From Candidatus Pyrohabitans jungbluthii (GTDB lineage Archaea > Hydrothermarchaeota > Hydrothermarchaeia > Hydrothermarchaeales > BMS3B), in contig MTMD02000015.1 in assembly GCA_002010065.2 (NCBI GenBank), positions 1 to 64,000 on the forward strand: a stretch of 64,000 nt of DNA, in the 5' to 3' direction. The translations under genes were made by a program, and so were the position numbers. Each line of letters starts with the position of its first letter. Positions within the stretch are counted from its first letter, which is position 1. This document shows, piece by piece, positions 1 through 64,000 of this stretch. The notes beneath the pieces are model-generated. The model saw nothing but the letters and a program-made list of their open reading frames with translations. It did no database searches and was not told the DNA's origin.

Positions 1-1
1 T

Positions 2-1345
2 TTAGAGGATTTTGTAGTACCTCTGAAGCTCCCAAGGATGCACCTGCACGCGGTACTCGTCCCACTCCTCGCGCTTGAGCTTCAGTAGATTCTCGTACAC
101 ATGGTCGCCGAGGGCGCGGCGCATAAGCTCAGAGTTCTCAAACTCTACTATAGCCTCGCCTAAGTTTGCGGGGAGGCTCTCAATGCCCAGCTCCTTTCTG
201 CGCCTCTCGCTCATGTGGAAGATGTCCTCTTCAATTGGGTCTGGAATCTCCAGCTGCTCCTCTATGCCAGCCAGACCAGCGGCGAGCATGGCTGAGAAAG
301 CGAGATACGGGTTGCACGCGGGGTCGGGGGCACGGTACTCTATTCGTGTTGCCTTCTCCTTGCCGGGCTTGTAAAGGGGCACGCGTATCATTGCGGAGCG
401 ATTGCGGCGTGCCCAGCTCACATACACAGGAGCCTCGTAACCCGGAACAAGGCGCTTGTAGGAGTTCACCCACTGAGCGAGCACCAGTGTAATTTGCCGG
501 GCATACTTCAGGCAGCCGGCAATGTACTGCTTTGCAACCTTTGACAGGTACCAGCCATCCGGGTCGTTGGCGTCGAAGAAGGCATTCTGCCCATCTAGGG
601 TAAAGAGGCTCTGGTGTGTGTGCATACCCGAGCCATTCTCACCGAAGAGCGGCTTTGGCATGAACGTGGCATACAGACCATTCTGCCTGGCTATTGCTTT
701 AACCGCCATCTTGTATGCCAGGGCATAATCAGCCATACGGAGCGCATCGGCATAGCGCAGATCTATTTCATGCTGGCTCGGCGCCACCTCGTGGTGGGAG
801 TACTCTACGGGTATGCCCATAGCCTCAAGGGCGAAGATTATCTGCCTGCGAACATCCTCAGCTTCGTCCAGTGGTAGAAGGTCGAAGTAGCCGCCCAGGT
901 CAGTGGTCTCTGGGCACTCCATGGATTTGAAGAGGAAGAACTCCAGCTCAGGACCAACGTTCATTACAAACCCCTTCTTCTTCGCCTCTTCGAGGTTGCG
1001 CTTAAGCACATAGCGCGGGTCACCCTCGAAGGGCTTGCCGTCAGGGGTAAGTATGTCGCAGACTATGCGGGCAACACGCTTCTCCTGGGGGCGCCACGGA
1101 AGAATCGCAAAGGTATCTGGGTCAGGCATTGCCACCATGTCGCTCTCATGGATTGGGGTATAGCCGAGAATCGACGAACCGTCGAAGCCCATACCCTCTT
1201 CAAGGGCAGTCTCAAGCTCACGCGCAGGTATGGCGAAGCTCTTTAGTATTCCCAGAATGTCTGTAAATTGAAACTTAACGAAGGCCACGTCCTGCTCTTC
1301 AACCACCTGAAGAATCTTTGTTATTTTCTCGCTTCTCTCGCCCAT
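2..1345 (-). CDS. glnA: Glutamine synthetase type I
   Basis: FDGSSI, HHEVAPSQHEI, FMPKP..NGSGMH, RIEYRAPDP motifs. ATG at 1345 follows a GGTGA SD; an upstream GTG at 1357 is also possible. Confidence 0.97.
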   Translation of the reverse strand: MGERSEKITKILQVVEEQDVAFVKFQFTDILGILKSFAIPARELETALEEGMGFDGSSILGYTPIHESDMVAMPDPDTFAILPWRPQEKRVARIVCDILTPDGKPFEGDPRYVLKRNLEEAKKKGFVMNVGPELEFFLFKSMECPETTDLGGYFDLLPLDEAEDVRRQIIFALEAMGIPVEYSHHEVAPSQHEIDLRYADALRMADYALAYKMAVKAIARQNGLYATFMPKPLFGENGSGMHTHQSLFTLDGQNAFFDANDPDGWYLSKVAKQYIAGCLKYARQITLVLAQWVNSYKRLVPGYEAPVYVSWARRNRSAMIRVPLYKPGKEKATRIEYRAPDPACNPYLAFSAMLAAGLAGIEEQLEIPDPIEEDIFHMSERRRKELGIESLPANLGEAIVEFENSELMRRALGDHVYENLLKLKREEWDEYRVQVHPWELQRYYKIL

Positions 1346-1378
1346 GTATATCACCACAACTTTCTAAGATTGTTACAA

Positions 1379-1440
1379 TATATAAAAGCTTGTTTGAGAA
1401 CCTTTATGAAATTTTATGAAATTTTCATAATTTTTCATAA
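1379..1440 (-). promoter_or_regulatory. glnA TATA box plus upstream nested palindrome (TTATGAAA x2 / TTTCATAA x2)
   Basis: TTTTATATA on the minus strand at ~1379-1387. 1404-1440 reads TTATGAAA-TT-TTATGAAA-T-TTTCATAA-TT-TTTCATAA. Confidence 0.55.
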
Positions 1441-1483
1441 CAGCAAAGCGCATCATCTCGTAAGGCAAAGGTAATGTTAGTCC

Positions 1484-1663
1484 CTATCCGCACAGCTTGC
1501 CCGCGATTGCCCAGTCTTCTTTCTCCACATCCTCAAAGATTATGTGCACATGCTCCGGCGCAGTGCCGGCGATGTCCACCATCGCTTTTGTAATCGCCTC
1601 CGCAAGCTTTGCCTTCTGCTCTTTGCTTCTGCCCTTCCACATGGTTATCCTAACTACCGGCAT
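1484..1663 (-). CDS. 4-oxalocrotonate tautomerase family protein
   Basis: MPVVRITMWKGRSKEQK...EDVEKEDWAIAG with catalytic Pro-1 after Met removal; GAGGTGA SD upstream of the ATG at 1663. Confidence 0.92.
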   Translation of the reverse strand: MPVVRITMWKGRSKEQKAKLAEAITKAMVDIAGTAPEHVHIIFEDVEKEDWAIAGKLCG

Positions 1664-1775
1664 ACTCTCACCTCTTTTTAGTATAATCTTGGTTATGAAA
1701 AAATGTTGCGTTATGTTTAGAGTTGGACTTTCTGGAAAGCCAGAAGGAGCTATACCCGCATTTACAGCTGCAGAG

Positions 1776-2708
1776 CTACATCGTAATCTCAATCTCGAGC
1801 TTCTCCGCAATCTCCTTGTAGCGGTTGCGTATGGTAACCTCAGTAACGCCCGCTACCTCGCTTATCTCCTGCTGCGTTCTGCGCTCGCCCACCAGCACAG
1901 AGGCAATGTAAATCGCAGCCGCGCTAACGCCAGTGGGGCCACGCCCAGAGGTTAGCTGCAGATTCATGGCTTTGTTCAGTATATCCATCGCCTTCATCTG
2001 CACCTCCCGGGATAAGCCAAGAGAAGAACAGAAGCGTGGGATATAGTCCAGAGGCGTTGTTGGCGAGAGGTTTATACCCAGCTCGCGCAGAATGAAGCGG
2101 TAGATGCGCCCTATCTCCTTGCGATCCATCATGCTTGCTTCAGCTATCTCGTCCAACGTGCGAGGCACAGAGCAGCGGCGGCACGCGATGTAGATGCACG
2201 CCGCAACCACACCCTCGATGCTGCGCCCGCGAATCAAGCCCTTATCCACAGCCTTGCGGTACACCACCGCCGCAGATTCGCGCACATTCTTGGGCAGGTC
2301 GAGCTTCGACGCTATCTTATTTAACTCGGTTAGCGCTATGGTGAGGTTGCGCTCTTTGGCGTTGCTCACGCGGATGCGCTGCTGCCACTTGCGCATGCGG
2401 TAAAGCTGGGCGCGCTGCTGAGAGGGTATATCACGCCCTGAAGAATCCTTGTTGCGCCAGTCTATCGTCGTGGACAAACCCATGTCGTGTATGAGGTATG
2501 TCATCGGCGCACCTGTGCGGGAGCGCTTCTCAGCCTGCTCGTTGTCAAAGGCGCGCCACTCAGGGCCTTCGTCCATCAGGTCCTCGTCCACGACAAGACC
2601 ACACTGGTTGCAGATAACCTCTGCCCTCTCATAGTCGTGGTACAAATCAGTGCTTCCACACTCCGGGCACTTCACAACATACTCGCCTGTGCCTATCTTA
2701 TTCACCAC
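1776..2708 (-). CDS. tfb: Transcription initiation factor IIB
   Basis: Zn ribbon CPECG...CNQCG, GPEWRAF B-reader, two cyclin repeats, C-terminal [12 protein letters not shown]. Confidence 0.98.
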
Positions 2709-2931
2709 CCTTGAGTGTTCTCAGCTCTCTGCAAAAAAAGCCTGATATAGCCAACGAATCTAACATGTAATCTAAATTCCTGAAATTCCCGAGGTAAATA
2801 AATATAGATTTATGTTGTTAAGAAGCGCTGAGATGTCAACCTCCCGCTGGAGTATTGCAAATGCCACACCAGACGTTACCAAAAAAGATATATATCATGA
2901 AAAATCATGAACTTTATTCGAGAGGTGCAAG

Positions 2932-4332
2932 GTGATGGATGAAGAAATCCCCGTTGATGTTGGCTTAATCTATGAGGGTGAGAGGATAAGAAAGTCAAAC
3001 ATGTACGTGGACCTGGCTGGACCTAAAAGCAAGGGTGCGGAGCTTCTCATAGTTGCGCCTCCCGAAGAGGTTGAGGACGGCAAGGTTGAGGTTGTCGGAC
3101 CCGACATCGATGCGATGGAGGAGGGCGGACGCTATCCTCTCGGCATATTCATCAAGGTCGCTGGGGAGAAGCTGGAAGAGGACCTAGAGGGCGTGTTTGA
3201 GCGCAGGATTCACGACTTCTCCAACTACGTTCAGGGGTTCATGCATCTCAACTCCCGAGACATAATATGGTGCAGGGTTAGCAAGGACTCAGCCAAGAAG
3301 GGGCTAAAGCTCTACCACGTTGGCAAGGCGCTTATAAAGCTCTACAAGAGCGAGTTCGATGTTATAGAGAAGATGCAGGTCACCTTTTACACCGATGAGA
3401 AAGCTGTGGATGAGCACATCGCCAGGGCGAGAGAAGTATACGAGAAGCGCGATGCAAAGGCGGCGGCGCTTAAGGATGAGGAGGTGGACGTGTTCTACGG
3501 CTGCCTGCTCTGCCAGAGCTTCGCGCCGACGCACGTGTGTGCGATTACCCCAAGTCGAACCTCAGGCTGCGGAGCAATTTCCTGGTTTGAAGGCAGAGCG
3601 GCGGTGAAGGTCGACCCCAACGGTCCAATCTTTGAGATTCCAAAGGGCGAGGTTCTTGACCCGATAAAGGGGGAGTACTCCGGCATAAACGAGGTTATAC
3701 GGGAGAAGAGCAATGGGGCAATAGAGCGAGTTTACCTCCACAGCATCTTCGACTACCCCCACACCTCCTGCGGGTGCTTTGAGGCTATCGCCTTCTACAT
3801 ACCCGAGGTGGATGGCATAGGCATTGTGCATCGCGATTTCCAGGGCGTTACTCCCTTCGGCATACCCTTCTCCACCATGGCAGGGCAGGTGGGCGGCGGT
3901 GTACAGAGCCAGGGCTTCTTGGGCATAGGCATAGCCTACCTGCGCTCCCCTAAGTTTCTCCAGGCTGACGGAGGCTGGCAGCGCATAGTGTGGATGCCCT
4001 CCCAGCTCAAGGAGCGCGTGCGCGACGCCATTCCCGAGGAGATGTACGATAAAATTGCCACAGAGCTTGAGGCTTCTGACCTCGAGTCGCTCAAGGAGTT
4101 CCTGAAGCAGAAGCAGCACCCCGTGCTGGAGCGCCTTGCTGAGGAGGAGGCTGAAGAAGAGGCAGCAGAAGAGGAGACGCGCGAGCAGGAGGCGCAGCCC
4201 GTAGCAACGCTGCCAGAACTCACGCTGCCAGCGCAGGGCATGCCTGTGGCGGGCTCTCCCTCTGAGTTCACAATCACCTTTAAGAATGCCAAGATATACG
4301 CAGAAAAGGTAATAATAAGGAGAAAGGGATGA
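2932..4332 (+). CDS. cdhC: Acetyl-CoA decarbonylase/synthase beta subunit (acetyl-CoA synthase)
   Basis: FYGCLLCQSFAPTHVC and PHTSCGCFE A-cluster motifs; acidic C-terminal linker. Confidence 0.96.
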   Translation: MMDEEIPVDVGLIYEGERIRKSNMYVDLAGPKSKGAELLIVAPPEEVEDGKVEVVGPDIDAMEEGGRYPLGIFIKVAGEKLEEDLEGVFERRIHDFSNYVQGFMHLNSRDIIWCRVSKDSAKKGLKLYHVGKALIKLYKSEFDVIEKMQVTFYTDEKAVDEHIARAREVYEKRDAKAAALKDEEVDVFYGCLLCQSFAPTHVCAITPSRTSGCGAISWFEGRAAVKVDPNGPIFEIPKGEVLDPIKGEYSGINEVIREKSNGAIERVYLHSIFDYPHTSCGCFEAIAFYIPEVDGIGIVHRDFQGVTPFGIPFSTMAGQVGGGVQSQGFLGIGIAYLRSPKFLQADGGWQRIVWMPSQLKERVRDAIPEEMYDKIATELEASDLESLKEFLKQKQHPVLERLAEEEAEEEAAEEETREQEAQPVATLPELTLPAQGMPVAGSPSEFTITFKNAKIYAEKVIIRRKG

Positions 4333-5078
4333 TAATCGCTGTCTCTGGCAAGGGCGGCACCGGCAAGACGGTGATAGCAAGCCTGCTGGTGCGCTGTCTC
4401 GCTGAACACAACGCCTACGATATCTTAGCCATAGATAGTGACCCCGACTCAAACCTTCCTGAAGCTCTCGGCGTAGATGTGGAGCGCACCATAGGCGACA
4501 TACGCGAGGAGCTTCTTGAGAAGCGCGATAGCCTCCCGCCTGGGGTGAGCTGGCGCTCGCAGCTGGAATACGAGGCGATGCGCGCTATTGTAGAAACCAG
4601 AGCCTTCGACCTGCTCAGCATGGGACGCCCAGAAGGGCCAGGATGCTACTGCGCCGCTAATCATGTGCTGCGTGAGATAATCGACACCTTCGCCAAGAAC
4701 TACGACTATGTGGTGATAGACACGGAAGCAGGGCTGGAGCACCTCTCGCGGCGAACCACGCAGAACGTGGACGTGATGCTCGTGGTCACTGACACCTCAA
4801 AGCGAGGGATAACCACCGCCGCAAGGATTAAAGAGCTTGCAGAGGAACTGAAAATAAAGTTCAAGCACATATACGTGGTTATAAACCGCGCAACTGAGGA
4901 AACCAAGCAGAAGCTCGAAGAGTACGCCCGTGAGATAGGTTTAAAGGTTATAGGAGTCGTGCCCGAGGACGAGAACGTCAGGCACTATGATCACGAAGGG
5001 AAGCCACTTGTAGAGCTTCCTCCTGACACTCCCGCACTAAAGGCAGTGCGCGAGATAGCAGAAAAGATCGTGAGGTAG
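4329..5078 (+). CDS. cooC: CooC/AcsF-type nickel-insertion ATPase
   Basis: GKGGTGKT, GCYC, DTEAGLEHLSR; lies inside the cdh operon. Confidence 0.93.
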   Translation: MIIAVSGKGGTGKTVIASLLVRCLAEHNAYDILAIDSDPDSNLPEALGVDVERTIGDIREELLEKRDSLPPGVSWRSQLEYEAMRAIVETRAFDLLSMGRPEGPGCYCAANHVLREIIDTFAKNYDYVVIDTEAGLEHLSRRTTQNVDVMLVVTDTSKRGITTAARIKELAEELKIKFKHIYVVINRATEETKQKLEEYAREIGLKVIGVVPEDENVRHYDHEGKPLVELPPDTPALKAVREIAEKIVR

Positions 5079-5082
5079 GAGC

Positions 5083-6273
5083 ATGAAACTCAACCTTGAG
5101 GACATAATAAAAAGCCTGGTGGACGTGGAGAGCATAGAGCTGGAGAATGTGGAGCTGGATGTGGAGGAGCTTGTGATACAGGCAAAGCAGGCGATGCTGA
5201 TGCCAATTCTTCAGCAGCTTCAGCCGCAGGCGGCAGCTACGCTGGAGGCAAAGCCGGAGCAGAAGCTGGAGGCGCTACCTGAGATAACCTTTGAGAAGCC
5301 CGTAAAGGAGTACCGCGGGCAGGTGGAGGAAATAACCCTTGGAGCAACCCGCAGCGAGGGCGGTAGCAGGAGCAAGGTGATAAAAATAGGCGGGCAGCGC
5401 ACCCTCTACCACTTTGAAGGAGGGTGGGTTAATAAGCCCGTGGTGAGTTTTGATGTCTTCGACATTCCCCAGCCCCAGTTCCCCAAGGCTCTGCGCGAGG
5501 CGTGGGGCGACTTCTGGGATTCGCCCGCTGAATGGGCACGCGAGGCTGTGAAGCGTGGTGCAGACCTAGTTACCATTCACTTGGTCTCTACTGACCCGAA
5601 GGTTAAGGACACGCCCATCAGCGAGGCTGCAAAAACCGTGGAGGAGGTGCTTCAGGCAGTAGATGTGCCCATAGTAATAGGCGGCTCTGGCAACCCGGAG
5701 AAGGACCCGGCGCTCTTTGAGAAGGTGGCGGCGGTTGCTGAGAACGAGCGCTGCCTGCTTGCGAGCGCAAACTTGGACCTCGACCACAAGCGCATCGTGG
5801 ATGCGGCGGTTAAGTACAACCACAATGTGCTGAGCTGGGTCTCTCTGGACATAAACGATCAGAAGACACTGAACAAGCTCCTGCTGGAAGAGGGCTTGCC
5901 ACGCGAACGACTTGTGCAAGACCCCACAACGGCGGCGCTGGGCTATGGTTTGGAGTACACCTACACCATGATAGAGCGCATAAAGATCAACGCCCTCAAG
6001 GGCGAGAAGGAACTGGCTTTTCCTGTAAGCTGCGGCGTGACCAACGCATGGGCGGCGCGCGAGGCGTGGATGAACGTCGCGGAGTGGGGTCCCCGCGAGT
6101 ACCGTGGGCCCCTCTGGGAGACTGTCAATGCTCTAGCTGTTATGATCGCAGGAGCTGACATAATGATGATGCTCCACCCCAGTGCGGTGCAGGCGATTAA
6201 GGCGATAATCGACTCCATCTTCGGCGACTACCAAGGAGTGGAGATAAAGTATGAGAATTGGCTGAAGGTCTAG
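5083..6273 (+). CDS. cdhD: ACDS delta subunit (small corrinoid Fe-S protein subunit)
   Basis: IGGSGNPEKDP, DPTTAALGYGLEY, NAWAAREAW, RGPLWE motifs. Confidence 0.95.
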   Translation: MKLNLEDIIKSLVDVESIELENVELDVEELVIQAKQAMLMPILQQLQPQAAATLEAKPEQKLEALPEITFEKPVKEYRGQVEEITLGATRSEGGSRSKVIKIGGQRTLYHFEGGWVNKPVVSFDVFDIPQPQFPKALREAWGDFWDSPAEWAREAVKRGADLVTIHLVSTDPKVKDTPISEAAKTVEEVLQAVDVPIVIGGSGNPEKDPALFEKVAAVAENERCLLASANLDLDHKRIVDAAVKYNHNVLSWVSLDINDQKTLNKLLLEEGLPRERLVQDPTTAALGYGLEYTYTMIERIKINALKGEKELAFPVSCGVTNAWAAREAWMNVAEWGPREYRGPLWETVNALAVMIAGADIMMMLHPSAVQAIKAIIDSIFGDYQGVEIKYENWLKV

Positions 6274-6275
6274 GC

Positions 6276-6746
6276 ATGACAAAGGTATCGCCGCTAGAGG
6301 TTCACAAGCTCCTGCCACGCACCAACTGCAAGAAGTGCGGCAACGCGAGCTGCATGGCTTTCGCGGTAAAGCTGGTGAGTGGCAAGGCTTACTTGGATGA
6401 GTGCCCGACAATAAACGAGGCGCGCTACTTGCGCCAGAAGCTCGCGCTCAAGGAGCTTATCAGCAAGGTGCTCGCTGCGACGCCAACAAAGTTCGTGATT
6501 CACGAGGAGCGGTGCACAGGCTGCGGCAACTGCGTCGACGCCTGCCCAGCGAACGTTGCCGTTAGCTTAGAGGTGAGCGGTGGCAAGGGCAGCGCCAGCA
6601 AAGACGTGGTGCTCAAAATAGAAGACGGCGTGGTGAAGGTGGTGAACGTCAAGGCGTGCCGGCGCTTTGAAGAGGATGCCAGCGAGTCGCGACCATGCAG
6701 CGTGTGCGTGGACTCATGCCCCTACAAGGCGATTGAGTTTATGTGA
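6276..6746 (+). CDS. Fe-S protein: CdhE-like N-terminal FeS domain fused to an FwdG-like 2x[4Fe-4S] ferredoxin
   Basis: LPRTNCKKCGNASCMAFA; CTGCGNCVDACP...VSGGKG...CSVCVDSCP. Confidence 0.8.
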   Translation: MTKVSPLEVHKLLPRTNCKKCGNASCMAFAVKLVSGKAYLDECPTINEARYLRQKLALKELISKVLAATPTKFVIHEERCTGCGNCVDACPANVAVSLEVSGGKGSASKDVVLKIEDGVVKVVNVKACRRFEEDASESRPCSVCVDSCPYKAIEFM

Positions 6747-6768
6747 CAATGTTGAGAGGCGATGGGAA

Positions 6769-8175
6769 ATGGCTAAGGTATCACCCCTTGAGATATACAA
6801 GCACTTACCCGGACTGAACTGCAAGGAGTGTGGTGAAGACTCCTGTATGGCTTTTGCGAGTGCGCTCATAGAGCGCAAGAAGAAGTACGAGGACTGCGCA
6901 CCCCTTGTGAGGGAAGAAAAATACAAAAAGAAGCTGGATAAGCTTGTGGAGCTGGTGACGCCTCCCGTTAAGGAGGTGGTTATTGGCACTGGAGAGCGCG
7001 CCTGCGTCATAGGCGGCGAGGAGGTAATGTACCGCCACGAGCTTACCTTCTTCAATCCCACGGCGCTTTTCATAGACGTGAGCGACGACTTGCCAGCTGA
7101 CGAACTCGCTGAAAGAGTGGCGAAAATAAACAAGTTTGCTATAGAGCGCGTGGGGCAAAAGCTTCGCCTTGATGGTATAGCGGTGAGAGCAAAGAGCGGC
7201 GACCCCGCGAGGTTCGGCGAGGCAGTGGTCACCGCGGTAGAGAATTCGGACCTCCCATTAATGCTGTGCTCCTTTGATCCAGAGCATCTGGAGGTTGGTC
7301 TGGAAATAGCGATAGAGCGGAGACCCCTTATCTACGCGGCGACGAAGGAGAACGTAGACGCCGTGGCCGAGCTTGCTGTGAAACACAACGCACCTGTAGT
7401 AGCTTCCTCGCCTGGCGATATTCAGGGGCTGCTTGAGCTCGTGGCAAAGCTGCGCAGCAAGGGTGTGGAGGATATTGTTCTCGACGTGGGCACCTATCCG
7501 CTGGGCGCGAAGTTCGGCTCGAGCCTTGAGAATATGGTGATGCTGCGCAGGCTGGCGATTGAGAAGGGCGAGAAGCTGGCGGGCTACCCTATAATGGGCG
7601 TGCCCCTCGTCGCTTGGTTAAATGGCGACGAGCCTGCTAAAGCCGCGATGCAGGAGTGCATCATAGCGAGCACCCAGCTTCTGCGCTACGCAGACCTTCT
7701 GGTACTCCACTCCATGGACATGTTCTCCCTGCTTCCGCTGCTCACCCTGAGGCAGAACATATACACCGACCCGAGGGTGCCAATTCAGGTGGATGCGAAG
7801 CTCTATGAGATTGGCAAGCCCGACGAGAACTCGCCTGTGCTCCTGACCACGAACTTTGCCCTTACCTACTACACCGTCGCATCTGACATAGAGGCAGGGA
7901 AGGTGGACTGCTACCTGCTGGTGGTCAACACCGAAGGCTTGGCCGTTGAGCCCGCGATGGCAGGTGCAAAGCTCACGGGCAGCCTCGTGAAGGAGGCAAT
8001 CGAGGAGAGCGGCGTCGAGAACAAGGTGAAGCACCGCAAGCTGATAATCCCTGGCATGGCAGCGCGCATAAGCGGCGAGATTGAAGACCTCACTGGCTGG
8101 GAGGTCATCGTCGGCCCAATAGATTCCTCGCGCATACCTGCGTTTATAGAACAGAAGTGGAAGTCTGAGGCTTAG
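6769..8175 (+). CDS. cdhE: ACDS gamma subunit (large corrinoid Fe-S protein subunit)
   Basis: LPGLNCKECG..CMAFA, LRQNIYTDP, TTNFALTYYTV motifs; ATG at 6769. Confidence 0.96.
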   Translation: MAKVSPLEIYKHLPGLNCKECGEDSCMAFASALIERKKKYEDCAPLVREEKYKKKLDKLVELVTPPVKEVVIGTGERACVIGGEEVMYRHELTFFNPTALFIDVSDDLPADELAERVAKINKFAIERVGQKLRLDGIAVRAKSGDPARFGEAVVTAVENSDLPLMLCSFDPEHLEVGLEIAIERRPLIYAATKENVDAVAELAVKHNAPVVASSPGDIQGLLELVAKLRSKGVEDIVLDVGTYPLGAKFGSSLENMVMLRRLAIEKGEKLAGYPIMGVPLVAWLNGDEPAKAAMQECIIASTQLLRYADLLVLHSMDMFSLLPLLTLRQNIYTDPRVPIQVDAKLYEIGKPDENSPVLLTTNFALTYYTVASDIEAGKVDCYLLVVNTEGLAVEPAMAGAKLTGSLVKEAIEESGVENKVKHRKLIIPGMAARISGEIEDLTGWEVIVGPIDSSRIPAFIEQKWKSEA

Positions 8176-8207
8176 GTTTTTAATATTCTCCACCCAATCT
8201 ATTTTTT

Positions 8208-8729
8208 ATGAGCCTCAAGAACAGGGTAAGCGTGGTAAGGGGTGACATAACACAGGTCGAGGCAGATGCCATAGTGAACCCATCCAACAGCTACGGCGTA
8301 ATGGGCGGAGGCGTGGCACTGGCGATTAAGCTCAGGGGTGGCGAGGAGATAGAACGCGAGGCAATGGCGAAGGCTCCAATCAACGTTGGCAGCGCCGCAG
8401 TAACGACTGCGGGAAGGCTTAAAGCAAAGGCGGTGATTCACGCCAGCACAATGCAAAAGCCAGCGCAGAGGGTGGGCGTAAACGAGGTTCGCCTGGCAAC
8501 AAGAGCAGCGTTGCAAGCAGCCTCGCAACATGGCTTCAGGAGCGTTGCCTTCCCGGGTATGGGCACAGGCGTTGGCGGCGTACCCAAGGATGAGGCGGCA
8601 AGGGCAATGCTCCAGGAGATTCTGGCGCACCTTGCAAGGGATGCGCTGCCGGAAAGGGTTATTCTGGTCGCCTTCGATGAAGGGCTTTTCTCTGCCTTCC
8701 AGGAGGCGTTGCGTGAGGCGGAAGAATAG
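8208..8729 (+). CDS. Macro domain (ADP-ribose-binding/hydrolase) protein
   Basis: GDIT, AIVNPSN..MGGGVA, AFPGMGTGVGG. Confidence 0.93.
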   Translation: MSLKNRVSVVRGDITQVEADAIVNPSNSYGVMGGGVALAIKLRGGEEIEREAMAKAPINVGSAAVTTAGRLKAKAVIHASTMQKPAQRVGVNEVRLATRAALQAASQHGFRSVAFPGMGTGVGGVPKDEAARAMLQEILAHLARDALPERVILVAFDEGLFSAFQEALREAEE

Positions 8730-8782
8730 ACGCTGGTTTCTGTATATATCGCCTGATGTGCTTACCCAGTTTTATTCGAGGC

Positions 8783-9268
8783 TTACTCCCTGAAATCCAC
8801 TCCACCTTTGCACACTCCGCCCACGTTGAGGGGATACTCCTGGCACACCTCGGGTTTTGTCTCATGGATGGCGCATGCATAAGCGCCGTCGATTTTAGTA
8901 AGAAAGACACACCGCCCGCTCTCGTCGCCCATCTCAAGAGTCCCGTCGGTGATTAAAGCTCCACCGTTTTCCTCCATCTTAAGGTAGCGGAGCACCTCCT
9001 CTCTGCCCTCGCGAATCCAGCGCTCCACATCGCTTGGCGAAGCCTGAATTTTGCTTCCCAGGGTAAGGCAGCACCTGCCACAGCGCCTGCACTTCTCCGG
9101 GCTTGCGACTTTTTTACCAAGCCTGAAGAATCTGCCGGCAATGACCAAGCCGGCGACCTCAACCTCGCCCAGATCAGCGTTTCCCTCGCTCTCATCCCCC
9201 TGAGGCGGGGGCAGGATGTACTTTAGAGTCCTACCTCCGTAGGAGTAGAGGATTGCATCCTCTTCCAT
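8783..9268 (-). CDS. YkgJ-family cysteine-cluster protein
   Basis: CRRCGRCC, CVFL, CAIHETKPEVCQEYP. Confidence 0.8.
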   Translation of the reverse strand: MEEDAILYSYGGRTLKYILPPPQGDESEGNADLGEVEVAGLVIAGRFFRLGKKVASPEKCRRCGRCCLTLGSKIQASPSDVERWIREGREEVLRYLKMEENGGALITDGTLEMGDESGRCVFLTKIDGAYACAIHETKPEVCQEYPLNVGGVCKGGVDFRE

Positions 9269-9325
9269 GCTGCGCCACCTTCCAAAAGCCCAGAAATTAT
9301 TTTAGCCTCATAGCCTAAGTATTTT

Positions 9326-9814
9326 TTGATGGCGACCTGCGATTACGTGCCCACAAGCGAAGCCAGGGCGAGAGAGATGCTCAGCTTGGCAGGTGTGAAG
9401 GAGGGTGAAGTGGTCTACGACCTTGGGTGTGGCACTGGGGAGATACTCATAGTCGCCGCAGAGGAGTTTGGTGCGCGCTGCTTTGGAATAGAGGTGAATT
9501 CCCACCTGGTGGAGTGGGCGAGGGAAGAAATAGAGAGTCGAGGACTGCAGGACAGGATAACTATTTTCCACGGCAACATATTTGAGCCTCGCTTCTGGAA
9601 GCACCAGGGCGGAGATGAGAGCATCGCCGTCGCCAATGCTGACGTGGTTACCTACTACCTCACGCTGTGGGTGCAGGAAGAGTTGAAGCCTCTCATTGAG
9701 AGGGAGCTCAGGCATGGAGCTAGAGTTGTCTCGCGGGAATTCAAGGTCATGGGCTGGAAGCCGGTGAAGGTTAGGAATGGCATCTACCTCTTTGAGAAGG
9801 GAAGGAGTTTCTGA
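9326..9814 (+). CDS. Class I SAM-dependent methyltransferase
   Basis: YVPT, VYDLGCGTG, ADVVTYYL, GARVVS. Confidence 0.88.
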   Translation: MMATCDYVPTSEARAREMLSLAGVKEGEVVYDLGCGTGEILIVAAEEFGARCFGIEVNSHLVEWAREEIESRGLQDRITIFHGNIFEPRFWKHQGGDESIAVANADVVTYYLTLWVQEELKPLIERELRHGARVVSREFKVMGWKPVKVRNGIYLFEKGRSF

Positions 9815-9865
9815 TAGGAATAAATTTTTAAAACTGCCGGGCGTTAAATATACCAGGCGATATTT

Positions 9866-11161
9866 ATGAAGTACTCCAAGCCTCGAGGCACGAGGGATTT
9901 TCTTCCCGGAGAGATGGCGGCCAGGCGTTACGTGGAGCAGATGATACGCCGCGTATTTATAAGGTTTGGCTACAAGGAGATAGCCACTCCCACCTTTGAG
10001 CACCTTGAGCTGATTACGGCGAAGTCGGGCGAGGATATCGTGGCGCACCTCTACCACTTTAAGGACAAGGGTGGGCGCGACCTTGCGCTTAGGCCAGAGT
10101 TAACTGCACCGGTGATGCGCCTGTATGTGAATGAGCTTCAAAACTCGCCCAAGCCTCTGCGATTGTACTACTTTGGAAACTGCTTCCGCTATGAGCGTCC
10201 CCAAGCGGGGCGGTACCGTGAGTTCTTCCAAGCAGGCGTGGAGCTTATTGGCTCCTCCTCGCCAGAGGCGCAGGCTGAGGTTATTGCCCTCGTCAATGCG
10301 GTGCTTGAGGAACTCGGGATAAGAGAATACGAGCTTCACATAGGCAACATCGGCATACTCAGGAAAATCCTGGCTGAGAATGGCATTGGCGAAGAGGTCC
10401 AGGCGCACATAATGGGGGTTATAGATAAGGGTGACGAGGCACAGCTTGAGGAAGAGCTTAACAGGCTTGAACTTCCGGAAGAGGAGAAGGAGGTTATCCT
10501 TGGTGTGCTTGAGCTGAAAGGCAGGCGCGGGGAGGTGGTTGAGCGTGCTGAGGCGCTGCTCGCTGGAAGAGAGTCTGTGCTAAAGGAGCTTCGCAGCTTC
10601 GAAGAAATCCTCGACGCCCTTGAGAGCTTCGGGGTTAAAAATTACCACCTCAACCTGGGCATAGCTCGAGGGCTGGACTACTACACCGGCATGGTCTTCG
10701 AGGTCTACGCCTATAAACTGGGTGCCGAGAAGCAGATATGTGGGGGCGGAAGCTACTCCTTGGCGGAGGTCTTTGGGGGCAAACCCGTAGCTACGAGCGG
10801 CTTTGCCTTTGGCTTTGACCGTTTGCTACTTGCACTTGAGAAGGAAGGAGTAAAGCTCCCAGATACGGAGAGAACGCTGTTCATGGTCATACCTATGGGT
10901 AGGGAGCTTGTGCCCTATGCGATAGAAGTTGCCTCTTTAGTAAGACGCAGCTATGTGTGCGAGCTTGAGGTTATGCGCAGGAAGGTAAAAAAAGCCCTAG
11001 CTTATGCTGATGCTAAGGGCATACCATACGTTATTCTCGTAGGAGAGGAGATTAAAGAAGGCAAGGTGCTCCTTAAAGACATGCGCGCAAAGGAGCAGCG
11101 TGAGGTTAATGTGGAGGAGCTTGAAAGTGTGCTCGCTGCTATAGCAAAAGGTAACCCTTAG
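9866..11161 (+). CDS. hisS: Histidyl-tRNA synthetase
   Basis: PRGTRD, LRPELT, FRYERPQAGRYREF, RGLDYYTG. Confidence 0.98.
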   Translation: MKYSKPRGTRDFLPGEMAARRYVEQMIRRVFIRFGYKEIATPTFEHLELITAKSGEDIVAHLYHFKDKGGRDLALRPELTAPVMRLYVNELQNSPKPLRLYYFGNCFRYERPQAGRYREFFQAGVELIGSSSPEAQAEVIALVNAVLEELGIREYELHIGNIGILRKILAENGIGEEVQAHIMGVIDKGDEAQLEEELNRLELPEEEKEVILGVLELKGRRGEVVERAEALLAGRESVLKELRSFEEILDALESFGVKNYHLNLGIARGLDYYTGMVFEVYAYKLGAEKQICGGGSYSLAEVFGGKPVATSGFAFGFDRLLLALEKEGVKLPDTERTLFMVIPMGRELVPYAIEVASLVRRSYVCELEVMRRKVKKALAYADAKGIPYVILVGEEIKEGKVLLKDMRAKEQREVNVEELESVLAAIAKGNP

Positions 11162-12344
11162 CGATCAGCGCCTCTTTTATCTCCTCGGCATGTTCAAAGC
11201 CGTAGGTTTCAACCACAACGTCGACTCTGACTTCGCCCAGAGGTATGCCTTTCTGCAGGCGGTCGTGGACTACAGAGATTACATTTGCTCTTTTTTCGGC
11301 GATTGTCTCAAGCATCGCCTTGAGCTCCCCGGGGAGGTCTTTAACCACCACGCTTAGGTGAAGGTACCTCCCCCGCTTTACCAGACCTTTCTCTATTACG
11401 CGGGAAATCAGGTTTAAATCCACGTTTCCCCCGCTTATGAGCACCGCGGTGGTCTTTCCTTTGCAGGGGACCTTGCCTGAGAGGCAGGCTGCCAGCGACG
11501 CAGCTCCAGCACCTTCAGCAACAAGCTTGGCGCGTTCAAGGAGGAGAAGCATCGCTTCGGCGATTTCCTCTTCGGTGACGGTAACCACATCATCCACGTA
11601 GCGCTGAATCAGCTGGAAGGTGAGCCTGCCTGGGCTTTTAATTGCTATTCCATCGGCGATGGTTGTGGAAAGCTTCACCGATGTGGGCTTTCCCATTGCT
11701 AAACTTGCCTTCATCGCCGCTACAGCTTCCGCCTGCACGCCGATTACTTTTACCTCTTCTTTAATACTCTTCGCAGCTATTGCTATGCCCGAAATCAAGC
11801 CGCCTCCGCCTACAGGTACAACAATCTGCTCCACCTCAGGCAGGTCTTCGAGGATTTCCAGTGCAATTGTGCCCTGACCCGCGATAATGTGAGGGTCGTC
11901 GAAGGCATGGATTAGGCAAAGCCCTTCTTCTTTAGCAAGCTTCTTCGCCTCTTTGAGGGCGTCTGAGAAGGTTTTTCCCTTAAGAATGACCCTCGCCCCA
12001 TACCCACGTGTAGCCAGAATTTTGGATATGCTGGTGTTTTCTGGCATAACAATGGTGCAGCGCGCGCGAAATAGAGAAGCAGCATAAGCCACGCCCTGAG
12101 CGTGGTTTCCGGTGGAGGCGGCGATAACCCCTCGCTTCAGCTGGGCTTGGTTCAAGGAGGCGATTTTATTGATAGCACCCCTCGACTTGAAAGAACCTGT
12201 CTTCTGGAGATTCTCTGCCTTGAGGTAAATCTCGCCCCCCGCAAGCATGGAGAAGGTCTGAGAGCGCTCAAGCGGGGTGCGGTGCACCTTGCTTTTAATA
12301 ACCTCAGCGGCACGCTTTATATCCTCAAGGGTCACCTCCCTCAT
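11139..12344 (-). CDS. ilvA: Threonine ammonia-lyase with C-terminal ACT domain
   Basis: KAENLQKTGSFKSRG, STGNHAQG, VGGGGLISG; true start MREVTL at 12344. Confidence 0.94.
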   Translation of the reverse strand: MREVTLEDIKRAAEVIKSKVHRTPLERSQTFSMLAGGEIYLKAENLQKTGSFKSRGAINKIASLNQAQLKRGVIAASTGNHAQGVAYAASLFRARCTIVMPENTSISKILATRGYGARVILKGKTFSDALKEAKKLAKEEGLCLIHAFDDPHIIAGQGTIALEILEDLPEVEQIVVPVGGGGLISGIAIAAKSIKEEVKVIGVQAEAVAAMKASLAMGKPTSVKLSTTIADGIAIKSPGRLTFQLIQRYVDDVVTVTEEEIAEAMLLLLERAKLVAEGAGAASLAACLSGKVPCKGKTTAVLISGGNVDLNLISRVIEKGLVKRGRYLHLSVVVKDLPGELKAMLETIAEKRANVISVVHDRLQKGIPLGEVRVDVVVETYGFEHAEEIKEALIAKGYLLL

Positions 12345-12389
12345 AGGATTTATTATCAGCCTGCGATAAATAAACTTAGTGATAAGATT

Positions 12390-13172
12390 ATGAGGTTTGC
12401 AGCGAAGGTATATTACGAGGGCACAGCTTTCTATGGCTCGCAGCGCCAACCAGCGAAACGCACAGTTGAGGGCGAGCTTCTCCGCGCTTTGAGCATCTTT
12501 GGCGAGGTGAGGAACTTCAAGAGCGCAGGAAGAACTGACCGCGGGGTTAGTGCGCTGGGCAACGTCTTTGCCTTTGATATGGATAGAAAGCTCGAGCCAA
12601 GGGCGATAAATGCACAGCTGAGCAGGGATATAAGGGTACTCGCAATAAGGGAGGTACCCGAAAGCTTTCATCCGCGCTACGACGCGCTCCACAGAACCTA
12701 CAAGTACTTTCTGTACGACGAGGGCTTTGACCTTGAGGCAATAAAGAAGGCGTGCAGTATTCTTGAGGGTGAGCACAGTTTCCACAACTTCACCCGCGCC
12801 AGGGAGAAAAACTACACGCGGAGGCTTCTCAGGGTTACCGCTGACAGAAAAGGCGAGGTTATTGTGCTAACCTTTAAGGGGGAGAGCTTTCTCTGGGAGA
12901 TGGTGCGCAGGCTGACGAGCGCGATAGCAATGGTGGGGAAGGGTGAGCTCAGCCTTGAGACACTTGAAGAGGCTTTACACCCTGAAGTGGAGCGGAAATT
13001 TTCAGCGGCGCCGCCTGAGTTTCTGGTGCTGTGGGAGGTTGCCTACAAGTTTGAGTTTGAGCATGAAGGCTACACCGTGAGGCAGCTTGTGGCGCAGCTC
13101 AGGGAAAAGTTCTCGTCGCTATACGCGCAGGCTGCGCTTGCAAAGGCTATGCACGAGGAGCTTAAATGCTGA
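12390..13172 (+). CDS. truA: tRNA pseudouridine(38-40) synthase
   Basis: YEGTAFYGSQRQP, AGRTDRGVSA, GESFLWEMVR; start MRFAAK at 12390. Confidence 0.94.
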   Translation: MRFAAKVYYEGTAFYGSQRQPAKRTVEGELLRALSIFGEVRNFKSAGRTDRGVSALGNVFAFDMDRKLEPRAINAQLSRDIRVLAIREVPESFHPRYDALHRTYKYFLYDEGFDLEAIKKACSILEGEHSFHNFTRAREKNYTRRLLRVTADRKGEVIVLTFKGESFLWEMVRRLTSAIAMVGKGELSLETLEEALHPEVERKFSAAPPEFLVLWEVAYKFEFEHEGYTVRQLVAQLREKFSSLYAQAALAKAMHEELKC

Positions 13173-14436
13173 ACTTCTCCCTCAGCGCTGACCTGCGAAG
13201 GACATGCCAGGTGTCACCGCGAAGAATTACCCTGAAGGCATGCTCTATGACCTTCTTGTAAAAATCGCAGTAGTAGCTCTTGTTATACATGCTGCCGTCG
13301 GTGGAGTATATCTCCGCAGGACAGGGGGCACCGCAGATGTTTTTGAAGAGGCAGACATTGCACTCTTCTATCTCCTCAACTGCGCGGCTCACCACCTTTC
13401 TGAAACTCTCTGAATTTGAGATGTCCTCAATAGTATTGTTGAATATGTTCCCGCCTGCGAACTCCTGCATGCCTATGAACTCACCGCAGGGGTAACACTC
13501 CCCATTTGCGGTAACTGAAAAGAACCTCCTGCCGCCACCACAGGGTGAGATGTCGCACATGAGCACTCTTGCGCTCGGTGCGATGATGCCAAGCAGAAGG
13601 TTGGCGAAGTCGCCGATGACTATTCTTCTCCCCTGCTTTGTCAGCTCAATTGCGGTGTCTACGGCTTTAATAAAATATTCAGCCATCTCCCGTGGCTCTG
13701 GTCGTAAAGCAAGGGAACCTTTTTGAGTGCCTCTAACAGGATTCATCAGGCACAGTGAAACCTCCCTATCATTCAGGAACCTGACCATGTCGGCAAGCTG
13801 CTTCTGATTGTGCTTTGTTATTGTGGTGACCACATTCAAGCCTCTGTAGCCAGAGAACCACTCCAGTGCCTTGACAATCTTCCTGTAGTGCCCCTGTCCG
13901 CGCAGTGAATCGTTCGTCTTTTCATCCGGCGAATCCAGAGAGATGCCTATGTTCACCCTCTTTTCCTTTATAAACTCGGCATCTTCCTCGGTTAGTAGCA
14001 GACCATTCGTCTGAATACCGAAGTGAAGCTTGCCGTAATAATCCTCAATCACCCTGAAGATATTCTCCTTGTTCATCAGAGGCTCGCTTCCGTGAAACAC
14101 TATGGAGCCCTTCATCCCTTTCTCATCAAAAAATTCAATTGCCTTCTCAACGACGGTGCAGAGCTCAGCGTAGCTCATGTTTTTTCCGCGTGACTTTATA
14201 TTCTGGGGCAGGTAGCAGTATGGGCACGAGGCGTTGCATCTGTCGGTGGGATTTACATAGAGCAGAATTATATCTGTGCTGAACCTCAGAGCCTTCATCT
14301 CCCCAATCAGTTCCTCCCTCACGCTGGAGTACAGCTCTTCCAGCTTTTTCTGCTCCCCAATACCCCAGAAATTCGTCTCCGGATCAACCTTAAACTCTGT
14401 TTCGCCAATAGTGAGAGTCTGGAGCATCTTTACCAC
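13162..14436 (-). CDS. cbpB: Peptide-modifying radical SAM/SPASM enzyme, CbpB-like
   Basis: CNASCPYC radical SAM motif; SPASM cysteines (CDISPCGGGRRFF, YPCGEF, CNVC..CGAPCPAE..C); adjacent CbpA-like peptide. Confidence 0.85.
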   Translation of the reverse strand: MVKMLQTLTIGETEFKVDPETNFWGIGEQKKLEELYSSVREELIGEMKALRFSTDIILLYVNPTDRCNASCPYCYLPQNIKSRGKNMSYAELCTVVEKAIEFFDEKGMKGSIVFHGSEPLMNKENIFRVIEDYYGKLHFGIQTNGLLLTEEDAEFIKEKRVNIGISLDSPDEKTNDSLRGQGHYRKIVKALEWFSGYRGLNVVTTITKHNQKQLADMVRFLNDREVSLCLMNPVRGTQKGSLALRPEPREMAEYFIKAVDTAIELTKQGRRIVIGDFANLLLGIIAPSARVLMCDISPCGGGRRFFSVTANGECYPCGEFIGMQEFAGGNIFNNTIEDISNSESFRKVVSRAVEEIEECNVCLFKNICGAPCPAEIYSTDGSMYNKSYYCDFYKKVIEHAFRVILRGDTWHVLRRSALREKFSI

Positions 14437-14450
14437 CCTAAAAAAGGAAA

Positions 14451-14561
14451 TTAGAAGGGCGAGTCCTCACTCTGCATCACATAGTGGGTGAGTCCTGCCC
14501 CCTTGTATTTACACTCCATCCTGTAGCTCATTTCTACTTTATGCGCATTTTTGTCTTCCAT
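14451..14561 (-). CDS. cbpA: RiPP precursor peptide, CbpA-like, 36 aa (MEDKNAHKVEMSYRMECKYKGAGLTHYVMQSEDSPF)
   Basis: Hand-translated; GAGGTG SD; ends 14 nt before cbpB; YRxxCxxxGxGLxHYxM core recalled as the CbpA signature. Confidence 0.82.
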   Translation of the reverse strand: MEDKNAHKVEMSYRMECKYKGAGLTHYVMQSEDSPF

Positions 14562-14685
14562 ATCTGCCACCTCTCTGTATAATTTACACTATTTTTTATA
14601 AAATAAGGCATATTTAAGCTTTTTCTCAAATAATATTGATTAGAAAATCAAGTTTGCTTGATTAGCAGAAAAAACTGTTACAAAC

Positions 14686-15105
14686 CTACCTTGTGAGCAG
14701 GTAGCCTGCCACTATCGCCAGAGCGATGCCAGCGGCGTTAACCGCCTTTATTTTCTCTCCCAGAACGAGCACCGCAAGTATAGCGCTGACCGCCGGGTAA
14801 AGTGCAGTCAGGGGTATGACTATGCTTCCCGGGTACCTTTCTAGGGCGAGCATGAACAGCAGGGAGGCGGTCACACCTACCATTGTTCCCAGCGTTAGCA
14901 TCGCCGCCGGCTGTGAGACTGGAAAGCTTATCCCCCTGTAATAAAGATAAGCGAGAATAGCAAGATTGGTAAGCATGTAGACCACGTTGGTCACGAAAAG
15001 GGCGCGAAATAAACCGAGTTTATCAACACCGTATTTGTAGAGAAAGCCCCACAGGCCCCAGAGAATAACTATAATAGTCCCCAGCACTGAAATCTCGAGT
15101 TTCAT
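14686..15105 (-). CDS. EamA/DMT-family small transporter
   Basis: LWGLWGF, PLTALYP..LAVLVLGEKI; about five hydrophobic segments. Confidence 0.88.
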   Translation of the reverse strand: MKLEISVLGTIIVILWGLWGFLYKYGVDKLGLFRALFVTNVVYMLTNLAILAYLYYRGISFPVSQPAAMLTLGTMVGVTASLLFMLALERYPGSIVIPLTALYPAVSAILAVLVLGEKIKAVNAAGIALAIVAGYLLTR

Positions 15106-15139
15106 GGCTCAGAAGGCGGGGTTAACGTTTTAAGATTAT

Positions 15140-15222
15140 ATAGGAACTAAGCGTCACACCGGAAGCTTCGCTTCCGGGTAACCACCAGCGGGTTCCTATC
15201 GTTCCCGAACGAAGTGGGTAAC
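15140..15222. repeat. Patch of nested short palindromes (REP-like)
   Basis: GTCACACCGGAAGCTTCGCTTCCGGGTAAC (15153-15182) lies inside ATAGGAAC...GTTCCTAT; GTTCCCGAACGAAGTGGGTAAC at 15201-15222. Confidence 0.6.
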
Positions 15223-15280
15223 GAAGCCCCTCTATAGGAAAATTTTTAAGCTCTGCCTCTTATTCAGATGACGTGATACC

Positions 15281-16159
15281 ATGCTAGACGCTGGCATAGC
15301 GATGCAGGTGCTGTTCTGGGGTATATACGCTGGATGCATCTACATGCTATTAGCCACAGGCTTAACGCTAATTTTCGGCGTGATGAAGGTTGTCAACTTC
15401 GCCCACGGCGAGTTTCTGATGCTGGGCTCCTATATCACCTTCTGGATAGTCGCCCTCTTCGGGATTAACCCCTACGTCGCAATTATACCTTCAATGCTCC
15501 TGCTTGGGATGCTGGGCATAGCCGTTGAGCGCCTCGCTTTTCGTCCAATCCTGGGCACAGGCAAGCTAAACGAGATCTTCGTCAGCCTTGGCTTAATTTA
15601 CATCCTGCAGAACGGCGTGGCATTTCTATGGGGCGACGACTTCAGGAGCATGCACAGCCCTTACGCAGCGAAAACCATACCCCTGGGCAGCATAAACCTG
15701 CCACTTGACTATGTGATTCTTGTATTCTTCACTGCCGTAATCCTTCTGGCACTTCACCTGTTTCTAAAAAAGACGAGCTTGGGCAGGGCGATGCGGGCGA
15801 CGAGTCAGAATAGAAAGGCGGCGATGCTCATGGGTGTTAACGTGGAGCGCATAGATATGCTCAGCTTTGGTCTGGGTGTGGCTCTCGCAGCAGCCGCAGG
15901 TTCGCTCTGGGCTATAAGCGGTCAGCTCTTCAACCCTTACTCAGGCTCCCTCCCGGCGATCAAGGCTTTTGCGATAATCATCCTGGGCGGGCTTGGAAGC
16001 ATTCCCGGTGCCATTGTGGGCGGGCTCATCTATGGCATAGCAGAGAACGCAGGTGGCTACCTGTTCGGCAACTACTGGAAGGATGCGATCTCCTTCCTGA
16101 TACTCATTGCAGTGCTAATAGTCAAGCCTCATGGCATATTCGGGGAGGGAGAGGAATGA
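15281..16159 (+). CDS. livH: Branched-chain amino acid ABC permease (LivH-like)
   Basis: GLTLIFGVMKVVNFAHGEF, GRAMRATSQN..AMLMGVN. Confidence 0.9.
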   Translation: MLDAGIAMQVLFWGIYAGCIYMLLATGLTLIFGVMKVVNFAHGEFLMLGSYITFWIVALFGINPYVAIIPSMLLLGMLGIAVERLAFRPILGTGKLNEIFVSLGLIYILQNGVAFLWGDDFRSMHSPYAAKTIPLGSINLPLDYVILVFFTAVILLALHLFLKKTSLGRAMRATSQNRKAAMLMGVNVERIDMLSFGLGVALAAAAGSLWAISGQLFNPYSGSLPAIKAFAIIILGGLGSIPGAIVGGLIYGIAENAGGYLFGNYWKDAISFLILIAVLIVKPHGIFGEGEE

Positions 16160-17082
16160 GACAGAGGCATCTATTATGGCTCGCGGCGCTTGCAATTGCT
16201 CTGCTCCTGCCCTTAGTCGTGGGCGAAAGCCCCTACCTTATGAAGGTTCTCATAATAATGATAATCTTCATAATCTACACCCACGCGTGGAATCTGCTGG
16301 CATACTCAGGGCAGGCTTCTCTCGGGCATGCAGCCTTCTTCGGCATCGGCGGGTATGCCTCGGCGCTGCTGGCTGCGAAGCTTGGGACATCGCCGTTTCT
16401 TACAATCTTCATAGGCGCTATCTTCGCTGCCATCGCTGGCGTTTTCGTTGGCATAATATGTGTACGTCTGCGGGAGTGGTTCCTGGCAATGGTAACCTTT
16501 GGTTTCTCAATAATAATAGGCACGATTTTCTTAAACCAGTTCACTTCGCTTTTTGGCGGTGTCGATGGCATGCCCGCGAAACGCTTCTTCAGCGCCACCC
16601 TGGAGCACCGCTACCTCTATGAGTACTACTTCATGCTCCTCCTTGCGATAGCCACCACTCTTCTCATCTACTTCATAATGCGCTCCAGGCTCGGTGTCGC
16701 CTTTGCGGCAATAAGGGAGAACGAGATGGAGGCGAAGATTCTGGGGGTTAACACCACCAAGTACAAGCTCATAGCTTTTCTGATAAGCACATACCTCGCT
16801 GGCCTAGCTGGTGCGCTTCAGACCCATAGCTTTGCATACATTACGCCGGAGATTTATAGTGTGCACAACTCCTTCTGGCCGGTGATTTATGCAATAGCTG
16901 GCGGGTTAGCAACGCTGGAGGGACCGATAATAGGTACTGTGGCTATAACGTTGATCTGGGAGGGGCTCAAGAACCTGGGCCTGCACTTCGAGCGCTTTGT
17001 GATTATAGGCTTGCTTCTGGTGGTGATGGTAATATTCAAACCTCGTGGTTTGGCAAGCGTCTTCGACAGGTGGCGGCGGTAG
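16156..17082 (+). CDS. livM: Branched-chain amino acid ABC permease (LivM-like)
   Basis: WNLLAYSGQASLGHAAFFGIGGY, AIRENE..A..LGVN. Confidence 0.9.
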   Translation: MRQRHLLWLAALAIALLLPLVVGESPYLMKVLIIMIIFIIYTHAWNLLAYSGQASLGHAAFFGIGGYASALLAAKLGTSPFLTIFIGAIFAAIAGVFVGIICVRLREWFLAMVTFGFSIIIGTIFLNQFTSLFGGVDGMPAKRFFSATLEHRYLYEYYFMLLLAIATTLLIYFIMRSRLGVAFAAIRENEMEAKILGVNTTKYKLIAFLISTYLAGLAGALQTHSFAYITPEIYSVHNSFWPVIYAIAGGLATLEGPIIGTVAITLIWEGLKNLGLHFERFVIIGLLLVVMVIFKPRGLASVFDRWRR

Positions 17083-17105
17083 GCGATTAAAAAAAGCTTT
17101 TTACG

Positions 17106-17885
17106 TTACACCCTGGCCTCGTCGAGGGCATGGGCGCAGCCGCATCGGCGCTCCTCGGGTATGAGCTTCACCGCTTCGAGTATTAGCTTTTTAAGCTTCT
17201 CCTCGTTCTGCTTCACCACTTCAATTACCTCAGTGGCGGTGAGTTTCTCCTGCTTAATGCCTGCAGCGTAGTTTGTGACGGTGCACACGCTGGCATAGCA
17301 TATCTCCATCTCCCTCGCGAGCACCGCCTCGGGTAAGCCGGTCATTCCCACGACGTCGCAGCCAAGCATAGAGAGCATGTGGATCTCTGCAGGCGTCTCG
17401 AAGCGTGGTCCTTCTGTCGCAGCATATACGGCGCGCTCTCCTACTTTGCCAACTGTAGTCCTCGCAGCCTTTATTAGAGCAGAGCGTATCTCAGGGCAGT
17501 AGGGCTGAGTCATATCCACGTGCACAGCTTCGGTGTCGTAGAAGGTGGCGCTGCGGGAGCGGGTGAAGTCTATGAAGTCATGGGGCACAACGACGTCGCC
17601 AGGAGCAAAGCTCTGATTTATCCCACCCACCGAGTTGGTGGCGATTATCCTGCTAACACCCAGCTGCTTAAGCGCGTAGATGTTGGCGCGGTAGTTAACC
17701 CTGTGCGGCGGAAGCTCGTGCTTTATCCCGTGGCGGGGCATAAAAACAACGCTCCTGCCAGCGAGTTCGCCTATAAACGCGGGTGAAGCCTCGCCGTAGG
17801 GTGTTTCTATGACTTTCCTCTCCCGCTCCCTAAAAACCTTGGGGTCGTATATTCCTGTGCCGCCTATAATAGCTATGCGCTGCAT
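17106..17885 (-). CDS. mtnP: S-methyl-5'-thioadenosine/purine nucleoside phosphorylase
   Basis: IIGGTG, PRHG..H..PPHRVNYRAN, EGPRFETPAE, VGMT. Confidence 0.92.
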   Translation of the reverse strand: MQRIAIIGGTGIYDPKVFRERERKVIETPYGEASPAFIGELAGRSVVFMPRHGIKHELPPHRVNYRANIYALKQLGVSRIIATNSVGGINQSFAPGDVVVPHDFIDFTRSRSATFYDTEAVHVDMTQPYCPEIRSALIKAARTTVGKVGERAVYAATEGPRFETPAEIHMLSMLGCDVVGMTGLPEAVLAREMEICYASVCTVTNYAAGIKQEKLTATEVIEVVKQNEEKLKKLILEAVKLIPEERRCGCAHALDEARV

Positions 17886-17911
17886 AGGCTATGCTCTTCC
17901 CTAGGGTTATA

Positions 17912-18967
17912 TTAAGCCTTCGCCGCTTTCTTCTTTCTACCGCGTATTCCAAGAAAAGCCACCATTGTAAGCACCAGGCCAAGCGTAAGCGAGAGCGCGA
18001 ACATCTCATTAGCTATCTTCCCGCGCATGTAAAGCGCCACTGAGTCAAGAATAAGGCGGAGGGCTATGACGAATACCATGAGCACCATGTATCTGCTCAC
18101 GTTCTCCCCCTCAAGCAGGGCGTCGATGCTCTTTCCCACGAGGGCGATGAGGGCAGCGAACATGAAGAAGTCTATAGAAGCGACGATAAAGTCAGGTACC
18201 CCCTCCGCGAAGCTCACATAGCCATGTGCTTCAGCCGCGCGCCAGCCTATAAAGGCGCCCAATGTAGCGAGAATTGCAGCAACCAGGTATGTAAAGAAGG
18301 ACAGCTTACCAGCTATGAAGGAAGTCTTGAACTCCTGAAAGCTGCGCGAAATTATTCCCTCGAGGTCAAAGCCCTTGATTATAAGGAACACGCCCAGCAC
18401 GCCGCCGATGAGGCGCCAGCTGTGCGGGCCGAGAAGCATGTACAGCACCAGTGCTATGCCTGGCAACCCTATTATTATCCGGGAAAGCTTCGGGTCGTTG
18501 GCTATGCTCTTCATGAAGTCTAGAATCATGTAATAGGTGCTCTCGAGCTGCTCGCTCTGCTTCACAATCACCCTGCTGAGGGATATAACCCTTGCGCGGG
18601 ATTCGACTATGGGTAAGATGTGCTCATCCTCAGCACCGTCTGTAACCAGGACAACGCCATCTGGTTTAAACTCAGCGAGGATCTCATCCAGCTGTCTTGC
18701 AATTGCCTCATCGCTCACCACGCCTACGTTCTCATCGCCGACAAGCGTGGCTACTCTAACCTCTCGCCCCTGCTCGCGGTAGAAGTCGTATAGCCTCACC
18801 GCCTCGAATATTGTGTTGGTGTCGCTCTCCGTGGGGTCAGCTAACCCCAGCTTTACAGCCACGCGCAAGTTCTCTTCTCTACCTAGGATAGGCCCCTTCT
18901 CCCCTATCTTCCGGGTGATATCTGCATCGCGGTCGACGCAGATTACGTATATTCGCCTTATTTCCAT
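17912..18967 (-). CDS. DUF373-family archaeal membrane protein
   Basis: CVDRDAD, DPTESDTN, DGAEDE, VKQSEQLESTYY followed by TM helices. Confidence 0.88.
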   Translation of the reverse strand: MEIRRIYVICVDRDADITRKIGEKGPILGREENLRVAVKLGLADPTESDTNTIFEAVRLYDFYREQGREVRVATLVGDENVGVVSDEAIARQLDEILAEFKPDGVVLVTDGAEDEHILPIVESRARVISLSRVIVKQSEQLESTYYMILDFMKSIANDPKLSRIIIGLPGIALVLYMLLGPHSWRLIGGVLGVFLIIKGFDLEGIISRSFQEFKTSFIAGKLSFFTYLVAAILATLGAFIGWRAAEAHGYVSFAEGVPDFIVASIDFFMFAALIALVGKSIDALLEGENVSRYMVLMVFVIALRLILDSVALYMRGKIANEMFALSLTLGLVLTMVAFLGIRGRKKKAAKA

Positions 18968-18974
18968 AATCCTA

Positions 18975-19814
18975 TTACACGAGGTTGAATCTCCTCAGCA
19001 GATATATATCCTCAAGATCGAGCTTCTCACCGCGCTTGAAGCGCTCGTATATCGCCTTCGCCTCCTCGCGCAGCTCCTTCTCGCTCTTCTCGCGGTGTAG
19101 CAGCTCAATACCCGTTTCCAGCTCTACAATCTCCTTCTCCAGCTCCTTGAGCTGGGGTACCTTCTCGTCCAGCTCAGCGTTGAGCTTGTCAAGCTCCTGA
19201 GTGAGCGCGAGCTTCTCCTTGTTAATCTCATCTATCTTCTGCTCCAGTTCCTTTATCTTCTCCACAGCCGTCACGAAGGCTTCGTGGTACTTCTGCGACT
19301 CATCGCTGAGCTTTATAATCTTTTCATGAATCTTCTTTGACACCTTGCGCTTCTTCTCCAGTCTCTTTGAAATCTCGATAAGTTCAGCGTAATTCGCAAG
19401 CTCCTTCTCAATCTCGGCGATGCGCTTTACCAGCTCATCCTCCTTCTTAATCTCCAGCACGCTTGTCTGAAGCTTCCATTCTAGGCGGTTCTTCTCCCTC
19501 TGCAGGCGTTTGAAATCACCCTTAGGGGCACGCTCCTTCGCTTTCTTGTACTCTTCCAGAATCTTCTTTACTTCCGCGTTGGCTTCCTCGCGCTGTGCCT
19601 TGAGCTTCTTTATCTCCGCATTTAACTTGTCCCGCTTCTCTCTAGCCTTGTTAGCCTCGGTGTTCTTCTTCTTTATCGCCTCAATGATATCCCGCTTGCG
19701 CTTGTTCAGCTCGCGCAGGCGCTTGCGCTTCGCAGATACCTCATGCTTCATCCGCCTTATCTCTGCCTCAAGTTCATCGCGCTTCGCTGTGAGCTCTTCC
19801 AACTTCGCTTCCAT
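18975..19814 (-). CDS. Archaeal coiled-coil protein (COG1340-like)
   Basis: Heptad-rich; LEWKLQT and IYERFKRGEKLDLEDI motifs. Confidence 0.8.
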   Translation of the reverse strand: MEAKLEELTAKRDELEAEIRRMKHEVSAKRKRLRELNKRKRDIIEAIKKKNTEANKAREKRDKLNAEIKKLKAQREEANAEVKKILEEYKKAKERAPKGDFKRLQREKNRLEWKLQTSVLEIKKEDELVKRIAEIEKELANYAELIEISKRLEKKRKVSKKIHEKIIKLSDESQKYHEAFVTAVEKIKELEQKIDEINKEKLALTQELDKLNAELDEKVPQLKELEKEIVELETGIELLHREKSEKELREEAKAIYERFKRGEKLDLEDIYLLRRFNLV

Positions 19815-19970
19815 ATCAGACTCTCCACTAGGTAATTGGCGATATAAAGGGTAAACTTAACCTTTGTAAAGACGATACATCTTTACGGGCGAGAAGGCGA
19901 GCAATACGCCCGCAGCCACGAGTGCTGTACACCCTTCTCTTATATCCATGTTTTTCACGTCGTAAGCTTT

Positions 19971-21251
19971 CTAAAAGAATTGAATATACTCGTAAGCTTT
20001 CCTCTTATCGTCGAAGCTGTAGTGCACTTGGTTAAATTCTCTCCTCAATTCTGCAACGTCCTTTTTAACTTTTTCGGTGCTCTCGCCTTTGATAGCAACC
20101 CTTGCGATGAGCTCGGCTATGGTGCGCATCTCACTCTCCTTCATCCCTAAGCGAGTAACCTCCTGCGTGCCTATGCGAATTCCGCTGGGGTTGGCACTCC
20201 TGTTTATATCGTCCCAGGGCAGAAGGTTCTTGTTGAGGATGATGTTCGCCTTCTCTAAAGCTTCGGCAACATGAGTGCCACCGCCCTGCTTTGCTACGTC
20301 AACGAGCACCTGATGTGACTCTGTGAAGCCCTTATGCTCGCATAGCACATCGAAGCCCTCTTCGCTCAGAGCCTGAGCAAGAGCCTTAGAATTTTTGACC
20401 ACCTGCTTGGCATAAGCTTCGCCGAACTCCAGCATTTCTGCAAGGGCTACGGCGAAGCCAGCCATGTGGTGAAGGTGGTGGTTGGAAACCAAGCCCGGGA
20501 ACACTGCACGGGTGAGCTTCTTACCATACTCCTCCTTTGCGAGAATCACACCACCCTGCGGACCTGGAAACGTCTTGTGCCTCGACGCTGAGATCACATC
20601 GGCGCCCTCTTTAAGGGGCTGCTGAAACTGCTTGCCCGCGATTAAACCGAGCACATGTGCACCGTCATACATCACTGTAGCCCCAACCTCCTTCGCAACT
20701 TCGCTGAGCTCGCGCACAGGGTGGGGGAAGAGGAAGATGCTCGCGCCGAAGAGTACAAGCTTTGGCTCAACCTCTCGAATCTTCTTCGCAGCCTTATCAA
20801 CGTCGATATTCATCTCCTGCTCGTCGAAGGGAAAGCTCTTAACCTTCAATCCGCGCACACCCGCGGCGCTCAGCTCCGCATGCGAGATATGCCCCCCGTG
20901 GGGTACCTGAAGCGCCATCATCGTATCTCCAGCATTCGCCAGCGCAAAGAAGCACGCTAGGTTGGCGACTGTACCCGAGGTGGGCTGCACGTTGACGTAA
21001 GGTGCTTCGAAAAGCTTCTGGGCAAGCTCAATAGCTAAGAACTCCACCTCATCTATGTATTTACAACCCTGGTAGAAGCGCTTTCCAGCTTCGCCTTCGG
21101 CGTAGCGATGCGAAAAGTCGCTGGCGCACACCTCGCGCACCAGAAGCGAGGTGATGTTCTCACTCGCTATCAATGGAAGACTCTCGCTAAACCAGCGATG
21201 ATGCTCCTTGAGGATGTCCCTTACCCGAAACGCATGCTCGCGATTTCCCAT
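19971..21251 (-). CDS. glyA: Serine hydroxymethyltransferase (archaeal type)
   Basis: LIASEN, YAEG...[29 protein letters not shown]; start MGNREH at 21251. Confidence 0.95.
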
Positions 21252-21371
21252 TGGGATACCACCACTAAGCCTAACTACCGCCTCATTATATATTTGTGTA
21301 ACGATTGAAAGGAGGATTGTGCTCGAGTATATGCTCAGGGATGTTTTAAATATTTTCTTCACCGCCGCATT

Positions 21372-22142
21372 TCAAAAAATTATCTGCGCTCCTTGAGTGG
21401 CGTAACTCTTGGGCATCTCCCCCACATTCCAGTCCTCACCCGCTGGGTAACTGCCAGTGGTCTCGCAATAGTAGTACCTCTTCCCACCAACCTCAAAGAA
21501 GACAGCGCCCTTGAAGGGGGATTCTGAGAGGCTAACCGCAGCCCCTACGTGGTCTAGGAACACCACAACCACTGCATCAATACCGGCTGCACGTAGCAGC
21601 GAGACCAGGAGAAGCGCACGGTCTTCGCAGTCCCCTGAGCCCTCGGCAAGGGTTTCGAGGGGGTACTTGGTGTTGAAAGCTGTAATGTCAGGTTCAAACT
21701 TCAGCTGCTGAACTATGTCTAGAGCAGCTTCTGCAAACTCTCTATCGCTGTGATAGTGCTTTCTGAGCATCAGCGCAAGCTCTGCTACCTCGCCCTCTTC
21801 AGGGGTGATGTAGGCTGAGAGGTTGCTGTGCCTAGGAGCAAGCACCTTGTAGTACAGGTACCTGCGGGTGCTTATCCTGCTGTAGAATCCAGAGCCTCTG
21901 CCTGGAAGCTCAAAGTACCTTACTATGACTCCTTCTCTCTCCGCAATCTCACCGAGCGAGGCATTGGTGCTTTCTAAGCATGACAGCTCATATCCCTCCT
22001 CGTAACCCTGCCTCAGCCCAGCGAGGTATCCATCGTAGTAGCCCTCTGCGTATCCTTCAAAGTAATTCTCTTCTCCTAAGCGGGTACCTGCATAGAGGGT
22101 GACAGCAAGAAAAAGTAGGATTAAAAATATCCACGACTTCAT
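21372..22142 (-). CDS. Secreted/membrane-anchored transglutaminase-like cysteine protease domain protein
   Basis: N-terminal hydrophobic signal; KYPLETL..GSGDCED, DHVGAAV, YYCETT (Cys-His-acid triad). Confidence 0.78.
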   Translation of the reverse strand: MKSWIFLILLFLAVTLYAGTRLGEENYFEGYAEGYYDGYLAGLRQGYEEGYELSCLESTNASLGEIAEREGVIVRYFELPGRGSGFYSRISTRRYLYYKVLAPRHSNLSAYITPEEGEVAELALMLRKHYHSDREFAEAALDIVQQLKFEPDITAFNTKYPLETLAEGSGDCEDRALLLVSLLRAAGIDAVVVVFLDHVGAAVSLSESPFKGAVFFEVGGKRYYYCETTGSYPAGEDWNVGEMPKSYATQGAQIIF

Positions 22143-22190
22143 AATAAAAAGGTAAAAATAGCACAATAAAAAAATAAAATAGTTGGAAGC

Positions 22191-23747
22191 TTAGAGCTTC
22201 CTTCTTCTCATCGCTGCATAGCCAGCTAGTGGTAGCAGTGCAATAGCGGCAATCGTTGTAGGACCGCACACGCCTTTTGCCTCAGGCGTCGGGGTTGCTA
22301 CCTCCGGCGTCACCTCTGGCTTCTTCTCTGGCACTACCTCCTCAGCTTTGGGCACTTCTGCAGCAGGAGCCTTGACAACTGCCGCTTCGAGCTGCTTGAT
22401 CCTGCGCTGCATCTTGATCCATTCTTCCATCATGTTGAGCTTGTCCAGCAGGGCATCGACTGCACCGTTCCAGTGGGTCCAGTCGGGTGCCATCATGCTG
22501 GCGCCCATCCTCCACCGCCTGCCGTCGTGGTGCCAGATGTAGTAGTACATTACCTCTGGAATCTCGTCGATGGGGTTGGACTTGTCTATCAAGCCCTCCT
22601 CATACGCGGTGTCGAGCAGCTTCTTGGTGTAGTCATAGACCCTGTTGTAGTCCTCTATTATCTTGTCGAAGCTCTCGAAATAGCCGTCCACCCATGCCGG
22701 AGAGTGGCAGCCTCTGCACACCTTCTTCATGCGCTTTCTGTTCTCCTTTGCCAGTGCCTCGTCAGGCACACGCTCCTTGACTATGTCATTAACCTGGCTT
22801 GGAGGCTTCCACTGTGGCACAGACTTCTTTGGCTGAAGCTCCCAGTAGAGTCTCGACCCCACGTCATGGGTGGCTGGCACGCCGTTGAAGCCGCTCATGT
22901 GGCATACCGCACAGGTGGGCGCTCTTGTGTTCTCCGGCGTCAGCTCCTCTTCCTCAAGGAAGCTGTGGTCTTCCATGGAGAAGAAGATGTTGCCGTGCTT
23001 GCTCTCCTCGTAAATCTCCATCTGCGGATGGTCAGGGCCAAGGTGACACTGACCGCAGGTCTCGGGCTTTCGCGCTTCTGCCTTGCTAAAGCTGTGCCTA
23101 GTGTGGCATGCAGAGCAGGAACCAAGGCTGCCGTCCGGGTTAACCCTGCCCACACCCACGTTAGGCCAGCCGTCCAGAATCTCGCCGTCTTTGGCTATTA
23201 CGTAGCTGCCGTGGCACTCTATGCAGCCAAGCACCTGGTTCTCGTGGTTGTAGCTCTCCAAGTCAAGTATGCCCGCGCGCTTCAGTGCACCGCTGTCGGG
23301 ATAGAGCGGTGTCACCTTCCTGCGTATGAAGTCCCTGGGGTTATTCGCCAAGGCTGTCTCCAGCTTCAGCGGGTCCTTGCCCTGCTTCTTCATCTCCAGA
23401 TACCAGGGCTTGAGTGGACCTATGAATGCCGTCCAAGCGTGCTTGCTGTCCATGAACTGCTTCACCTGCTCTTCGTGGCATTTCTCGCAGTACTTCGGCG
23501 AAACCACTGGTGTTATCTGGTAGCCGTTGTGGTCCCTTACGCTGGGATCCTTGGCTGGGTCACCCTCGTGGCAGTCAAGGCAGGTGACGCCATTCTTCGC
23601 CATGTCTGACTTCTGGTAGTCAGCAACTATACCGGGGGTTACTGACTTGTGGCAGGAGATACATGCCTCTGTGGCGTTTGCAGCACCTGCCAGTACCAGC
23701 ACCCCCAAAAAGACAGAAACCAACAATATTTCATTTTTCATGCCCAT
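22191..23747 (-). CDS. Octaheme cytochrome c of the hydroxylamine oxidoreductase (HAO) family with CGP-CTERM anchor
   Basis: Eight CxxCH motifs (CISCH, CLDCH, CEKCH, CIECH, CSACH, CGQCH, CAVCH, CRGCH); GPDHPQ.EIYEESKHG; signal peptide; C-terminal GVCGP-TM-RRRK. Confidence 0.92.
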   Translation of the reverse strand: MGMKNEILLVSVFLGVLVLAGAANATEACISCHKSVTPGIVADYQKSDMAKNGVTCLDCHEGDPAKDPSVRDHNGYQITPVVSPKYCEKCHEEQVKQFMDSKHAWTAFIGPLKPWYLEMKKQGKDPLKLETALANNPRDFIRRKVTPLYPDSGALKRAGILDLESYNHENQVLGCIECHGSYVIAKDGEILDGWPNVGVGRVNPDGSLGSCSACHTRHSFSKAEARKPETCGQCHLGPDHPQMEIYEESKHGNIFFSMEDHSFLEEEELTPENTRAPTCAVCHMSGFNGVPATHDVGSRLYWELQPKKSVPQWKPPSQVNDIVKERVPDEALAKENRKRMKKVCRGCHSPAWVDGYFESFDKIIEDYNRVYDYTKKLLDTAYEEGLIDKSNPIDEIPEVMYYYIWHHDGRRWRMGASMMAPDWTHWNGAVDALLDKLNMMEEWIKMQRRIKQLEAAVVKAPAAEVPKAEEVVPEKKPEVTPEVATPTPEAKGVCGPTTIAAIALLPLAGYAAMRRRKL

Positions 23748-23861
23748 CACCGGTCTAATTTTTACTAAATGCAATTTATATATTTTTTTAAAAAATAAAA
23801 TTCACAATTTATAAACAAAAGTTAATAAAACGCCTCTACCTTCTATTGATATAATATAAAA

Positions 23862-24443
23862 CTAAGCATGCTCGCTGGAATAGTATTGGTGCTCCTCAAT
23901 ATGCTCCATCGCCTTCTGGATAAGCTCCATGTATTTCCTTTCTGTGGTTTGAATCTCTATGAACACCACATCGTTAATCACAATCTTGGGTACTGAGCTT
24001 ACCTCGTAGGCATCTGCAAGCTCGCTGAACTCTGTGGCATCGTATATGTGAAGCGAGATTTTATCGCTTGCCTTCGCAAGCTTTGCAGCTGCGACCACTG
24101 CCTTCGGGCAGTACCGGCAAGTGGGTGTAGTGAAAATCTTTATCTCCACCTCACGCTCTATCGCCGGCAACTCCTCAGCACCCTCGTAGGCAGAGCCTAC
24201 TATTTTCACAATCTCTGCAAAAGCCTCAGCTTCCTTATGTTTTGGAACCCCATGATAATAGATGTTCTCAATGCGCAGCGCTGGCGCTGGCGTTATCTCT
24301 GCGTCCTCCTCAATTTTTATAAGGGGTGAAGCGCTTCTAAGCTTCTCAAGAAAGCTTTCCATCTCCGGGGCGTCTGCACTGTTCACCCCTATCCCAATCT
24401 CCCTCTTAATAGATTTAATCTCAGAAAAGGCTCTTCCGTTCAT
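23862..24443 (-). CDS. Thioredoxin-fold protein (PDO/AhpF-N-like) with a single CRYC
   Basis: FTTPTCRYCP, V.SVPKIVIN; the N-terminal fold has no CxxC. Confidence 0.8.
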   Translation of the reverse strand: MNGRAFSEIKSIKREIGIGVNSADAPEMESFLEKLRSASPLIKIEEDAEITPAPALRIENIYYHGVPKHKEAEAFAEIVKIVGSAYEGAEELPAIEREVEIKIFTTPTCRYCPKAVVAAAKLAKASDKISLHIYDATEFSELADAYEVSSVPKIVINDVVFIEIQTTERKYMELIQKAMEHIEEHQYYSSEHA

Positions 24444-25093
24444 GACCCCTTTCCAAGCACTTCTAAGGTCTCCCTGCCCATGGTGCTGAGGAAGTACTTT
24501 CTCTCCTGATCCTGGTCTATTAAGCCCGCCTGCTTCAGAATCTTGAGATGAAAGCTCAGCTTGGCGGGGTCATCTATGCCAAGGTGATCGCGGATATCTC
24601 TGAATCTCACCTTCCCGCGGGAGTAGAGGTACTCCAGAGCTTGGCGTCTGATTGGATTTGAAAGTGCCTTGATAACCTCATCGGAAATCTTGCCTGTTAG
24701 CGCGCTGCTGCGCTTCTCAAACTTCGCCTCCTCAAGCACTCGCCGAATGGTGTTTTGAACCTCGTTTATCTTGAATGGTTTCTCTATGTAGTCACTTGCC
24801 CCCTTCTTAATTGCCTCCACAGCGCTGTCTATGGTTGCAAAGGCTGTGATTATTATCACCTTGATATCCGGCTTTGTTCTCTTTACCTCTGTGAGCAGCT
24901 CCATTCCGCTCATCTTTGGCATTACCAAGTCTGTTAGCAGCACATCGAAGTCCTCATTTTTTATCTTCTCCAGAGCCTTCTCCCCGTTTTCAACACTCTC
25001 AACCTCATAGCCCTCCTCTTTCAGCATCTCCTCAAGCCCAGACCTCAAACCTTCGTCGTCTTCTGCTATCAATATCCTCGCCATTTCAATCAC
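24440..25093 (-). CDS. Response regulator: REC domain plus ArsR-like winged HTH
   Basis: ILIAEDD, LLTDLVMP..SG, ITAF, YIEKPF; C-terminal KALSNPIRR...LSFHLKILKQAGLI. Confidence 0.9.
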   Translation of the reverse strand: MIEMARILIAEDDEGLRSGLEEMLKEEGYEVESVENGEKALEKIKNEDFDVLLTDLVMPKMSGMELLTEVKRTKPDIKVIIITAFATIDSAVEAIKKGASDYIEKPFKINEVQNTIRRVLEEAKFEKRSSALTGKISDEVIKALSNPIRRQALEYLYSRGKVRFRDIRDHLGIDDPAKLSFHLKILKQAGLIDQDQERKYFLSTMGRETLEVLGKGS

Positions 25094-26528
25094 CCAATGG
25101 AAGTATTACCCTGAAGGTGCTCCCCACGCCAACCTCACTCTCCACCTCTATTCTCCCGCCGTGGCGTTCAACTATGCCATAACTCACGCTGAGCCCCAAG
25201 CCTGTGCCCTTGCCCACACCCTTCGTGGAGAAGAAGGGGTCAAAGATCTTGCTGAGGTTCTCCTCCGGAATACCCTCACCGGTGTCGGTGATGCTTATCT
25301 CCACCTCACTATCTCTCCGCCGGGTGTCTATTATAAGGGTACCTCCTTCAGGCATGGCTTCAATCGCATTGTTAATTATATTCACCAGGACCTGTTGTAT
25401 CTGTGCGGGGTCTGCCTTTACTTCAGGCAAAGCTTTATCCAGATTTTTTATTACATTTATGTTATTTATAGATATCTGAGGTTGGAGTATCTCCAGGGTC
25501 TTGGTAACTACATCATTTAGGTTCACTTTTCTGAATTTGGGCTCCATCTGACGTGAAAACTCCAGAAGGCTCTTAACTATCCTAGCAGCCTGAGTTGCCT
25601 GCTCTTCAATAATCTTCAGCTTCTTCCTCGCCTCCTTGTTCTTGGTCTTCTGGGCCAGCATCTGTGCATACAGCGAAATGTTGCCTAGCGGATTGTTAAT
25701 CTCATGGGCAACACCTGCGGCAAGCTTGCCCACGGTGGCAAGCTTCTCGCTCCTGATAATCTGCTTTTCCTTGTTGCGCAGGTCGCGCACCATTTGATTA
25801 AAGCTCGCAGCAAGGTCGCCTATCTCGTCATTGCGTTTTATCTCTATTGCGACGTTGTAGTCACCCTTCCCCACCCTGCTCAGCGCCTCCTTGAGGATAT
25901 TTATGGGCATAATAATCGTGCCTTTAAGTATAAAATAAAGGAGAACAAGAATGCTCCATAGCAGTATCACCGCTGAAAATGCAAGGGTCCTTCTTGTTTC
26001 GTAAAGGTTGTGCATCGCTTCATCCATGGGTATTGTTACCACAATGGCGCCGTGCACATCTCCACGCTTGTAACCTTGGTCAATATGGCAGCGTAGGCAG
26101 GGCTCCTCCATAATGATCGGCCCAGCATACTCGAAGTACTTCCTTCCATTTACTTCATAAATGCGGTAAACATCGCCGGGTTCGCGATAGAAGGTGTCTA
26201 TAGCTCTGCTCTGGAATTCATTCTCAGGCAGGTTCTCTGTCCCTATTGGCTTTTTGGAAACCATCTTCCACTTATAGGAGAACTTGCGGTTGGATAGCAC
26301 GGAAAGCACTGGCTCAATGCGCTCTTTGTTCTGCGCATTCCACAGCCTTACGAGGATAACCTGGTCTGCGATGCTCTTCGCCTGCTCTTTGAGCAGCGTC
26401 TCCATGTGCCTCTCGTTGAGCACGTATATCCATGAGAATAAACCAAAGATGAGCATTATCATTACAAAGCCCACGAGGAGCATTACTTTGGTGCCCACGC
26501 TCAGTCTTCTAATAGCCCTCACCCCCAT
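25086..26528 (-). CDS. Membrane histidine kinase with extracytoplasmic heme-c (DUF3365-like) sensor, HAMP, HisKA and HATPase domains
   Basis: Two TMs flanking EEPCLRCH..GYKRGDVHGAI; RNDEIGDLA..FN; AHEINNPL; N, G1, F, G2 boxes. Confidence 0.92.
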   Translation of the reverse strand: MGVRAIRRLSVGTKVMLLVGFVMIMLIFGLFSWIYVLNERHMETLLKEQAKSIADQVILVRLWNAQNKERIEPVLSVLSNRKFSYKWKMVSKKPIGTENLPENEFQSRAIDTFYREPGDVYRIYEVNGRKYFEYAGPIIMEEPCLRCHIDQGYKRGDVHGAIVVTIPMDEAMHNLYETRRTLAFSAVILLWSILVLLYFILKGTIIMPINILKEALSRVGKGDYNVAIEIKRNDEIGDLAASFNQMVRDLRNKEKQIIRSEKLATVGKLAAGVAHEINNPLGNISLYAQMLAQKTKNKEARKKLKIIEEQATQAARIVKSLLEFSRQMEPKFRKVNLNDVVTKTLEILQPQISINNINVIKNLDKALPEVKADPAQIQQVLVNIINNAIEAMPEGGTLIIDTRRRDSEVEISITDTGEGIPEENLSKIFDPFFSTKGVGKGTGLGLSVSYGIVERHGGRIEVESEVGVGSTFRVILPLGD

Positions 26529-27534
26529 GTGTGAAGTTACCCGTCTCGCGATGCGATAGGGTGACGAAGTGGGACACGAGCAATGGCGAAGTGGGGTCTG
26601 AGATGTCCAGCACGAGTAAGCCGTTATCGAAGTCCGCCAGGTAGAGGTAACTCCCGTCTATGAAAAAGCCAAAAGCGTTGCCAGGGGTGTCATAATGGGA
26701 CAGCAACCTTGGTTTCGCCGGCGAGGTTATGTCAAACACGTATAGCCCATGGCTGCCAGTGGTAACAAAGGCGATGGTTCCCAAAAGCTTTACCTTTATG
26801 GCATACCCCATGGTGTTGATGTTGCTGATCTTTTCAGGCTTTGCTGGCTGTGAGACGTTTATCACGTCAACGCCTGCATCGCTATCCGCAAGCACCGCTA
26901 TGCCATTTTTAACAGCAACAGAGTAGGCCACGCCTCTGCTCTTGTAGGTTGCTACCAAGCTGAGATTTTTCCTGTCAACTATCTGCAAGCCCCCGGTGAA
27001 ATCTGCGAGGTAGACATAGTTCTCGCCCACGAAAAGGTCGCGCACGTGCTCATAGCCAGGAGGGTCAAATTTGCCTATAAGGGTAATGTTCTCTATGCTG
27101 GAGATGTTGAGCACAAGCAAACCATTCACGTCATTGAAGTTCGCTATGTACGCCTCCTCGCCTTTAACCACAATCTGCTTTAAATTACCCCTGTATCTGA
27201 ATCTGGCAATAAGCTTGGGCGCCTCCGGGTTTGAGACATCTATAACCTTCAGTCCGTCAAGACCATCGCACACAAAGGCGTAGCCATCTTTTACAAATAT
27301 GCCTTCCGCCTGCCCAGAGGTTCTTATGCTCCCCACAAGGCGGGGATTCTCAAAGTCTGAGAAGTCAATAATGCTCAGTCCCCAGTTTGAGGTGACATAG
27401 GCGTAGGGGTAGTCAACAAAAACATCTAGGAAGCCTGTGGACTGCTCCAGAGTCTCCCCTGGAGAGGTGGTCTCTTCCACACTTCCTGTACAGCCTGCGA
27501 ATAGGATTATAAGCAACAGCACATGCTTGCGCAT
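26509..27534 (-). CDS. LVIVD-repeat beta-propeller lipoprotein
   Basis: Lipobox-like FAGC; repeated YAYV..GL.I.D.S.P..P.L units. Confidence 0.85.
   Translation of the reverse strand: MRKHVLLLIILFAGCTGSVEETTSPGETLEQSTGFLDVFVDYPYAYVTSNWGLSIIDFSDFENPRLVGSIRTSGQAEGIFVKDGYAFVCDGLDGLKVIDVSNPEAPKLIARFRYRGNLKQIVVKGEEAYIANFNDVNGLLVLNISSIENITLIGKFDPPGYEHVRDLFVGENYVYLADFTGGLQIVDRKNLSLVATYKSRGVAYSVAVKNGIAVLADSDAGVDVINVSQPAKPEKISNINTMGYAIKVKLLGTIAFVTTGSHGLYVFDITSPAKPRLLSHYDTPGNAFGFFIDGSYLYLADFDNGLLVLDISDPTSPLLVSHFVTLSHRETGNFTHGGEGY
26536..26565. repeat. 30-bp palindromic element, in-frame within the LVIVD gene
   Basis: GTTACCCGTCTCGCGATGCGATAGGGTGAC; same termini and GTGAA prefix as 38068-38094. Confidence 0.6.
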
Positions 27535-27589
27535 TTTCTATGCCTTCACCATTTTGAATTAATAATTCTACCGTCAATTAAAGTTTTCT

Positions 27590-28366
27590 TTGTTAGAGCA
27601 GAGGATGATAATAATGAACACCAAGCTGGCTGAGCTTAAGACCCTGCTTAGGGAGAAGGACAGGATAGTGCTGGGTTTTTCAGGCGGACTTAACAGTATA
27701 TTTCTCGCCCACTTGTTGAAGGAGATGGGCAAGGATTTTGTAGCTGTAACAGTTGACCACGGCTTGCTACCGAGCGTGGCTGAGATAGCTGAAGTTGCTC
27801 GCGCTCTGGGAATAAGACACGAGGTTGTGAAGATAGATCTGCTCAGTGATAGATGCTTCATCGAGAACAGCTCAGAGAGGTGCTACTTCTGCAAGAAGGC
27901 AATGATCGACGCGCTTAAGCGCTTTGCAGAGGCTCAGGGTTACACCTACGTGATGGACGCCAGTGATGAGAGCGACATGCAGACCTACCGCTCGGCTGTG
28001 GTAGCGCTGTATGAGGAGGGTGTGGTAACACCGTTAATAGATGCAGGGCTAAACAGGGAGGAGATAGCTGAATATGCAAAGCAGGAAGGACTCCCCCTGC
28101 CTGCGCCTGAGAGCTGCCTTGCCACCAGGATTCCCTATGAGGTGTGGATAAGAGGGGAGGTTGTAGAGAGGGTGCGGGGTTTTGAGAAGGATGTTCGCGG
28201 GCTCGGCTTTGCCGCAGTTAGAGCCAGAGTTCACGATTCCCTGCTCAGGATTCAGTTCCTCGAAGATGAGCTGGAGCTCGCCCTGAAGAAGAAGGGGGAG
28301 ATACTCAAAGCTGCGAAGAAGCACGGGTTTGCGTACGCTACCATCGATGTGGAGGGTTTGGGATAA
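27590..28366 (+). CDS. LarE-like PP-loop sulfur transferase family protein (divergent motifs)
   Basis: FSGGLNS, RCYFCK, SCLATRIPY, VRARVH; start could be 27605-27614. Confidence 0.8.
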   Translation: MLEQRMIIMNTKLAELKTLLREKDRIVLGFSGGLNSIFLAHLLKEMGKDFVAVTVDHGLLPSVAEIAEVARALGIRHEVVKIDLLSDRCFIENSSERCYFCKKAMIDALKRFAEAQGYTYVMDASDESDMQTYRSAVVALYEEGVVTPLIDAGLNREEIAEYAKQEGLPLPAPESCLATRIPYEVWIRGEVVERVRGFEKDVRGLGFAAVRARVHDSLLRIQFLEDELELALKKKGEILKAAKKHGFAYATIDVEGLG

Positions 28367-28367
28367 A

Positions 28368-30098
28368 CTACCCCAATCCCAGCTCTCTAAGCTTCTCCCG
28401 GGTAGGCACGCCCTCGCTGCTCCACCCACGCAGAGAGTAGTACTCTTCTAAAATTCCAAGCTCTGCCACCATGCCCTGGGAGGGTCCGCTGGGGATGGGC
28501 TGTGTTAGAAGCTTTCTAGGCAAGGTGTCGTCCTGCTTCGAAAATCCCTCCCGCAGGTTGAACATCCTTTCAAGGTTGAAAATCCTCTCCCCTGCGAGGA
28601 GGAGCTCTTCGCGGGTAAACTCTATTCCCGTGGCAAAGCTGAGAAGCTCAGCGTAGTCCTGCGCGGCTAACGCTCGGGCTGTAAACTTGCACAGGATAAG
28701 CGAGTCCAGCGCAGCATGAAAGTCCTGCATTTCCTTAACCAGCTTAGCCTTGCCCTCACTCTTGCGCCGGTCGACGCTCTGGGTGAGTATCTCCTCTATA
28801 TAAACAGGTGCGCGCAGGTGACAAGCGCCGCGGTTGGAGGTGGCATACGCGAGAGCTACACCCTTCGCGCCACGCGGATCATAACCGGGAAGCTCAAGGC
28901 TCTTGATGCTGATGGAATACTCAGGCAGGGCTCTTGCGCTCCCCTCAGCCAGGGCTTTGCCCTCGCCTCTGCGATGCGCGATGTCCTCAAGCAAAGCTAA
29001 AATCTTCTCGCCATCCCCCCAAGCAGCGTCGCCGTAACGCGAACATTTCTCGAGGTAGGCTGCTATTGTAGCGCCCGCTGAGATGGTGTCCATGCCCTGG
29101 TTGTTGCAAAGCTCGTTGAACTTAACCACCCACGAAAGCTCTGCAACGCCCACATTTGAGCCAAGGGCATAGAGGGTCTCATATTCGAGGCTAGTGGTGC
29201 TAACTCCGCCTACCTCAACCACCTTCCCGCACCTGATAGCGCAGGAGTAGCAGCCATAGGAGGAGGTTATGTACCTGGCGATGCTCTCGGCAGATATGCT
29301 GTCGGCACCCTCAAAAACGCCCTCGCTGAAGTTTCGCGTCGGGAGGAGACCTATGTAGTTTACCTTGGCGAGAACGTTGGGTGTGCCGTAGAGCTTCAGA
29401 GTCTTTCCTGTCGTAGGATGCGAAGCAAGCTTCCTGTAGCACTCCCTTGCCTTTCGCTTAAACTCCCGTGGATGAGCAAGCTCTATGCTCTTACTCCCCT
29501 TCACCGCAATAGCTTTGAGGTTCTTGGAGCCCATCACAGCACCCAGGCCGCCTCTGCCAAAGGCACGGTGCCCATCGTGGATTATCGCCGCAAAGCGCAC
29601 CAGGTTCTCGCCAGCCACACCTATCGCTGCAACACGTGAGCGCTCCCACCCTCGCCTGCGCTTAATCCTCTGCTCTGTCTCCCTAGTGCCCAAGCCCCAT
29701 AGTTGGGAGGCACTCTCAAACTCCACGCCATCCTCTGAAATTCTGAGACAGACCCTGTCCTCCGCCCTACCTCTTATCGCAACCGCCATATAGCCGGCTT
29801 TTCTAAGCTCGTAGCCAAGGTAGCCACCGCAGTGGGACTCGAAGATTGTGCCTGTGAGTGGTGATTTTGAAGAGGCGCACACCCTGCCTGAGGAGGGCGC
29901 AACAGTGCCTGTGAGCGGCCCGGCAGCGAAGATTAGGATGTTCTCAGGCGAAAAGGGGTCAACTCCTTCGCGGAGATGTTCATATAGCAGTTTAGCCGCA
30001 AAGCCCTTGCCCCCAATAAATCTCCTCACCACCTCCTCCTTAATTTCCTCCTCCCAGAAGCGTTCCTCGCCAAGGTCAATCCAGAGCATTCGTAGCAT
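28368..30098 (-). CDS. aor: Aldehyde:ferredoxin oxidoreductase family (W/Mo-pterin)
   Basis: IGGKG, KSPLTG, GRGGLGAVMGSKNLKAI, CYSCAIRC, EYET, GMDTIS, DSLILC; start MLRMLW at 30098 after GAGGTGA. Confidence 0.93.
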   Translation of the reverse strand: MLRMLWIDLGEERFWEEEIKEEVVRRFIGGKGFAAKLLYEHLREGVDPFSPENILIFAAGPLTGTVAPSSGRVCASSKSPLTGTIFESHCGGYLGYELRKAGYMAVAIRGRAEDRVCLRISEDGVEFESASQLWGLGTRETEQRIKRRRGWERSRVAAIGVAGENLVRFAAIIHDGHRAFGRGGLGAVMGSKNLKAIAVKGSKSIELAHPREFKRKARECYRKLASHPTTGKTLKLYGTPNVLAKVNYIGLLPTRNFSEGVFEGADSISAESIARYITSSYGCYSCAIRCGKVVEVGGVSTTSLEYETLYALGSNVGVAELSWVVKFNELCNNQGMDTISAGATIAAYLEKCSRYGDAAWGDGEKILALLEDIAHRRGEGKALAEGSARALPEYSISIKSLELPGYDPRGAKGVALAYATSNRGACHLRAPVYIEEILTQSVDRRKSEGKAKLVKEMQDFHAALDSLILCKFTARALAAQDYAELLSFATGIEFTREELLLAGERIFNLERMFNLREGFSKQDDTLPRKLLTQPIPSGPSQGMVAELGILEEYYSLRGWSSEGVPTREKLRELGLG

Positions 30099-30103
30099 TA
30101 TGC

Positions 30104-30694
30104 TCACCTCAGCAGCAGATATATTCCTGCTATCTCCCACACCGCCCCTAAGAGCAAAAGCAGCGCCACTATGAGGTAACCTCTTACCACCCTCGCAAGC
30201 GCACGCCTCACCTCTCCTCTTCGAGCGATCTCAATCCCCAGCGCTGTGCCCAGGGCAGAGGAGACGCTGTAAGCCCCAAACTCTAAAAAGATGGTGCCTG
30301 CAATCAGAACAAGGTGCTGCGCCGAGGCTATGTGGTCATAAAAGGCAAGCCCTACAAAAAAGGCGCGGAATGCGCTTATGAGCGCCGGGAGAAATAGCAC
30401 AACCCCGGTTAGCGTGGTGCTTAAAAAGGCACCAAAGCTCAGATTATATGCGAAGGTTATGCTCATCGCCCTCAAAAGACTACCCTCATGAACACTCGCG
30501 GCAACCGCTTCTAGGGGTATGAAACCCCTTAGCGACATAAGGAACTCCTCCCTCAGGGAAAGAGCCCAAGGAAAACTCAGGGCAACGACTGCGTAGCCAG
30601 CGATGAGAAAAAAGACATGCACAGAAGCCATTGCAAGGACAAGGCCTTTAATCTCCTTGACTGCTCTTATAGAGTCGTTTACCCTCGCTATCAT
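30104..30694 (-). CDS. SpoIIM-like integral membrane protein
   Basis: Multiple TMs; YNL, LEFGAY, GAVWE motifs. Confidence 0.65.
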   Translation of the reverse strand: MIARVNDSIRAVKEIKGLVLAMASVHVFFLIAGYAVVALSFPWALSLREEFLMSLRGFIPLEAVAASVHEGSLLRAMSITFAYNLSFGAFLSTTLTGVVLFLPALISAFRAFFVGLAFYDHIASAQHLVLIAGTIFLEFGAYSVSSALGTALGIEIARRGEVRRALARVVRGYLIVALLLLLGAVWEIAGIYLLLR

Positions 30695-31395
30695 AGCTCC
30701 ACCAAATTCTTGAGGAATTTCACTCTCTCTGCGACTATCCTGCCTCTATTTCTGTCTCCATTGGTGCACGCTGCGCCTCTAACCCCTGCGATATCTGCGC
30801 CCGTTTTTTTTATCTTCGGCATATCTTCAGCGCTTAAGCTGCCTGCGAGGGCGCATATTAGCCCTTGAGAGTGAGCTTCCTCCACAAAGTGCGTAAGCTC
30901 TTCAAGGTTTAGGTATGAGAGCAATCCCCCGCTGCCCTTCTTGGCTGTGTCTATCATAACCCCCTCCGCACCTGCCTGGGAGGCAACCTCAACCAGCGCA
31001 AAGGGCGAGATTGCGCCTATTTTCACGTAATCCGCATACCCCGCAAGGATAACCTTTGCGTCGAAGCTCTCGACAGCCTTAACAAGCGAGGTGGCAAGCT
31101 CAAGGGCATGTTCAGCGTTCCTTATTTTATAAAACCCTGCCTTCAGGTAATTCACACCAAGGGAAGCCAACCCATACGCCGCCAAGCTCGCGGTGCCGGG
31201 CTTGAAGTCCAAGTCCCCCAGTGTGGCGCTGGTCTCGACCCCCTGAGGGACAACCTGCAGCACCTCGCGGATAACCCAAGGGAAGCTCGCACCCAGGGAG
31301 CCCTCAGCCGGGTTTTTAACATCTATTATATCTGCTCCGCCCTTAACCGCCTCCTCTGCTTCAGCGGCATCCATAGGGCTAACCAAGAGTTTCAT
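30691..31395 (-). CDS. mfnB: (5-formylfuran-3-yl)methyl phosphate synthase (methanofuran biosynthesis)
   Basis: LLVSP..EA..GGADIIDVKNPAEGSLGA, MIDTA.K, ALAGSL, GVRGAAC. Confidence 0.92.
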   Translation of the reverse strand: MKLLVSPMDAAEAEEAVKGGADIIDVKNPAEGSLGASFPWVIREVLQVVPQGVETSATLGDLDFKPGTASLAAYGLASLGVNYLKAGFYKIRNAEHALELATSLVKAVESFDAKVILAGYADYVKIGAISPFALVEVASQAGAEGVMIDTAKKGSGGLLSYLNLEELTHFVEEAHSQGLICALAGSLSAEDMPKIKKTGADIAGVRGAACTNGDRNRGRIVAERVKFLKNLVEL

Positions 31396-31470
31396 TGCCC
31401 ACTAACTTCTCCTGAGTAAATAAAAAATTACCGGCGCAGGTTTAAATTCCAGCTTTACATAAATCTCCTT

Positions 31471-33942
31471 ATGCGATGCCCGGGCTGCGGTGAGGATATT
31501 CTTGTGATGCACTGGGGCGAAGACTATGGCATAGTCTGCCTGAGGTGCAGAATTCGAGCTAGAGTGGCTGGAAAGGATGAAGGCGAGGCATACAGGAATT
31601 TTCTTGAAGCCTACAAGCGGGGCGAGGCTGGATTTCCGGTGCAGGTTAAGCGTGAGCTCGCCCGCGAGGGGATTTCCCCCGATGGGCTACCGCAGCCCCT
31701 TCAGCGTATATTGAGAATGAAGGGGGTGAGGCTCGCGAGGTACAAGCTGTTCAGCGAGGTTGAATTTGCCCAGGGCAGCGAGGTTGAGGAACTGAACATA
31801 AACCCCTCGCTAAAGGCTTACCTCAAGGCAAGGGGGATAAGAAGGCTGTACCGCTTCCAAGAGGAGGCGCTTGAAAAAATCCTTGCTGGAAAAAATGTGG
31901 TTATATGCGCGCCCACCGCAAGCGGCAAGACAGAAGCCTTCGCTCTACCTGTGGTTCACAGCATAATGCGACTCGGCGGAGGCACAACCAGGGCGCTTTT
32001 CATCTACCCCACCAAGGCTCTTGCCAGAGACCAGCTCTCAAAATTTAAGGAGATTGAAGCCGCGACAGGCGTGCGCTTCGCTGTGCTGGACGGCGACACC
32101 CCTCGCGAGGAGAGGGAGAAGATTTACGCCTCTCCGCCAGAGGTGTTGATAACCAACCCCGACATGCTTCACCTTCACCTCATGCTCCCCTGGAGCGAGT
32201 TTCGCGGTCTTCTTCACGGGGTGTGCTACGTGGTGCTGGATGAAATCCACGAGTACACCGGTGCCTTCGGAGCGAGTATCCACTTTATCCTGCGAAGGCT
32301 CCGAAGGTTTGCTAACTTCCAGCTAATAGCTGCAACCGCGACCCTCGCCAACCCTGAAGAGTTTGCCTCCCAGCTCTTCGGGTGTAGCGCTGAGCCTGTC
32401 GCAGAAGAGGGGCGGAAGGGGAGGCTGCACTTTGCCATGCTCTACCCTGAAGAGGGTAGCGAGACCTCGCTGATAGTGGCGATAATGCGGGAGCTTTACC
32501 AGGAAGGTCTCAAAAACCTTGTTTTTGCAAACACCCACAAAAATGCAGAGGTAATACTTAAAGTAGCTAGAAAGCAAAAGCTCAGGGCAGAGATTCACCG
32601 CGCTGGTTTAACTAAAAAGCATCGCGAGGCTGTGGAGCGTGCCTTTAAGAGCGGAGAGCTTCGCTGCATGGTTGCGACGCCAACCCTTGAGCTGGGCATA
32701 GATATCGGCGACTTAGACGCCGTCGTTACGATGCTCACCAGCTTTACCCGCGTGCTTCAGCGCATAGGTAGAGCCGGACGAAAGGGACAGGAGAGCCTAG
32801 CTTTGATGGTGCTCAGAAACAACGACCCGATAAGCTCCTACTATCTGGAGCATCCCGATGACTACTTTGGCGACGTGGCTCCGGGCTACGTGGAGCCGGG
32901 CAATGAGGTTGTGGCGAGGCATCACATTCTTGCAGCCGCGCTGGACATGCCCCTTCGCAGAGGAGAGTTCGCAGAGTTTGCGGGGCTAATTGAGAAGCTT
33001 GTGAAGGAGGGGCTGCTTGTTGAGAGGAGAGGGAGGCTATACCCGGACTACAGGCGAGTGCGAAAGGTTCTGGCTAATTATAATCTCCGTGGCGTTGGCG
33101 AGGAGGTGGTTATCCGCGAGGGCAAGCGGAGAATAGGCACTAGGAGCATGCCAATGGCGGCGCGGGAGCTCTTTCCGGGGGCGATTTACCTCCATGGGGG
33201 CGTGGCTTATGTGAGCAGAAGCTTTTATTTCTCCTCTGGCAGAGGCGAAGCTGTGGTTGAACGCTTCCACGGGGAGGAGAACATAAAGACCGAAGCCCTG
33301 CGCTTCTCTGTGCCTGAGATTGTAGAGACCATCGCGAGGCGTCGCGCTCTGGGTGCAGAGCTTGTATACGCGAAGCTGCGCATTACCGAGGTGGTGCACG
33401 GCTACGTGGTCAGGGATATATACACAAACAAGAAGCTGGAGGAGGCTTCGCTTGCAGAGCCCATAGAGTATACCTTCACCACCTACGGCGTAGCCTTCCG
33501 TGCGCCTGAGCCAGAGCCTTTGCCAGAGCCCCAAAGCGGTGCTTTTAGCCATGAGGAGATACTCTCCGGAACCTTCCACGCGCTGGAGCATGTGCTTATA
33601 GAGGGGAACAATATGCTCCTTGGCGGCGGCGCAGGCGAGCTTGGAGGCATTGCCATGGGCACCTCGGGGGTGATCTTCATCTACGACGGGTCGCCGGGTG
33701 GCAATGGGCTTGCAAAGCTCCTGTACGACCGTTTTGAGACTGGAGTTAAACGCGCGAGGGAGATTCTCAGGATTTGCAACTGCAAGCGCGACGACGGTTG
33801 TCCGCGATGCACCTACTCCTACCAGTGCGGAAACAACAACCGCCCCCTATTTAAGGCAGGCGCCCTCGCGTGTGCAGAAACACTGCTGCGAGGAAAGGCA
33901 AGAGCAATAGGAGACTATGAGGGTGAGAAGCCATACGTGTAG
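31471..33942 (+). CDS. DEAH-box SF2 helicase with C-terminal DUF1998 Zn domain (MrfA/Hrq1-like)
   Basis: TASGKT, DEIH, TATL, TPTLELGIDIG, QRIGRAGR; CNC..GCPRC.YSYQCGNNN. Confidence 0.9.
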   Translation: MRCPGCGEDILVMHWGEDYGIVCLRCRIRARVAGKDEGEAYRNFLEAYKRGEAGFPVQVKRELAREGISPDGLPQPLQRILRMKGVRLARYKLFSEVEFAQGSEVEELNINPSLKAYLKARGIRRLYRFQEEALEKILAGKNVVICAPTASGKTEAFALPVVHSIMRLGGGTTRALFIYPTKALARDQLSKFKEIEAATGVRFAVLDGDTPREEREKIYASPPEVLITNPDMLHLHLMLPWSEFRGLLHGVCYVVLDEIHEYTGAFGASIHFILRRLRRFANFQLIAATATLANPEEFASQLFGCSAEPVAEEGRKGRLHFAMLYPEEGSETSLIVAIMRELYQEGLKNLVFANTHKNAEVILKVARKQKLRAEIHRAGLTKKHREAVERAFKSGELRCMVATPTLELGIDIGDLDAVVTMLTSFTRVLQRIGRAGRKGQESLALMVLRNNDPISSYYLEHPDDYFGDVAPGYVEPGNEVVARHHILAAALDMPLRRGEFAEFAGLIEKLVKEGLLVERRGRLYPDYRRVRKVLANYNLRGVGEEVVIREGKRRIGTRSMPMAARELFPGAIYLHGGVAYVSRSFYFSSGRGEAVVERFHGEENIKTEALRFSVPEIVETIARRRALGAELVYAKLRITEVVHGYVVRDIYTNKKLEEASLAEPIEYTFTTYGVAFRAPEPEPLPEPQSGAFSHEEILSGTFHALEHVLIEGNNMLLGGGAGELGGIAMGTSGVIFIYDGSPGGNGLAKLLYDRFETGVKRAREILRICNCKRDDGCPRCTYSYQCGNNNRPLFKAGALACAETLLRGKARAIGDYEGEKPYV

Positions 33943-33979
33943 CGCAAGATTTTTTATATATAATCTACAGGATATTGGC

Positions 33980-34171
33980 ATGGACGAGATTGTGCTCAGG
34001 CTGGATAAGAAGGCGATGCGCAAGCTCTATGCTGTCGCCCTCTTCTTTGGTGTTGTTATGGGACTTTTTTTAATACCAGACAGCACAATAGAGCTTGCAG
34101 GTATTGTCCTGCTCATCCTCCTGAGCATGTCCCTAGGTGTGATGCTCGAGAGGATAAGGGTGGAGAGTTAG
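33980..34171 (+). CDS. Small two-TM hypothetical protein
   Basis: TATA at ~33952, ATG at 33980, two hydrophobic helices; directly precedes purC. Confidence 0.6.
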   Translation: MDEIVLRLDKKAMRKLYAVALFFGVVMGLFLIPDSTIELAGIVLLILLSMSLGVMLERIRVES

Positions 34172-34184
34172 TGAAGGTGATAAA

Positions 34185-34880
34185 ATGAAGCTTATCTACG
34201 CTGGCAAGGCTAAAAGCTTGTATGAGCTGGACGAAGAGCGCGTGCTCATGGAGTTCCGCGACGACTTAACCGCAGGAGACGGTGCGAAGAAGGCGACAAA
34301 GGCTGGAAAGGGAGCGCTTAACGCAGAGATATCTGCTAAGTTCATGGAGCTTCTCAGGGGAAAGGGAATACCCACGCATTACCTCGCCTTTGAGGCGCCA
34401 AACAAGCACGTAGTGAAGCGCGTTAAGATAGTGCCCCTCGAGGTTATTGTGCGCAACATAGCCACAGGTAGCTTGGTGAGGCGCTACCCCTTTAAAGAGG
34501 GCACCGAGCTATCGCCACCCATTGTGGAGTTCTGCCTAAAGAGCGATGAATACCATGACCCCATGGTGAACGAAGACATAGCCCTCGCTTTGAGCGTCGT
34601 CTCTTCAAGGGAGGAGCTCGCGAAGATGCGCGAAATTGCGCTGAAGGTGAACGAAGTCCTGAGCGAGTTCCTGCGGGAGAAGGGGATTATACTCGTAGAC
34701 TTCAAGCTGGAGTTTGGCTATGACAGCGAAGGCAATCTCATTGTTGCGGACGAAATCTCTCCCGACACCTGCCGCTTTTGGGACGCGGAGACAAGGGAGA
34801 TTATGGATAAAGACCGCTTCCGGCGCGATCTTGGGGATGTACTGAAGTACTACGAGGAGGTAAAAAGGAGAATCTCATAA
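34185..34880 (+). CDS. purC: SAICAR synthase
   Basis: YAGKAK, PLEVIVRN, VDFKLEFG, ADEISPDTCRFWD, DKDRFR. Confidence 0.97.
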   Translation: MKLIYAGKAKSLYELDEERVLMEFRDDLTAGDGAKKATKAGKGALNAEISAKFMELLRGKGIPTHYLAFEAPNKHVVKRVKIVPLEVIVRNIATGSLVRRYPFKEGTELSPPIVEFCLKSDEYHDPMVNEDIALALSVVSSREELAKMREIALKVNEVLSEFLREKGIILVDFKLEFGYDSEGNLIVADEISPDTCRFWDAETREIMDKDRFRRDLGDVLKYYEEVKRRIS

Positions 34881-34912
34881 AACTGATGAAAAACTACAAG
34901 AAGAGTATAAAA

Positions 34913-35126
34913 ACCGGATTTGAGGTCAAGCGGTTAAACCTTAAGGCACGCCTCAAAGGCTTACCCTTTTTAGGGGGCAAACCTCTTTAGCATTGCCTAT
35001 CAGGTACACAGCCCGGCGAACAGGTAGCTGTCCCGCACCTTCACTCCCAACCCGGGTTTCCCCGAATGAGAGTGTCGGGCAAAGACGAGCGCCCTGCCGA
35101 ACTGCCCGCTTGATTTCCTCTCCGGT
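34913..35126 (-). ncRNA. Unassigned 214-nt structured RNA closed by a canonical bulge-helix-bulge (candidate circular RNA precursor)
   Basis: 5' ACCGGA-GAGG-AAA-UCAAGCGG pairs with 3' CCGCUUGA-CCUC-AAA-UCCGGU; internal helices with many G-U pairs and a GAAA tetraloop; BRE/TATA ~25 nt upstream; T-rich tract downstream. Confidence 0.75.
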
Positions 35127-35148
35127 GGAATAAATATTGTATTAGTCG

Positions 35149-35164
35149 CATAAATAGTTTTCGG
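35149..35164 (-). promoter_or_regulatory. BRE + TATA for the BHB RNA
   Basis: CCGAAAAC-TATTTATG on the minus strand, placing the start site at about 35126. Confidence 0.6.
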
Positions 35165-35378
35165 TTGATATTTATTACTCCTAGGAATCTGAAAGTGGGG
35201 TACGTAGATTATTTCGCCTAACTGAAGAGAGCATATGCCCAAGCTTCCTGACAGAAAGACAGGATGGGTAATCAGACATGTAACCTAGCCTTGGATCCAA
35301 ATGTGCAAGAGCTATAGAATCTCCTCAGAGTTTGAAGGGTTTCTCATCCCTCGAATGGTCAATCGCTCTGTTTTTATA

Positions 35379-35661
35379 TTACTGCTCTGGCTTTATCAGA
35401 AGAAACTGCTTTCCCTCTTCCTCTTTTACCTTTTTAAAAAAATCGCAACCCATGCAGGTTAGTTGCTTCTCAGCAAAAGTCCCCTCCCATCGCAGAATGT
35501 ACCACTAACTGCCCAGCAAATCCTACCCCCGTTTTTTCCCCATTCAATCCATCATAAGAGGTATCAACTGCCGCAGGGCACACGCCGAATTCAGTTACCT
35601 TTGTCCCTCCTGGATGCCTACCACAATTCTTGAATTCCCAACAATTTTGCCGGTGTATCAT
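35379..35661 (-). pseudogene. Frameshifted two-CW (Cys-rich) domain gene
   Basis: Three consecutive frames give NCWEFKNCGR...VCPA / KNGGRICWAVSGTFCDG / GTFAEKQLTCMGCDFFKKVKEEEG; two frameshifts are needed. Confidence 0.75.
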
Positions 35662-35787
35662 TTTATTACCCTCTCTCTTTCTCGTGAATTTACCTTTAAT
35701 ACACTATATACGCGTAGATAGATAAACATTATTTTTCATAGCCTGAAACTTAATCGAAGTGCTGGCAAACTACTGCCTACGGTGACT

Positions 35788-37788
35788 CTACCTTACCCTG
35801 CTCCCCTCCTTAACATCCCTATCCAGAGTTATTGCCCTTGCTTTGCCATCTCCAACGCTGCGTAGCAGCAGCACCTCGCTTTTCTCACCAGCCACCTCGA
35901 AGGGTTCAATGTTCGTAAGTACCGCCACCAGCCTGCCTTCTAGCTTCTCCGCGTCGCTGAGCTGCGACACCGCTTGCTTTGTGGCATCGCCCAAGCTGAG
36001 GGTGAGCTTCCAGTATCCATTACCAAGCTTCTCCACTGCCTTCACGCGAGCCACGCGGAAGTCGAAACTGGAGAAGAAGTCGTAGGTTATTTCCTGCTTT
36101 GACTTGAAAATCTCCTCAAATTGGGTAACCTCCGATGTTATACTGCGCAGCCTCTCTATAGCCTCATCGTCGAGCTTCGGAAACAGCGGCTTTGGCTTAG
36201 CAATTTTCGTCCCGGGTTTAATCTTTTCAGTACCAACGTCGCTCAGCATGCCCAGCTCTGTGCCGAGGAGGCGGGCCACCTCCTGGGCGCTCTGGGGCAA
36301 AAACGGGCTCATCAGTATAGCCAAGTCGTAGCACAGGTTGGCGCATACATAAAGCGCAGCCTTCGCGCGCTCTGGCTCAGCCTTAACCTTCTTCCAGGGC
36401 TCCTGCGCCTGGAAGAAGGCGTTGCCGATATCTGAGAGTTCAAGCACCTTGCGTAGACCATCTCTAAGCTTTACATCCCACATGAGCGAGCGGTACTCTT
36501 CAGCGATTCTCCTGCTCTCTTTCAACGTTCGCCTGTCTTCGTCGCTCAGCTCAGCCTCGGGCACAGCTCCAGAGAAGTAGCGGTGGATGAAGCTCAGTGT
36601 GCGATAGAAGAAGTTTCCAAGGTTAGCAACAAGCTCGTTGTTCACTCTCTCCTTAAACTCCCTCCACTTCCACTCGGTATCGCTGGTCTCTGGAATAATG
36701 TAGGTTAGATAGAAGCGCCACACGTCGCTGCTGAGCTGTGCTTTAGGCAGGTTCTCGCAGAATATCCCCCATCCTCGCGATTTGGAAATCTTGTCACCCT
36801 CGTAGTTGAGATACTGCAGTCCAGCCACGCGGTAGGGTAGGTCATATTCTCCGTTTGCGAGCAACATGCCCGGCCAGAAGATGGTGTGGAAGGGTATGTT
36901 GTCCTTGCCTATAAAGTGGAATATCTTCGCCTCGCCCTTCCAGAAGGGTTTCCAGGCATCGGCATCGCCCTTAAGCCTTGCCCATTCCTTGGTGGAGGAA
37001 ATGTAGCCTATGGGCGCGTCGAACCACACGTAGAAAACCTTGTCCTCGTAGCCCTTTAGGGGGACCTTTACTCCCCACTCCAAGTCGCGGGTAATGCATC
37101 TCGGCTTTAACCCTTCTTTAATCCAGCCCATGGCCATGTTGTAAACCTGCTGGCTCCACACTCCGCGCCTGCTCTCTATCCACTCCTTAAGCTTCGGCTC
37201 AAGCTTGTCTAGGTTGAGAAACAGGTGCCGCGTTTCTTTAAAGACCGGCGTGTTTCCGCACAGAACGCACCTTGGCTCAATAAGCTCGTCCGGATTTAAT
37301 AGCGTCGAACAGCGCTCGCACTGATCGCCCCTCGCAGAGTCATAGCCGCAGCTCGGGCAGGTGCCTTCGACGTAACGGTCCGGGAGAAATCGCTTATCGT
37401 GCTCGCAGTAGGGTAAGAGGAGCACGCCCTCGGTTATGTAGCCGTTCTCGTATATCTTCAGAAAAAACTCCTTCGTGGTCTTATGATGAATCTCCCTCGA
37501 AGTGCGTGAAAAGTTGTCGTAGCTTATGTCCAGCCAGTCGTATATCTCCTTATGTACCTCGTAGTACTTGTCTGTAAGCTCTTTGGGAGAAACCCCCAGC
37601 TTTCGTGCAGCAACCTCTATGGGTGTGCCATGCTCATCGCTCCCGCCTATAAACACCGTCTCATAGCCCGCGAGGCGGCAAAAGCGGGCGAATATATCCG
37701 CTGGTAGATGCGAACCAGCGATGTTGCCTATGTGGGGTACGTTGTTCACATAGGGCAAGGCGCAGGTAATCAGTACCTTCTCCGCTAT
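35788..37788 (-). CDS. metG: Methionyl-tRNA synthetase with degenerate C-terminal tRNA-binding domain
   Basis: LITCALPYVNNVPHIGN, Zn knuckles, YVWFDAPIGY, GKDNIPFH, KISKS; probable ATA start at 37788. Confidence 0.95.
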   Translation of the reverse strand: MAEKVLITCALPYVNNVPHIGNIAGSHLPADIFARFCRLAGYETVFIGGSDEHGTPIEVAARKLGVSPKELTDKYYEVHKEIYDWLDISYDNFSRTSREIHHKTTKEFFLKIYENGYITEGVLLLPYCEHDKRFLPDRYVEGTCPSCGYDSARGDQCERCSTLLNPDELIEPRCVLCGNTPVFKETRHLFLNLDKLEPKLKEWIESRRGVWSQQVYNMAMGWIKEGLKPRCITRDLEWGVKVPLKGYEDKVFYVWFDAPIGYISSTKEWARLKGDADAWKPFWKGEAKIFHFIGKDNIPFHTIFWPGMLLANGEYDLPYRVAGLQYLNYEGDKISKSRGWGIFCENLPKAQLSSDVWRFYLTYIIPETSDTEWKWREFKERVNNELVANLGNFFYRTLSFIHRYFSGAVPEAELSDEDRRTLKESRRIAEEYRSLMWDVKLRDGLRKVLELSDIGNAFFQAQEPWKKVKAEPERAKAALYVCANLCYDLAILMSPFLPQSAQEVARLLGTELGMLSDVGTEKIKPGTKIAKPKPLFPKLDDEAIERLRSITSEVTQFEEIFKSKQEITYDFFSSFDFRVARVKAVEKLGNGYWKLTLSLGDATKQAVSQLSDAEKLEGRLVAVLTNIEPFEVAGEKSEVLLLRSVGDGKARAITLDRDVKEGSRVR

Positions 37789-37803
37789 GACAAAACCTCC
37801 TAT

Positions 37804-37902
37804 AACTGCGGTTTGTGAGAAGGAACCCGCAGGTGGTTCCTATCTCCGGACACGTCTTCTTCCACAGGGGGGTAGAGGGGGGACGGAGTCCCCCTCTCTC
37901 GG
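37804..37902. repeat. Intergenic hairpin patch (REP-like)
   Basis: AGGAACCCGCAGGTGGTTCCT (related to 15180-15197) and a G/C hairpin AGAGGGGGGAC-GGA-GTCCCCCTCTCT. Confidence 0.5.
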
Positions 37903-37941
37903 CAAGAATATTTATAGGGTTAACAATATAAGATTTCTTGC

Positions 37942-38295
37942 ATGGGAGGCAAGAATGTTACTCTGGAGGATTTTGAGAAGCTTGACCTTCGCGTGGGCGT
38001 GGTAAAGGCAGCGGAGGAGATTAAGGGTTCTGAGAAGCTTCTGAAGCTCCTCGTGGATATAGGTGAAGTTACCCGGGGCACCGCTCCGGGTGACGGAGAG
38101 CGCCAGCTGGTCGCTGGCATAAAGAAGTGGTATTCGCCCGAGCAGCTGGTGGGGAAGCGCATAGTGGTGCTGGCAAATTTGAAGCCAGCCAAGCTCTTCG
38201 GCGTGCTGAGCCAGGGCATGCTGCTCGCAGCGCAGGATGAGCAGGGCGTGGCTCTGCTCATCGCCGAGGGGGAGCCCGGGGAAAGGGTGCGCTGA
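37942..38295 (+). CDS. Stand-alone tRNA-binding OB-fold protein (Trbp111/CsaA/MetRS C-terminal-like)
   Basis: DFEKLDLRVG, RQLVAGI..Y..EQLVGK, NLKPAKLFGVLSQGMLLAA. Confidence 0.9.
   Translation: MGGKNVTLEDFEKLDLRVGVVKAAEEIKGSEKLLKLLVDIGEVTRGTAPGDGERQLVAGIKKWYSPEQLVGKRIVVLANLKPAKLFGVLSQGMLLAAQDEQGVALLIAEGEPGERVR
38068..38094. repeat. 27-bp palindromic element inserted in-frame (VTRGTAPGD)
   Basis: GTTACCCGG-GGCACCGCT-CCGGGTGAC; removing it restores the typical VDIGE-GERQLVAG loop. Confidence 0.7.
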
Positions 38296-38296
38296 G

Positions 38297-40387
38297 ATGC
38301 GCGTAAAGAAGATTCGCAAGCGCGATGGCCGCGTTGAGGATTTCAACCCTGAGAAGATACGGAACGCTATTTTAAAAGCCTTTATCGCCACCGGAGAAGG
38401 CAACGGTAGCGTTGCCGGCGAAGTGGCGAGAGAGGTTGTCGCCCGCGTGGAGGAGCGTTTTGCGGGGCGCATTCCCGGCGTGGAGGATGTTCAGGACATA
38501 GTGGAAGAGACGCTTATCAAGCGGGGCTACGCCAAGGTGGCGAAGGCGTACATCCTATACAGAAAGCAGCGGGAGGAGATTCGCGCAGCCAAGAGTTTCA
38601 TCGGTGTGCGTGATGATTTAAAGCTGAGTGTTAATGCCACGCAGGTGCTGCAGAAGCGCTACCTGCTCAAGAACGATAAGGGCGAGGTTATAGAGACTCC
38701 AGCTCAGATGTTTCGCAGGGTGGCGAAGGCGATAGCAAAGCCTGAGAAGCGCTATGGCGGCGATGTTAAGCGTGCCGAGGAGCGCTTCTACTCGGCGATG
38801 GTTCGCCTGGATTTTCTTCCAAACTCGCCCACGCTGATGAACGCCGGAACGAAGCTGGGGCAGCTCAGCGCGTGTTTCGTCCTGCCCGTGGAGGATAGTC
38901 TTGAGAGCATCTTCGACGCTTTAAAGCACATGGCGCTGGTGCAGCAGAGCGGAGGTGGCACTGGCTTTAGCTTCTCAAAGCTCCGCCCTAAGGGCGACAT
39001 AGTGCGCTCCACAAAGGGCGTCGCTTCTGGGCCGGTGTCCTTCATACGCATCTTCGACGTCACGACGGACGTCATAAAGCAGGGGGGCAAACGCAGAGGA
39101 GCAAACATGGGCATTCTCAGAGTGGATCACCCGGATATAATAGAGTTCATTACAGTCAAGCAGCAGGAGGGTGTACTTGAGAACTTTAACATAAGCGTTG
39201 GCATTACCGACGCTTTCATGGAGGCTGTGCGTAAAGATGAGGAGTATCCGCTGGTGAACCCCCGGAATAAAGAGGTTGTCCGCCACATGCGTGCTCGCGA
39301 TGTGTTCGACATGATTGTAACCGCTGCCTGGCGCACAGGCGATCCCGGCTTGGTTTTCTTAGATGAGGTGAACCGCCACAATCCCACGCCGGCGCTTGGT
39401 GATATAGAGAGCACAAACCCTTGTGGGGAGGTACCTCTCCTGCCTTACGAGTCCTGCAATCTTGGCTCAATTAACCTCTCCCACTTTGTTTCTCGTGGAG
39501 AAGTGGACTGGGAGCGCCTGCGCAAGGCGGTTCGCCTGGGCGTGCACTTCCTGGACAATGTTATAGACGCCAACCGCTACCCCCTGCGCGCGATTGAGCG
39601 CATGACGAAGGGGAATCGGAAAATCGGCTTGGGGGTAATGGGCTTCGCTGAGATGCTCATAAAGCTGGGGATGCGCTACGATACCAAAGAGGCGGTGAGC
39701 TTTGCTGAGAAGCTGATGAGCTTCATTCAGCACGAGGCGAAGCAAAAATCTCGGGAGTTAGCGGAAGAGCGGGGCTCCTTCCCCAACATAGACAAGAGCA
39801 TCTACGCTGGCGAAGCCATGCGCAACGCCACTGTAACAACGATTGCTCCCACGGGAACAATAAGCATAATAGCCGGCACCAGCTCCGGGATAGAGCCGCT
39901 CTTCGCAATATCCTTCATCCGCAACGTTATGGAGGGCACAAAGCTGCTGGAGGTCAATCCCCTCTTCGAGCGCATCGCTCGCGAGAGAGGCTTCTATTCC
40001 ACGGCGCTCATGATGAAAATTGCAAAGACCGGCTCAATTCAGGATATGAAGGAGGTGCCCCGCGATGTTCGCGAACTCTTCGTCACAGCTATGGATATAG
40101 CACCGGAGTGGCATGTGCGCATGCAGGCGGCGTTCCAACGCCACGTGGACAACGCCGTATCTAAGACCATAAACCTGCCTCACGATGCCAGCTTGGAGGA
40201 CGTGCGCCGTGCCTTCTGGTTGGCGTACGAGCTGAAGTGCAAGGGCATAACCGTCTACCGCTATGGAAGCAAGCGGGAGCAGGTGCTCTACATAGGCTCA
40301 ATCCTGAAGAAGGAGACGGGCGAGGAGCACATAAGCGCAGACGCGGAGTATTCGGGGGGCTGTCCCACGAGGGAATGCATAGTGTGA
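38297..40387 (+). CDS. nrdJ: Class II (adenosylcobalamin-dependent) ribonucleotide reductase with ATP cone
   Basis: KRDGR ATP cone, PNSPTLMNAG, QLSACFV, TNPCGE, TIAPTGT, C-terminal CPTREC; no intein. Confidence 0.95.
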   Translation: MRVKKIRKRDGRVEDFNPEKIRNAILKAFIATGEGNGSVAGEVAREVVARVEERFAGRIPGVEDVQDIVEETLIKRGYAKVAKAYILYRKQREEIRAAKSFIGVRDDLKLSVNATQVLQKRYLLKNDKGEVIETPAQMFRRVAKAIAKPEKRYGGDVKRAEERFYSAMVRLDFLPNSPTLMNAGTKLGQLSACFVLPVEDSLESIFDALKHMALVQQSGGGTGFSFSKLRPKGDIVRSTKGVASGPVSFIRIFDVTTDVIKQGGKRRGANMGILRVDHPDIIEFITVKQQEGVLENFNISVGITDAFMEAVRKDEEYPLVNPRNKEVVRHMRARDVFDMIVTAAWRTGDPGLVFLDEVNRHNPTPALGDIESTNPCGEVPLLPYESCNLGSINLSHFVSRGEVDWERLRKAVRLGVHFLDNVIDANRYPLRAIERMTKGNRKIGLGVMGFAEMLIKLGMRYDTKEAVSFAEKLMSFIQHEAKQKSRELAEERGSFPNIDKSIYAGEAMRNATVTTIAPTGTISIIAGTSSGIEPLFAISFIRNVMEGTKLLEVNPLFERIARERGFYSTALMMKIAKTGSIQDMKEVPRDVRELFVTAMDIAPEWHVRMQAAFQRHVDNAVSKTINLPHDASLEDVRRAFWLAYELKCKGITVYRYGSKREQVLYIGSILKKETGEEHISADAEYSGGCPTRECIV

Positions 40388-40392
40388 TTCCC

Positions 40393-40914
40393 ATGCGCCG
40401 TGGCTTGGTCTACCTGTACACCGGCGAGGGGGAGGGAAAGACCACCAACGCAATAGGCTTGGCGGTTCGCGCTGTGGGGCAGGGCTTCAAGGCTATAGTG
40501 GTGCAGTTCCTCAAGGGAAACCCCGATATCGGCGAGTACAAGGTGCAGAAAAAGCTTGCTCCGCTCTACGAGGTCCACCAGTTCGGGAGCAGGCACTACA
40601 TCGACCTTCTCCACCCTCGTGCCGAGGATAAGGAGCACGCCAGGCGGGCGCTGGAATTTGCGAAGCGCGCAATGGAGCAGAAGCCACGTATCTTGGTGTT
40701 GGATGAGGTCAACCTCGCCGTCGCCTTTGGGCTTGTACCAAAGGAAGAAGTTCTTGAACTCATGGAGCGCGTGCCGCCAGAAACTGTACTGGTGCTTACA
40801 GGTAGGCGCGCACCCAAGGAATTCATAGAGCGCGCAGACCTGGTTACTGAGATGAGGCTGGTCAAACACCCCTACCAGCGGGGAGTTATCGGCAGGCGTG
40901 GCGTAGAGTACTAA
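40393..40914 (+). CDS. cobO: Cob(I)alamin adenosyltransferase (CobO/BtuR)
   Basis: YTGEGEGKTT.A.G.A.RA.G, VQFLKG, VLDE, LTGR, KHPY..G..RRGVEY. Confidence 0.92.
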   Translation: MRRGLVYLYTGEGEGKTTNAIGLAVRAVGQGFKAIVVQFLKGNPDIGEYKVQKKLAPLYEVHQFGSRHYIDLLHPRAEDKEHARRALEFAKRAMEQKPRILVLDEVNLAVAFGLVPKEEVLELMERVPPETVLVLTGRRAPKEFIERADLVTEMRLVKHPYQRGVIGRRGVEY

Positions 40915-41540
40915 AGCAGCTTCTCGTACTTCTCCACCTTCTTCATCAGGTCTTCTCTTTCCAGCTCAAGTTTGCCTATCCTCTCCTTTAGCATGAAAAT
41001 TTCCTTTTCCTGCTCCTCCAGCTTTTTATCCTTCTTCTCCAGCTCCTTCTCCTTCTCCGCCAGATACCTCGTTAGAGTTTTCACCTCCGCCTCAAGCTCC
41101 GCGCTTTTACGCACAGCTTCGCGCAGCTCCCGCTCCTTTTCAAGCAGCAGCACCTTCTTCTCCTCTATATCTTCGCGATACCCCTCCACCTTTGCCTTAA
41201 AAGCAGCCCTCTCATTGGTAAGCTCAAGAATAATCTGCTCCTTCTCTTCCAGCTCCTTCTTAAGCCCTTCAAGCTCACTTTCCAGCTTCTCAAGCTGATT
41301 GTTCTTCTCTTTGAGCATTACCTTCAGCGCTTTTATCTCGCTCTCTGCCTTTTCGTAAAGCTCCTTAAGCTCGTCCCTCTCCTTCCTGTACTCCTCCAGC
41401 TGTGTTCTCTCCCCCTCCAGCTCCTGAAGCAGCTGCTCCTTCTCCTTTAGCTGCTTCAGCAGCGACTCTTCATGCTGCTTCAGCTTATTTATTTTGTCCT
41501 CGTAAAACTCTTTTTCCGTCGCATGCATAATGTTACGCAT
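40911..41540 (-). CDS. Coiled-coil hypothetical protein
   Basis: Continuous E/K/L heptads; starts just downstream of tRNA-Phe. Confidence 0.7.
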   Translation of the reverse strand: MRNIMHATEKEFYEDKINKLKQHEESLLKQLKEKEQLLQELEGERTQLEEYRKERDELKELYEKAESEIKALKVMLKEKNNQLEKLESELEGLKKELEEKEQIILELTNERAAFKAKVEGYREDIEEKKVLLLEKERELREAVRKSAELEAEVKTLTRYLAEKEKELEKKDKKLEEQEKEIFMLKERIGKLELEREDLMKKVEKYEKLL

Positions 41541-41550
41541 CCTTTAAAAG

Positions 41551-41624
41551 TGGAGTGGGGGAGATTTGAACTCCCGACCACTCGATCTTCAGTCGAGCGC
41601 TCTCCCAGGCTGAGCTACCACTCC
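41551..41624 (-). tRNA. tRNA-Phe(GAA)
   Basis: GGAGTGG/CCACTCC acceptor stem, CTCGA-CTGAAGA-TCGAG anticodon arm, TTCAAAT T-loop; no intron, CCA not encoded. Confidence 0.96.
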
Positions 41625-41773
41625 TAAGTATTATCATAATCTGAGCACGAACTTAAATATTTTACTCCGCTCTGTATTTTTAACATCATAAATCAGGTAT
41701 AACCCACAACGCCAGTTAAATACCCCGCAAGTTATTTATAGCTTCCGGCATAAAATCTGTTGGAGGGTGTGAT

Positions 41774-42985
41774 ATGAGAGGTAGATTAATCTTATTAACG
41801 TTCTGGATGCTTTTTATTCCCTTCACTTTCGCAGATAATGTTGATTTCTACATAATGAAGGTCTCTCCCGAAGAGGTTGCCCCAGGCGAAACCACAACGC
41901 TGAACATAACAATTGCCAACTTGGGCATAGATTATGCCGCATATGTGCATGCAATTCTCGACCCAGACTCGGTATCACCCCTCTCGGTGCTCGGGGCTAA
42001 GAAGATCTACGTAACAAAGTACGCGGCGGAGGGACAGCCAACCAAGTACTTCGGAGTTATACTCCAGAATGAAAGATTCACAGTGAGATACCGAGTACAC
42101 GTGGATAAAGACACGGCATTTGGCACTTATACTGTACCTCTCAAGCTGGTCTGGCGGGATGCGTACAATAACGTGCAGAGCGAGAACCTCGAGTTCGGGC
42201 TGAAGGTGGCTGGCGATCCCGAGATTGTTATTGCGGGGGTTAATAAGACCCCTGCGAGGATATATCCCGATACCGAGTTTACACTGGTGCTTGCTTTTGA
42301 GAATATAGGCACGGCAAAGGCGGAGAATGTTAAGGTGGAGCTTTCTCTGCCTCCTGGGATAACCGGCGAGAGGGTTGCATTTCTGGGCACCCTTGAAAGG
42401 GGCAGGCAAGCGGCTGCAACCTTCTCTTTGAAGGCTGAAAAGGAGGCTGAGGCGGGAGCCAAAAAGATAGGAGTAAAGTTGAGCTATACCACTGAGGAGA
42501 ACGCACAGGAACAACTCGATAAAGAGGTGGAGATCTTCATCTACGAGAAGGAACCCGCCAACTTAGAGGTTGCAGGCTTGGACACTTCTCCGGCGAAGCT
42601 CACGCCGGGTGCTGCATTTACCCTCTCCATCCAGCTTGAGAACATAGGCAAGCAGGATGCGAAGGCTGTTAAGGTTGAGCTTGCATTGCCTGAAACTTTC
42701 TCTGGCGGGCAGACCTCCTACTTGGGCACGATAAAGCAGGACGACACCTCTACTGCGATCTTTGACCTAGAGGTTTCACCCCTCGCCGAGCCGGAGAGCT
42801 ACCGCCTGCCGGTAAAGATTTACTATCTCGACGAAAAGGGTGAGCTTCACGAAGAGGAGAAGGAGATCGCAATAATCATAACCAGCCCCGAAAAGCGTCT
42901 GCCACTGGGATTGCTCGGTGGAGTTGGAATACTGCTAATTATTGCCCTCGCCTGGTGGCGCAGGCGGAGAAACGCCCAGCTCTAG
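41774..42985 (+). CDS. COG1361-type secreted Ig-like/S-layer domain protein with C-terminal anchor
   Basis: Signal peptide, repeated L.LENIG...A..VKVEL units, TM + RRRR; precedes the ABC exporter. Confidence 0.82.
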   Translation: MRGRLILLTFWMLFIPFTFADNVDFYIMKVSPEEVAPGETTTLNITIANLGIDYAAYVHAILDPDSVSPLSVLGAKKIYVTKYAAEGQPTKYFGVILQNERFTVRYRVHVDKDTAFGTYTVPLKLVWRDAYNNVQSENLEFGLKVAGDPEIVIAGVNKTPARIYPDTEFTLVLAFENIGTAKAENVKVELSLPPGITGERVAFLGTLERGRQAAATFSLKAEKEAEAGAKKIGVKLSYTTEENAQEQLDKEVEIFIYEKEPANLEVAGLDTSPAKLTPGAAFTLSIQLENIGKQDAKAVKVELALPETFSGGQTSYLGTIKQDDTSTAIFDLEVSPLAEPESYRLPVKIYYLDEKGELHEEEKEIAIIITSPEKRLPLGLLGGVGILLIIALAWWRRRRNAQL

Positions 42986-42995
42986 GGGGCGTGAA

Positions 42996-43682
42996 ATGGT
43001 AATTAAGCTTGAGAATGTGGTTAAGATATACCGCCTGGGCAAGGTTGAGGTACCCGCGCTGAGGGGGATAAACCTGGAGATACCCCGTGGGGAATACGCC
43101 TCCCTCATGGGGCCTTCCGGCTCTGGAAAGAGCACCCTGATGAACCTGATAGGCGCCTTAGACAGGCCGACCAGCGGGAAGGTTTACATCGATGGCACAG
43201 ACATAGCAAGGTTGAACGACGACCAGCTGGCGCTGCTCAGAAGGAAAAAGATAGGCTTCGTCTTCCAGCAGTTCAACCTCATAAACAAGCTCACAGCGCT
43301 GGAGAATGTGGCTCTGCCAATGTGGTTCTCAGGCATCAGCAGGAGCAGGAGGATGCGCCGGGCGAAGGAGCTGCTTGAGCTTGTGGGGCTTGGAGGGAGG
43401 CTGCACCATAAGCCATCGGAACTAAGCGGGGGAGAAAGGCAGCGTGTAGCCATCGCCCGAGCTTTGGCCAACGACCCGGAGATAATCCTTGCAGACGAGC
43501 CTACAGGCAACCTAGACACAGTCTCAGGCCTGGCGGTTATTGAGCTTCTGGAAGAGCTGAACAAGCTTGGGAAAACTCTTGTGGTGGTGACCCATGACGT
43601 GGAGTTTGGGAAGCGTGCGAGGATGAGGGTGAAGCTCAGAGACGGGATGATTCAGGATATAGAAGGGATTAACCATGCTTGA
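42996..43682 (+). CDS. ABC transporter ATP-binding protein (LolD/MacB type)
   Basis: GPSGSGKS, FQQFNL, LSGGERQR, ADEPTGNLD. Confidence 0.94.
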   Translation: MVIKLENVVKIYRLGKVEVPALRGINLEIPRGEYASLMGPSGSGKSTLMNLIGALDRPTSGKVYIDGTDIARLNDDQLALLRRKKIGFVFQQFNLINKLTALENVALPMWFSGISRSRRMRRAKELLELVGLGGRLHHKPSELSGGERQRVAIARALANDPEIILADEPTGNLDTVSGLAVIELLEELNKLGKTLVVVTHDVEFGKRARMRVKLRDGMIQDIEGINHA

Positions 43683-44862
43683 TTACCTTAGCTTCTCAGT
43701 CAAAAATCTCAGTCACCACAAGGTGAGAAGCTTTCTCACACTGCTTGGGGTTATTATTGGAATAATGGCAGTTGTGTCTATGATTTCCATAGGCTCAGGG
43801 ATGAAGGCATCGCTTAAGGAGCAGCTGGAGCAGCTGGGTAGCGATAAGATTTTTATCATTCCCAGGTTAGCCTATGGTACGGCCGCGACCACGCTAACCG
43901 ACGAGGATGCCGACGCGATAGAGCGCGTCGCAGGCGTAGCTTTCGTCTCACCCCTCTACAGCGTCGCAGGCGATGTTGGCTTTCGCAATGAACGCAAGAT
44001 TGTCAAGATATACGGGATTGACCCTGAGAAGGCAGAGGCCACCTTTGGCGGTGGGGCAAGTGGCTACCGCCTGCTAAAGGGGAGGTGGCTTCAGCGGGGG
44101 GACAGGTACAAAGTGGTTATAGGCTATGGCGTCGCCAGCGATGTTTTTTCCAGAGATGTGAATGTGGGCAATACCCTAAAGATTCACGGCGTGAACTTTG
44201 ACGTGGTGGGCGTATTCAAGAAGACTGGCGACCGCGAGAAGGACTATACCATCTACACCAACCTAGACACCATCCGGGAAATCTTCGGCGCCGGAGATAA
44301 GGTTACAATGATAATAGCGAGGATAGATAAGGGTGCAGATATAGACCAGGTGAGGCTGAGGGTAGAGAGGCGCCTGGAGAAAAGGAAGGGTTCAAAGGAG
44401 AACTTCTTTGTTATGACGCAGAAGGAGATTATTGAGCGCGTTGGCGAGGCATACCGCGTTGTGCAGGTGGTGTTTGGCGGCTTGGCTGCGGTTTCGCTTA
44501 TCGTCGGGGCAATAGGCATAGCGAATACCATGATTATGAATGTTACGGAGCGCACCCGGGAAATCGGCATACTCAAGGCTACAGGGGCGAGCAATGCCCA
44601 AGTTATGAAGATTTTTCTGACGGACGCGGCGATTCTGGGCTTGGTTGGCGGGGGTATAGGTGTAGCTCTGGGGTACCTCATTTCACTGGCGATTAACACA
44701 GCGGCGGCACGCTATCTTGGTGAAGGAGTGCTAACCACTTCGGTCTCATTTGAGCTTGTGCTTTTCGCGCTAACCTTCTCCCTTGTTATAGGCGTGGCCG
44801 CGGGTTTATATCCCGCTTACCGTGCGCTTAGGCTTAATCCGGTGGAGGCGCTCCGGGCATGA
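43675..44862 (+). CDS. ABC permease (MacB/FtsX type)
   Basis: RSFLTLLGVIIG, ERTREIGILKATGA, PAYRA..LNPVEALR. Confidence 0.92.
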   Translation: MLDYLSFSVKNLSHHKVRSFLTLLGVIIGIMAVVSMISIGSGMKASLKEQLEQLGSDKIFIIPRLAYGTAATTLTDEDADAIERVAGVAFVSPLYSVAGDVGFRNERKIVKIYGIDPEKAEATFGGGASGYRLLKGRWLQRGDRYKVVIGYGVASDVFSRDVNVGNTLKIHGVNFDVVGVFKKTGDREKDYTIYTNLDTIREIFGAGDKVTMIIARIDKGADIDQVRLRVERRLEKRKGSKENFFVMTQKEIIERVGEAYRVVQVVFGGLAAVSLIVGAIGIANTMIMNVTERTREIGILKATGASNAQVMKIFLTDAAILGLVGGGIGVALGYLISLAINTAAARYLGEGVLTTSVSFELVLFALTFSLVIGVAAGLYPAYRALRLNPVEALRA

Positions 44863-46046
44863 TTGAGGAGCTGAGCTATGCGATTAAGAACATGCAATCT
44901 GCTAAGCTGCGAACCTTTCTAACGGTGCTGGGCATAGTTATAGGCATCGCCATAATCGTGGCAATGGTCTCCATCGGCGAGGGGATGCGCGCCAGCATAA
45001 CTGAGCAACTCGACGCGCTGGGTGGAGATAAGATAATGATAACTCCGCCACAGGCTTTTGCAGCTAGAGGTGCGCCCATGGAGTTCAAACCCTTCGACCA
45101 GGCAGATTTGCGTGCAGTTAAAAGCCTGCCCAATGTGAAGGACGTGCTCCCCATCTTCTACCGCCCGGGCACAATTGAGTACAGGGGGGAGAAGAAGGAG
45201 ATATATGTTATGGGGGTGGAGAGGAAGGGCGCAGACTACTTCAGGCAATTTTACAGCATCCGAGAGGGCAGATATTCTAACGACAACGAGCTGAAAAGTG
45301 TTAACCTGGGCTACCGCGTGGCTGAGAAGTTTTTTGACAAAAAGATACACGTTGGAGAGAGTGTGAAGATAAATCAGCGCCGCTTTGAGGTTGTGGGCAT
45401 CTTTGAGGAAATTGGCAACGCAGAGGACGATTCCAGCGTATACATGCCCCTAAAGGCTGCGCAGGATCTCTACGACGCTGGCGGTGAGATAACAATGCTG
45501 TGGGTTATCGCAGAGAATGAGAATGTGGTGAAAACCCTTGCAAAGAAGATAGAGCGCACGCTTGAGAAGCGGCGCGGGGGTAAGGACTTCGAGGTTTTTA
45601 CTACAGAGCAGCTTGCGGAGCAGATCGCCACGGTGATAACAATAATAACCTTCGTGCTCGGCGGAATAGCGAGCATCTCAATAATCGTGGGTGGAGTTAT
45701 AATAATGAACACCATGCTTACGTCGGTGCTCGAGCGCACCCGTGAAATAGGGGTGATGAAGGCAATTGGTGCCACCGATGGGATGGTTCTAAGGATTTTC
45801 CTTGTGGAGTCAGCGCTTATCGGCGCGCTCGGGGGCAGCATCGGCTTAGCCCTGGGGGCAGTTATTTCCAAGGCTATTGAGTTTGTGGGGCAGGCATACA
45901 TAGGCTCGAGCTTCATAACAGTCATCAACCGGGAGCTTGTGCTTGGCGCGCTCGGGTTTTCCCTTCTAGTGGGAGTGCTCTCTGGCGTTTACCCTGCGTA
46001 CAAGGCGGCTAAGCTCGACCCGATAGAGGCGCTGAGATACGAGTAG
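44859..46046 (+). CDS. ABC permease (MacB/FtsX type), second paralog
   Basis: RTFLTVLGIVIG, ERTREIGVMKAIGA, PAYKAAKLDPIEALRYE. Confidence 0.92.
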   Translation: MIEELSYAIKNMQSAKLRTFLTVLGIVIGIAIIVAMVSIGEGMRASITEQLDALGGDKIMITPPQAFAARGAPMEFKPFDQADLRAVKSLPNVKDVLPIFYRPGTIEYRGEKKEIYVMGVERKGADYFRQFYSIREGRYSNDNELKSVNLGYRVAEKFFDKKIHVGESVKINQRRFEVVGIFEEIGNAEDDSSVYMPLKAAQDLYDAGGEITMLWVIAENENVVKTLAKKIERTLEKRRGGKDFEVFTTEQLAEQIATVITIITFVLGGIASISIIVGGVIIMNTMLTSVLERTREIGVMKAIGATDGMVLRIFLVESALIGALGGSIGLALGAVISKAIEFVGQAYIGSSFITVINRELVLGALGFSLLVGVLSGVYPAYKAAKLDPIEALRYE

Positions 46047-46190
46047 CCAGGGGAGGGGAATACCCCCCACTCCTTTGGTATACCTCTCCCCCGACGGGGA
46101 TATGAAGGAGAATACGATGGAAACATGGGGGTATTGAAGCGAAGCGGAAATACCGCAATATGACGATCAAACCGTCTGCGGTTTGCGCAG
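46047..46190. repeat. Intergenic cluster of short hairpins
   Basis: GGGG-AATA-CCCC, TCCCC..GGGGA, GCGG-AAATA-CCGC, CAAACCG-TCTG-CGGTTTG. Confidence 0.4.
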
Positions 46191-46227
46191 AGCAAAATTC
46201 TTAAGCGAGGAGAGCGATGCCTAAGCC

Positions 46228-47079
46228 ATGCTCCGAAAGCTCAGGATTATCCTGGAGATGATAAAGATAGAGCACACTCTCTTTGCCATGCCCTTCCTGT
46301 ACTCCGGTGCTATCTTGGCTGCGCAGGGTTTGCCTGACGCTTGGACGCTCTTCTGGATAACTTTGGGCTTGTTCTCAGCGCGCACGGCTGCAATGTGCTT
46401 GAACCGCTTAATAGATCGCGAGATAGACGCAAAGAATCCCAGGACGGCGGACAGAGCTTTACCTCAGGGATTGGTCTCACCGCGGGAGGTCTGGGCTATC
46501 GTGGCTATTTCTCTAGCTCTGCTCCTCCTCGCGGCGGCGATGCTCAACCCGCTATGTGTCAAGCTTTACCCCCTCGCCGTTGCCATAATCTGGGGTTATC
46601 CGTATATGAAGCGCTTCACCTGGCTAAGCCACCTTGTTCTCGGCTCGGCGCTTGCGATTGCTCCCTTCGGAGCATGGGTGGCAGTGCGCGCAAGCATAGA
46701 CCTTCCTGCGCTTCTTCTCGCGGCGGCGGTAATCTTCTGGGTGGCTGGTTTCGACATAATCTATGCCACGCAGGATGTGGAATTTGACCGTCGCGAAGGG
46801 CTCTTCTCAATTCCAGCGCGGTTCGGCATAGCAAATGCGCTAAAAATCTCCACGCTTTTCCACGGGGCTACACTTTTATTCTTGCTCCTTCTCTACTTCT
46901 TCTCCCCCCTCGGTAGGATTTACCTTTTCGGGTTTGTGATAATGTCCGCGCTTCTCGCCTACGAGCATGCGATAGTAAAACCAGAGAATCTGAAAAAGGT
47001 GGGTGTCGCCTTCTTCAATATAAATGTGCTCTTTAGCATTTGCCTCTTTACTTTCATAACCCTCGACGTTTTCATATAG
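46228..47079 (+). CDS. UbiA-family prenyltransferase (MqnP-like, futalosine menaquinone route)
   Basis: IKIEHTLFAMPF, NRLIDREIDAKNPRT..R, GFDIIYATQD..FDR. Confidence 0.88.
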   Translation: MLRKLRIILEMIKIEHTLFAMPFLYSGAILAAQGLPDAWTLFWITLGLFSARTAAMCLNRLIDREIDAKNPRTADRALPQGLVSPREVWAIVAISLALLLLAAAMLNPLCVKLYPLAVAIIWGYPYMKRFTWLSHLVLGSALAIAPFGAWVAVRASIDLPALLLAAAVIFWVAGFDIIYATQDVEFDRREGLFSIPARFGIANALKISTLFHGATLLFLLLLYFFSPLGRIYLFGFVIMSALLAYEHAIVKPENLKKVGVAFFNINVLFSICLFTFITLDVFI

Positions 47080-47104
47080 ACGTTACCCTCGCCCCACTTA
47101 TAAA

Positions 47105-49072
47105 ATGAAAGTTCTGGGCGTTGACATCCTAGCTGGGTCGCCTCACGCGAAGGTTCAGCCTCGCTATTCTGCGGTGCTCCTGGAGGATGGGAGGATAACC
47201 CTGCGGGAGGAACTAACCCGGGGAAAGCTTCTCAAGCTTATTCGGGAGGTTAAGCCGGACCGCCTCGCAGTGGACAACATCTTTGAACTCTTTCCAAAAA
47301 AGAAGCTCAAACCCTTCTTCTACTCACTGCCCCAGGAAACGCAGGTAGTGCAGGTTACCGGCTCTCCCGGCGAAGCGAAGGCGCTGCACATTGTGGCGAA
47401 GAACCACGGGGTGAAGCTTCGCAGGGACGCCGGTTCAATGGAGGAGGCAGAGGCTTGTGCTTTGCTGGCGTACATGAACATCGGCTGCGTTGTTGAGCTC
47501 TTCGAGAACAAGACCCGCATTGTGGTGAGCAGGGCAAGGAGCCTAACCAGAGGAGGGCAGAGCAAGGACCGCTACCGCAGAAAGGTGCACAACAACATCG
47601 CCATGAGCATCAAGGAGATAAAGGCGAAACTTAAGGAGCTTAAAGTTAGCTATAGCCTGGAAACAGTGCGCGCCGACAGCGGCTATTCGAGGGGCGAGTT
47701 TATTGTGCATGCGCCCCGTTCTGAGCTTAAAGGTATAAAAAGCGCCCGCGGGAGCGATGTTCAGATTAAAGTAACCCCTGTGGAAAAAGAGAGGTTCACC
47801 TTCACACCACTGGGGGCTGAGAAGGCTACTGTAATCTTCGGCGTTGACCCCGGCACAACGACTGCGATAGCCGCGATTAGCTTGGAGGGTAAGCTCCTCG
47901 AGGTTGTGAGCGCTCGCGATTTCTCGTTACATGAATCACTCCTGCTCGCTTCGAAATATAAAGCCGTAGCCATCGTAGCCAGCGATGTCTCGCCGGCACC
48001 GCGCTTTGTGGAAAAGGTGGCGTCAAAACTCAATGCCACGCTTTTCACCCCCTCCCAGTCCCTTGCAGTTGAGGAGAAGATTAGGTTAGTGGAGGAGAAG
48101 TTTGGTAAGGAGGCGTACCGCAATCCCCACGAGCGTGACGCCATCGCGGCTGCGCTGAAGGCGTACAACGCTGTGAAAAGCAAGCTTGAAAACATAGACC
48201 GGCGCCTGCAGAGCGTCAACGCATGGCACCTGCGCGACGAGGTCAGGTTAGCGGTGCTTCGCGGGGAAAGCCTGGACAGTGTGCTCAGAAGGCTGCTTAG
48301 GGTTGAGGAGCCTGAAGAGGAGGAAGAAGAGGAGAAGCTGGAGAGCATACCCAACGAGTACAGGGGGATAATTAAGAGGCTGAGAAACGACCTCAAGCTA
48401 CTGAGAGAGGAACTTGAGGAAAGGCAGCGGGTGATTGAGCGGAAGGAGCGCGCTATAGCCACGCTAAAGCGCAGGCTGCGCGAGGCACTGGCGAAAGAGC
48501 GCAGAGAGGTGCTCAGGGAGGAAGAGATACGCCGCAGAGAGCGTGCAATTGCTGAACTCAGAAAGAAGCTGGACGAGGCGATGAGGGAAAACGCCATGCT
48601 CAGGCGCAGGCTTGAGAAGCTGAAGCAGGAGATGGAGCTAAAAGCTCAGGCAGATTTAGAGGTGGTGAAGGTTATACAGAAATTTACACGGGAAGAGGTA
48701 CTCGCGGCGAAGGAAAAGCTCCGCCTCAGCGAAGGGGATGTGGTTTACATCGCCGATACGAGCGGCGCTGGCAAGAGCGCCGCGGAAGAGCTTGCCCTGC
48801 TCAAGCCGCGAGCAATAATCGCAGACATGCAAAGAGCCTCTCACCTCGCGAGAGAGGCCCTTGAAAGCGTGGTAATACTCGAGCCAGAGGAGATAAACCT
48901 CAAGCGCGTTGCTGACTTCGCGGTTGTTGAGAAGCATGCGCTAGAGGAGTTAATACAGAAGAAGAAGGCAAAGCTTGAGGTGGAGCAGGCGGCGAAGCGT
49001 CAGGCGTGGCTGGAGAAGCTCATCGCGGACTATCGTGCCGAGAGGGAGCTGCTCCTGAAGAAGAGGAATTAG
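47105..49072 (+). CDS. DUF460/COG2433 RNase H-fold coiled-coil protein
   Basis: LAVDNIFEL, RGGQS..RYRR, GVDPGTT, HERDA. Confidence 0.85.
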   Translation: MKVLGVDILAGSPHAKVQPRYSAVLLEDGRITLREELTRGKLLKLIREVKPDRLAVDNIFELFPKKKLKPFFYSLPQETQVVQVTGSPGEAKALHIVAKNHGVKLRRDAGSMEEAEACALLAYMNIGCVVELFENKTRIVVSRARSLTRGGQSKDRYRRKVHNNIAMSIKEIKAKLKELKVSYSLETVRADSGYSRGEFIVHAPRSELKGIKSARGSDVQIKVTPVEKERFTFTPLGAEKATVIFGVDPGTTTAIAAISLEGKLLEVVSARDFSLHESLLLASKYKAVAIVASDVSPAPRFVEKVASKLNATLFTPSQSLAVEEKIRLVEEKFGKEAYRNPHERDAIAAALKAYNAVKSKLENIDRRLQSVNAWHLRDEVRLAVLRGESLDSVLRRLLRVEEPEEEEEEEKLESIPNEYRGIIKRLRNDLKLLREELEERQRVIERKERAIATLKRRLREALAKERREVLREEEIRRRERAIAELRKKLDEAMRENAMLRRRLEKLKQEMELKAQADLEVVKVIQKFTREEVLAAKEKLRLSEGDVVYIADTSGAGKSAAEELALLKPRAIIADMQRASHLAREALESVVILEPEEINLKRVADFAVVEKHALEELIQKKKAKLEVEQAAKRQAWLEKLIADYRAERELLLKKRN

Positions 49073-49115
49073 AAAGTTTTAATACCTCAGCGGCGAAGGT
49101 TTAGCAGGTGGTACA

Positions 49116-50291
49116 ATGCTTTCGGACAGAATTAATAGGGTTAAGCCCTCTGCAACTCTTGAAATAACGGCCAAGGCAAAGGCGTTACGCGCGCAGGGAA
49201 GGGAGATTATAAACTTCGGCGCGGGCGAACCTGATTTTGACACGCCGGAGCACATCAAGGAAGCGCTCCGTAAAGCCCTGGATGAGGGTTTCATCTACTA
49301 TACGCCAGCCGCAGGCATACCCGAGCTTCGCGAAGCTGTGGCAGAGAAACTGGAGAGGGAGAATAAAATAAGCTATGATCCCGAGGGGGAGGTGGTCATC
49401 ACACCTGGAGCGAAGATGGCGCTTTATGCTGCAATAATGGCGCTGGTGAACCCAGGGGATGAGGTGGTGATTCCCTCGCCCTGGTGGGTATCCTACGTGC
49501 CCATGGTGCAGCTCGCAGACGGCAAACCTGTGTTTGTTCCCACCTATGAAGAAGACGAGTTCCGCCTTCTCAGCGATGCAGTGGCTGAGAAGGTTACCCG
49601 AAAGACCAAGCTCCTCATTCTTAATTCGCCAAACAACCCCACGGGGGCGGTGCTGAGCAGAGAGGATTTGAAGGGCATCGCCGAAGTGTGCGAGGACCAT
49701 GATATCTTCATCATCTCCGACGAGATATACGAGTACATAATTTACGACGACGCTGAGCATGTAAGCATCGCCAGCTTGGGCAACATGAAGGAGCGCGTGG
49801 TTACTGTGAATGGGCTTTCAAAGGCGTATTCAATGACGGGCTGGAGAGTTGGCTATGCCGCAGGCCCCAGAGAAGTGATAAAGGCGATGACACGTTTGCA
49901 GGCGCACAGCGTGAGCAACGTCACAAGCTTTGTGCAGAAGGCGGCGGTAGCGGCGCTGCGCGGTCCCAGCGATGAGGTTGAGCGCATGGTTAAAGCGTTT
50001 GATGAGCGGCGACGCTACATAGTTAGTGAGCTGAGAAGCATCCCCGGCGTTAGCTGCGTAATGCCACGGGGAGCCTTCTACGCCTTCGCCAACTTCTCAG
50101 CTTATGAGAAGGACTCCTTCAAGCTGGCAAACTACCTTCTGGAGGAGGCTGGCGTTGCCGTGGTGCCGGGAGCGGCGTTTGGGGAAGAGGGCGAAGGCTA
50201 CATAAGGCTGAGCTATGCCACCAGCATGGAAAACATCAAGGCTGGGATGGAGAGGATAAGAGAAGCTATGGAGAGGTACCCCCGAGCTTAA
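49116..50291 (+). CDS. aspC: Aspartate aminotransferase (class I PLP)
   Basis: GEPDFDTP, NSPNNPTG, SDEIY, SKAYSMTGWRVG. Confidence 0.9.
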   Translation: MLSDRINRVKPSATLEITAKAKALRAQGREIINFGAGEPDFDTPEHIKEALRKALDEGFIYYTPAAGIPELREAVAEKLERENKISYDPEGEVVITPGAKMALYAAIMALVNPGDEVVIPSPWWVSYVPMVQLADGKPVFVPTYEEDEFRLLSDAVAEKVTRKTKLLILNSPNNPTGAVLSREDLKGIAEVCEDHDIFIISDEIYEYIIYDDAEHVSIASLGNMKERVVTVNGLSKAYSMTGWRVGYAAGPREVIKAMTRLQAHSVSNVTSFVQKAAVAALRGPSDEVERMVKAFDERRRYIVSELRSIPGVSCVMPRGAFYAFANFSAYEKDSFKLANYLLEEAGVAVVPGAAFGEEGEGYIRLSYATSMENIKAGMERIREAMERYPRA

Positions 50292-50926
50292 ATTTTAACC
50301 AGCAGGTAATACCTCTCCTGCTTCTCCTCAGCATCCTTAACCTTGAGTATTTTTAAACCCTCGCCAGCGAAGTCCGGCTCTTCCTGGGCTAAGCCCGTCT
50401 TCGCAACGAAGAGCACCTTCCCGTGCCTCTTCAGCTTGGGCAGGAAGCGTTTTAGCGCTTTAAAGGAAGCCTCCGCCTCAAGGGTCAGGTCGTGGAGGAT
50501 AAGGTCTGCTTCCGGTAGCTGGGAAACGTCGAAAATGAAGGCATCGGCTATAAAAACCCTCACATTGTCCCTCTCAGCCTCAATATCACGCAGCTCCTTC
50601 TCAAACTCGCCGCTCACCTCAATGCCGTATACCTCTGAGGCGTACTCGCTTGCATAAAGCAGAAAACCCCCGGCGCTGCTCCCTATGTCTAAGACAACCC
50701 CCGCCCCCTTAACAAAACCCCACTCCTTATCAAGCTCCGCAAGCTTCCAGTAGCCTCGTGGTTTCTCTTCAGCGAGCACCTCTATGCTTGCGTCTGGGTT
50801 CACATCCTTCGCGGGCTTTGTTATGCGCTCCCCAGCCACGAGAACAAAGCCACGCCTTATTGCTTCCTTTGCCTTCTCTCGTGTAGAAAAGTACCCCCTC
50901 GCCACAAGGAGTTTATCCAGACGCAT
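50288..50926 (-). CDS. S4-domain TlyA-like RNA methyltransferase
   Basis: MRLDKLLV..G..STREKAK S4 domain; LDIGSSAGGF. Confidence 0.85.
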   Translation of the reverse strand: MRLDKLLVARGYFSTREKAKEAIRRGFVLVAGERITKPAKDVNPDASIEVLAEEKPRGYWKLAELDKEWGFVKGAGVVLDIGSSAGGFLLYASEYASEVYGIEVSGEFEKELRDIEAERDNVRVFIADAFIFDVSQLPEADLILHDLTLEAEASFKALKRFLPKLKRHGKVLFVAKTGLAQEEPDFAGEGLKILKVKDAEEKQERYYLLVKI

Positions 50927-50927
50927 A

Positions 50928-53782
<2,855 letters not shown>

Positions 53783-53783
53783 A

Positions 53784-54185
53784 ATGCGCGTGATTGGTTT
53801 CCTCAAGTTTTACCTGATTCTCATCACCCTGCTCTTCCTAGGGATGAGCTTCTTCAACCTTAGCCTTGAGCAGAAGCTTCTGCTATTTCTCATAACCTCG
53901 CTGCTCTCCCCAACGCTCTTCAGGGAACTGCTCAACCTGCGGGGGATACGTAAGGGCGACATGGTGCTCGTTTCCTACTCGCACAAAAGCGAGTTTGGCA
54001 CACTGCTGCGGAAGGAGCTAGGTAAGGCGCTGACCTCTGGAAGGGTGGGGGAAGTGATTGAGGTGGAGCTTGCGGACAAGCTGGCAAAGGGAGAGGTTCG
54101 CAGCGTTGGCGGCTTTATTTTCCCTCCTGAGGTTAGCCTTCTCTACTATGAGGAGATACCCACAAAAAGGGGGGGATGGCTCTGA
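53784..54185 (+). CDS. Hypothetical membrane protein
   Basis: Two N-terminal TMs; tightly packed between the TraB and M50 genes. Confidence 0.6.
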   Translation: MRVIGFLKFYLILITLLFLGMSFFNLSLEQKLLLFLITSLLSPTLFRELLNLRGIRKGDMVLVSYSHKSEFGTLLRKELGKALTSGRVGEVIEVELADKLAKGEVRSVGGFIFPPEVSLLYYEEIPTKRGGWL

Positions 54186-54730
54186 ATCTAGTGTTCACCA
54201 CGAGAGAGGTAAAGGAGCTGATAATCTCCGCCATCGTTATCGCCTTTGTGTTCGCCTACCACTTCGTGGGTGGAATCCCCAGTTTAAGTCTGGTGGGGGT
54301 CTCTCTCATAGCGGTGAGCACAGGCTTTGTTTTCCATGAGCTTGCCCACAAGGTTACGGCGCAGCGCTTTGGATGCTGGGCAGAGTATCGCATGTGGGAG
54401 CTCGGCTTAATAGGCGCCTTTTTCCTAGTCGTCGTGACTGGATGGCTCTTCATAGCACCTGGTGCGGTTTACATAATGCCTGGTTACTTCGGCATCTCCC
54501 GACGCGAGGACGGCATAATCTCAGCCTCTGGCGCAACTGCCAACATAGCCCTCGCCATACTATTCCTGCTCATAGGCTTCAACTTCGGCGCTGCGATTAA
54601 CGCCTGGCTTGCGCTCTTCAACATGATACCCTTCCCACCTTTGGACGGCTCCAAGGTTATACGCTGGAACTTCGCTGTTTGGGGTGCGCTCGTGGCTGTT
54701 GCCCTACTGCTCCTCAGCATCTCCTATTAA
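54176..54730 (+). CDS. Site-2 protease (M50) family metalloprotease
   Basis: HELAH and FNMIPFPPLDG. Confidence 0.9.
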   Translation: MALNLVFTTREVKELIISAIVIAFVFAYHFVGGIPSLSLVGVSLIAVSTGFVFHELAHKVTAQRFGCWAEYRMWELGLIGAFFLVVVTGWLFIAPGAVYIMPGYFGISRREDGIISASGATANIALAILFLLIGFNFGAAINAWLALFNMIPFPPLDGSKVIRWNFAVWGALVAVALLLLSISY

Positions 54731-54731
54731 A

Positions 54732-55421
54732 CTACTCCTCCCCCAGGTTAGCCTCATACACCAGGCGGCGCATCTCCTGTATCTCTTCGTTAGTGGGTAT
54801 CTCCTCGGGGCATACCTCTCTGCACGTGCCACAGGTGGTGCACAGGTAGAGACCCTCCTCCACCGCTATAGCCAGGCGATCTAGGTTATCCCGGGGGTCG
54901 TGCACAAAGCGCGCTATAATCCTGAAGAGCATTGGCCCAGCAAACTCCTTGCTGTGAGTATGCGAAGGACATGAGCTCATGCAGGAGCTGCACTCTATGC
55001 AGCTCTTGAGCTTATCCAGCCTTTTAAGGTCCTTCGCAAGGAGCCTCTCTATCCTCGCCTCTCTCTTTTTGCCTCTGTGCAGGTATGGGCGGAGAGACCT
55101 TATCCTCGGGTAGCTCTTCTGTGTGGCTACGACAAGATCCTTTATCACAGGGAAGTTCCTCAACGGCTCAAGGAGCATGCCCTCTTCTACGTCAGTTCTA
55201 CACGCGAGCACGGGTTTACGGTTCGCAAGCACCGCGCAGGAACCGCATTGTCCAGCCCTGCAGGAGCTTCTGTAAGCGATGTTTGCACCATAACGCTCGT
55301 TGATCTGCTGCAGGGCGTCGATTATCTTCATGTGGGGATGATGCTCTACCACATAACTCTCATACCGCGGCTCATCCTCGGTTTGTGGATTATATCTAAA
55401 AACTGTGATCTTCATTCTCAA
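54732..55421 (-). CDS. Fumarate reductase/succinate dehydrogenase Fe-S subunit (TfrB N-terminal-like)
   Basis: CRAGQCGSC...C [2Fe-2S], CIECSSC..SCP, CTTCGTCREVCP. Confidence 0.88.
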   Translation of the reverse strand: MRMKITVFRYNPQTEDEPRYESYVVEHHPHMKIIDALQQINERYGANIAYRSSCRAGQCGSCAVLANRKPVLACRTDVEEGMLLEPLRNFPVIKDLVVATQKSYPRIRSLRPYLHRGKKREARIERLLAKDLKRLDKLKSCIECSSCMSSCPSHTHSKEFAGPMLFRIIARFVHDPRDNLDRLAIAVEEGLYLCTTCGTCREVCPEEIPTNEEIQEMRRLVYEANLGEE

Positions 55422-55424
55422 CCC

Positions 55425-57116
55425 TCACGGAGGAAGCTTGGTTATCACAGGCTCAACCGTCTTAACAAGCATTCCCTCGGCTGCTTTAGCTACGACGATG
55501 TTCTTAACCCAGCGCGGGTCCTCCTCGGGATAGTCGCTGCGGAAGTGCGCCCCTCTGCTTTCGGTGCGCAGGAGTGCACTCCTCGCTATCATCTCCGCAA
55601 CGAGAAGCATGTTGTCCAGCTCAACCGCAGCAAGCAGCTGAAGGTTGTATCGGAGCCCGCTTTCTACGGTTACTTCGCCGAGCTTGCTCCTTAGCATAGC
55701 GATAGCGCGGAGAGCCTCCTCAAGGCTCTGCCTGCTTCGCATTATTCCAACCTTCTCCCACATCACCCGCTGAAGCTGGCTTCTGACCTCGTAGGGTAAC
55801 AAGCCCTCGCCAGCCTCGAAGCGGAATATTCGCTCATGCTCATCCTCCAGCGCCTTATAATCCACCTTCGTATACCCATGCCTTTTAGCCTCTTTCGCAG
55901 CATTTTCGCCAGCGATTGCTCCGAAAACCTGCGTCTCAGCTAAAGAGTTGCCACCCAGGCGGTTTGCACCATGCACACCACCATTCACCTCGCCGCAGGC
56001 GAAGAGGTTGGGTATGGTCGTCCCTCTGCAGTCCTCGCTGGTGCGCACACCCCCCATGAAGTGGTGGGCGCTTGGAGAAACTTCCATGGGTTCGCGACGT
56101 ATGTCCACGCCAACGTCGAGAAACTGCTTGAGCATTGTGCCCAGCTTCTGCTCTATCACCTCATCTGGAACATGCGTAAGGTCGAGATAAACACCACCAT
56201 GCTCTGTTCCCCTGCCCTCAGTTATCTCCCTGAATATCGCTCGCGTAACAACGTCCCGAGTTGATAACTCCATTCTCTCAGGATCATACTTCGCCATGAA
56301 CCGCTCTCCCAGGCTATTATAGAGCTTTCCTCCTTCCCCGCGCACCGCTTCGGTTACGAGGAGCCCGCTTGCTGAGGGCGGGTAAACCATGCCCGTGGGA
56401 TGAAACTGCACCATCTCCATATCTATTAGCTCAGCACCAGCGTTGTACGCCAAGGCATAGCCGTCGCCGGTTTTTTGATATGGGTTTGTGGTTATTGAGT
56501 AAAGCCTGCCCGCGCCGCCAGTGGCGAGCACCACAGCTTTAGCCTTGAAGAGTAGAAAGCGCCCATGTATCAGGTCTAAGCCTGTTGCGCCCGTGATCAT
56601 GCCATCATTGATTAAAAGGCGCGTGATTGCTACCTCTTCCAGCACTTCAACGCCTACGCGGTATGCCTCCTCCTTCAGGGCATTCATCATCTCATGCCCT
56701 GTTCTATCCCCGCGGTGCACCGTCCTGCGAAAGCGTTGCCCGCCAAAGTAGCGCTGGTCCAGCTTATCCGGCTCAATCCTATCGAAGGTTGCACCAAAGC
56801 TCTCCAGCTCCAGCACGCGCTTGGGAGCATCTCTGACAAGAATCTCCACCAGTTTCTGGTTGTTCAGGAAGCGACCGCCTATCACAGTGTCCTCGAAGTG
56901 ATGCTGTTCGTTGTCTTCAGGATCGACAAAACCAAAGGCAGCATTGTACCCGCCCTCTGCCATAACTGTACAGCCGCTCCTTCCAAACAAGCCCTTGACC
57001 ACCAGGAGCACTTCAACATTATGGCGTCTTGCCTCTATCGCAGCCCTTGCACCTGCTCCACCGCCACCTATAACCAGGACATCGCACTGATAAACGTCAT
57101 CAACCAGCTCCACCAT
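55425..57116 (-). CDS. tfrA: Fumarate reductase flavoprotein subunit (TfrA-like)
   Basis: GGGGAG, SGCTVMAEGG, QFHPT, EAVRGEG, HHFMGG, HGANRLGGNSL. Confidence 0.85.
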   Translation of the reverse strand: MVELVDDVYQCDVLVIGGGGAGARAAIEARRHNVEVLLVVKGLFGRSGCTVMAEGGYNAAFGFVDPEDNEQHHFEDTVIGGRFLNNQKLVEILVRDAPKRVLELESFGATFDRIEPDKLDQRYFGGQRFRRTVHRGDRTGHEMMNALKEEAYRVGVEVLEEVAITRLLINDGMITGATGLDLIHGRFLLFKAKAVVLATGGAGRLYSITTNPYQKTGDGYALAYNAGAELIDMEMVQFHPTGMVYPPSASGLLVTEAVRGEGGKLYNSLGERFMAKYDPERMELSTRDVVTRAIFREITEGRGTEHGGVYLDLTHVPDEVIEQKLGTMLKQFLDVGVDIRREPMEVSPSAHHFMGGVRTSEDCRGTTIPNLFACGEVNGGVHGANRLGGNSLAETQVFGAIAGENAAKEAKRHGYTKVDYKALEDEHERIFRFEAGEGLLPYEVRSQLQRVMWEKVGIMRSRQSLEEALRAIAMLRSKLGEVTVESGLRYNLQLLAAVELDNMLLVAEMIARSALLRTESRGAHFRSDYPEEDPRWVKNIVVAKAAEGMLVKTVEPVITKLPP

Positions 57117-57200
57117 GGCAATGCCTCGTCCCTTAAGCTGAGGTTACCGAAGGGAAAAATTCCAAAAAATTTTCCAAGGTTATGCTCTTCCCAGCTTCTC

Positions 57201-57275
57201 GGGCCCGTAACTCAGTCTGGCTAGAGTGGCTGGCTCTTAACCAGTTAGTCGCGGGTTCAAATCCCGTCGGGCCCG
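57201..57275 (+). tRNA. tRNA-Lys(CTT)
   Basis: GGGCCCG/CGGGCCC acceptor stem, GCTGG-CTCTTAA-CCAGT anticodon arm, TTCAAAT T-loop. Confidence 0.96.
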
Positions 57276-57288
57276 TCTATCCCCGCTT

Positions 57289-58833
57289 TTATATCAATTC
57301 CTTCCTGTACTGCCTATGTGCTTGTTTTGTTTCTTCTCTCGTGTTGCCCGCAAGCACTATAATGTTCTGACCAGGCGCCCAGATGTCTCTGAATGTGAAC
57401 ATTTCAACTGCGCCAGGCTTTTCTAGCGCCTCCTTCTGCTCTTTGCTGAGCAGTTCCCCAACGACTTCCCCCACACCATCAGGAGCTTTATGCCCGCCTA
57501 GGATGACGATGTTCTTCTCTGATTTGTACGAGTCAAAGTTCTCTGGCAGAACGTGGACAACTTCATAACCCGCGTTGCGCAGGTATTCGAAGAAGTCAGT
57601 GGCAAGAGCGTAGTCGATGAGGTTGGCGAGGATTACCATTTTACCGCTGACCTGAGATTTGAGGTGAGAAACTATCAATAGCTGGTTATCCGGATTAACA
57701 ACGAGCAAGTCATCCAGCGCGCCGTCGCCGTCGTAATCGAACGGCGTCAAAGCCCTTGCGCCTGTTTTGTTGTAGGGAGAGATTTTTTTGTCATCTTCCC
57801 GATAATAGCCCACTTGGACCCCATCTCTAATCGCATAAATTTTGTTATCGCTTCCTGCAGCAAAGCTCTCCGTTTTTCCATCGCGATTGAAATCGATGGC
57901 AACAACATCTTTGAGTCTTCCTTTATAATAACTCTGTCTCTCTCCAGATGGAGATAATTTATAAAGAAGGGAAGAAAGAATAAAAACACCTCTATCATTA
58001 TCAAGTTGAAGTATTTTTATTTTCATCCCCTCTTCATAATCAATCTCATTCTCCCAGATTTTGTCACTCTTGTTAAAAGCAAAAACATGTCCTCTAAAGT
58101 CCACTACAATTATCTCAGAAGTATACCCATCACCATTCAGGTCAACAACTTTCACCTTCAGTATTCTATTTTTGAAAAACTCCTTACCAAATCTTTTTAT
58201 CTGCGTGCCTTGAGGGGAGATTAAAGAGACGGAGTACCCCTCAGCTAAAACTATTCCCTCCTTAACACCGTCTTGGTTAAGGTCTATTGCTGCAATCTTA
58301 TCCCCTCTCTCTGAAATATCTCTCTCCCAAAGTTTCGTTCCACTATTATCAAACGCAAGTATTTTATTCCACAGCCCAACTACAATATCGTCTTCGTTTC
58401 CATCCCTATTTAAATCAGCAATAGCAATTGAGAAGACAGAGCTGGGGAGACTTTGATTTTCCCAAAGAAGCTCACCTTTTGAATCAAAAGCTGAAAGATA
58501 TTTACTTCCAATCACTATCTTAGAAGGCGCTCCTAGAAGTTTTATTGAAGCTAATGCATAAGAACTACTCACAGGCACTTTAAAACTCTTATAAACTTCT
58601 GAGCTTCCAAAGTTTATTATCCTTACCCTTCCTGTTGCCGAATCAAGCACAACGACAGCGTCATCCTCTCCGTCACCATCTCTATCGATATATGAAAAGT
58701 GGACATCTCCCGTTATTGTTACGTATGAAACCTGAATGTAGTCCTTTGCAAATTCCTCAGTAAGTTCTTCAGAGTATACAGAAGGCAAAAACCCAGCTAG
58801 CATCACAAGTATAAATAATCCACCCCATCTCAT
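57289..58833 (-). CDS. Secreted FG-GAP-like repeat protein with C-terminal cell-envelope domain
   Basis: Signal peptide; repeated D(L/F)NxDG Ca-binding motifs; C-terminal ILAN.ID...LGGHKAPDGVG domain. Confidence 0.75.
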   Translation of the reverse strand: MRWGGLFILVMLAGFLPSVYSEELTEEFAKDYIQVSYVTITGDVHFSYIDRDGDGEDDAVVVLDSATGRVRIINFGSSEVYKSFKVPVSSSYALASIKLLGAPSKIVIGSKYLSAFDSKGELLWENQSLPSSVFSIAIADLNRDGNEDDIVVGLWNKILAFDNSGTKLWERDISERGDKIAAIDLNQDGVKEGIVLAEGYSVSLISPQGTQIKRFGKEFFKNRILKVKVVDLNGDGYTSEIIVVDFRGHVFAFNKSDKIWENEIDYEEGMKIKILQLDNDRGVFILSSLLYKLSPSGERQSYYKGRLKDVVAIDFNRDGKTESFAAGSDNKIYAIRDGVQVGYYREDDKKISPYNKTGARALTPFDYDGDGALDDLLVVNPDNQLLIVSHLKSQVSGKMVILANLIDYALATDFFEYLRNAGYEVVHVLPENFDSYKSEKNIVILGGHKAPDGVGEVVGELLSKEQKEALEKPGAVEMFTFRDIWAPGQNIIVLAGNTREETKQAHRQYRKELI

Positions 58834-59035
58834 GCTTGTATATTGGGAATTTATGGGTATATAATACTATCGCATACCTTATGCCATAATATATCCAGAT
58901 TCACTTTTAAAATATCTCTTTCAAAGACGTTTATCTCATTTATCTTAAAAAGAGATACATCTGAAAAAGTATACAGAAATTCAAAAACCACAATAAAATC
59001 TAAAAAACAAAAGAAAAAATAGAGGCTAGAGCCTC

Positions 59036-61426
59036 TTACAGCGCAGCTGCAAGCGCCTCGGCAGCAGCGCGGGTTTCTGTCCTGGTCTTACCAGCGACGA
59101 TTATTGCATACTTGCCGCTGGCAAAGGCATCGGCAATTACCTCTATGTCGCCATCGCTGGTTTCCCAGTTAACTGTGCTCTTCCCTGCTTCCACGAGGCT
59201 TGCGGTAAGCTTGTTCGCCACTGGTCCGCCGATAAGGACAAGGTTCATGTCCTTGTTAGCGGTGTCCTCGTCGACTATCTCGAGCTCTGGAGCCTTCTCT
59301 TCGCCACCGACTGCTGTAACAGTTATCGTCTCCGTGAGGAATTCCTTGTAGGGTTTCTTACCGGACCTCAGCTTTGAACCGCTGCTAACAGTGGTCTCCT
59401 CTGAGGTTCTAATCTTAAGCAGGTTGTTGTCATCATCGTACTCAACGGTATAAAGGGTATCCGGAACCTCAACAATCTCCTCGTCTTCCACTGTGAGGGT
59501 GGAGCTCCTGAACTCGAAGATAACATTGCTCGTGCTGGTTATGTCGCTGGGAGCCTTCACCTTCGCATAGCCAAGGACACCCTCGTCACCATCCTCAAAG
59601 GTAACAGTAGCGTCAGGGTCTACATAGCCGATGGTTATCGCTGAGTTGTCATCCACCGCACGAGCAACAAGGAAATCGCCGGAGAATATGTCCTTAACCT
59701 TATCGTCCTTGTCCGCGGTCACCCAGTCGCCTACAGCTTTACCAGTGAAGTTGTAGTAGTACAGCGAGCCATCTATCCATATACCAGCCAAGTTCGTGGT
59801 GCTGTTGTAGCTGTAGAAAGCAACCTCCTTGCCCTCAATTGTAATCTTGTTGGAAAGATCACTGGACTTGGGTATGGTCTTCTTGGAGATTATACCCATC
59901 TTTATTGTGTCCGCATCAGTGTCAATCTTGCTAACAAAGTACTGCTTGTCCCTGATCTTGGCTGTGCTACCATCCACGTACTTTAATACCTCTTTCTCAG
60001 TGGCTTTGAGGCGGTATGCAAAGGTAACATCTACCGACTTGCCGCCTTCCTCATAGTACATGAAGTCGTACAACAGGTAATCATCGTCATACTCTGGCGA
60101 GCCATCACCGTCTTCGTCAAAGTACAGCTTCACCGAATTGGTCGAAGAATTGCCAGACGCATAATCAGTTATTGTCTGATCTGCTCCAGGATCATCTGCA
60201 CTATCGCTGTCCAAGTCCTTGCTACCCCACTCTATCCTGAGGTCTTCGCCGACTGCTGTAACGGTTATTGTCTCTTTGAGGAATTCCTTGTAGGGTTTCT
60301 TACCGGACCTCAGCTTTGAACCGCTGCTAACAGTGGTCTCCTCTGAGGTTCTAATCTTAAGCAGGTTGTTGTCATCATCGTACTCAACGGTATAAAGGGT
60401 ATCCGGAACCTCAACAATCTCCTCGTCTTCCACTGTGAGGGTGGAGCTCCTGAACTCGAAGATAACATTGCTCGTGCTGGTTATGTCGCTGGGAGCCTTC
60501 ACCTTCGCATAGCCAAGGACACCCTCGTCACCATCCTCAAAGGTAACAGTAGCGTCAGGGTCTACATAGCCGATGGTTATCGCTGAGTTGTCATCCACCG
60601 CACGAGCAACAAGGAAATCGCCGGAGAATATGTCCTTAACCTTATCGTCCTTGTCCGCGGTCACCCAGTCGCCTACAGCTTTACCAGTGAAGTTGTAGTA
60701 GTACAGCGAGCCATCTATCCATATACCAGCCAAGTTCGTGGTGCTGTTGTAGCTGTAGAAAGCAACCTCCTTGCCCTCAATTGTAATCTTGTTGGAAAGA
60801 TCACTGGACTTGGGTATGGTCTTCTTGGAGATTATACCCATCTTTATTGTGTCCGCATCAGTGTCAATCTTGCTAACAAAGTACTGCTTGTCCCTGATCT
60901 TGGCTGTGCTACCATCCACGTACTTTAATACCTCTTTCTCAGTGGCTTTGAGGCGGTATGCAAAGGTAACATCTACCGACTTGCCGCCTTCCTCATAGTA
61001 CACTATGTTATACAGCTTGTAGTCATCGTCATACTCCGGTGAACCATCGCCATCTGCATCAAACCAGAGTGTCACGGAAGCATTGCCAGCCGTATAATCA
61101 CTAACACTTACATCCGCATTGTCATTGGTGGAATTTCCATCGCTGTTCAGATCCGGAGATGCCCACTCAATCTTTATATCGCCACCGACTCCGCTCACCT
61201 TCAGCTTCTCCGCCACAGCATCCTTAATTACCTCAGCGCTGGCAGTGTCAGCGTCCTTGCCAGGCGCGTCTTTGCCCACCACAAGCTGTGCCTTTGCCTC
61301 ACCGTTCTTTGCCAGCATGTCAGGCGAAAAATCGCTGGGCACACTTACCGCACTGGCTAAACCTACGGTTGCCCCAATAAACAGAGCACCCGTCGCAATC
61401 GCTCCTATTTTCTTCAAACTTACCAT
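59036..61426 (-). CDS. S-layer protein (Thermococcales/Methanococcales type) with internal tandem duplication
   Basis: LKKIGAIATGA signal, VVG..A..D..SA N-terminal domain, NLVLIGGPVAN..T and IVAG..R..TR C-terminal domain. Confidence 0.88.
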   Translation of the reverse strand: MVSLKKIGAIATGALFIGATVGLASAVSVPSDFSPDMLAKNGEAKAQLVVGKDAPGKDADTASAEVIKDAVAEKLKVSGVGGDIKIEWASPDLNSDGNSTNDNADVSVSDYTAGNASVTLWFDADGDGSPEYDDDYKLYNIVYYEEGGKSVDVTFAYRLKATEKEVLKYVDGSTAKIRDKQYFVSKIDTDADTIKMGIISKKTIPKSSDLSNKITIEGKEVAFYSYNSTTNLAGIWIDGSLYYYNFTGKAVGDWVTADKDDKVKDIFSGDFLVARAVDDNSAITIGYVDPDATVTFEDGDEGVLGYAKVKAPSDITSTSNVIFEFRSSTLTVEDEEIVEVPDTLYTVEYDDDNNLLKIRTSEETTVSSGSKLRSGKKPYKEFLKETITVTAVGEDLRIEWGSKDLDSDSADDPGADQTITDYASGNSSTNSVKLYFDEDGDGSPEYDDDYLLYDFMYYEEGGKSVDVTFAYRLKATEKEVLKYVDGSTAKIRDKQYFVSKIDTDADTIKMGIISKKTIPKSSDLSNKITIEGKEVAFYSYNSTTNLAGIWIDGSLYYYNFTGKAVGDWVTADKDDKVKDIFSGDFLVARAVDDNSAITIGYVDPDATVTFEDGDEGVLGYAKVKAPSDITSTSNVIFEFRSSTLTVEDEEIVEVPDTLYTVEYDDDNNLLKIRTSEETTVSSGSKLRSGKKPYKEFLTETITVTAVGGEEKAPELEIVDEDTANKDMNLVLIGGPVANKLTASLVEAGKSTVNWETSDGDIEVIADAFASGKYAIIVAGKTRTETRAAAEALAAAL
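59335..61002. repeat. Direct repeat: 59335-60060 = 60277-61002 (726 bp, offset 942)
   Basis: Appears identical on manual comparison; the ORF track gives identical shadow ORFs at 59829 and 60771. Confidence 0.9.
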
Positions 61427-61481
61427 ACTTATCCTACCTCCTTTCAGGGGTACCTCCTCTTCGTATATCTAACCCAAACCC

Positions 61482-61559
61482 CGGTATTTATACCTTTCGC
61501 ATATTTCCCGGGGTAGTTAACAGGGTGAGTTCATAGGAAGGCGGTATATAAACCTTTCG
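61482..61559 (-). promoter_or_regulatory. Tandem BRE-TATA promoters for the S-layer gene
   Basis: CGAAAGGTTTATATACCG (61542-61559) and CGAAAGGTATAAATACCG (61482-61499), 60 bp apart. Confidence 0.7.
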
Positions 61560-61687
61560 AAGCGCGCCGGGGTTGCACTAAATCCGCCTCTTATCTCCTT
61601 TTGAGTAGGTTGGACACCTCAGGCTTGGCATATATATAGGTGAGGATAGCTAATAGCTATAATCCATTAGATATATGGAGGCAACAT

Positions 61688-62182
61688 ATGGAAAGCACCA
61701 CTCAGGTCCTCACAGGCGCACCCCCGGAGCTGGTTGTTATTGTAATCGCCGCATTACCCGTATCTGAGCTTCGAGGAGCTATACCCATGGCTCTGAAGAT
61801 ATACGGGATGAGCCCTTGGAAGAGTTACATACTCGCGGTGTTTGGAAACCTCTTACCCGTGCCGGTGTTGCTTTTATTCCTCGGCAGGGTTGAAAGCTAC
61901 CTGAGGAGCAGGTTTTCAATTTTTGATAGCTTTTTCTCCTGGCTTTTTTCAAGGACGAGAAGGAGAACCAAGGATAAGGTGGAAAAGTACGGCGCCCTGG
62001 GTTTGGTGCCCTTCGTAGCATTGCCACTGCCGGTGACGGGAGCGTGGACCGGCGTAGCCGCAGCCTACGTGTTTGGAATAAGGTTCCGCTACGCCTTCCC
62101 TGCGATAGCGCTGGGCGTGATAATAGCTGGGGTTATTGTCACCCTTGCATCCCTGGGCGCGCTAAGCATCATCGGGATGTGA
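61688..62182 (+). CDS. COG2426 small multidrug-export-like membrane protein
   Basis: LPVSELRGAIP, GNLLPVP, FVALPLPVTGAWTG. Confidence 0.88.
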   Translation: MESTTQVLTGAPPELVVIVIAALPVSELRGAIPMALKIYGMSPWKSYILAVFGNLLPVPVLLLFLGRVESYLRSRFSIFDSFFSWLFSRTRRRTKDKVEKYGALGLVPFVALPLPVTGAWTGVAAAYVFGIRFRYAFPAIALGVIIAGVIVTLASLGALSIIGM

Positions 62183-63034
62183 GCTCCGCAAGAGATGCGT
62201 ACCGTCGCAGCTCCGCGCTGTGTTCAACCTAAAACCTTCACGACAGGTGGCGAAGGTTATCCCGTGCTTATCGCATGCGTCGCGCACGCGTTGCATGAGC
62301 TTAAAGCGCACTTCTCTGGGTAGGTAGTATGAGTTCTGAATCCTCTCCCCCTTCTCAAAGTAAAGCTCTTTTAGATTCACCGCAGATTCGGGGAAAGCTT
62401 TGCTAAAGCGGCGCCAGGAGTCGGGGCGAGGTTTAAAGGTAGAGGAGGTTACATGGGCTACGCCTATGTCGGCAAGCTCTTTAACCAAGGCGCTTAAATC
62501 ATCGTTTATCCCGGGGATAATCGGGTCGATTCTGCACGCCACTGGTATGCCGCGTTCCGCCAAGCTTTGCAGGGTGCGCAGCCTGCGCTCAGGCGGAGGT
62601 GCGAAGGGCTCAAGCCTCGCTGCGATGCCCTCATCGAGGGTGGTTATGGTCATAGCCACGGCTGCGCGCATCTCCGCAAGCAGGTCAGCATCTCTCACCA
62701 CTAGGTCCCCCTTTGTAATTATCTCCACCCCGAAATTAAAATCCTTCAAAAGCTTCAGGCAAGCTCTGGTTTGCCTGTAATCTCTCTCCAGTGGCTGGTA
62801 GGGGTCTGAGCTGTTGGAGATAGTAACAGGTATGCGCGGGTCGAGTTTCGCTATGTCGCGCTTAACCTGCTTCAACAGGTTCTTCTTCAACCTCGCCTCA
62901 AAGCCGCGTGGGATGTAGCTGGTGATGTAGCAGTACACGCAGCTATGCGAGCACCCCGTATATGGGTTCAGCGAGTACTTTCGCGGGCAGGTGCACAGCT
63001 TCGAACGCCAGGGGTCAAATAGGGAGATTGCCAT
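62162..63034 (-). CDS. Radical SAM protein (SplB/COG1533-like)
   Basis: LNPYTGCSHSCVYCY, SDPYQPLE, extra N-terminal CTC and C-terminal CREG..CDG. Confidence 0.85.
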   Translation of the reverse strand: MAISLFDPWRSKLCTCPRKYSLNPYTGCSHSCVYCYITSYIPRGFEARLKKNLLKQVKRDIAKLDPRIPVTISNSSDPYQPLERDYRQTRACLKLLKDFNFGVEIITKGDLVVRDADLLAEMRAAVAMTITTLDEGIAARLEPFAPPPERRLRTLQSLAERGIPVACRIDPIIPGINDDLSALVKELADIGVAHVTSSTFKPRPDSWRRFSKAFPESAVNLKELYFEKGERIQNSYYLPREVRFKLMQRVRDACDKHGITFATCREGFRLNTARSCDGTHLLRSSHPDDA

Positions 63035-63035
63035 G

Positions 63036-63596
63036 CTACGGGAAGGGCTTCTTCCAGAGCGACATCAATCTCTTCTCTTTGAGCTCTCTAGCCTTGCGGT
63101 CAAGGAAGCGGTAGACTGCGCTGTGGGGCTTGCCCTGCACCAGCATGAGCACAGCCTCGCGGGCAACCTGCACCTCCTCAATAGGGCCAATAATTGCAAC
63201 GCTCTTGCCGTAGACGCTGACGTTTGTGCCTGTGGTTTCCTCTATGTAGCGCCGCGTTTTGCCTTTCGTGCCTATTATGCGCGCCTTCTGGCGGATAATC
63301 GCCTTGGGGGTGCGCAGATACTCGCTCAGGTCGATAAGCTCCAGCATGTAATCCTCATGGGTGAGCTTCATTGCCTTCTCTGGGCTCATACCACGAGCTA
63401 TCGCTCGTACAATATCGCGGGCTGTCCACGTAGCTAGTGGCTCGCCCCCGGCGTTCTCTATGGTAACCATGCCCTCCTTATCCACTGTGATCTTAACCTT
63501 CAGCTCGGCTTCAATCCTGCGCTTTACCTCACCTCCCTTACCGATAAGCACACCTATTCTTTCCTTAGGAATCCTCAGGTACTCCACCTTCACCAC
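63036..63596 (-). CDS. KH-domain pre-rRNA processing protein (Dim2/Pno1-like)
   Basis: RIGVLIGKGG, RIIGTKGKTR, G.PHSAVY; follows the RIO kinase. Confidence 0.9.
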   Translation of the reverse strand: MVKVEYLRIPKERIGVLIGKGGEVKRRIEAELKVKITVDKEGMVTIENAGGEPLATWTARDIVRAIARGMSPEKAMKLTHEDYMLELIDLSEYLRTPKAIIRQKARIIGTKGKTRRYIEETTGTNVSVYGKSVAIIGPIEEVQVAREAVLMLVQGKPHSAVYRFLDRKARELKEKRLMSLWKKPFP

Positions 63597-64000
63597 CGCA
63601 TGAAGTTATGTAATTATAAACCTCATCATAATCTACAGGAAAATACCTTCTGAAATACCTCACCAGATTAGCGATGTCGCGGTGCAGAAATTCTGATGCA
63701 TAGGGGTGCTCCCTCACCACACCCGAGGAGAGGTCTATTATCACCGGAAGGTCATCCTTAACTAAGATGTTATACTCGCTAAGATCAGCGTGCACAAGGT
63801 TTGCGCGGCAGTAGAGCTTTTTAACATTGGCTAGAAGGTCTCTGAAGAACTCCTCTGGCTGAGAAAGCCCCACATTCTTGAGCATTGGTGACGGCGTGGA
63901 ATCACTGCCTATAAACTCCATGATGATGACGTTGTTCTTAAAGGCAACTGGCTTAGGCACGCGCACACCGTTGAGATAAGCCCGCTCCAGGTTTTTAAAC
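63565..64000 (-). CDS. rio1: RIO1-family serine kinase (C-terminal part; runs off the window edge)
   Basis: VRVPKP...IMEFIG, LVHADLSEYNIL, IIDLS, FLHRDI.N. Confidence 0.88.
   Translation of the reverse strand, partial: FKNLERAYLNGVRVPKPVAFKNNVIIMEFIGSDSTPSPMLKNVGLSQPEEFFRDLLANVKKLYCRANLVHADLSEYNILVKDDLPVIIDLSSGVVREHPYASEFLHRDIANLVRYFRRYFPVDYDEVYNYITSCGGEGGVPEDS

What the first reader, a model, noticed from the sequence alone, without database searches (positions are those of the whole stretch)
34913..35164. Stand-alone structured ncRNA closed by a perfect bulge-helix-bulge: candidate novel archaeal circular RNA
Seen in sequence: on the minus strand the ends read ACCGGA|GAGG|AAA|UCAAGCGG (35126-35106) and CCGCUUGA|CCUC|AAA|UCCGGU (34933-34913). 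That gives a 6-bp outer helix, 3-nt bulge, 4-bp helix, 3-nt bulge and 8-bp inner helix, with each bulge 3' of the central helix. This geometry holds only on the minus strand. The interior folds by eye into a multibranch domain closed by 35105-35097/35016-35008, containing a GAAA-capped hairpin (35074-35042), plus a long arm (35005-34938). Many pairs are G-U, which would be A-C mismatches on the plus strand. A BRE-TATA sits ~25 nt upstream and a T-rich tract lies downstream. No credible ORF is present. Established: archaeal EndA cuts BHB motifs after the second bulge nucleotide and RtcB ligates the products, circularising tRNA introns, pre-rRNAs and the permuted Thermoproteus SRP RNA. Inference: this is an independently transcribed precursor of a ~195-nt circle (34920-35114, junction ...GACCUCAA^AUCAAGCGG...). 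It is not within a tRNA or rRNA, and I could not match it to SRP, RNase P, 5S, C/D or H/ACA consensus.
Basis: partly seen in the sequence, partly recalled or inferred. Interest (0 to 1): 0.9.

Follow-up and report, generated by a model that had tools for sequence, protein, structure and literature searches.

The report
Stand-alone archaeal RNA gene closed by splicing motif
A small, strongly folded non-coding RNA gene in an uncultivated hydrothermal archaeon is closed by the exact motif that the tRNA-splicing enzymes cut and re-join, so it probably matures into a roughly 195-base RNA circle of unknown function, which has not been shown experimentally.

Summary
On the minus strand, 35126-34913 is a 214-nt RNA. 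Its ends form a 6-bp helix, a 4-bp helix and an 8-bp helix, with two AAA bulges on opposite strands, each 3' of the central helix. It folds far better than shuffles (z -9.3).

It matches no Rfam 15 family. The genome carries canonical RNase P, SRP and 5S RNAs elsewhere.

Homologs occur only in two genera of one Hydrothermarchaeota family: 7 of 38 genomes of the phylum, plus 4 metagenome contigs. All 10 distinct sequences keep the 3-4-3 geometry. The flanking helices and interior covary: 34 of 85 pairs changed on both sides, against 17.9 in shuffles. A BRE/TATA at -38 to -24 and T-runs just downstream are conserved. EndA and RtcB are encoded.

Best reading: a lineage-specific, independently transcribed RNA that EndA excises and RtcB circularises (34920-35114). 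No RNA data exist, so cleavage, circularity and function are untested. An 18-bp motif alone is not rare genome-wide; conservation carries the case.

This is a new RNA family and a new variant of a known maturation route.

The parts
35150..35164 (-). Archaeal promoter: BRE-like CCGAAAAC (35164-35157) and TATA TATTTAT (35156-35150). This is -38 to -24 from the first base of the outer helix.
   Evidence: Read. The 15-mer CCGAAAAC+TATTTAT is identical in 6 of 7 genus-1 sequences; L007 has one change (A for C). In 3 of 3 genus-2 sequences a TAATATTT box sits at the same distance. Function as a promoter is inferred from position.
35115..35126 (-). Predicted 12-nt 5' leader, discarded after cleavage: outer-helix 5' strand (35126-35121), central-helix 5' strand GAGG (35120-35117), and the first two bulge A.
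   Evidence: The cut position is inferred from the established EndA rule, not observed.
35106..35116 (-). 5' bulge AAA (35116-35114) and 5' strand of the 8-bp inner helix UCAAGCGG (35113-35106).
   Evidence: The bulge is invariant in 10 of 10 distinct sequences. Inner-helix pairs 17:203 and 19:201 show changes on both sides.
35007..35105 (-). Domain 1: a long irregular hairpin. It has a 10-bp basal stem, a 3-bp helix, and an invariant GA/AA internal loop. The apical stem carries a GAAA loop in genus 1 and is shortened in genus 2.
   Evidence: (helices 4-6: 13 of 39 pairs changed on both sides).
34934..35006 (-). Domain 2: a long arm (28 pairs) plus the 4-nt single-stranded joiner before the inner helix.
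   Evidence: helix 7: 15 of 28 pairs changed on both sides.
34913..34933 (-). 3' half of the bulge-helix-bulge: inner helix CCGCUUGA (34933-34926), central CCUC (34925-34922), bulge AAA (34921-34919), outer helix UCCGGU (34918-34913).
   Evidence: Central helix invariant. Outer helix: 4 of 6 pairs changed on both sides.
34920..35114 (-). Predicted excised and circularised product, 195 nt. The junction ...CCUCAA^AUCAAG... makes a 7-nt loop CCUCAAA on the 8-bp helix.
   Evidence: 195 nt, circular fold -98.5 kcal/mol, no tRNA or tmRNA found by ARAGORN. The loop sequence would be the same in all 10 homologs. The product itself is inferred.
34909..34912 (-). T-run directly after the outer helix, the likely archaeal terminator.
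   Evidence: T-rich runs lie within 0-15 nt in 10 of 10 homologs. Function is inferred.

Best explanation
This is a lineage-specific non-coding RNA gene of two Hydrothermarchaeota genera, transcribed from its own BRE/TATA promoter and ended by a T-run. The 214-nt primary transcript folds so that a 12-nt leader and a roughly 7-nt trailer close the molecule in a canonical helix-bulge-helix-bulge-helix motif (6 bp, 3 nt, 4 bp, 3 nt, 8 bp). The cell's single-subunit splicing endonuclease EndA cuts after the second nucleotide of each bulge. The 8-bp helix holds the new ends together, and RtcB joins them. The result is a 195-nt covalently closed, highly base-paired RNA (34920-35114) with an invariant 7-nt junction loop CCUCAAA. 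The circle is the functional product, most plausibly a stable protein-binding or regulatory scaffold in a thermophile. Its cellular role is unknown.

Shown: the gene, its fold, its conservation and covariation, the motif geometry, and the presence of both enzymes.
Inferred: transcription start and end, cleavage, ligation, and function.
For: - The motif is present and all Watson-Crick.
- The fold is strong: z -9.28 on the minus strand against -4.25 on the plus strand.
- The same geometry, found by the same scanner, flanks this genome's 23S rRNA (23+4+14 bp). That is an internal positive control for orientation. The 16S flanks carry GGUG|AAA and CACC|AAA (read by eye).
- All 11 homolog sequences (10 distinct) keep the motif in their own minimum-free-energy folds.
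- On a plain MAFFT alignment of 7 sequences, 24 of 85 pairs changed on both sides, including 4 of 6 outer-helix pairs and 1 inner-helix pair.
- On 10 distinct sequences, 95.2% of cells pair. 34 of 85 pairs changed on both sides, against 17.9 +/- 2.8 in 500 shuffles (0 of 500 reach it) and 3-11 when partners are slid.
- Promoter and T-run sit at a fixed distance from the outer helix in both genera.
- EndA (165 aa, N-terminal and catalytic domains, one gene) and RtcB are encoded.
- No conserved ORF.
- Precedent: the Thermoproteus SRP RNA gene has a TATA 26 nt upstream of its start, a 23-nt leader and a trailer that form the motif, EndA cleavage in vitro, and a circular product (PMC4731332, passages read).
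Against: - No RNA evidence at all. No listed sequencing run holding the locus is RNA, so transcription, cleavage and junction are untested.
- An 18-bp motif of this geometry is not rare genome-wide. Six shuffled genomes gave 0, 0, 2, 0, 2 and 0 hits of 18 bp or more.
- The homologs form two clades, so the compensatory changes represent few independent events. The alignment was fitted to the model.
- The central helix and bulges never vary. They give no covariation evidence and could reflect another constraint.
- The gene is largely missing in 1 of 3 genus-2 genomes (G007: only the last ~24 nt remain). It was not found in genus 3 or in the other 11 families. It is therefore dispensable and young.
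- No function can be assigned.
Confidence: 0.6

Rival explanations
1. The RNA is real but stays linear. The two A-rich bulges and the GAGG/CCUC helix would be a binding site for a symmetric protein or a tertiary-contact element that only resembles an EndA substrate, and it is shielded or not cut in vivo.
For: The motif core (GAGAGGAAAUC and UGACCUCAA) is invariant at the sequence level in 10 of 10 sequences. It is quasi-symmetric, with GA before and UC after each half. That is more than EndA is known to need, since the 23S motif here uses other letters. No RNA data contradict this reading.
Against: By established knowledge, archaeal EndA recognises the motif by shape in any context. PMC7714728 (abstract) reports cleavage even in an mRNA 5' UTR. 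An exposed canonical motif at the end of a small RNA would be hard to protect. The promoter and terminator hug the outer helix, as in the Thermoproteus SRP precursor.
Confidence: 0.2
2. EndA cuts the motif only to define the ends. The mature RNA would then be linear. Either it is never ligated, or it is circularised and re-opened elsewhere, giving a permuted linear RNA as in archaeal rRNA maturation.
For: Pre-16S and pre-23S rRNAs pass through circular intermediates that are re-linearised in several archaea (abstracts of PMC12918454 and PMC7758197, listed). The motif itself cannot tell these outcomes apart.
Against: There is no sign of a second processing site. The 8-bp helix keeps the ends adjacent, which favours RtcB. 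Excised motif-bounded introns and the Thermoproteus SRP RNA persist as circles.
Confidence: 0.12
3. It is a degenerate or permuted copy of a known RNA, such as an RNase P-like RNA, SRP RNA, H/ACA guide or C/D guide.
For: GAGGAAA followed by a long-range helix recalls the RNase P CR-I/P4 region. This comes from my recall, not from a call. In genus 2, domain 1 has a lower stem, loops, an upper stem and a GA-containing loop, loosely like an H/ACA hairpin.
Against: No Rfam family reaches E <= 10 on the 451-nt stretch apart from four chance-level matches. None overlaps the RNA on five homolog loci. Canonical RNase P (193 bits), SRP (219 bits) and 5S RNAs are elsewhere. The would-be H/ACA pocket is filled by a 3-bp helix in which 2 pairs covary (helix 5). 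The position of an ANA box reads AUA, GUA or GGA. ARAGORN finds nothing in the circle.
Confidence: 0.04
4. It is a domesticated or decaying mobile intron, with an origin in an rRNA or tRNA intron and no present function.
For: Distribution is narrow: 2 of 21 genera. One species has lost it. The exons have no evident function.
Against: It is single-copy in the genome. It lies in the same place next to purC in both genera. It has its own conserved promoter. Structure is preserved by compensatory changes at roughly 60-65% identity between genera. There is no match in phage, plasmid or viral collections.
Confidence: 0.04

Closest known systems
Permuted SRP RNA gene of Thermoproteus (Plagens et al. 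2015, PMC4731332; passages read)
   Same: It is a stand-alone ncRNA gene with a TATA box about 26 nt upstream. A short leader and a trailer pair into a bulge-helix-bulge. EndA cuts it, and the product is a circle whose junction forms a hairpin loop.
   Different: There the RNA is a recognisable, circularly permuted SRP RNA, and circularisation restores helix 8. Here no known family matches, the genome has a normal SRP RNA, and nothing indicates permutation. The EndA there is the relaxed heterotetramer. Here it is a single 165-aa subunit, and the motif is strictly canonical.
Archaeal pre-16S/pre-23S processing stems
   Same: The 3-4-3 geometry is the same. This genome's 23S motif was found with the same scanner, and the 16S flanks also carry AAA bulges.
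   Different: rRNA motifs sit in long processing stems of a polycistronic precursor, and the circle is usually an intermediate. Here the unit is monocistronic and 214 nt long.
Circular tRNA introns, including the C/D-box guide in the tRNA-Trp intron
   Same: A functional small RNA is released and circularised by EndA plus ligase.
   Different: Those are hosted in a tRNA whose exons are the main product. Here the 'exons' are 12 nt and about 7 nt with no evident function. ARAGORN and Rfam list only two tRNA genes in the window, at 41550 and 57200, both far from this locus.
Motif-bounded intron in the 5' UTR of HVO_1309, Haloferax volcanii (PMC7714728; abstract read)
   Same: It is an EndA substrate that is neither tRNA nor rRNA, found as a circle.
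   Different: It lies inside an mRNA leader. It is not an independent structured RNA gene.

Membership tests
EndA substrate (canonical helix-bulge-helix-bulge-helix motif) | Two 3-nt bulges on opposite strands, separated by exactly 4 bp. | tested here: met
   Kept in 10 of 10 distinct homologs.
EndA substrate (canonical helix-bulge-helix-bulge-helix motif) | Each bulge lies 3' of its central-helix strand, the polarity of real substrates. | tested here: met
   A scanner built for this polarity recovers the 23S rRNA processing motif of the same genome and this locus.
EndA substrate (canonical helix-bulge-helix-bulge-helix motif) | Stable flanking helices. | tested here: met
   6-bp and 8-bp helices. 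4 of 6 outer pairs and 2 of 8 inner pairs changed on both sides.
EndA substrate (canonical helix-bulge-helix-bulge-helix motif) | The enzymes are present in the organism. | tested here: met
   EndA at 121 bits, 165 aa with both domains. RtcB at 566 bits.
EndA substrate (canonical helix-bulge-helix-bulge-helix motif) | Cleavage at the bulges and a ligated junction are observed. | not testable with these tools
   No RNA run holds the locus.
SRP RNA (including the permuted Thermoproteus type) | Match to the SRP RNA covariance model. | tested here: not met
   No SRP hit at E <= 10. Canonical Archaea_SRP at 218.6 bits lies on contig C2. The permuted order itself could not be scanned.
RNase P RNA (types A, M, T) | Match to an RNase P covariance model. 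| tested here: not met
   No hit at E <= 10. Canonical RNaseP_arch at 193.3 bits lies on C8.
Archaeal H/ACA guide RNA | An open pseudouridylation pocket, and an ANA box 3' of the lower stem. | tested here: not met
   The 'pocket' is a 3-bp helix in which 2 pairs covary (helix 5). The trinucleotide after the stem is AUA, GUA or GGA and is itself paired.
tRNA or rRNA intron | Lies inside a tRNA or rRNA gene. | tested here: not met
   ARAGORN and Rfam list only two tRNA genes in the window, at 41550 and 57200. The rRNA operon is on C14. ARAGORN finds no tRNA in the circle.

The most novel reading that the evidence does not exclude
This would be the first archaeal gene whose only product is a circle made by EndA and RtcB: an 'intron without exons'. 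It would define a new class of dedicated circular non-coding RNA. The invariant junction loop CCUCAAA exists only after ligation. It would be the active site, for example pairing with GAGG-type ribosome-binding sites or binding a protein.
Probability: 0.45. Interest if true: 0.75.

Novelty: new variant of a known kind. Interest (0 to 1): 0.6.

Why it matters
Known substrates of the archaeal splicing endonuclease are tRNA introns, pre-rRNAs, one mRNA leader and the permuted SRP RNA of Thermoproteus. A conserved, independently transcribed RNA of no known family, wrapped in a perfect motif, would show something further. It would show that archaea use the tRNA-splicing machinery as a general way to make dedicated circular RNAs. 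It also offers a compact natural scaffold: a 12-nt leader, a 7-nt trailer and a 195-nt cargo. The claim is directly testable with one in vitro cleavage assay and one junction RT-PCR on environmental or enrichment RNA. The narrow distribution (two genera) and the unknown function limit its reach for now.

Tried and rejected
Rfam. At gathering thresholds on the whole window, only two tRNAs were found. At E <= 10 on 34800-35250 there were four chance-level matches, the best at E 0.29 to a human lncRNA family on the opposite strand. On five homolog loci nothing overlapped the RNA.

RNase P idea. It came from my recall of the CR-I/P4 region. I rejected it because there is no covariance-model hit and a canonical gene lies elsewhere.

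H/ACA, K-turn and C/D readings of domain 1. I examined these by eye and rejected them (see the membership test).

Synteny search. I looked for diverged homologs next to purC in genus 3 and in three other families. Protein-coding sequence lies there instead.

Pattern scans.
- Genome contigs: 19 stretches, of which 5 are real by the model and all are Hydrothermarchaeota. The other 14 are chance, and six of them were inspected.
- Metagenome contigs: 25 stretches, 4 real.
- Viral contigs: 0.
- Phage and plasmid BLAST: no match.

Neighbouring genes as partners. Nothing is conserved beyond purC. In genus 2 the upstream genes differ: a weak OB-fold match, PIN and DUF429.

RNA evidence. No RNA holder is listed for the locus. 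Read laying was not used, because DNA contigs cannot show a junction.

Papers. Supplementary tables were closed. The circRNA tables of PMC12558985 and PMC7714728, which I could not see, may list other intergenic motif-bounded circles. The statement that no stand-alone RNA of this kind with unknown function is in print rests only on searches, and on the passages and abstracts read.

Full report
WHAT IS THERE. Read on the minus strand, 35126-34913 is a 214-nt stretch. Its 5' end is ACCGGA GAGG AAA UCAAGCGG and its 3' end is CCGCUUGA CCUC AAA UCCGGU, followed by four more T. The ends pair into a 6-bp outer helix, a 4-bp central helix and an 8-bp inner helix. All 18 pairs are Watson-Crick. There is one AAA bulge on each strand, each lying 3' of its central-helix strand.

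The minimum-free-energy fold of the 214 nt contains this arrangement. It is very stable: -117.9 kcal/mol, shuffles -76.4 +/- 4.5, z -9.28. The plus strand folds to only -83.6 kcal/mol, z -4.25.

Inside the 8-bp helix there are two domains. The first is a long irregular hairpin (35105-35007) with a GAAA-capped tip. The second is a long arm (35006-34937). Its 'multibranch' first domain is really a single hairpin, and the only junction is the three-way one at the inner helix.

No ORF is conserved. The 80-codon TTG frame seen in the window is absent or different in the other 9 homologs.

IS IT MORE THAN CHANCE? I wrote a scanner for exactly this geometry: outer helix of 4 bp or more, 4 bp, 3-nt bulges, inner helix of 4 bp or more, span 24-400. 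I ran it on the whole 1.99-Mb genome.
- With G-U pairs allowed there are 14,499 hits. The candidate is the only one among the top scorers with no G-U pair.
- With Watson-Crick pairs only, the real genome gives 89, 60, 19, 9 and 7 hits at 12-16 bp, and a single hit above that. That hit is this locus, at 18 bp.
- Six dinucleotide-shuffled genomes gave 0, 0, 2, 0, 3 and 1 hits of 17 bp or more.

One such motif per genome is therefore not improbable on its own. The case rests on context and conservation.

The scanner has an internal positive control. It finds a motif of the same polarity flanking the 23S rRNA gene exactly (C14:177073-180224 around 177124-180174). That motif has 23+4+14 bp, with AGUG|CAA and CACU|GAU. 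The 16S flanks read GGUG|AAA and CACC|AAA with a U.U next to them (by eye).

WHAT IT IS NOT.
- Rfam 15 gives nothing at gathering thresholds apart from two tRNAs far away.
- At E <= 10 on the 451-nt region there is nothing meaningful, and nothing on five homolog loci.
- The genome has canonical RNaseP_arch (193.3 bits), Archaea_SRP (218.6 bits), 5S (91 bits), and 16S and 23S elsewhere.
- ARAGORN finds no tRNA or tmRNA in the predicted circle.
- The locus is single-copy.
- It has no match in phage, plasmid or viral collections.
- A resemblance of GAGGAAA plus a long-range helix to the RNase P CR-I/P4 region comes from my recall. No model supports it.
- An H/ACA reading fails. The would-be pocket is a 3-bp helix with two covarying pairs, and there is no conserved ANA box.

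WHO HAS IT. Record titles name the relatives as Candidatus Hydrothermarchaeota, one of them 'Candidatus Pyrohabitans sp. JdFR-17'.
- BLAST finds full-length homologs at 89-90% identity in 4 of 4 other genomes of the genus.
- It finds partial matches at both ends of the RNA in G009 of a sister genus, and 3'-end matches only in G005 and G007.
- A covariance model (R1) finds the RNA in 7 of 38 genomes of the phylum: the window's genome, 4 of 4 congeners, and 2 of 3 of genus 2. It finds none in genus 3 (0 of 3) or in the other 11 families (0 of 27). Many of those genomes are incomplete.
- In the third genus-2 genome (G007) only the last ~24 nt remain next to purC.
- Pattern scans added 4 metagenome copies and no true hit outside the phylum.
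- The gene always lies tail-to-tail with purC. In genus 1 it is also downstream of metG. In genus 3 and three other families a protein gene occupies that place.

CONSERVATION OF STRUCTURE. Genus-2 copies are 186-197 nt long and much diverged, yet each of the 11 sequences (10 distinct) folds on its own into the same 3-4-3 closure.
- On a plain MAFFT alignment of 7 sequences, RNAalifold predicts 85 pairs. 24 of them changed on both sides, including outer-helix pairs 1-4 and inner-helix pair 17:201.
- On the model-fitted alignment of 10 distinct sequences, 95.2% of 816 cells pair. 34 of 85 pairs changed on both sides, against 17.9 +/- 2.8 in 500 shuffles (0 of 500 reach it) and 3-11 when partners are slid by 1-3 columns.
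- Caveats: that alignment leans towards the model, and the sequences form two clades.
- The central helix GAGG/CCUC, the 5' bulge AAA and the first two nucleotides of the 3' bulge are invariant. They carry no covariation signal. The 23S motif uses different letters, so the enzyme does not demand these.

TRANSCRIPTION UNIT. In all 7 genus-1 sequences a BRE-like CCGAAAAC plus TATTTAT sits at -38 to -24 from the first base of the outer helix. It is identical in 6 of them, and L007 has one change. In all 3 genus-2 sequences TAATATTT sits at the same place. T-runs follow the outer helix within 0-15 nt in all 10. This predicts a primary transcript that begins and ends at the motif. The permuted SRP RNA precursor of Thermoproteus is built the same way: TATA 26 nt upstream of its start, a 23-nt leader, a trailer, EndA cleavage in vitro, and a circular product (PMC4731332, passages).

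MACHINERY. One EndA gene is present. It encodes 165 aa with N-terminal and catalytic domains, the size of the homotetrameric type, which by established knowledge needs a strict motif. RtcB is also present.

MECHANISM PROPOSED. The steps are transcription, folding, EndA cuts after the second bulge nucleotide on each side, and RtcB ligation. The product is a 195-nt circle, 34920-35114, with a circular fold of -98.5 kcal/mol. Its junction makes a 7-nt loop CCUCAAA on the 8-bp helix. This loop would be identical in all homologs, because the variable third nucleotide of the 3' bulge is discarded. The cuts, the ligation and any function are inferred. No RNA run holds the locus. Confidence is 0.6.

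RIVALS.
- An uncut linear RNA in which the motif is a protein site (0.2).
- Cutting without a lasting circle (0.12).
- A degenerate known family (0.04).
- A decaying captured intron (0.04).

NOVELTY. Literature searches and the texts read turned up only four kinds of EndA substrate: tRNA introns, pre-rRNAs, the HVO_1309 leader and the Thermoproteus SRP RNA. The texts read were PMC12558985 passages, the PMC7714728 abstract and outline, PMC4731332 passages and PMC12918454 passages. Supplementary tables could not be opened. I rate this a new RNA family and a new variant of a known maturation route. Interest is moderate to high, held back by the narrow distribution, the unknown function and the lack of any RNA data.

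Noticed in passing
G000 contig C14:177073-180224 (outside the window; L074): The 23S rRNA gene is flanked by a very long canonical bulge-helix-bulge (23+4+14 bp; AGUG|CAA and CACU|GAU). The 16S flanks carry GGUG|AAA and CACC|AAA with a U.U beside the central helix, so the 16S motif is near-canonical.
   Followed up: partly
L010 (G007:C24) about 1133-1512: In one genus-2 genome only the last ~24 nt of the RNA remain next to purC. The ~380 nt upstream hold no ORF of 80 aa or more, and a universal-stress-like ORF lies beyond. This is either a deletion or replacement of the gene, or an assembly artefact.
   Followed up: partly
window 35470-35661 (-): A 63-aa ORF with a CWEFKNCG...CP motif lies between metG and the RNA. 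tblastn finds it in two other genus-1 lineages (L005/L025/L064 and L007/L020) but not in L006/L030 or L050, where metG ends about 70 nt from the RNA. It has no Pfam match.
   Followed up: partly
window 35165-35469: About 300 nt of non-coding spacer lie upstream of the RNA promoter in this genome. The spacer is absent in some congeners. It was not examined for structure or function.
   Followed up: no
G000 contigs C2:215068-215305, C6:2902-3123, C2:171290-171429, C14:22737-25279: ARAGORN in intron mode predicts tRNAs with unusually long introns (148 nt, 132 nt, 50 nt, 2452 nt), besides ordinary tRNA-Met and tRNA-Trp introns. These are probably partly false calls and were not verified.
   Followed up: no
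window 35075-35076 with 35040 (RNA positions 51-52 and 87): An internal loop, 5'-GA-3' opposite 5'-AA(A)-3', is invariant in all homologs while the stems around it covary. It is a candidate protein-binding or tertiary-contact motif, and it is not a standard K-turn.
   Followed up: partly
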